Below, one piece after another: positions 1-64,000 of a stretch of DNA of 64,000 bases (positions are counted from its first letter, which is position 1; each line of letters starts with the position of its first letter). The stretch lies in assembly GCF_902713615.1 (NCBI RefSeq), contig NC_052146.1, positions 299,344,000 to 299,407,999 of the forward strand. Reading direction: 5' to 3'. The position numbers and the translations under genes are program-made. The stretch comes from Scyliorhinus canicula (lineage: Eukaryota). The notes beneath the pieces are model-generated. The model ran no database searches and was not told where the DNA came from. It was given only the letters and a program-made list of their open reading frames with translations.

Positions 1-12427: not shown

Positions 12428-12960
12428 TACTCTAGCTGTGGCCTAACCAGCGTTTTATACCGATCCATCATAATCTCCATGTTCTTATATTCTGTGCCTC
12501 AACTGATAAGGATAAGTATCCCATTTGCTTTCTTAACCATCTTCCCAACTGTCCTTCTGCCTTCAGGAGTTGTTGAACATGCACTCCAATAACCCTCTGG
12601 TCCTATGTACTTCCTCCCGCCCAACATTCATTGTGTATTCCCTTGCCTGGTTAGCCCTCCCAAAATGTATCACCTCGCACTTTTCAGGGTTATATTCCAT
12701 TTCCAACTGTTCTGCCGATCTGACCAACCCGCCTATATTGTCCTGCAATCCATGGCTTTCCATCCCGCTATTGACCACATCGCCAGTTTCGTGCCAACTG
12801 CGAACTTCCTGACCATGCCCGCCACATTGATGTCTGGATCATTAACGTACACTAGAAACAGCAAGGCACCCAACACCTACTCCACTGGCTTCCAGTCCCA
12901 AAATCAACCTTTGACCATCGCCCTCTGTCTCCTCTGCCACTAAGCCAATCTTGGATCCAA
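12428..12960 (-). mobile_element. Degenerate CR1 LINE fragment
   Basis: Minus frame ...MEYNPEKCEVIHFGRAN..EYTMN is typical of CR1 ORF2. Similar decayed pieces at ~5400-5900, 18170-18680(+), 30175-30600(-) and 57150-57950(-). Confidence 0.7.
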
Positions 12961-13194
12961 TCCTGCCACCCCATATGTCTCACCACCTTGATCAGTCCCC
13001 ATTACATTTCTTGGCACTACTGCAGGATCAAGTTGCCCTGGGCTCAGATCGGAGTGGTTGCTCCCCTTCCGTCAAGTCTCCTTTTTAACTGAAACATTTC
13101 GAAAGCAAAGCGGGTCAGAAGAAGAGATCGAAACTAAAAGTGTCGGGCTGCACCCCTCTCTGATCATTCTTCTGGAGGCTGGAGGCGAGCAAAC

Positions 13195-13494
13195 ATGTCT
13201 TGGAGGATGAGGTACTGCAGCCTGGTTCTGCTCTCGGGTCTCATTGTCCCTCGGGCAACCGAAGGGAAGGTTGTCCAGTCCTTCGATGAATGCAGCCAGT
13301 TCTTTTGCGAAGGCGTTGAGCCCTTTATGATCTTTAACACGACCAGAGTCTGCCAGCGCTATAACAATGAGGACCACTTCGCCACTGTGTACAGCAGAGC
13401 TCTCCGGATCCCGTGGTATTCCGCTTACAAATACCAACCTGCCTCCAATTCTTTCAAGCCCAGCAGACCCCCAAAATTCTTCATTGAGCCACAG
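13195..13494 (+). CDS. ENDOD1: ENDOD1-like endonuclease gene A, coding exon 1 (signal peptide + N-terminal part of DNA/RNA non-specific endonuclease domain)
   Basis: ATG at 13195. Signal-peptide-like MSWRMRYCSLVLLSGLIVPRATEG is followed by family-typical F-x-EC-x2-FF...CQRYNN..HFATVYS..LRIPWYSAY...FFIEPQ. The exon is exactly 100 codons and ends CAG|GTAAGA (donor GT at 13495). Whether it is an ortholog or a paralog is not resolved. Confidence 0.88.
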
Positions 13495-13819
13495 GTAAGA
13501 CGATGTGGTGCCAATCGGGGAAGCTATTGTTTTAACCTCGACCCCATCTTTAATAGATGCCAGGATTCAAGTGGAATAAATGTTCTGACTGTGGACAGTC
13601 CCTTACTCCAGTGATGGAGAATTCCAAACCCCACCAGGATTTCTCTCTTTGAGAAGCTGAATGTCTTTTTAAATTCTCCAAATTGCCTGAAGAGGCATTT
13701 TGACACCCAGTTCTTTGAGAACCACTTTGCGAATTGAGAACAAAATTAATTAGCTCAAATTCTTAAACCCACCCCCCCCCCCCCCCCAATGCGGGAGGGT
13801 GGATTTGACAGTTATGTAA

Positions 13820-14057
13820 GATTCTTTCTTTTTAAAATTTTAACGTGCCCAATTCATTTTTTTTCCCAATTAAGGGAGCGATTTAGCCTGGCCAATCCAC
13901 ACACCCTGCACATCTTTTTGGGTTGTGGGGGTGAGGCCCATGCAGACACAGGGAGAATGTGCAAACTCCACACGGACAGTGACCCGGGGCCGGGATCGAA
14001 CCCAGGTCCTCGAGGCTGGGAGCCAGCAGTGCTAACCACTGTGCCACCGTGCCGCCC
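13820..14057 (-). mobile_element. Short-tail SINE inside the intron of gene A
   Basis: Same head, core and AT tail as 120-350. Confidence 0.8.
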
Positions 14058-14162
14058 AGTAAAGTCCCGTTTAATTGAAACGATTGTGGCTCGATGTAGG
14101 TCACCCTTTCTTAAGTGAGGCAAAACGAAATTAGAACTGATGGTGTTCATTGTTCATTTTAG

Positions 14163-16610
14163 TTGGACTTGCCTGATGGTTCGCCTGAGATGAGCAAGGA
14201 GCCACCAGACGGAGTTGGGATGAATCAAGCCCTCAACAAGGATTATACAAATAAGTCATACCACCGGGGCCACTTGTGCCCATTCTCATTTCACGATGCC
14301 AGCAGTATCTCCACATGCACCCTCACCAATGTCGTGCCCAAACTGCCAGAGCTGAACAGGCTCTGGTATCAGGGTGCCGAGAAATTGATCAATATATTGT
14401 CAGGGCTGTGTAAACCAACAGAGGCCTTATTCGTGATTACTGGAGTCATCCCATCCTTCCAATTCCTCAATGGAAGAGTGAACATACCCCTGGCAATTTA
14501 CAGCTTTTACAGTTGCTGCCCAGGCGAGGAACAGAAGAAAAGGAAGAAAAAGAAGGAAGAATGTGCATCCAGATCCGGTGGTTACATCCTCCGAATGGAT
14601 AAGAAGAACCCTGTCGTGGAAGTGGCTACCCTGGCAAAATTGCAAGAATTGTTTGGCAGCTTGATTGAGGTCAACCCCGCTTGGGTCAGGGTCGCCGTTT
14701 CCAGAAGCGAATCCCAGATGGTGGAAGTGATCTATGAGTTTTTCAAACCAAGCTGGGCTAAAAGGATTTCCAGCCTGGAGCTCAGTGACATTGCTGCACC
14801 CCTGTTTGATGCCCTGAGCTTTATGGCCCGGTGTGTCTATGATTTGGTGGCTTGGATTATTTATGGGGTGTTTAGAGTTATCTGTGGAGTGGTGTTTGTT
14901 GTTTTGGCAATTATCAGAATGGTTGTGGCTCTTGTCGATCTACTGCTGGCTTCTATCGCTTGGCTCATAATGGCAATACTTCGATCAATCGGTGGCTTTT
15001 TCTGGAGAATTGGGGTTCTGTTGACCAAGGGGTTCTTATTTGTCGCTAAAAGCCTTCTGGGCCTCATTACTGGTGTAGCCAAGTTCATCCTGTTATCCAT
15101 CGCCAGCATTCCCACTTACATCATTGGTATCGTGGCTAATCTATTCACACTGCTTTCCTGTGCGAGCTTCCTGCTTCCCATCCTCAGTTTCTCAGTGAGC
15201 TTGGTCAGCTTGTTCTTTGGAACCATTCTTGTGATTGCCATTCGGCCTAATCTGTTCCTAAACCTGCTCTCTAAACTCGCCCAGTATATCACCAAACTCA
15301 TTCCATCAGTGGTCGAAACCCGCCCCCCTCCCAGCGTCACGTGGAATTGGTTACTCTCGGTCATTTCGGCATTCCAGGACCTGATGGCCAAGTTCTGGAC
15401 ACTCATGCTTGACATTCCATCTCATTGCAAAATGCTCATGGCTATTGTGTTATTTCTGCCCAGCTTGCTCCTAGGGGGTTGGCTAATTGTTGTGAGTGTG
15501 TTGGGGGGCTTGTTCTCTCTCATCTCAATGGTCACAGCCGGGATATTTGGGACAATAGCTACAGTAGTGTTGGGACTTGAAGCCCTTGTATTACTGATGC
15601 TACAGACTGTAGTCAGCTTATGTGTTACAGGCCCAGACTGGATCTTTACCACTCTTATTCCCAGATCCTTTCAATACCTGGCCACCGCTTTTTCAAAGTA
15701 CTCAGTTTACTCACACACGTACATACTGGCTATCTTGATTTGCATCTTCTTCATCCAAGTCCTGATAAAATTCTTTTCATCTTCTGAGCACCCTCGACAA
15801 TACCAATATGACAACCAACCCATCTTCAAAGATAATAGCGTCAAGCTAAATCCCACACCAGGCAAAGTTAATCTGTCCAATGTAACCCGTACTGCCCACC
15901 CAGTCTCCATCAAGCCTCCAGGTTTAAGGCGCCCCAGTCAAATTCCTGTCCAGCCTAATACCGAGAGGGACACTGCTAAAGTTTATTTCAGTTATGCTAA
16001 GGGATTTTGTACAGAGAACATAATTCCCATCCTTATCATTGTCCCTGGAGTTTTAATTGATCATGCCATTTCCTGCCCTTTTCTGTATGGTGACATCCGT
16101 ATTCGTACGTTAGCGATTGCTGTTGCTGTTTTGGTGTCTGTGGTTACTGATGGAACCAGTCCCAGATATTCCCGAGCCTTCCTTCTTGCAGCAATTGCTG
16201 CCGGTGTCATTGTTGTATACAATGTGATCACCTATTTTATCACAGGAGTATACAATTGTATGTGTTTGGCTTTCACAAACATTGGCCCAATCATTTTTCT
16301 AGTCATTGTCATAGGAATTGGCGTCATGATTGCCAGTGGCGGTCATTTGGATTGTTTCCTTGTTGGAATAAGTGCCAATCTCCCCATCTCCCTCACCACA
16401 GCTTTCCTAAACACTGGCACAGCCATCAAAGAAGCTAGCAGGGATAGGCCACCGATCATGCTTAGTTTATTGGTTATTATTTTCATCTTACTTATTCAAA
16501 GGAGTGATTCCCTCAACTATGTTGTTACGGAATTTCTTCAACTAATCTTCGCTGGAATTTTCGCTGTCCTTGCTTTGATAATAAAGGAGTCAATTCATCC
16601 ACGGATATGA
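14163..16610 (+). CDS. ENDOD1: ENDOD1-like gene A, coding exon 2 (catalytic half of nuclease domain + ~600-aa multi-hydrophobic tail); spliced product 915 aa
   Basis: Pyrimidine tract and AG at 14161-14162, phase 0. Uninterrupted 815-codon frame with QALNKDY..YHRGHLCP..TCTLTNVVP..LNRLWYQGAE..FVITGVIP..GRVNIP..YSCC, then long hydrophobic stretches. TGA at 16608-16610. Confidence 0.88.
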   Translation: MDLPDGSPEMSKEPPDGVGMNQALNKDYTNKSYHRGHLCPFSFHDASSISTCTLTNVVPKLPELNRLWYQGAEKLINILSGLCKPTEALFVITGVIPSFQFLNGRVNIPLAIYSFYSCCPGEEQKKRKKKKEECASRSGGYILRMDKKNPVVEVATLAKLQELFGSLIEVNPAWVRVAVSRSESQMVEVIYEFFKPSWAKRISSLELSDIAAPLFDALSFMARCVYDLVAWIIYGVFRVICGVVFVVLAIIRMVVALVDLLLASIAWLIMAILRSIGGFFWRIGVLLTKGFLFVAKSLLGLITGVAKFILLSIASIPTYIIGIVANLFTLLSCASFLLPILSFSVSLVSLFFGTILVIAIRPNLFLNLLSKLAQYITKLIPSVVETRPPPSVTWNWLLSVISAFQDLMAKFWTLMLDIPSHCKMLMAIVLFLPSLLLGGWLIVVSVLGGLFSLISMVTAGIFGTIATVVLGLEALVLLMLQTVVSLCVTGPDWIFTTLIPRSFQYLATAFSKYSVYSHTYILAILICIFFIQVLIKFFSSSEHPRQYQYDNQPIFKDNSVKLNPTPGKVNLSNVTRTAHPVSIKPPGLRRPSQIPVQPNTERDTAKVYFSYAKGFCTENIIPILIIVPGVLIDHAISCPFLYGDIRIRTLAIAVAVLVSVVTDGTSPRYSRAFLLAAIAAGVIVVYNVITYFITGVYNCMCLAFTNIGPIIFLVIVIGIGVMIASGGHLDCFLVGISANLPISLTTAFLNTGTAIKEASRDRPPIMLSLLVIIFILLIQRSDSLNYVVTEFLQLIFAGIFAVLALIIKESIHPRI

Positions 16611-16758
16611 CCAAGACAATTAGTCTAGTAATGTAAGATTTAATTACATAACTCTCATTTACAGAATGTTAATGACTTTAAAGTTATAACAGTGACTACA
16701 CCTCAGGAGATGTAATTGCCTGCAAGAGGCTTTGGGAGACTGATATAATAGAGTTAAA

Positions 16759-17073
16759 NNNNNNNNNNNNNNNNNNNNNNNNNNNNNNNNNNNNNNNNNN
16801 NNNNNNNNNNNNNNNNNNNNNNNNNNNNNNNNNNNNNNNNNNNNNNNNNNNNNNNNNNNNNNNNNNNNNNNNNNNNNNNNNNNNNNNNNNNNNNNNNNNN
16901 NNNNNNNNNNNNNNNNNNNNNNNNNNNNNNNNNNNNNNNNNNNNNNNNNNNNNNNNNNNNNNNNNNNNNNNNNNNNNNNNNNNNNNNNNNNNNNNNNNNN
17001 NNNNNNNNNNNNNNNNNNNNNNNNNNNNNNNNNNNNNNNNNNNNNNNNNNNNNNNNNNNNNNNNNNNNNNNNN
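16759..17073. other. Assembly gap (315 N) followed by a (CT/CTTT)n microsatellite
   Basis: Run of N, then a pyrimidine-rich simple repeat at 17074-17165. Confidence 0.98.
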
Positions 17074-17454
17074 CTTTCTCTCTCTCACTTTCGCTCTCTC
17101 TCTTTCTTCTCTCTCTCCCTTTCTTTCTTTCTTTCTTTCTCTCTTTCCTCCTTTCTCATTTCTGGTTCTCTTTTGTATGTTCTTTTGAGAAGGTGGGAGC
17201 AGCAATCAGACTGTACACAAGATTTGAGGTGGCCTTACATTACTGTAAATAAAAGAAGTTTCATTTATATTGTGCCTTTCATGGCCTTAGGACATTCCAA
17301 AGTGTTTTACAGCCAGTCTCTCTTACCTTTCATATGTTTAAAAAATGTCCTATCTTCTTTTATAGTACGAGGCAGCTTACACTCATCTTTCATCTTCTCC
17401 TGCCTTATTGCTTTCTTAGTTGTCATGACTTCCCTCATGGATGCCATCCTCCCC

Positions 17455-17931
17455 TTCCCTTCCCATCCTTCCCTTCCGCTTCTGCCATGGTGTAGGCCGT
17501 GACGGCGGAGGAAGAGAAAGAGTGCCCCCCACAGCACTGGCCCGCCCGCCGATCGTTGGGCCCTGATCGCGGGCCTGGCCACTGTGGGGGCACCCCCCCC
17601 CCCCCCCCCCCGGGGTCCGATCGCCCTGCGCCCCCACCAGGACCCCGGGGGCCCGCTCACGCCGCCGACCCCGCCGCCACCAGAGGCGGTTCAAACCTCG
17701 GCGGCGGGAGAGGCCTCCCAGCCGTGGGACTTTGGCCCATCACGGGCCGGAGAATAACGGCAGCACAGAAACCCGTAGCCTCCCGCCGGCCCCCGCCATT
17801 CTCCGAGGTGGGCGGCGGGATTGGCGGCACGCCGACTTTTTGCGGGTGGGAGAATTCTGGACACGGCGGGGGCGGGATTTTCGGCGGCCCCGGACGATTC
17901 TCTGACCCTGCTGGGGGTCGGAGAATTTTGC
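17455..17931. mobile_element. GC-rich non-coding repeat (partial MITE-like element) abutting a SINE 3' half
   Basis: CpG-rich, ends ggagaattttgccc. Related in style and motifs to 4750-5020, 22361-23034 and 44890-45390. Confidence 0.55.
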
Positions 17932-20699
17932 CCCGTGTCTGTGTGGGTCTCACCCCCACAACCCAAAAAAATGTGGATTGGCCACGCTAAATTGCCTCTT
18001 AATTGGAATTAAACACAAAAAAAATGAATCAATGGCCACCTGACGTTAAAGTATTAAGCTTCAGTCAAGACGGGTCAGCCAAACTTTCAGCATCAGAGCA
18101 TAACTTAAATCAGCTCTGTTCATCACAATTAGGGTGTCTAAAATTCACCGTGTGTGACATTACAAGATTCAGTTGACAGGTTGATAAGGTGGTTAAGAGG
18201 GCGTGTAAAATCCTTTCCTTTATTGGCTGAGGTATAGAAGGTAAGGTTATGCTGAATCTGTGCAAAACATTAGTCAGGCCACAACTTGAGTACTGCGGGT
18301 GGGTCTGGTCACACAAAGGAAGCACAGAGGGAGATTTCCAAGGATGTCGCCAGGACTGGAAAATTGCAGCGATGAGGAAAGATTGGAGAGGGTGGGGAGA
18401 GATTGGATAGGCTGGATCAGAGGAGGCTGAGGGGAGATTTGATTGAGATGTACAAGAGTGTGCGGGGCCTGGATAGAGTGGGTGGGAAGGGTCTGTTTCC
18501 TTTAGTAGACAGGTCAGTGACTAGGGCGCATAGATTTGATGCAATTGGTAGAATGATTAGACGGGAGATAAGGAAGTGTTTTTTCACCCAGAGGGTTCTG
18601 GAATTGACTTCCCGAAACCCTCAAATTATTTAAAAGGTATCTGGATATGCACCTGATTAGACTGGGCGGTCTGTTTTTAGAAATGAAATGAAATGAAAAT
18701 CGCTTATTGTCACGAGTAGGCTTCAATGAAGTTACTGTGAAAAGCCCCTAGTCGCCACATTCCGGCGCCTGTCCGGGGAGGCTGGTACGGGAATCGAACC
18801 GTGCTGCTGGTCTGCTTTAAAAGCCAGCGATTTAGCTCAGTGAGCGAAACCAGCCCCTAGTGAGCTAAACCAGCCCCTTCATCTGATGGTGTATCCAAAC
18901 ATTCCCTGTGCTATAATACAAAATATGCAAAAAGAGGGTGATTATCAATGATGAAAAGATTATTACTGTTCAGTGTTAAGCTTTGATCAACTAAGCTAAT
19001 AAATACTGTGAAATAGTTAATCCAACGCTGGGCAACTAACTGCACGTCACTTTCAGAGTTGATCCCTGGTCTTTGTTGAGTTTACTGGTCCCAGCTCTGA
19101 TGACATTTAAAGCATTTTGGCGTTTCTTCTCCTGTGTATCAATCCTTGTTGAAAGTGCCTGCATGTGGGTGAGGACAGGTTGAGGTACCCCAATTTCTGA
19201 ATACACCTCCGACACTTATGGTCACAGCTCACGGGTGAGGAATGTTTGCACTTATAGAGAGTCAATTATCTCCGATAGAACTGTAGCACAGTAAGGATTC
19301 AGCACAGTGGGGAGGAGCAAAAAGCTTAGCAAAGACAAAAGAAACCACAGAATATTCAGACACGTATATGTTTAAACCAGAGTTTGAAAAACTCCCCTCC
19401 ATCAATGTTACCAGCTGAGCCGGTTTGATCTCTGTTTTTTTCTTTCTATTTGACTGTTATGATCAATGAAAAGAACACAGTGCTTTCAGGCAAGGCATTG
19501 GTCGAAAAGACGTGTCTTTGTATTCATTGTGTGACCCATATATTTTTAACATGTACAATTTCTGTTATGATCTTTAAGATGTGCCACGTATGAAGCAGAA
19601 GCATGTATTTGATTCAAGTTGCCATGCTTGACTAGATCTGCCAGTCAAACTTGCGAAACTGGTCTTATCTGTATTGAAGTTGCTTTATGTGAGTGCAAAG
19701 CAAAGGCTGTTTTCAGCAAAACTTAACCTTTTGTACTGTGCGTGTCGTTGCGATGATTTGAGCATAACCTACTTTTTCAATAAACTAATTATTTTTGATC
19801 AAATCGCGTCCAAATGTCTTTGAAAATTTATGTCATAAAGCAGCCCCAACAGCCTGTATTCATGTAGCAACTTTGCCGCTGTCAAAGGCCCTAAGGTGCT
19901 TCATGAGGGCGCTATCACACAAATTTGACACAAAGCCACATCTAGGGACATTAGGCCCGATGACCAAAAGTTTGGTCAAAGAGATATGTTTTGAGAGGAA
20001 GGAGGGAAGAAAGGAATTGAGGTTGAGAGGTCAGGGATAAAGTCCCAGAGCTTGGAGCCTCTTGGCAGCAGAAAACACCAGTGGAGGAGCAAATAAAGTA
20101 AGGATGTGCAAGAGACAGTCGATGAGTCAAAATCCTGGAACTCCCTCCCTAACAGCGCTGTGGGTGTGCCTACACTTCATAGATGCCAACAGTTCAAGAA
20201 CACTACCGCCTTCTCCAGGACAGTTAGGGATGGGCGATAAATGTTGTCTTAGCCGCCAGCGACGCCCACATCCCATGAAAGAATAAATACAAAGATAGGA
20301 AGGGGAGAGGCCACGGAGGGATCTGATGAGGATGCAGTGCAAGGAATCCTGGTTCCCCCACTGAAAATGTTAGAAGGAACAGAACTGCTCCTCACACATT
20401 ATTAATGAGTCTCAGCCCCTAAGTTAGCAAGTGTCCTCAGTTCTGACACTTCCTCTCACCTTAGATGCCAGGGTAAATCAATTAGCAGCACTTCTGCCTC
20501 TGATGTCAGCTGGTCACGGCTTTATGTTCCAACGGATTTGAGCACAAAATGTAGGACAGTAAAATGTCAGAGGTGCCGACATTATACCAAGGCCCTCTCA
20601 GGTTGTATGCTCTGGATCCTGTGCGACTATTTTGAAGAAGAGTAGGGAAGTTCTCCTGATATCATGGCCATTTACCCTTCCAGCAACAGGATCATTATC

Positions 20700-20975
20700 A
20701 CATTGGGGATGTGGTGGCATAGTGGTATTGTCATTGGGCCAATAATCCAGAGACGCAGGGTTCAAATCCCAGTACGGCAGGTGGTGCAATTTGAATCTGG
20801 AAACATCAGGAATTAAAAGTCTAATGATGACCATGAAACCAGTGGCGATTGTCATAAAATCCGATCTGGTTCACTTATGTCCATTAGGGAAGGAAATCTA
20901 CCGTCCTTCCCTGGTCTGGCCTACATGAGACTCCAGACCCACAGCAATGTGGTTCACTATTAAAATTCCTTCTGA
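20700..20975 (+). mobile_element. Older tRNA-derived SINE-like repeat (possibly Deu-SINE/SacSINE-like)
   Basis: gtggcatagtggta...gggttcaaatccc head and the block ggaaggaaatct..ctggtctggcctacatg.gactccag..acagcaatgtggtt, which recurs at ~23960-24150, 41040-41430 and 46230-46460(-). The family name is tentative. Confidence 0.55.
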
Positions 20976-21814
20976 AATATCATAGAATTTACAGTGCAGA
21001 AGGAGGCCATTTACATTGCAGAAAGAGCACCCTACCCAAGGTCAACACCTCCACCTTATCCCCATAACCCAGTAACCCCACCCAACACTAAGGGCAATTT
21101 TGGACACTAAGGGCAATTTAGCATGGCCAATCCACCTAACCTGCACACCTTTAGACTGTGGGAGGAAACCGGAGCAAACCCATGCACACACGGGGAGGAT
21201 GTGCAGACTCGACACAGACAGTGACCCAAGCCGGAATCGAACCTGGGACCCTGGAGCTGTGAAGCAATTGTGCTATCCACTGTGCTGCCCATATGCTAAC
21301 AAGCCACTCCATTCAAAGGCAATTAGGGATCCAGCCAGCGAACACATTGGTGTTTGTGGGATCTTGCTGTGTGTTTCAAATTCTTGAATCTGTGATTATT
21401 AACATAGACTGAAAACTGTTACACTTTAGTCTACTTTGATGCAAGATATATTTTTGCATCTTGTTAAATGGCCACTCAGCAGCTATCAATCTACAGAGGC
21501 TTTTGAACAATATTTGATTAAAAACTAAAGCCTACTGAACATCTAAGATAAAAAACAATGAACTCTGATGGGTTGGTGTGCACTGGTAGCATCTTCAGAC
21601 AAAGCCTCAATTTTAAAATTCTCGAAAACGTGTGTCAGTCCCTCCATGGCCTCCACCCTCCCAATCTCTGTAACCTTCTCTGGCCCGAAAACCTTTCGCG
21701 ATCTCTGCACTCCTCCATTCACGTGAGCCCCCTTGCCACCCCATAGCATTACATTTTTATTCCTGACACAATTATAGTTGAGGGACAAGCAGAATCTTAA
21801 AGCAACTGTATGAC

Positions 21815-21910
21815 ACAGTAAGAAGTCTTACAACACCCAGGTTAAAGTTCAGCAGGTTGCTTTGGAATCACTGGCTTTCGGCGCGCAGTTCCTTCATCAG
21901 GTGAGTGAAG
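21815..21910 (-). mobile_element. Penelope-like pseudo-LTR remnant with degenerate hammerhead motif
   Basis: Reverse complement reads cacCTGATGAaggaactgcgcgccGAAAgccagtg...tttaacctgggtgttgtaagacttcttac, homologous to 1635-1718. Confidence 0.65.
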
Positions 21911-22360
21911 AGGTGGGTTCCACAAACCATCTTCCGTCGGCTGGACAGCTGCCAGAACATTTCCTGAGTTGGGGAGATTCCAAAAGAAGGGGGAGTAATC
22001 TCAAAATTAGAGTTTGCCAATTCTGAAGCGGTGCGTTCGCCCAAAGGGCAGTAGTAACCTGGAACCCTCTTCTGTCCAAAGTGTTGTGGATGTCAGGGCT
22101 GAGATTGTTAAAGTTTTACTGGATAAGATTATGAAGGGATAGGGATCACATTGGGTTGAGCGACAGATCAGCCATGATCTTATTAAATGGTGGAACAGGT
22201 TTGAGGGGCTGAATGGCCTATGCTCGTTAAGTTTCACAGTAAGTGTATGAGCTTCATTGAATTTTTTAGAAAGCTTTTCCTTATGCCTCCCTATATAATT
22301 GGTTTACAACTCTCTCTCGATTTCTTTTCTTCCACTCCCCCAAATTATTTTTGGAGACAT

Positions 22361-23034
22361 GGGGCTGGATTCTCTGAACCCCGATGTCGGAATCGCATCC
22401 AGCGCTGGGGCGGAGAATCCATTTCCACGCATGGAATCGGGTCCGGCACCGGTTCCTCGATTCTCCGGCACCCGAAAAGCGGCGTACCCGGGGAGTACAC
22501 CGCACCGCGTATCCCCCACCTGCGGCCGTTGCCAGAGACCCACCCCGCTATTCTCTGCCTCTGACTGGCTGACCGATGCCGTGGATCTAATATGGTCCCA
22601 GCCGTTCGGGAAACTCGCGAGGAGGCTGTGGACTCAGTCCGCGGCAGCAATGTTCGGGGGGGGGGGGGGTCGGGCCAATCGGAGGGCAGGGGGGGCCTCA
22701 TACGGGACTGGAGTATTTTTTAGCGGGCTGTTGGGGAGGGTTGGGCGCACGGCCGATCGGGAGCACTATTTACGCAGTCCAGCTCGGCGGTCTGAGGCCG
22801 CCATGGAGCATGGCACGGTCTCTGATGGCCGCCGACGTGCGCATGCGCGGCTTCTGACCCAGACGTGTGGGGGCCCGTATCTGCAGTTGGAGCTGTAAGC
22901 TTCAGGACGGGTCCCTGCTAGCCCCCTGCAGAGCTGGGAATATGTGATCTTTTGATGCCAGTTTTTCTGGCGGAAAAGGCCACAGTTTTCACGACAGCAT
23001 GGGGACATAGTCCCTGAAACGGAGAATCCAGTCC
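22361..23034. mobile_element. GC-rich non-autonomous DNA-transposon/MITE-like element with terminal inverted repeats
   Basis: Begins ggggctggattctc and ends gagaatccagtcc (~13-bp imperfect TIR). CpG-rich interior with no credible ORF. Confidence 0.65.
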
Positions 23035-25039
23035 GTGAATCTCACAAATTCAAGCCTTCAATCCCTCTCACAGTGATAAAAGTCTTGCCCTTTCATTTTG
23101 TTATTTTATGCTTAGCTTTTAATGCTCAAAACTCACTGTGCAATGGTCATTGACTTCCCCATTACTGATTAATGTGCTAAATACGAAACCAAATGTTTTC
23201 TCTACCCTACCATTAATTGTTGAGAAGCAGTATCCAGCTATTTAGAGATGTCCTGCGCTTCCACCCAATCCCTCTGGTTATCATCAGTCTGGCCTCTTCC
23301 CCACTGGAGCATTGAAATTCCTCTGTAATATGGCTTTGTTTTAAGCTTCTTTTATAATATGTTGAGGGGACCACCAAGGCCATGTGGGCGGCACAGTGAT
23401 TAGCACTGCTACCTCATAGCGCCAGGGTCCCGGGTTCAATTCCGGCCTTGGGTGACTGTCTGTGCGGAGTCTGCACGTTCTCCCCGTGTGTGCGTGGGTT
23501 TCCTCCGGGTGCTCCGGTTTCCTCCCACAGTCCCAAGCTGTGCAGGTTAGGTGGATTGGCCATGCTAATTTGCCCCTTAGTTTCCGAAAGGTTAGGTGGG
23601 GTTACTGGGTTATGGGGATAGGGTGGAGGTGTGGGCTTGGGTCGGGTGCTCTTTCCAAGGGCCGATGCAGACTCGATGGGCTGAATGGCCTCCTGCTGCA
23701 CTGTAAATTCTTTGATTCTGTGATCCCTGGTGCAATTGAAATTAAGCTTGTCAAATACAAACAACTTTAAAACCTGTTCACTTTTGAGTGTTGAACCTGG
23801 TTGCCAAGTTCAATTAATCTTGCTGGTTTATTTGGGGATTTTTGTTGGCGGCACATCATGAGCTGTTAAAGGCCAACTGATTGCTCAAAACTGTCCCACA
23901 CCATGATGAATGAGACCATGTGATTAAATACCTCCTCTGAAGGACTAAAGTCCTTTTCGGAAGGGAAGCCTTAACTGGCCTGCCCTAAATGTGACTCCAG
24001 CCCCAGAGCAATGTGGTTGACTCTTGGCTACCCTGTGAATTGGCCCAGCAAGCCACTCTAGCAAGCTGTACTGAAGAAGGCAGCTCACTACCACCTTCAC
24101 AAGGGCTATTCAGGATAGGCAATAGATGCTGGCCTTGCCAGTGAAGTCCACATTCAAAAGTGCATTACAAAAGCATAGAGGAAGGCTCAGTAAACACAGT
24201 CACTTGCTGTGAGAGAGGGACAGGCGATGCAATTCTTGGAAATCAAACATCATCCTTTCCCGGAAAGTGAAACTAAAACTTTAGCAACCTACCCGAGACT
24301 CTCAATTTGAACTTTCTGCAGGGACTTCCTTTTTCCAAAATATGAAGCTGAAAGTGTTTACTGCAGTTTGTTAGATTTCTTTTATCTTTATTGTCACAAG
24401 CAGGTTTTACATTAACACTGCAATGAAGTTACTGTGAAAATCCCCTGGTCGCCTCATTCCGGCACCTGTTCGGGTACACTGAGGGAGAATTTATAATAAT
24501 AATAATAGCTTATTGTCACAAGTAGGCTTCAATTAAGTTACTGTAAAAAGCCCCTAGTCGCCACTTTCCGGCGCCTGGTCTGGGGTGGGGGGGGCTGGTA
24601 TGGGAATTGAACCTGCACTGCTGGCATTGTTCTGCATTACAAGCCACCTATTTAGCCAACTGTGCTAAACCAGCCCCTATTACCAACGTCCAAATTACCT
24701 AACAGCACGTCTTTCGGGACTTGTGGGAGGAAACCAGAGCACCCGGAGGAAACCCTCGCAGACACAGGGAGAACGTGCAGACTCAGCACAGACAGTGACC
24801 CAAGCCGGGAATCGAACCTGGGACCCTGGAACTGTGAAGCAACAGTGATAACCACTGTGCTACCGTGCCGCCCACATCCAGTTTTAACTGCTCACAGCTC
24901 CAAGTATGCAAGAATAGGAAGAGAAGATCTCCTAGGTTACGGCCAGGTGTCTCAATTTCAGAATCAGACCGTAACGTGTTGGATTGAAGTTTCCCTTTAA
25001 CCCTTGAATTCACCTTTTTAAAAGGGAAAGAGAGAGTGG

Positions 25040-28000
25040 GGGGGGGGGGTCACATGATCGGAGTGCGGGAATGGCTGCGCTTTTACGCGCGTCGGCTCTA
25101 CTCATCTTTTAATCCACCTTTTCATCCTTGTGCACATTTCTTTATTGTCTTTTCTTGGTTTCCATGATTTGTACAAAGTCCTGAGAATTGTGGGCTGATA
25201 TTTCTGCAGGATAGAACCAGGATAGAATATTTGAATCCTCACTTGCTCTTGATGGCTGGGAGGAGTTGGGCTGGGCCCTGCCGCCTTTCGTGGCCCAGTT
25301 GCCTTTGAACGGGCTCCCTCCCTGACGGTGCGGTGTGCCAACGAATATACCGTTTTTGCTGAAAGTCTCGACTCTGTGGAGCAGATCATCAAGGCCCATT
25401 TCCAACGGGCCGAGCAGGGGGTGCTGGCCTGTGGCGGGCAGGGGATGGGTTATGGCTAGTCGGCAGGGGAGGCGAGGCAGGGAGTCCTCTGATCCGGCTG
25501 ATAACCTGGAATGTGAGGGGGCTGAATGGGCCGGTCAAACGGGCCCGGGTGTTTACGCACCTGAAGGGGCTGAAGGCGGACGTGGCCATGCTCCAGGAGA
25601 CGCACCTGAAGGTGGCGGACCAGGTTAGACTGAGGAAGGACTGGGTAGGCCAGGTGTTTCATTCGGGGCTGGATGCAAAAAATCAGGGGGGGGGGGCGAT
25701 TCTGGTGGGAAAAAGGGTGTCGTTTGAGGCGTCAAAGGTGGCGGCTGACAGCGGAGGGAGGTATGTGATGGTGAGCGGCAAGCTGCAAGGGCAGCGGGTG
25801 GTGCTGGTGAATGTCTATGCCCCAAATTGGGAAGATGCGGGTTTTATGCGGCGCATGTTGGGCCGCATTCCGGATCTAGAGACCGGGGGGGGGGCCTGAT
25901 ACCGGGAGGGGACTTTAACACAGAGCTGGATCCCCTATTGGATCGATCCATGTCCAGGACGGGTAGGAGGCCCGCAGCGGCTAAGGTGTTGAGGGGGTTT
26001 ATGGACCAGATGGGCGGGGTGGATCCTTGGAGGTTCGCGAGGCCGAGGGCCAGGGAGTACTCGTTTTTCTCCCACGTGCATAAGGCCTATTCGAGGATTG
26101 ATTTTTTTTGTCCTGAGCAGGGGGCTGATTTCGAGGGTGGAGGATGCCGAGTATTCGGCCATAGTCATTTTGGACCATGCCCCGCACTGGGTAGACCTTG
26201 AGCTGGGGGAGGAGAGGGACCAGCGCCCGCTCTGGCGCCTGGAGGTGGGACTGCTGGCAGATGAGAAGGTGGGCGGGCGGGTTCGGGGGTGTATCAAGAG
26301 GTACTTAGAGGCCAATGATAATGGGGAGGTCCGGGTGGGGACGGTTTGAAGGCAGTGATTAGAGGGGAGTTGATTTCCATCCGAGCCCATAGAGAGAGGG
26401 GAGAGCAAAGAGAGAGGGAGAGGTTGGTGGGGGAGATAGTGAGGGTGGACAGAAGATATGCGGAGGCTCTGGAGGAGGGACTGTTGAGGGAGCGACGTAA
26501 CCTTCAGGCCAAGTTCGACTTGTTGACCACAGGAAAGGCGGAAGCTCAGTGGAGGAAGGCACAGGGAGCGGTGTACGAATATGGGGAGAAGGCGAGTAGG
26601 ATGCTGGCGCATCAGCTACGTAAGCGAGACGCGGCCAGGGAGATTGGTGGAGTGACGGATAGGGGAGGCAATGTGGTGCGAAGGGAGGTGGACATTAATG
26701 GGGTCTTCAGGGACTTTTATGGGGAATTGTATCGGTCCGAGCCCCCGGTGGAGGGGGGGGGGGGAAATGGGGTACTTTTTGGATAGGCTGAGATTTCCGA
26801 AGGTGGAGGAGGGACAGGTGGAGGGGCTGGGGGCGCCGTTTGAACTGGAGGAGCTGGTCAAAGGGATAGGCAGCATGCAGTCGGGGAAGGTGTCGGGGCC
26901 GGATGGGTTTCCGGTCGAATTTTACAAACTATATGCGGACCTGTTGGGCCCCCTGTTGGTTAGGACCTTTAACGAGGCAAGGGAGGGGGGGGGGGGGGCT
27001 TTGCCCCGACTATGTCACGGGCGCTGATTTCCTTGATCCTTAAACGGGCCAAGGACCCCCTGCAGTGTGGATCATATAGGCCGATCTCGTTATTAAATGT
27101 AGATGCCAAGCTGTTGGCGAAGATCTTGGCCACAAGGATAGAGGACTGTGTGCCGGGGATCATTCATGAGGACCAGAAGGGGTTTGTGAAGAGAAGGCAG
27201 CTGAACACCAATATACGTAGGCTTCTGAATGTTATAATGATGCCGGCGGTAGAAGGGGAGGCGGAGATAGTGGTAGCAGTAGACACGGAGAAGGCCTTTG
27301 ATAGGGTTGAGTGGGGGTACTTGTGGGAGGTGCTGGAAAGGTTTGTGTTTGGGGAGGGGTTTGTCAATTGGGTGAGGCTGTTATATGAAGCCCCGATGGC
27401 AAGCGTAGCCACGAATAGGAGGGGATCGGAGTACTTTCGGTTGTACTGGGGGACGAGGCAGGGGTGTCCCCTGTCCCCTTTGCTCTTTGCGTTGGCAATT
27501 GAGACCCTAGCCATGGCATTGAGGGAGTCGAGGAATTGGAGGGGTCTGGTGCGGGGTGGGGAGGAGCACCGAGTGTCATTATATGCAGATGACTTGTTGC
27601 TTTATGTGGCGGACCCAGTGGGGGGAATGCCGGAGGTGATGCAGATCCTTAGGGAATTTGGGGGCTTTTCTGGGTACAAGCTGAACCTGGGTAAGAGTGA
27701 GCTGTTCGTCGAGCACCCGGGGGACCAAGAGGAGGGGATTGGTAGGCTCCCGTTGAAAAGGGCGGGGAGGAGCTTTCGGTACCTGGGGGTCCAGGTGGCT
27801 AGGAGCTGGGGGGCCCTTCACAAGCTTAACCTCACTAGGCTGGTGGAGCAAATGGAGGAGGAGTTCAAAAGATGGGACATGTTGCGGCTGTCACTGGCGG
27901 GTAGGGTGCAGTTCGTCAAGATGACGGTGCTCCCAAGGTTTTTGTTTCTGTTCCAGTGCCTCCCCATCCTTATCCCGAAGGCCTTTTTTAGGAGGGTCAA

Positions 28001-29480
28001 CAGGAGTATTACGGGATTTGTGTGGGCGCATGGGACTCCGAGGGTGAGAAGGGTGTTTTTGGAGTGGGGCAGGGATAGGGGGGTACTGGCGCTGCCCAAC
28101 CTCTGTGGGTACTATTGGGCTGCCAACGCAGCGATGGTGCGTAAGTGGGTAATGGACGGGGCAGGGGCAGCATGGAAGAGGATGGAGATGGCGTCCTGCG
28201 TGGACACGAGCCTGGAGGAGCTGGTAACGGTGCCGTTGCCGCTCCCTCCAACGAGGTATACCACGAGCCCGGTGGTGGCGGCTACCCTCAAAATCTGGGG
28301 GCAATGGAGATGGCATAGGGGGAGGTGGGGGGCTCTATGGAGGCCCCGATATGGGGGAACCATCGGTTTGTCCCTCGGAGCATTGATGGCTGGTTTCTTG
28401 GCGGGCACAGGGTAGGTATTAGGAGGTTGAGAGACCTGTTTGTGGATTGGAGGTTTGTGAGCCTGGGTGAGTTAGAGGCGAAGTTTGGGCTCCCCCCCCG
28501 GGAACACGATAGGTACATGCAGGTTAGGGCGTTTGCCAGGCGGCAGGTGGAGGGGTTCCCTCTGCTGCCCCCACGTGGGGCACAGGACAGTGTGCTCTCG
28601 TGGGTGTGGGTTGGAGGGGGGAGGATTTCGGACGTGTACCACGTCATGCAGGAGGTGGATGAGGCCTCGGTGGAGGAGCTGAAGGGTAAATGGGAAGAGG
28701 AGCTGGGTGAGGAGATTGAGGAGGGGACGTGGGCGGATGCCCTGGAAAGAGTGAATTCCTCCTCTTCCTGTGCGAGGCTTAGCTTCATACAGTTCAAGGT
28801 GCTTCATAGGGCCCACATGACCGGGACGAGGATGAGTAGGTTTTTCGGGGGCGAAGACAGGTGTGCTAGGTGCTCGGGGAGCCCAGCGAACCACGCCCAT
28901 ATGTTCTGGAAGGGGGTAGCAAGGACGATGTCGAGGGTGGTAGGATCCAGGGTCAAGCCAGGCTGGGGACTCGCAGTTTTTGGGGTTGCAGTGGAGCCGG
29001 GAGTGCAGGAGGCGAAAGAGGCCGGTGTTCTGGCCTTTGCGTCCCTAGTAGCCCGGCGGAGGATCTTGCTTCAATGAAAGGATGTGAGGCCCCCAAGCGT
29101 GGAGGCCTGGATCAATGATATGGCGGGGTTCATCAAATTGGAGAAGGAGAAATTTGCCCTGAGGGGATCAGTACAGGGGTTCTTTAGGCGGTGGCAGCCT
29201 TTCCTGGACTTCCTGGCAGAACGGTAGGAAAATAGGCCGGCAGCAGCAGCAACCCGGTGGGGAGGGGGGGGGGGGGGGGGGGGGTTTGTTTCGGGGGAAG
29301 GGTGAAATGTGTATATGTGTTTATCTATTTCTTCTGTTTGTAGTTACTGGGGAGGGGGGGGGGTTGGTTTTGAAGGGTTAGTGTGTTTTTCTTTTGGTTG
29401 TTAATACTGCTTTCTTGTTGTTATTTTCTGTTTTTGATATGTTTTGGAAAATCTCAATAAAAATTATTTAAAAAAAAAAA
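25040..29480 (+). mobile_element. L1-clade LINE with nearly complete but frameshifted ORF2 (APE endonuclease-RT-CCHC) and no recognisable ORF1
   Basis: LITWNVRGLN..VAMLQETH..VNVYAPN..GGDFN..YSRID..DHAP (APE). YRPISLLNVDAK..EKAFDRVEW..GTRQGCPLSP..YADD (RT). CARC..HAHMFW. 3' UTR with aataaa and an A-tail ending at 29480. Confidence 0.92.
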
Positions 29481-29496
29481 TCAAGGCCCAGTTCCA

Positions 29497-29717
29497 GCCA
29501 GCACGGTGGCGCAGTGGTTAGCACACTAGCCTCACGGCGCTGAGGTCCCAGGTTCGGTCCTGGCTCTGGGTCACTGTCCGTGTGGAGTTTGCACATTTTC
29601 CCCGTGTCTGTGTGGGTTTTGCCCCCACAATCCAAAGATGCGCAGGCTAGGTGGATTGGCCACGCTAAATTGCCCCTTAATTGGAAAAAATTAATTGGGT
29701 ACTCTAAATTTATTAAC
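29497..29717 (+). mobile_element. Short-tail SINE with 18-bp TSD immediately after the L1 A-tail
   Basis: aatcaaggcccagttcca at 29479-29496 and 29718-29735. Confidence 0.85.
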
Positions 29718-31824
29718 AATCAAGGCCCAGTTCCAAACGGTAAAAGGTCTTTTTATGGAGGTGGTGGAGGTGCATGAGGGGGTTTTTGCGCTGGAGAGAG
29801 CACTACCTCTGGTGAGAACCAGCCTGAATTCGATGGAGCACATTCATTCCTGTCTCCGAGGCCTGGGGTCAGTTTGGCCTACCGATCTCCTTCTGTGTTG
29901 TCCTTTTCCAGATGTTGACCGTGAGGGGTTGGGGGTGGCCGAGCTGGTCGAGTAATCCCATCCGGCCAGATGGTGACTGCCCGGGTTCTGGGTGACGATG
30001 TCTGATGCTTACATCGGTGCAATCCTTGAGAGATCCAGAGGAGTGCTCGTTGATCCTGATTCAGCCTCATAGAATTATATTTATGCCTATATGTTGATCT
30101 TTAACCTGGCGTTGTAAGACTTCTTACTATGCCCACCCCAGTCCAACGCCGGCATCTCCACATCATTATATTTATAAACCCGAAGGACCCTGTAAGCCGT
30201 CTTAACAACTGTTTCAGCTTGCCAGGCCACCTTCAGAGAATTATGCACTTGACCCCTGAGGTCCCTCTGCTCCTGTACGCCCCTCAAAGTTGTGCCGTGA
30301 AGCCAATATTGTCTCCCCAAGTTTCTTCTACCAAAATGCATTATCTCACATTTCGCCGCGTTGAGGTTCATCTGCAGGTGACTGCCCATTCGGCCAACTT
30401 GTCAATGTCCCTCTAAAGTCGCTGAGCGTCATCCTCACAATTCACTATTCTCCCTAGCTTAGTACCATCTGCAAATTTAGAAATTTTGCCCTCAACACCC
30501 ACTTTGAAATCGTTCATATAAATCAGAAAAAGCAAGGGTCCCAACACTGAGCCCCCGGGAGCACCATTTTCAACTCATCTTCAGTCTGACAAATGCCCAG
30601 CTATACCGTGTCTAGTGACTCGGGTCTTTATTTTTCACTCCTTATTCTTTTTGTGATTCTCTATGGGGGACCCAGGGTCCGAGGTTTGAGGTCTGAGTTT
30701 TACATGGACGTGTAGTACCCAGCCTTCTCTTTGTAGTATTGCAGCCATACAATGACTTTCTCTTCTGTCCCGGGCCATGTTAGGGTTTGGATTGTGTGGC
30801 GGGGTATCAATGTAATATAATTCTGTCCTCGTATGGGGCCCTCCTGGGTTTTTTCCCTCTGTTGCTTTTTTAAAAATATTTTTTATTCTCCTCATTTTCC
30901 ACATTTTCATCAAATACACAACAAAAGGCAACCAACAATAACACACACAGTATCAATCCCCCAACCAGCGTCCCCTTCAATATACAAACCCAAACATCAC
31001 CCATACATTCCAAATAAAAAAAACCAAAAAGACCAAAAGAAAACTAACGGTCATCCTATAAACAACCTCACCGATAGCACCCCCCCTAATGTCGATGCCA
31101 TCCAATTATTGAAAGTGCAAGATAAACAATGCCCATGAATTGTAGAACCCCTCCCCCACAAATAAACGAAAACCGCGGCAACACATTTATTCAGGGGCTG
31201 GTTTAGCACAGTGGGCTAAACAGCTGGCTTGTAATGCAGAACAAGACCAGCAGCGCGGGTTCAATTCCTGTACCAGCCTCTTGAACAGGTGCCAGAATGT
31301 AGCGACTAGGGGCTTTTCACAGTAACTTCGTTGAAGCCTACTTGTGACAATAAGCGATTATTATATTATTATTATTTTAATCGCCTACACCTGACCTGCC
31401 AGCGACAGAGGGAGACTATCCCAACTTGCCAGAATGACCTTCACCCTTCCCACCAAGCTAGTAAGATTGTACCTACAGACCCCCCCCACCAGTCCCGTGC
31501 CACCTGCACCCCCAGACACCTAAAGTGGGTTGCTGCCCTGCGAAATGGGAGCCCCCCCATGCCAGCCCCCATCACCGACCAGCACACCACAAAGTATTCC
31601 CTTGTTTCCAGGTTTAATTTCTATCCCAAAAAGGGCCCAAACATTTGGAAAATCTCCAATATACCCCCATCAACGCATTCGACTCTGAAACATTCAGTCA
31701 TAAACCATCCATGCACAGAGACACCCTGTGTTTCACCCCCCCTCCCTTCCCTCCCAAACCTCTCTCGCACCGCAATCAAATACCCCCACTCTACCCGATC
31801 AAATGCCTTTTCTGCGTCCAACAT

Positions 31825-32071
31825 TTTTAATTTTTTAAATTTTTTTTTTATTTTATAAATTTAGATTAGCCAATTATTTTTTCCAATTAAGGGGCAATTT
31901 AGCGTGGCCAATCCATCTACTCTGCACATTTTTGGGTTGTGGGGGCGAAACCCACGCAGACACGGGGAGAACGTGCAAACTCCACACGGACAGTGACCCA
32001 GAGCCGGGATCGAACCTGGGACCTCAGCGCCGTGAGGCGGTTGTGCTAACCACTAGGCCACCGTGCTGCCC
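31825..32071 (-). mobile_element. Short-tail SINE with 16-bp TSD nested in L1
   Basis: tttctgcgtccaacat at 31809-31824 and 32072-32087. Confidence 0.85.
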
Positions 32072-32138
32072 TTTCTGCGTCCAACATAATCACCACCTCT
32101 GTCTCCTTTCCCTCAGCCAGCATCATAACTACCTTTAG

Positions 32139-32366
32139 GGCAGCACGGTGGCACAGTGGTTAGCATTGCTGCCTCACGGCGCTGAGGACCCGGGTTCGAA
32201 TCCCGGCCCTGGGTCACTGTCCGTGTGGAGTTTGCACATTCGCCCCGTGTCTGCGTGGGTTTCGCCCCCACAACCCAAAGATGTGCAGGGTAGGTGGATT
32301 GGCCACGCTAAACTGCCCCTTAATTGGAAAAAAAATTGGGTACTCTAAATTTATTGTAAAAAAAAG
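32139..32366 (+). mobile_element. Short-tail SINE with ~17-bp TSD nested in L1
   Basis: atcataactac(c/a)tttag at 32122-32138 and 32367-32383. Confidence 0.82.
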
Positions 32367-32933
32367 ATCATAACTACATTTAGCATCCTCCTAAAATTCG
32401 AGAACAGCTGCCTCCCTTTCACCAACACCCTGTTGATCTGGTGCGTGGCCACCACCAATTTCCATGCCCTATCCCGCACCTTGACAGTTTCCCAACTGCC
32501 GCCTCCCTCCGAAGTTGGCCCGCCAGCATGCGCGCTGGTTCGATTTTGGCTTGGGTCACTTTCTGTGCGGAGTCTGCACATCCTCCCCGTGTATGCGTGG
32601 GTTTCCTCCGGGTGCTCCGGTTTCTTCCCACAGTCCAAAGGTGTGCAGGTTAGGTGGATTGGCCATGATAAATTGCCCTTAGTGTCCAAAATTGCCCTTA
32701 GTGTCGGGTGGGGTTACTGGGTTATGGGGATAGGGTGGAGGTGTTGACCTAGGGTAGGGTGCTCTTTCCAGGAGCCGGTGCAGACTCGATGGGCCGAATG
32801 GCCTCCTTCTGCACTGTAAATTCTATGATAACCCCGTGGACCAAGGAGAAAAAGGAATACTCACGCTCCCTCGGGTGGAAGAACCTCCAATGGGTCCACT
32901 CCTACCATTTCCTCCATAAACCCAGTCAACACC

Positions 32934-32980
<47 letters not shown>

Positions 32981-35900
32981 ATTGGGGCAAGTGAGCATGG
33001 CTACGACCTGTCCAGCCTTGGCTCCTGCACAAAGCTCCAGTCCCCTCCCACTATCAGCTTGTGCGAATTCAAGTCCAGAATGGCCCCACATACCTTCCTC
33101 ATGAACCCTGCATCATCCCAGTTAGGGCCATACACACTCGCCAACGGCACTAACTTCCCCTACAATTCCCCTGTTACTGCCACATATCTACCCCACCCCT
33201 CCCCCGGTCCGTCACCACCTGGAACCTCACTCTCTTATTGACTAACACTGCTACCCCCCGTGTCCTGCTGTCAAATCCTGAATGAAACACTTGGCTTACC
33301 CAGCCCTTCCTGAGCCTCCCCTGATATTTCACCCTCAAATGAGTCTCCTGTAACATAGCCACGTCAGCCTTTAAACTTTTTAGGCGCGCAAGCACCCTCG
33401 ACCTCTGAAACCTGCTCACCAGGTTCCAATGTCCGCAGCCCCTCCCCCACCAAACCTCCATTGACTAGCTGACTTAAGCTTGCTCGTGCGGGGACCCATG
33501 CACAGGACCCGCCCTCCCCTCCCCTCCTCCCGCCCAGTCCCAGGAGAAACAACAAGAAAATGCACACCCGCCTCAAACGAACATATCCGATGCAAACATA
33601 TAGAGCCCGTCGCTACAGAAAAACAAAGACAGAAATCCCCCCCCCCCTTACCTCATGCAAAACAACAACTCTACCCCATTTAACCCATAAACAGCATGAA
33701 GTAAAAAGTAGAACTATATACACTCTTCCAACTCCCCTCCACTCGATCCAAGACCAATCCTCAGTCCCATTCCTCACTTCTGTCCCAGACCTTCTGCCTT
33801 CACAAATGCCTCCGGTGCCTCCACTGTCTCGAAATAAAAGTCTCTGCAGTTGTAGGTCACCCTCAACTTCGCTGGGTACACTACACCGAACCGCGCCCCA
33901 CTGTTATACAGTGCTGTCATCACTTGGCCGAAGGCCACTCGCCTCCTCGCCAGCTCCACTGTTAAGTCCTGGTAAATACGGACACCAGCTCCAGCCCACT
34001 CCACCTCCCACTTCTGCTTTGCCCAACTCACAACCTTCTCCTTCACGTGGTACCTGCGGAAGCATTGAGGTGAGCTGATCGCTGCGACACGGCTTCCTCC
34101 ACTCCCTTAATTTTCTCACCCTGCTCCCGTACCCCGGCCGATGCCATTGGCACAGCCTCCTTCACCGGAGCAATCGCCTCCTCCACCAACACCTTCAACG
34201 CCACCATCATCTCCTTCCTCATCCCCCCCCCATGTGCTTTACGAACTGCTTCTCCAGTTCGAAGCCATCACCTCGGTCATCTTTTCTGCCGTAAGCAGTG
34301 CGGCCCCACCCAGCGACCCAGCCTCCGCCATCTTGCCAGCTACCCGGCTGGCCCTTTCACTCGACGTCAAACCCTCACTCCCTCCCTTCTTCACGGTGGG
34401 TTTCTTCTGATTTTTCCACATCTCCCTCCTTCCTTATGCCATCCTGGACTCGATTGTCAAAACATTGCCCCCGAGACCGGCCATTAAACTCCAAAAGAAG
34501 TAGCCTCGAGCAGGAGCCACCCAACGTGTGACCTCCTCCTGCATGCCGCTACATGTTTGAAGTGTTGACGGTTTCCTGTTTTGATACAGTCGGGTCTTGT
34601 ATCCGTGAAGGGAACATGTTGGGGATGTGTGTGATGTGCTGTACCTGCTTTACATTGATACCTATGGCCATTTGTTCTCTTTCCTGGTTGTGCTGCAATG
34701 TTTGTAAAAAATTTTTAATTTCAATAAAAATATATTTTAAGAAACAGAGGGGGGGAGATACCTGTCAGATGAACAAATTAAAGCTTACATTTTCCATCGC
34801 GTCATTTCAGTGTCATCCACCTTGTAATCCGCACATCAGATTCTCTCCCATGGATGGAACGTAGAACATAGAACATATAGTGCAGAAGGAGGCCATTCGG
34901 CCCATCGAGTCTGCACCGACCCACTTAAGCCGACCCACCGACCCACTTCCACCCTATCCCCGTAACCCAATAACCCCTCCTAACCTTTTTGGTCACTAAG
35001 GGCAATTTATCATGGCCAATCCACCTAACCTGCACATCTTTGGACTGAAGGAGGAAACCGGAGCACCTGGAGGAAACCCACGCAGACACGGGGAGAACGT
35101 GTAGTCTCCGCACAGACAGTGACCCAGCAGGGAATCGAACCTGGGACCCTGGCGCTGTGAAGACACAGTGCTATTCATTGGTGCTACTGTGCTGCCCCCT
35201 GGGATTTCCCTGTGAGTGGGTTGGCTCCATTTATCTTCCGTGTTCACCCAACACAATAGGTCCAACACAGTGATGCAGAACGGTAGCATAGTGGTTAGCA
35301 CAAATGCATCACAGCTCCAGGGTCCCAGGTTCGAATCCTGGCTTGGGTCACTGTCTGTGTGGAGTCTGCACGTTCTCCCCGTGTGTGCGTGGGTTTCCTC
35401 CGGGTGCTCTGGTTTCCTCCCACAGTCCAAAGATGTGCGGGTTAGGTCGATTGGCCAGGCTAAAATTGCCCTTAGGGTCCAAATTGCCCTTCATGTTAGG
35501 TGGGGTTACTGGGTTATGGGGATAGGGTGGAGGTGTGGGCTTGGATAGGGTGCTCTTTCCAAGAGCCGGTGCAGACTCGATGGGCCGAATTGCCTCCTTC
35601 TGCACTGTTAATTCTATTAGCCCTATTGCTGCTGAAACGCTGCCATCCTCCAAACCTCCTCTTGATTTTCCTTCGTCTGCACTTGTTTAAAAGTTGCCCA
35701 TCTCTACGGCTTTCCATTCTGATGGGAGTCCATCAGCGTAAAACATGAACCGTTTCTCTCTCTCTTTCCTTCTGAATATTGTCTCACATTTCCTGCTTTG
35801 ACTTTAAATGGACACCTTCAACAGTGTTTCGCTTCATGTTTCTGAACTTGGTGGAGAAGCAAAAGCGAATTGCGGTATTTGTTCAATGAAGTCCCTATGA

Positions 35901-48845: not shown

Positions 48846-51800
48846 GTCGCTTATGGCCATGGCTTCTGGAGCTTTCCGTTGGCCGAGGAGAGGGCCACAT
48901 AGAAAACTGAGGTCAGCGGTCAATTCTCAGCCCGCTGTCATCCCCTGCAGTAAACGTGGTAGAGGCTGTCATGGCGGAGTGGGATTCCTGAGCCACACCA
49001 GGCAATGTTCAACACATTGACCACCATAGTACAAACCACCATCTTGTGAAAATGAAATAAACGGAAAATCGCTTGGCACAAGTAGGCTTCAAACGAAGTG
49101 ACTGTGAAAAGCCCCTAGTCACCCCATTCCGGCGCCTGTTCGGGGAGGCTGGTACGGTTCTGCTTTAAAAGCCAGCGATTTAGCCCAGTGTGCTAAACCA
49201 GCCCCTAAGAGATGCAAGGTTGTCATAGGTACCATTTTAAAAGATGTAATTGAACAAAGTCCAATTGCTCTTCTATTCTTTAAAGTTTGAATAGGTATGG
49301 CAGCTTTTCCAGCCCCCCCCCGCGGTGTATTTTCCGGCGGGGGAGGCCGCTCGTCATTGGTCGGTAGTGAGAATCTTCCAATCCCGCCAATGTCTACGGG
49401 GTTGCTTTCCCCACACCCTCCACTGCCAGGTGCTGTGTGGGGGATGGGGAGGGCACCATCAGAAGCCCCGGAAGGTTCCGCTGGCAATAAAGGCTGGAAA
49501 ATTTCAGCCCTTTAATGTTCATTTCCTCCCTTTCTCTCTCTGTGGTAGCACCTCACATTCCCCTGCATGGGGTTTCATTTCATCTGCCCAACCCGCCCCT
49601 CGAGTCCTGAAGATACTTACAGTCCTCTGCACCTTCTCCATTTCTGTGTCGACCTCAATAGTCCTGATCATTTATATATGTCGGGGAAGGACAAAGAGCC
49701 CAACAACTGACCCAATGGGAATTCTAATTCAGATAGACAACATAAATGCCTTTACCTTTCTGTCATTTACCACCTTCCTCGACAGTCTGCCATATTCCTC
49801 TCAATATCACCTTCTGGAATTTGTTTGTCAATTTTCAGAATTTTTGGCCATTTTCCCACATAGATCATTTGCTTAAAGTTTAAAAGTGAAGCGTATTCGC
49901 AAAGGTTTGGAGCTGAGGGAGGCACCTGGCTGAAAAGAAGCCTTTCAACAATCCGAAAGAAATTTGTTTCGCCAAAGGCTGTGAACAGCGAGGGATTATT
50001 TAGCCTCTCTCAGCAATTGCGAAGCCCCTCACAATCATCGTGCTGGGAAGGTTTCTGAACCCATCAGGCTAAACAGATCGTGATAATGAAAATGGAGGGA
50101 GAGAGAGAGAGAGACAAGCAACACAGGCAGGGAAGAATACATTCAAATAAAGAACTTTACTATCCAGCACTTTTCACAAAGCACTGGCCGTCTCAGAACA
50201 CTTGACAGCCAATGAGGTACTTTTCAAAGAGTAGTCACCATTATAGTATAGGAAACACAGCAAGCAATTTGTGCACAGCAAGATCCCACAAATGGTAAAT
50301 TAGACAACGGCCAAATTAGGTAGGGTGCTTTTTCCAAAGGGCCTCGATGGGCATAATGGCCTCCTTCTGCACTGTAAATTCTATGATTCTATTATAATCT
50401 GCTTTTATTGTGTTGTCGATTGAAAGAGAAACATTGGCCCTTCCTTTTTATCTCAAAGTAATGCCTTGGGATCTTTGACGTCCAGCCAAGCAAGCAGACG
50501 TCTCAGTCGAACGATGGCGCCACCAGCAGTGTAGCACCCCCTCAATACTGCACTTGGAGTGATAGCCTGGAGTTTTTGTGCTGGAGACCTGGACTGGGAC
50601 TTCACCCAGAACCTTCCCACCGAGCTACGGCTCGGTCAGGTTTGCTGAACTGAAATTCGAGAAGCAGTTCGACCTAGCAAAGGCTGTCGGAAGGTTAGAA
50701 TGCAGCAGCGTAACTAGAGGTTACACGGTGCAGGCAAGCTTGCCAATCCACTAATGAGGGACGGTGCATTACGTTCACTGTCGCACATAGATAAGTTGGT
50801 CGAGTTATGTAGATCTATTCATAACTGTTGCTGTGTATTATCACTCATTGTGACATAAACAGCTTAATGGTTTGTAAGAGCACTAGAATTAGGAGCAGGA
50901 GTGGACCACATGGCCAGTCGTGCCTGCTTCGCCAATCAATATGATCCTGTCTGGCCTAGAGCTTCTACTCCATTTTCCCACCCGCTCCCCATATCCCTTA
51001 ATTCCCCGACACACCGTCTGTCTATCCCACAGCCTTAAATATATTCAACGATGGAGCATCCGCAAGCCCCCGGGGATGGAGAATTCCAAAGATTCACAAC
51101 CCTTTTGAGTGAAGAAATTTCTCCTCACCTCCGTCCTAAATGAACAGCCCCGTTATCCTGAGACTGTGACCCCAATTTCGGAATTCCACATGGAAATCAA
51201 ACCTGTCAAGACTGTTTTGAATCTTATGTTTCAATGAAATGGTTTAGCACATGGCTAAATCGCTGGTTTTGAAAGCAGACCAAGGCAGGCCAGCAGCACG
51301 GTTCAATTCCCGTACCGGCCTCCCTGAACAGGCGACTAGGGGCTTTTCACAGTAACTTCATTGAAGACTACTTGTGACAATAAGCAATTTTCATTTCATT
51401 TCAATTCATACACCCAACATCCACTTAAATCCTTTATCAGTGCACACATTTATTTCCTTGTATGAGTTCAGACCTTGCGGCCAATGACAATAAAACTGAT
51501 AGCTCATAAATTAAGCATGTCTCCCAGATATCTACTACTCCTCGTCTGGAAGTCTGTGATGAGACAAGGTACAAAAATAGAGCAGGGCAAAGTTTACCAA
51601 CACAATCCTCAGCACGGTCACCAAAAAAGCATTTTCCCACGTAAATATAAAGAGTGACCTGACTGGACCAAGAATCATCGAAAGGTAGAGGATTGGTAGT
51701 GCTCAATGTGGTCCATCTGGCCAGTCCCAAACTCCAACCAACCTCAGATGTTACTCTCGGACACCTCAATCCCCTCTTCTGCCAACTATTCATCCAGCAC

Positions 51801-52422
51801 CCAGTTGAATTTGCCAATGCTATCCTCCGACTGGGCAATCTATTCCATATATTCACTGCCCTGTATTTGTCACTGTGTAGATAATAGCTGCCATAACACT
51901 GCTTGACTCTCGACATAATAACTTGAGTTACAATGCTTCATGCGCTTAAGTGTTTCTTCTTCGTCAGATTGGTGCCTGATAGGTGTTAAAATCCTTCACC
52001 CGTTTTGCAATTCTGACTCAAGCTGTCAAAGCCTTCGCCGGTAGCATTTCTGCTTGTTTGCTAATGAAGCGCACGCGCTGTCTCTAAGTTTCTTGATAGT
52101 GATATCTGGGTGATGAACATTGTTAGCAAGGCTAGCATTTGTTGCCCATCCCTTGCTGTCCTTGAGAAGATGGTGGTGGGCCTTCATTATGAACTGCTGC
52201 AGTCTCTGTGGTCAAGATGCTCTGTCAGTGCCGTTAGCCAGGGAACGTTAGGGTATTAACTTGGCAGGGATGAAGAACAACGTGATGCATATCCAAGAAA
52301 CGTGAGATTTCCAGTGGAACTTGGATGTGGGGATGTTGCCACCAACCCGCTGCCCTGGTCCTTCGAGATGGTGGAGACCACAGAAACAATATTGCCTTTC
52401 GAGAGAACACCTTTTGTTCAAC

Positions 52423-52428
52423 TTTATT
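52423..52428 (-). promoter_or_regulatory. Candidate polyadenylation signal of gene B
   Basis: AATAAA on the minus strand ~430 nt downstream of the gene B stop. Supported by position only. Confidence 0.35.
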
Positions 52429-52854
52429 ATTGATATTCCATAATCTCCGTACCATTCCTAGTGGAGTTTGCATCCTAAATACTAAAAGATGCAGCATCTT
52501 CTATAGGATGCCCCAAAGCATTTTGTAGCCAATTACGTACTGAAGAGGCGCAGTCACTGTTGTAATATACGTATATAATCAATTTGTGCATAGCAAGCTC
52601 CCGCAAATAAGCAGACCAGATATTGACCAGATTAATCTTTTTCATGATATTGTTTAAGGGATAAGTATCAGCCAGGGCATGATTAAAAGGAGTGGTTGGC
52701 GACGAGCTTACAGAGATATTAGAATGTTGATTAATGGCTCGGAGAGGAGCCATCAGAGGGTGCTAAATGGTGGTTCCTGGAGCTTGGGATTCATTGACAA
52801 ATATTATCTTCATTCGGTATTGTATGGAAAGCTGATCCTTGGAAAAGCCAAGAA

Positions 52855-53946
52855 TTACAGAATTCTGACAATGGACTGGATCAACCTGGCAGACCATGAG
52901 ATGGCACCAAAAGTGTCCGATATGATGCTGCCCATAATGCCCAAGAGGTCTTGGGGAACCGTGACCACTGTGACAATTAGGTACTTGACCATGATGGCCA
53001 GACACATGGCACAGTCATGGATAATCCCAGTGGGAACTCTTAAAATTGTCACCGCCAAAATTCGGACAAGGTTGACAACAGTTCCAATGAGTCGGCCAAG
53101 GGCTGATACCCCATTGGTGACCAAGGTGATTATTCTTCCCAGGGGGGCCAAGGCACTGGTGATGGTGGACTGGCAAACACCCTCATCGACCTCTTCACTG
53201 GCTGGTTCTGGTGGTGTGTCAGCTTGCTCTGTTGCCAGATCTTCGCCATCCACTGCTGGGTTTTGCTCTGCAGGAGTGGGGGGAGAATTCTCTTCCACTA
53301 TATCCTGTTCGTCCACACTAATGGCTAATTTTTGTACCAGCTCGTCCACCTCTTTGAAGGTCTCCGCCTCATCATCTTGGCTCGTTCCTCCACAGCTGGC
53401 AAAGATCCTGCCCCCTCCCAGTCTGTCCTCCAACTCTCTCACTGTCAGGTGCTCTGCCTTTGCTTCAGGCACCATTTGTTTCAAGAATGCAGTGGAAAAT
53501 TCCTTATCGTATGTTGCTATGTCCTCTCCCTCTGATTCCACGTCATCATTTAGGCAGGGGTCGTTATTCTGGTCTTGGGGGAAGGTGCAGCAAAGAGCGG
53601 TCCAGACGGTTCCAGGCACCGAGACCCTGTTTTTCATTTTCTCTGCCAACGGGTTGCTAGCACCCGTCACAAAGTACACTGATCGACCGGACTTGTGGCA
53701 TGTCTGCGCCAACTTCTGGGTCAGCGCCTCCACCTCCTTGTACCACCTGACATTGGCCCCGTGTTTCTCGGGCACTGCGTTGGTGAGGGTGCAGGTACTC
53801 GTGGCGCTCTCCTTGCGATTTAGTATGAATGGGTAGAGGTGGCCTCGCTCATAGCCCGTACCATGGTAGTCCACATCAACCGCCTGCAACTCACTGAAAT
53901 CCAATTTGCAGCTTGTCATCTCCTTTATATTAGCAGAATCCTCAAT
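52855..53946 (-). CDS. ENDOD1: ENDOD1-like gene B, coding exon 2 (catalytic half, acidic linker, amphipathic/hydrophobic C-tail); spliced product 466 aa
   Basis: Acceptor TTTTGTCTGTGTTGGTTTCAG|ATT, phase 0. QAVDVDY..YERGHLYP..TCTLTNAVP..ANVRWYKEVE..YFVTGA..RVSVP..VWTALCC. TAA at 52857-52855. Confidence 0.88.
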   Translation of the reverse strand: MEDSANIKEMTSCKLDFSELQAVDVDYHGTGYERGHLYPFILNRKESATSTCTLTNAVPEKHGANVRWYKEVEALTQKLAQTCHKSGRSVYFVTGASNPLAEKMKNRVSVPGTVWTALCCTFPQDQNNDPCLNDDVESEGEDIATYDKEFSTAFLKQMVPEAKAEHLTVRELEDRLGGGRIFASCGGTSQDDEAETFKEVDELVQKLAISVDEQDIVEENSPPTPAEQNPAVDGEDLATEQADTPPEPASEEVDEGVCQSTITSALAPLGRIITLVTNGVSALGRLIGTVVNLVRILAVTILRVPTGIIHDCAMCLAIMVKYLIVTVVTVPQDLLGIMGSIISDTFGAISWSARLIQSIVRIL

Positions 53947-56900
53947 CTGAAACCAACACAGACAAAAATGTGAGAAAGATTCAAGCATTGTTATATGATT
54001 CCTCAATGGACCTTCATATCTCCAACCAGGTCTACACCAGTGACCAAAGATGACACAGTGCCCGCAGAGATCAACACACCAGCAATCTCAAGGAGCAATG
54101 AGATTCACTGCCAGTTCTCACCTTTATACTGGTATCCATACATTCCACTCATTTCTTCTATTTTCCTTGTCTTAAATAATTTATTGCAGAACAAATCCTA
54201 ATTTATTTTTAATGTATTTGCTGTTTAAATAAACACGTTAGAATCAAAACTGTAGAATGATCACGGCACAGCAAAAGGCCATTCAGCCCACTGTGTCTAT
54301 TCGAATTGGCTGCAAGTGCAAATCAGCTGGTCCCACTCCCTCACCCTTTCCCCATATAACCCTGTAATGTTTGTCTCCAATTCCCTTTTGAAAGCCATAA
54401 TTCCTGCGTCCCCCACACTCTTCGGCTGTGCAATTCAGATCCCAGCCACTCACTGTGTGAAAGAAGGTTTCCCCTCGTGCCCTGTTCCCAATAACCTTAA
54501 ATCTGTGTCTTCTGTTTCTCAGCCTTTCTTCCGATCTACTGTTGGCCTTTTTAATAATGAGGCTCTATTTATTTATTTATTTTAAAAAAAAATTTAGATT
54601 ACCCAATTATTTTTTCCAATTAAGGGGCAATTTAGCGTGGCCAATCCACCTACTCTGCACATTTTTGGGTTGTGGGGGCGAAACCCACGCAGACACGGGG
54701 AGAATGTGCAAACTCCACACGGACAGTGACCCAGAGCCGGGATCGAACCTGGGACCTCAGCGCCGTGAGGCGGTTGTGCTAACCACTGTGCCACCGTGCT
54801 GCCCTATGATGCTCTATTTATAATGTGGTGTTATGTCTCAACAGTGTCGCCAATACTGTGGGTATTTATACAACTTCAGGGCAACCGGCACTGTGCAGAT
54901 GGATAAGGCCTTTATCTTGATCTCACGTGGCTGGTTTGGAGAAGTGGCTCTGTCCCTGCTGGGCTCATCCGTCAGGTAGTGATCATTGACCTTGAACTTG
55001 GCTGTCTGGTCGTTATGCTGCAGTTGGTGTGGGCACAGGCCAATCCCAAAAGTGGCTGGCACAGGCCGGGTCCAAAAGAGGCAGAACACATGGCTGTGTC
55101 CCCTTTTATACCTGTGGGATTTTGCGCCCTTTGGGGCGGTCCTTGATCTTGGACCTAGTAATTTGACAGGGCTCTGATCACTGCCAATAAAGGGGCGGTG
55201 CCTTGGTGGCTGGACGGGTCCTTAACGGTCATTGACCTTGGCAGTTGGGCTCTCTGAGTAAAGGGAGTGGCGCCAAGCAGTCTGTGGCTGTACCGGTTTC
55301 TTGATTGGAGTCCTATTATTCTGGGGAACGGGCGGGGGTTTCGATCAGGTCTAGCTACCTGCGTTTCAAATACACAGAAGCTCTGTATCTGTGTTGGCCA
55401 TAATTCCCACGGTCCTTTGCAGGTGGCCATCTCAGATGGCTACACTACTCAATCCAGACCTCTTGTAGATCTATCCATGCAACATGAATTTCCTCATTCC
55501 TGGGAACCATTCTTGTGAATCTTTTCTGCACCCTCTCTAAAGCCACAGCATGGCAGCACAGTGGTTAGCACTGTTGCTTCACAGCGCCAGGGACCCGGGT
55601 TCAATTCCCGCTATTGTCACTGTCTGTGTGGAGTCTGCACGTTCTCCCCGTGTTTGCATGCGTTTCCACCGGGTGCTCTGATTTCCTCATACATGTCCCG
55701 AAAGACGTGTCGTGTTAGGTGAATTGGATGTTCTGAATTCTCCCTCAGTGTACCCGAACAGGTGCCAGAGTGTGGTGACTAAGGGCTTTTCACAGTAACT
55801 TACATTGCAGTTAATGTCAGCCTACTTGTGATACTAATAATGATTATTATTACCTTCACATCCTCCCCTAAAACCTGGTGCCTACAACCGGACACAAGTT
55901 AAGGTCGATCCAGTATTTTATAAAAGGGTCGTGGGTGTCACTGGTTAGATCAGCATTTATCGCCCATCCCTAATCTGACCTTCTCATTTTTTTAAATTTA
56001 AAGTGTCCAGTTCTTTTCTTTTCCAATTAAGGGGCAATTTAGCGTGGCCAATCCACCTACGCTGCACGTCTTTGGGTTGTGGGGGTGAGAACCACGCAGA
56101 CACAGGGAGAATGTAATTTGACCTTCCAAAGGGCAAATAGAGATGGGCAATAAATGCTGGCCTAGGCAGTGACACCCACACCCCTGTTAAAGATTTAAAA
56201 ACACCCATCTTAACATTTTGCTATTCTGCACTGTGCTTTATTTATGAAATTCAGGACCCAGGGTGGCACAATGGCGCAGTGGTTAGCACTGCTGCCTCAC
56301 AGCGCTGAGGACCCGGGTTCGATCCCGGCCCCGGGTCACTGTCCGTGTGGAGTTTGCACATTCACCACGTGTCTGTGTGGGTCTTACCCCCACAACCCAA
56401 AGATGTGCAGAGCGGGTGGATTGGCCACGCTAAATTGCCCCTTAATTGGAAAAAATATTTTTGTTGAAAGAATTGCATCTACTGTTATATTTTGCCTCTC
56501 CTTGTTTTCCTTGTACAATTTCACACTTCTTGGTAATCAATTTCATCTATCAAATGTGCGCCCATTCCACCAGCCTGCCTGTGTCCTCTTGAAACGCATC
56601 ACCGACCTCCTCACATTTCACAATACATAGGAAGCAGGAGCAGGAAGAGGCTGTTTGGCCCATTGAACCCGCTCTACCATTCAGCTGGATCGTGGCTGAT
56701 CATTTCCCTCAAAGTCACGTTCCCGAGCTAGCCCCGTATTATGTCTCTAGAATCCAGAAATGTATTCTAACCACTATGTGCTAACCACTATGTTACCGGG
56801 CAGCACAGTAGCATAGTGGTTAGCACAATTGCTTCACAGCTCCAGGGTTCCAGGTTCGATTCCCGGCTTGGGTCACTGTCTGTGCAGAGTCTGCACATCC

Positions 56901-59248
56901 TCCCCGTGTCTGCGTGGGTTTCCTCCGGGTGCTCCGGTTTCCTCCCACAGTCCAAAGATGTGCAGGTTAGGTGGATTGGCCATGATCAATTGCCCTTAGT
57001 GTCCGAAATTGCCCCTTAGTATTGAGTGGGATTACTGGGTTATGGGGATAGGGTGGGGGTGTGGGCTTCGGTAGGGTGCTCTTTCCAAGGGCCAGTGCAG
57101 ACTCGATGGGCCGAGTGGCCTCCTTCTGCACTGTAAATTCTATGATTCTATTGATTTCTGCCTTGAATCTACCCAATGACTGAGCTTCCACAACCCTCTC
57201 AGGTAGGGAATTCCAAAGATTTGCCTCCGAGTGAAGAAATCCTCCTCATCACAGTCTGCAAGGACCTCCCCTTTACTCTGAGACTGTGTCCCCTGGTTCT
57301 AGACTAATCAGCCAGGGGAAATGACCAGTCCTCATCTACCATGTCACACTCTTGTGAGAATTTTCTTCAGGTGTTGTGTCATCTGCAAATTTTGAAATTA
57401 AGCCTCGTCCACCGAAAGTCCAGTTTATTAATGTAGATTAAGGAAAGCAATAATTTTGTAAACCTCTCTCCAGCCCGAGAAGCAACCAATCACCACCACT
57501 CTTAGTTGCCCATCATTCAGCCTATTTGTATCTCCGCTGCTGCTATCCTGTTCATGCCATAAACTTCAGGTTCGCTGACAAGTCTGTTGTGTGGCACTGT
57601 GTCGAATGTCTTTTGGAAGTCCATGTACACCACATCAACAACATTACCCTCATCTACCCTCGCTGTTACCTCATGAAAAAGCTCCAGCAACCTAGTTATA
57701 CGTGATTTGCCTTTAACACATCTGTGCTGGTTTTCCTAAACAAATCCACATTTGTCCAAGGAACAGTTAATTTGATCCTGGATTATCACTTCTAATCTCA
57801 TCATTCTTTAAAGTGTTTCCGCCACTGAGGTTAAACTGACTAGTTTTATGTTGCTGGGTTTATCCTTGCATTATTTTTTGAATACGGGTGTAACATTTGC
57901 AGTTCTCCCGTCCTCTGGCATCACGCCAGTATCGGAGGAGAATTGGAAGGTTACTATAGAATCATAAAATCACTGCAGTGCAAAGGATTAGGGTTAGGCG
58001 ACCATTCAGCCCATTGAATCTATGCAAACCCTCTGAAAGAGCACTCTCCCCATGCCCACTCCACCATCCGTCCTCGTAACCCCATAATCTAACGTGCCCA
58101 CCTTGGACACAAAAGGGCAATTTCGCATGGCCAATCCACCTAATCTGCACATCTTTGGACTGTTGGGAGAAAGCCGGAGCACCCGGAGGAAACCCGCACA
58201 GACATGGGAAGAACGTGCAAACTCCATACAGACAGTGACCCAAGGCCGGAATTGAATCCAGGTCCCTGGTGCTGTGAGGCAGCAGTGCTAACCACTGTGC
58301 CCCCGTATTGCACCCACCTCAAATACCCGTGATTCTGTAATTTGCTCCCTCACTCTCCTCGGTATCCTTAGACGCATCTCATCTAATCCTGGTGATTTAA
58401 GAATCATAGAATCCCTACACTGCAGAAGGAGGCCATTCGGCCCATAGAGTCTGCACCAACCCTCCAAAAGGGCACCCTACCTCGGCTCAATTATCCGCAT
58501 TATCCCCGTAACTCCACCTGACCTGCATTTCTGTGGACTGAGAGAGGAAACTGGAGCACACGGAAGGAACCCACGCAGAAAAAGTGAGAAAATGCAAACT
58601 GCACAGTCACCCAAGGTCGGGAATCGAACCCGGGTCCCTGGCGCTGGGAGACGGCAATACTAACCAGTACAATTAGACTATCTAATCTGGTCAATGTTTA
58701 GTTCATCCAGTATCTCCATCACCACACCCCACCATGACTTAAGCAGCGCCAACCTCCTTAGTAAAGGCAGACAGACGTAAAGTATTCATTTGGTAACCTC
58801 AGCCATGCCCTCCACCCCCATGTGTAGATTGACTTCACAGTCTCCAGTCTGCTCAATTCGCCTCTTTCCTGCCCTGTCAGATGCCCTGCAGAAGGTGGCC
58901 ACTCTGCCCATCCGGGCTTCGATAGCAAAAAAAAACTGTCCCAAATCCAAACCCCCCCATGGAAAGTTAAGATCCCATTCGGACAGGGCGCCCCCCCCCC
59001 CCCCCCCCCCCCCCGCAATTTGCTGCACATATTCTGTTCAGCGGGTGCCCCTGCCAATCTCATCAGGTTACAAACTTCCCAACATTCCCAACCCCCCACC
59101 ACCTCCAGTGAAAGCAATTAGCTCATAAATCACTCCAGCTTCAACCATTCCCCCGAATCGATTGGTTTGGTGTGACCCTGCCCCAGTTTCATCGCATTGG
59201 AGTCAGACTGAACCGCACGGGGGGTGGGGGGGGGGGGGTATCAGTTAC

Positions 59249-59557
59249 CTGTGGCTCGTAGAACCAGGGAGTGGGTCTGCGACCTTGCTGCTGGCCCAGG
59301 GTGCAGGGGTACCGGTAGGCAGAGTAGACGGGGCTCCGCAGCTCGGTGCTGTACAGGGTGGCGAAGTGGTGGCGGTTCTCAAACGTCTGGCAGATGTACA
59401 CCTGGTTGGGAGCCTGGAAGCCCTGCGGAGGGGTGTTGCCCTGGAAGAACCAGCTGCATTGCTCAAAGTCGCGGAGCACCTCTGCCTTCAGCGTGCCTGC
59501 CTGCAGCAGCAGGAGGAGGAGCAGGATCTGCGCCCTGCCGTCCACTGCCGCCTCCAT
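59249..59557 (-). CDS. ENDOD1: ENDOD1-like gene B, coding exon 1 (signal peptide + N-terminal nuclease domain)
   Basis: ATG at 59557. Leu-rich signal peptide MEAAVDGRAQILLLLLLLQAGTLKA, then FEQCSWFFQGNTPPQGF..ICQTFEN..HFATLYS..RSPVYSAY...WFYEPQ. 103 codons, ending CAG|GTAACT. Confidence 0.88.
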
Positions 59558-59662
59558 GTCCCCAGGGCTCCGTCCCTCACACCAGGAAGTGCCCGGATCT
59601 CCGCTCCTTGCGGCGCCGCTGCCCTGGGAGCTAGACTTCCTGCTGAGGGGGTGGAGCTGCAG

Positions 59663-59920
59663 CACCCACACCTCACCCACTCACCCAGACACTCACCCAC
59701 ACACTGACCCAGACTCACACACAGACACACACACCTCACCCACTCACCCAGACACCCACACACTCACCCAGACACTCACCCACACACTGATCCAGACTCA
59801 CACACAGACACACACACCTCACCCACTCACCCAGACACCCACACACTCACCCAGACACTCACCCACACACTCGCCCAGACTCACACACAGACACACACCT
59901 CACCCAGACTCACACACAGA
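59663..59920. repeat. Degenerate CA-rich minisatellite immediately upstream of the gene B start codon
   Basis: Mixed units cacccagacact / cacacactca / cacctcacccact. Confidence 0.85.
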
Positions 59921-60877
59921 TCTCCGCTGGCTGCCTGCAGGGCTGCTTTAGCAGGAGTGAGGACTCTGCAGACAGCCCCCTGTCAACCCAGCCACGACCC
60001 TGAAACCTGTCACCCACTTGCTCAGCAGCCCTGCCGCACCGTCAGCTGCTCTGACACTGAGGGAGGGGAGAGGGGAGGTAAAGAACTCTGCATTGCGCCG
60101 GATGTTATCATTCAGCCTTGTCCCTGAACCAGGTTTACACCAGCCCGCGGTTCCCTGGGATGTGTTGTAGTTTAGTAACACCCACCCCCCCGCCGCTCCC
60201 TCAGCACAGTCTGTAGCAGCGCTCCTCCCCCCGCCAGCAACAACCACTTGCATTTATGTAGCACCTCTCGTGCAGCAAGACCTCCTTCCCAAAGGCAAGC
60301 TCAGTTTGATACTACAGGCTGAGCCAGCCCACGCTCACATCCTCTCAGAGAATTGAGATGAGGTCTAAGGTGTTCCGCAGGAGCTGAATGTGAGGCTGGC
60401 CACAGGATAAGGAGATCAGGAGGGGTGACAGCCAGGTAGCGGGTTTGAAGGAGGAGGGGGGGGGGGGGGGGGTAGATTTAGGGAGGGGATCCAGAACTTT
60501 TGTTAAATAAATTTAGAGTACCCAATTCATTTTTTCCAATTAAGGGGCAGTTTAGCATGGCCAATCCACCTACCCTGCACATCTTTTCGCATGTGGGGGC
60601 GAAACCCACGAAACACGGGGAGAATGTGCAAATTCCACACGGACAATGTGAATTGCAGAGCTGAGGGCCCAGGCAGCAGACAGCACAGCCACCCATGGAC
60701 AAGCAACGATTGCAGCCGCCTGGTTTCAAGCTGGATTGAAGGGCAGACAAATGTGAGGGTTTAAGAAGGGAAATTCAGATAGTGATACCGTGACGATTGA
60801 AGGCAGAACCCCACGCACAGTGGTGGAATGGAGGGTGGGGAGAGGGGATGGGGAGGGTGCAGGGGTGATATAGAGGG

Positions 60878-61025
60878 GTGGCAGCACGGTAGCCCAGTGG
60901 TTATCACTGTTGTCTCACAGCTCCAGGGTCCCAGGTTCAATTCCTGGCTTGGGTGGCTGTGTAGGGTCTGCACGTCCGCCCCGTGTCTGCGTGGGTCTCC
61001 GGGTGCTCCGGTTTCCTCCCACAGT
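60878..61025 (+). mobile_element. 5' part of an HE1-like SINE, truncated at the satellite boundary
   Basis: gtggcagcacggtagcccagtggtt..ggttcaattcc..ccgggtgctccggtttcctcccacagt runs directly into the satellite. Confidence 0.75.
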
Positions 61026-61026
61026 G

Positions 61027-64000
61027 CGTGACCCTTTACCCACAGACAGTACAGTATGTGACCCTTTACCCCACAGACAGTACAGTCTATGACCCTTTAC
61101 CCACAACAGTACAGTCCGTGACCCTTTACCCACAGACAGTACAGTCTGTGACCCTTTACCCACAGACAGTACAGTCTGTGACCCTTTACCCACAGACAGT
61201 ACAGTATGTGACCCTTTACCCCACAGATAGTACAGTCTGTGACCCTTTACCCACAGACAGTACAGTCTGTGACCCTTTACCCCCACAGACAGTACAGTCT
61301 GTGACCCTTTACCCACAGACAGTACAGTCTGTGACCCTTTACCCCTCAGACAGTACAGTCCGTGACCCTTTACCCACGGACAGTACAGTCTGTGACCCTT
61401 TACCCCAGACAGTACAGTCTGTGACCCTTTACCCTAGACAGTACAGTATGTGACCCTTTACCCCACAGACAGTACAGTATGTGACCCTTTACCCACAGAC
61501 AGTACAGTCTGTGACCCTTCACCCCCACAGACAGTATAGTCCGTGACCCATTACCCCACAGACAGTACAGTCTGTGACCCTTTACCCCACAGACAGTACA
61601 GTCTATGACCCTTTACCCACAGACAGTACAGTCTGTGACCCTTTACCCCTCAGACAGTACAGTCCGTGACCCTTTGCCCACGGACAGTACAGTCTGTGAC
61701 CCTTTACCCCACAGACAGTACAGTCTGTGACCCTTTACCCACAGACAGTACAGTCTGTGACCCTTTACCCCCACAGACAGTACAGTCTGTGACCCTTTAC
61801 CCACAGACAGTACAGTCTGTGACCCTTTACCCCTCAGACAGTACAGTCCGTGACCCTTTACCCACGGACAGTAGAGTCTGTGACGTTTAACCCCAGACAG
61901 TACAGTATGTGACCCTTTACCCCACAGACAGTACAGTCTGTGACCCTTCACCCCCACAGACAGTATAGTCCGTGACCCATTACCCCACAGACAGTACAGT
62001 CTGTGACCCTTTACCCCACAGACAGTACAGTCCGTGACCCTTTATCCCACAGACAGTACAGTCTGTGATCCTTTACCCACAGACAGTACAGTCTGTGACC
62101 CTTTACCCCCACAGACAGTACAGTCTGTGACCCTTTACCCACAGACAGTACAGTCTGTGACCCTTTACCCCTCAGACAGTACAGTCCTGTGACCCTTTAC
62201 CCACAGGACAGTAGAGTCTGTGACCGTTTAACCCACAGACAGTACAGTCTGTGACCCTTTACCCCACAGACAGTACAGTCTGTGACCCTTCACCCCCACA
62301 GACAGTATAGTCCGTGACCCATTACCCCACAGACAGTACAGTCTGTGACCCTTTACCCCACAGACAGTACAGTCCGTGACCCTTTACCCCACAGACAGTA
62401 CAGTCCGTGACCCTTTACCCACAGACAGTACAGTCTGTGACCCTTTACCCACAGACAGTACAGTCTGTGACCCTTTACCCACAGACAGTACAGTCTGTGA
62501 CCCTTTACCCCAGACAGTACAGTCTGTGACCCTTTACCCCAGACAGTACAGTCTGTGACCCTTTACCCACAGACAGTACAGTCTGTGACCCTTTACCCAC
62601 AGACAGTACAGTCTGTGACCCTTTACCCCCACAGATAGTACAGTCTGTGACCCTTTACCCCACAGACAGTACAGTCTGTGACCCATTACCCCACAGACAG
62701 TACAGTCTGTGACCCTTTACCCACAGACAGTACAGTCTGTGACCCTTTACCCCACAGACAGTACAGTCTGTGACCCTTTACCCACAGACAGTACAGTCTG
62801 TGACCCTTTACCCACAGACAGTACAGTATGTGACCCTTTACCCCACAGACAGTACAGTCTGTGACCCTTTACCCACAGACAGTACAGTCTGTGACCCATT
62901 ACCCCACAGACAGTACAGTCTGTGACCCTTTACCCACAGACAGTACAGTCTGTGACCCTTTACCCCACAGACAGTACACTCTGTGACCCTTTACCCACAG
63001 ACAGTACAGTCTGTGACCCTTTACCCCACAGACAGTACAGTCTGTGACCCTTTACCCCACAGACAGTACAGTCTGTGACCCTTTACCCACAGACAGTACA
63101 GTCTGTGACCCTTTACCCACAGACAGTACAGTCTGTGACCCTTTACCCACAGACAGTACAGTCTGTGACCCTTTACCCCACAGACAGTACAGTCTGTGAC
63201 CCTTTACCCCACAGACAGTACAGTCTGTGACCCTTTACCCACGGACAGTACAGTCTGTGACCCTTTACCCCAGACAGTACAGTCTGTGACCCATTACCCC
63301 ACAGACAGTACAGTCTGTGACCCTTTACCCCACAGACAGTACAGTCTGTGACCCTTTACCCACAGACAGTACAGTCTGTGACCCATTACCCCACAGACAG
63401 TACAGTCTGTGACCCTTTACCCCCACAGACAGTACAGTCTGTGACCCTTTACCCCACAGACAGTACAGTCTGTGACCCTTTACCCCCACAGACAGTAGTC
63501 TGTGACCCTTTACCCACAGACAGTACACTCTGTGACCCTTTACCCACAGACAGTACAGTCTGTGACCCTTTACCCCCACAGACAGTACAGTCTGTGACCC
63601 TTTACCCACAGACAGTACAGTCTGTGACCCTTTACCCACAGACAGTACTGTCTGTGACCCTTTACCCACAGACAGTACAGTCTGTGACCCTTTACCCCAG
63701 ACAGTACAGTCTGTGACCCTTTACCCCACAGACAGTACAGTCTGTGACCCTTTACCCGCACAGACAGTACAGTCTGTGACCCTTTACCCACGGACAGTAC
63801 AGTCTGTGACCCTTTACCCACAGACAGTACAGTCTGTGACCCTTTACCCACAGACAGTACAGTCTGTGACCCTTTACCCACAGACAGTACAGTCTGTGAC
63901 CCTTTACCCCAGACAGTACAGTCTGTGACCCTTTACCCCACAGACAGTACAGTCTGTGACCCATTACCCCACAGACAGTACAGTCTGTGACCCATTACCC
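61027..64000. repeat. Tandem satellite/minisatellite, 30-32-bp unit (gtgaccctttaccc[c]acagacagtacagtct), >=3 kb, running off the window end
   Basis: About 95-100 consecutive units that vary mainly in C-run length. Confidence 0.97.

Follow-up and report, generated by a model that had tools for sequence, protein, structure and literature searches.

A nuclease gene of the ENDOD1 family, here called gene A, lies on the plus strand of a 64,000-nucleotide stretch of Scyliorhinus canicula DNA (the window), and its second exon continues without a stop far beyond the end of the nuclease domain. The question raised by this locus is whether the continuation is coding sequence at all and, if so, what kind of protein results from it. 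The explanation that we prefer, at a probability of about 0.65, is that gene A is a functional ENDOD1-family paralog (Endonuclease_NS, beta-beta-alpha-Me), so far seen in galeomorph sharks only, whose product would be a lumenal or surface nuclease on an enlarged membrane tail.

Gene structure and nuclease domain

The gene is real: gene A consists of two exons and encodes an ENDOD1-family nuclease of sharks with a very hydrophobic tail of ~640 aa. The features up to the end of the nuclease domain, and the exon that carries the tail, are:

13195..13494, + strand: exon 1, carrying the start codon, an N-terminus that is hydrophobic and signal-peptide-like, and the beginning of the nuclease domain; 100 codons, ending in ...FFIEPQ at phase 0
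13495..14162, + strand: the sole intron of gene A; 668 nt, GT...AG, with a SINE-like repeat inside
14163..16610, + strand: exon 2, 815 codons in one open frame; TGA stop at 16608-16610
14163..14687, + strand: remainder of the nuclease domain, aa 101-275; RGH (H137), N156, E173; Pfam PF01223

The splice signals are a GTAAGA donor after 13494 and a TTTTAG acceptor before 14163. Translation of the joined exons yields a protein of 915 aa in which the only stop is the terminal one, which confirms the original prediction of an open reading frame of 815 codons at 14163..16610 (+) that continues past the nuclease domain. A frame of this length cannot have arisen by chance, as the probability of 815 open codons is (61/64)^815, or ~1e-17. 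Self-comparisons detected neither DNA repeats or tandem arrays within exon 2 nor an internal sequence repeat or pseudo-symmetry in the protein; the tail was therefore not built through recent duplication.

The exon-2 product matches the Pfam family Endonuclease_NS (PF01223) with 27.5 bits (gathering cut-off 23, E 2.9e-6), and the exon-1 piece alone gives a weak match of 15.1 bits. The residues R135-G136-H137, N156 and E173 are invariant in an alignment of 19 shark family members, A-type proteins included. As a single sequence, gene A found no match in the PDB; a match came only with the family profile, which hit Anabaena NucA (1zm8/2o3b) at E 1e-10 with the RGH His, the Asn and the Glu aligned. 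At the sequence level, the alignments show the catalytic His, Asn and Glu of gene A to be intact, and the nuclease domain is probably active. Gene A shares this catalytic core, with the RGH His, the metal-binding Asn and the Glu, with NucA, EndoG and EXOG; unlike gene A, these enzymes are soluble or singly anchored, measure 240-350 aa and have no polytopic C-terminal tail. The N-terminus, inspected by eye rather than with a predictor, is hydrophobic with small residues ahead of Lys25, and the same holds for the orthologs P0001, P0003 and P0004.

Layout and conservation of the tail

The tail (aa 276-915) can be divided into five parts:

14688..14792, + strand: junction segment, aa 276-310; moderately hydrophilic, helical in a low-confidence model
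14793..15092, + strand: striped amphipathic hydrophobic segment, aa 311-410; charges on one helical face
15093..15788, + strand: hydrophobic block without charges, aa 411-642; ~5-7 TM-like segments, a single loop at aa 471-513
15789..15998, + strand: hydrophilic Pro/basic linker, aa 643-712; NLS/NVT sequons, poorly conserved
15999..16610, + strand: C-terminal block (C block), aa 713-915; ~7 hydrophobic segments, conserved polar motifs, TGA stop at 16608-16610

A layout of hydrophobic block, Pro/basic linker with NLS/NVT sequons and final block of 6-7 segments had been proposed from the sequence, and the hydropathy profile agrees with it: a continuous hydrophobic stretch covers aa ~324-642 (nt ~14830-15788), and the final block has ~7 segments. 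On a stricter insertion-energy scale, 11 segments pass, 8 of them beyond aa 410 and 3 within the C block. Several of the hydrophobic segments of the C block are short (14-17 residues), and conserved polar residues are clustered inside them. In the striped segment, charged residues recur at a heptad-like spacing of 99 degrees per residue, a stripe reached by 1 in 5000 shuffles, or by 4 in 1000 in an unbiased scan over the whole tail. The stripe is retained in the orthologs, and the tails of the paralog B described below display only a weaker tendency of this kind. The segment terminates in K-F-I-L-L-S-I-A-S-I-P, which is reminiscent of the B-type tail.

Scyliorhinus torazame (GCB82386.1; 88-89% identity), Carcharodon (LOC121273336) and Cetorhinus (LOC144690168; 56-61% for these two genera) each have an ortholog of full length that spans two exons as gene A does, and the full-length A-type proteins measure 854-915 aa. 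The last 203 aa are 64-65% identical to the lamniform orthologs without a gap in 203 columns, and 93% identical to S. torazame. This is the level of the nuclease domain (64% vs 63%) and lies above that of the linker (64% vs 42%, Fisher p 0.004). The block at aa 411-642 reaches 57-62% against the lamniforms, with its loop at 49%, and the junction 40-51% against the lamniform and Heterodontus orthologs and 85% against S. torazame. The linker is poorly conserved, at 40-42% with a 13-aa deletion in Carcharodon and Cetorhinus. The sequons are uninformative as to topology because they lie within the 13-aa stretch that the lamniform orthologs lack.

The tail was expected to be kept as coding sequence in related sharks, and this was borne out: it is open and can be aligned end to end in four shark species, with no stop or frameshift and with few indels, all in frame. 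Judged from these alignments, the tail is real coding sequence, and the difference in conservation between domain and linker suggests that it is probably under purifying selection. Gene A has diverged more quickly than B, with 89% identity to S. torazame (B: 93-94%) and 59-61% to Carcharodon (B: 74%), and the constraint on it may therefore be weak.

Transcription of gene A is indicated only indirectly. The sequencing runs X6-X9, which belong to one study and whose kind is not on record, contain 65-84% of the exon-2 words, a share that must include most of the tail. The same runs are not among the holders of words from the adjacent intron (intron piece 13500-13930), and exon-2 words without the intron are the pattern that fits spliced RNA. 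This bears on the possibility that the greater part of the tail is never produced in vivo, because transcripts end or splice early and the frame has stayed open merely through the slow change of shark genomes. Such a reading could draw on the Heterodontus A-type model (P0003; XP_067901807.1), which has only 416 aa, on the absence of a full-length gene A model of the window species itself from the protein collection searched, and on the fairly high amino-acid divergence of 11% between the two Scyliorhinus species. We nevertheless regard it as highly improbable: an identity of 56-61% reached without constraint predicts many stops and frameshifts in ~1900 nt, the conservation follows the regions of the tail, the exon-2 words are present in X6-X9, and the NCBI models of Carcharodon (two isoforms) and Cetorhinus all retain the whole tail.

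Relatives of the tail and origin of the extension

When 1.84 billion proteins were searched exhaustively with a HMMER profile, the tail came up in these sharks alone and, in part, in the 416-aa Heterodontus model. The other ENDOD1-like proteins retrieved have 302-468 aa, compared with 854-915 aa for the A-type, and, in agreement with what had been supposed at the outset, the long tail is not routine in the ENDOD1 family. Pfam searches with the tail blocks at E<=10, SID1-type RNA channels included, gave no credible match; DUF2070 (E 0.22), HAP (E 0.026) and DSRB (E 0.23) were rejected, all being far under the Pfam cut-offs. No usable match came from the ESM Atlas with pieces of the tail, one of them the last 115 aa. 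An internal-Met isoform of the gene A protein, sought by exact match in the protein collection, was not present there, and a search for literature on ENDOD1 in sharks yielded nothing relevant.

The original prediction had suggested that the tail might be a module resembling a channel or transporter and joined to the nuclease, for instance in the uptake of nucleic acids or nucleotides or in innate sensing. The many TM-like segments and the polar residues conserved within the hydrophobic segments of the last block are in line with such a module, and human ENDOD1 has been tied to cGAS-STING signalling (PMC7332293). Against it, neither Pfam at E<=10 nor the Atlas gave any support by way of a transporter or channel family or a neighbour, internal repeats and pseudo-symmetry are lacking, several segments of the C block are short and only three pass the stricter scale, and the AlphaFold2 models have pLDDT values too low for use (37.6 for the C block, 49.7 for block 1). 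We consider the proposal highly improbable, and we do not think that the tail is a known transporter.

The window contains a second member of the family on the opposite strand, whose exons were located by a local BLAST of the window with the protein of an ortholog:

junction 59249|53946, exon 2 at 53946-52855, - strand: paralog B; two coding exons, tail of ~110 aa

The tail of B had been put at ~100 aa, close to the length measured here. Like gene A, B and its elasmobranch orthologs (455-468 aa; P0006-P0017) have two exons with a phase-0 intron after ...EPQ, invariant RGH/N/E residues and a hydrophobic tail whose charges tend to one helical face. The gene A tail is about 6 times as long as a B-type tail. 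Counted by the same measure, strongly hydrophobic tail residues number 60-81 in B and 26-81 over all tailed paralogs other than the A-type; the Heterodontus model has 137 and the A-type proteins of full length have 386-441. B is present in sharks and rays, whereas the search of the protein collection found the A-type in galeomorph sharks only. A tree built from proteins of sharks and rays puts the nuclease domains of the A-type in a long-branch clade of their own (SH-aLRT 100%), so gene A is a paralog of the B-type and not the B-type itself. A predicted hydrophobic tail is a trait of the ENDOD1 family, and every one of the longer shark paralogs has such a tail, of about 30-80 aa outside the A-type. 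The motif of the B tails, K-[FY]-h-h-x-[ST]-h-x-[ST]-h-P, is weakly similar to that of gene A, and homology of the first part of the gene A tail to the B tail does not reach significance with either BLASTP (E 0.018-0.056) or hhalign (E 0.06 at a probability of 0.9%).

In Heterodontus, the model breaks off near the position of aa 440 in gene A, 35 aa past the shared motif and approximately where B-type tails stop. This would be expected if the extension at aa ~441-915 had been born de novo, by loss of an ancestral stop and read-through into T-rich 3' sequence, to serve as a generic hydrophobic anchor, the ancestral tail of ~170 aa persisting in Heterodontus. Such an origin, which partly overlaps with our preferred explanation, would also be in line with an extension that has no homolog among 1.84 billion representative proteins and no leads in Pfam or the Atlas. 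Moreover, the coding strand of gene A is T-rich (AT skew -0.22 to -0.27), and thymine-rich non-genic DNA that yields TM segments is a described evolutionary route (PMC7005711). However, hydrophobic codons give T-richness anyway, a gain of ~475 codons in one step would be unusual, and the Heterodontus stop may stem from a secondary truncation or from the way in which the gene was annotated. The clustered polar motifs of the C block and its gapless identity at the level of the catalytic domain exceed what a generic anchor needs. On balance we find this origin unlikely.

An equally tentative account takes aa ~441-915 (~475 aa) as an addition specific to this lineage. It would have been joined to an ordinary tail of the ENDOD1 type after the Heterodontus split, either by stop loss and read-through into T-rich non-coding DNA or because a gene that is now lost was captured, and would have been kept since the lamniform-carcharhiniform split. 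Its last 203 aa would then make up a new polytopic domain in the membrane, the specific function of which would be linked to the lumenal or extracellular nuclease.

Comparison with human ENDOD1 and possible role of the tail

Human ENDOD1 is a poorly understood membrane-bound nuclease that has also been linked to DNA repair. Compared by description, human and vertebrate ENDOD1 (500 aa) resembles gene A in having one Endonuclease_NS-type domain and, at the C-terminus, a hydrophobic region predicted to span the membrane; its signal peptide has a putative counterpart in the signal-peptide-like N-terminus of gene A. The human protein has been published as signal peptide, nuclease and three C-terminal TM motifs (PMC9126970) and, under the description 'an uncharacterised polytopic protein', has been placed in the ER membrane, where it belongs to the RNF26 complex that modulates STING (PMC7332293). 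The suggestion that signal peptide, nuclease and polytopic membrane part make up an unrecognised architecture thus did not hold, since human ENDOD1 is described likewise in both papers. It differs from gene A, again by description, in its shorter tail of well under 250 aa, which carries three predicted TM motifs. The ~640 aa of the gene A tail comprise a striped segment of ~100 aa, 8 or more additional TM-like segments, a linker and, at the end, a conserved module for which the searches found no homolog. As the base architecture of ENDOD1 is known and the longer shark paralogs are tailed, gene A is an extreme, lineage-restricted variant of that architecture.

In our preferred reading of gene A as a functional paralog, the putative signal peptide would place the probably active nuclease domain in the lumen of the ER or endomembrane system or on the cell surface, and the greatly enlarged, membrane-embedded tail would hold it in place. 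From the hydropathy and conservation data we infer a tail topology of two layers. The first (aa ~300-440) resembles the ordinary tail of the family, a very hydrophobic helix with a one-sided charge stripe; it is probably interfacial or forms short hairpins, and its terminal motif is weakly common to paralog B. The second would be the orphan extension of ~475 aa, with its predicted TM segments, fast-evolving linker and well-conserved polytopic module of 203 aa. By analogy with human ENDOD1, we infer that the tail serves in membrane anchoring and in TMD-based assembly with other membrane proteins.

The A-type sequences are already public as 'uncharacterized' or 'hypothetical' proteins, and what is new here is the interpretation and not the discovery of a gene. 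The orphan terminal block, conserved like the catalytic domain, is a candidate for a new membrane domain, and the extension is a possible example of a long coding extension that has gone to fixation. Ranging from tail-less forms to a tail of ~640 aa, the shark ENDOD1-like paralogs form a natural graded series in which the contribution of the tail can be probed.

Structure and conservation of gene A

The ORF listing contains the predicted 815-codon frame at 14163..16610 (+), directly preceded by a TTTTAG acceptor. Upstream, a start codon at 13195 opens 100 codons that end at a GTAAGA donor after 13494. Joining the two exons yields gene A, an ENDOD1-family gene encoding 915 aa with a single terminal stop; neither tandem nor dispersed DNA repeats were found in exon 2. 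A 315-N run (16759-17073) begins 148 nt past the stop codon, and the 3' UTR is thus not traceable; beyond it, 17500-18000 has 70% G+C and low-complexity Pro/Gly frames on both strands.

The gene product matches Pfam Endonuclease_NS above the cut-off. A nuclease profile built from 19 shark family members matches Anabaena NucA (1zm8, 2o3b) at E 1e-10, and EndoG and EXOG as well. Three residues align with their counterparts in known nucleases and are invariant, also in the A-type sequences (the shark group of gene A): the His of RGH, the Asn that binds the metal, and a Glu. Since these residues (H137, N156 and E173 in gene A) are intact, the enzyme is plausibly active.

The Kyte-Doolittle profile of the 915-aa product (19-residue windows) agrees with the layout originally predicted for the tail:

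aa ~324-642, near-unbroken hydrophobic stretch
aa 643-712, hydrophilic stretch (linker)
aa 713-915, ~7 hydrophobic segments (C block)

On a stricter insertion scale, 11 segments pass, 8 of them beyond aa 410 and 3 within the C block. This block is thus "TM-like" and not a sure 6-7-pass bundle.

A word-indexed protein search with the tail as query returned two proteins, a 912-aa "hypothetical protein" of S. torazame (88% identity across 100% of the tail; Endonuclease domain-containing 1 protein in UniRef naming) and the 854-aa "uncharacterized protein LOC121273336" of Carcharodon (56% identity). Cluster look-up added a 900-aa A-type protein of Cetorhinus and a shorter Carcharodon isoform, which differs only by an internal-Met start and keeps the whole tail. 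The ortholog gene spans on record (3366, 3089 and 3250 nt) are consistent with the same two exons and one intron of ~500-650 nt.

Identity of gene A regions to the Cetorhinus ortholog
Nuclease domain: 63%
aa 324-410: 62%
aa 411-470: 58%
Loop, aa 471-513: 49%
aa 514-642: 61%
Linker, aa 643-712: 42%, 13-aa deletion
C block, aa 713-915: 64%, 0 gaps in 203 columns

In Fisher tests the C block matches the nuclease domain in conservation (p 0.84) and is ahead of both the linker (p 0.004) and loop 471-513 (p 0.01). In four species the A-type tails contain no stops and few indels, all in frame. Together with the domain/linker pattern, this is not expected of unconstrained DNA, and the sequence comparison indicates that gene A is a real, conserved gene. 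It evolves faster than paralog B, the second ENDOD1-like gene of the window (89% vs 93-94% identity to S. torazame, the latter to a 465-aa protein; about 60% vs 74% to Carcharodon).

Distribution of the long tail within the family

A profile of three tails was used in an hmmsearch, without word index, of 1.84 billion representative proteins. Only two matches at E<=0.001 were obtained: the Carcharodon representative and a 416-aa "endonuclease domain-containing 1 protein-like" of Heterodontus francisci (XP_067901807.1). The latter aligns to profile positions 1-165 only and then terminates inside the first hydrophobic block; its short length could be ancestral, could stem from a later truncation, or may reflect how the gene was annotated. 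With paralog B as query, 35 ENDOD1-like proteins of sharks and rays (267-468 aa) were retrieved, none of which has the long tail. It is thus not routine in the family. In protein searches, no A-type protein was found from Mustelus, orectolobiforms, squalomorphs or batoids, which could reflect loss or absent annotation. In a nuclease-domain tree the five A-type sequences form one clade (100% SH-aLRT) on a long branch outside all others.

Residues within hydrophobic 19-mers after aa 260
A-type, full length: 386-441
Heterodontus A-type: 137
B-type (elasmobranch orthologs of paralog B): 60-81
~341-429-aa type: 26-60
~300-340-aa type: 0

These graded counts mark the hydrophobic tail as a family trait of graded length, with gene A as its extreme. 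The architecture, originally described as unrecognised, is the ENDOD1 family's own, greatly enlarged; it stands out by its size, by the orphan extension and by how narrowly that extension is distributed. No publication on ENDOD1 paralogs of sharks came up in a literature search.

Composition and possible origin of the tail

The charged residues of aa 309-407 are spaced by 4, 7, 8, 11, 14 and 15 residues, and their helical phases all fall inside a 140-degree arc. For aa 305-410 the resultant is 0.80 at 99 degrees per residue, matched by 1/5000 shuffles, and four orthologs behave similarly (1 to 39/5000). When the entire tail is scanned without bias, aa 311-410 is selected, with a score equalled by 4/1000 shuffles. 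The later tail blocks have no such charged stripe. B-type tails have a weaker tendency (resultant 0.59-0.66, matched by 136-654/5000 shuffles).

The sole sequence similarity between the A and B tails is around the motif K-F-I-L-L-S-I-A-S-I-P in A vs K-Y-L-I-V-T-V-V-T-V-P in B. BLASTP (E 0.056), hhalign (E 0.06) and tBLASTn agree on its register; this likeness is suggestive but not significant. From the motif to the protein end there are 35 aa in Heterodontus and 32 aa in B-type tails. In our reading, the tail usual for the family corresponds to aa ~300-440, to which an extension (aa ~441-915) was added; alternatively, Heterodontus lost the remainder of the tail.

The extension gave only noise against Pfam at E<=10 and no usable neighbour in the ESM Atlas, which leaves the suggested transporter-like module unsupported; no internal repeat was found in the tail. 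AlphaFold2 models from 4-5 sequences are all-helical at low confidence (pLDDT 37.6 and 49.7). Within the hydrophobic segments of the C block and close to them, small or polar residues are conserved in clusters (e.g. T-D-G-T-x-P-R-Y-S-R-A, N-V-I-T-Y-F-I-T-G-V-Y, F-T-N-I-G, I-S-A-x-L-P-x-S-L and V-T-E-F-L-Q). This favours a specific fold over a mere greasy anchor, though the sample comprises just four sequences of two lineages. A de novo origin of the extension is possible (cf. PMC7005711). In the most likely working model, the product would be a nuclease tethered to the membrane on its lumenal or extracellular side, with the enlarged tail serving as anchor and mediating assembly in the membrane.

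Expression, paralog B and neighbouring elements

In four sequencing runs of one 2021 study (run type unrecorded; contigs of 230-300 Mb), 65-84% of the sampled exon 2 words are present; the 84% figure requires that the greater part of the 1.9-kb tail be covered. The adjoining intron stretch 13500-13930 occurs in nine runs, these four not among them: large DNA-type assemblies and a further run from that study. The pattern fits spliced RNA but is no proof of it. In the protein collection we found no full-length S. canicula gene A protein, and an exact look-up of an internal-Met form of it gave no match; annotation of this species may have missed the gene or modelled it otherwise.

Paralog B (ENDOD1-like, ~466 aa) has an intron at the identical position to that of gene A:

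59557-59249, minus strand, exon 1
53946-52855, minus strand, exon 2

Its orthologs in sharks and rays measure 455-468 aa. Paralog B has an acidic linker, and its hydrophobic tail measures ~110 aa, close to the ~100 aa originally noted. The 385-aa open frame on the strand opposite exon 2 (52679-53836, +) probably just shadows the real gene.

The two nuclease genes have reverse-transcriptase (RVT_1) frames between them and next to them, one split (8691-10144, +) and one of 467 aa (27012-28415, +; E 7e-37); these are retroelement copies or remnants. Copies of one SINE-like element, recognised by frames with the common translation ...CGGE-HADTGRMCKLHTDSDP-PGSN..., lie in the gene A intron (13789-14118, +) and, in both orientations, in the paralog B intron (54542-54823, +; 56244-56630; 57962-58243).
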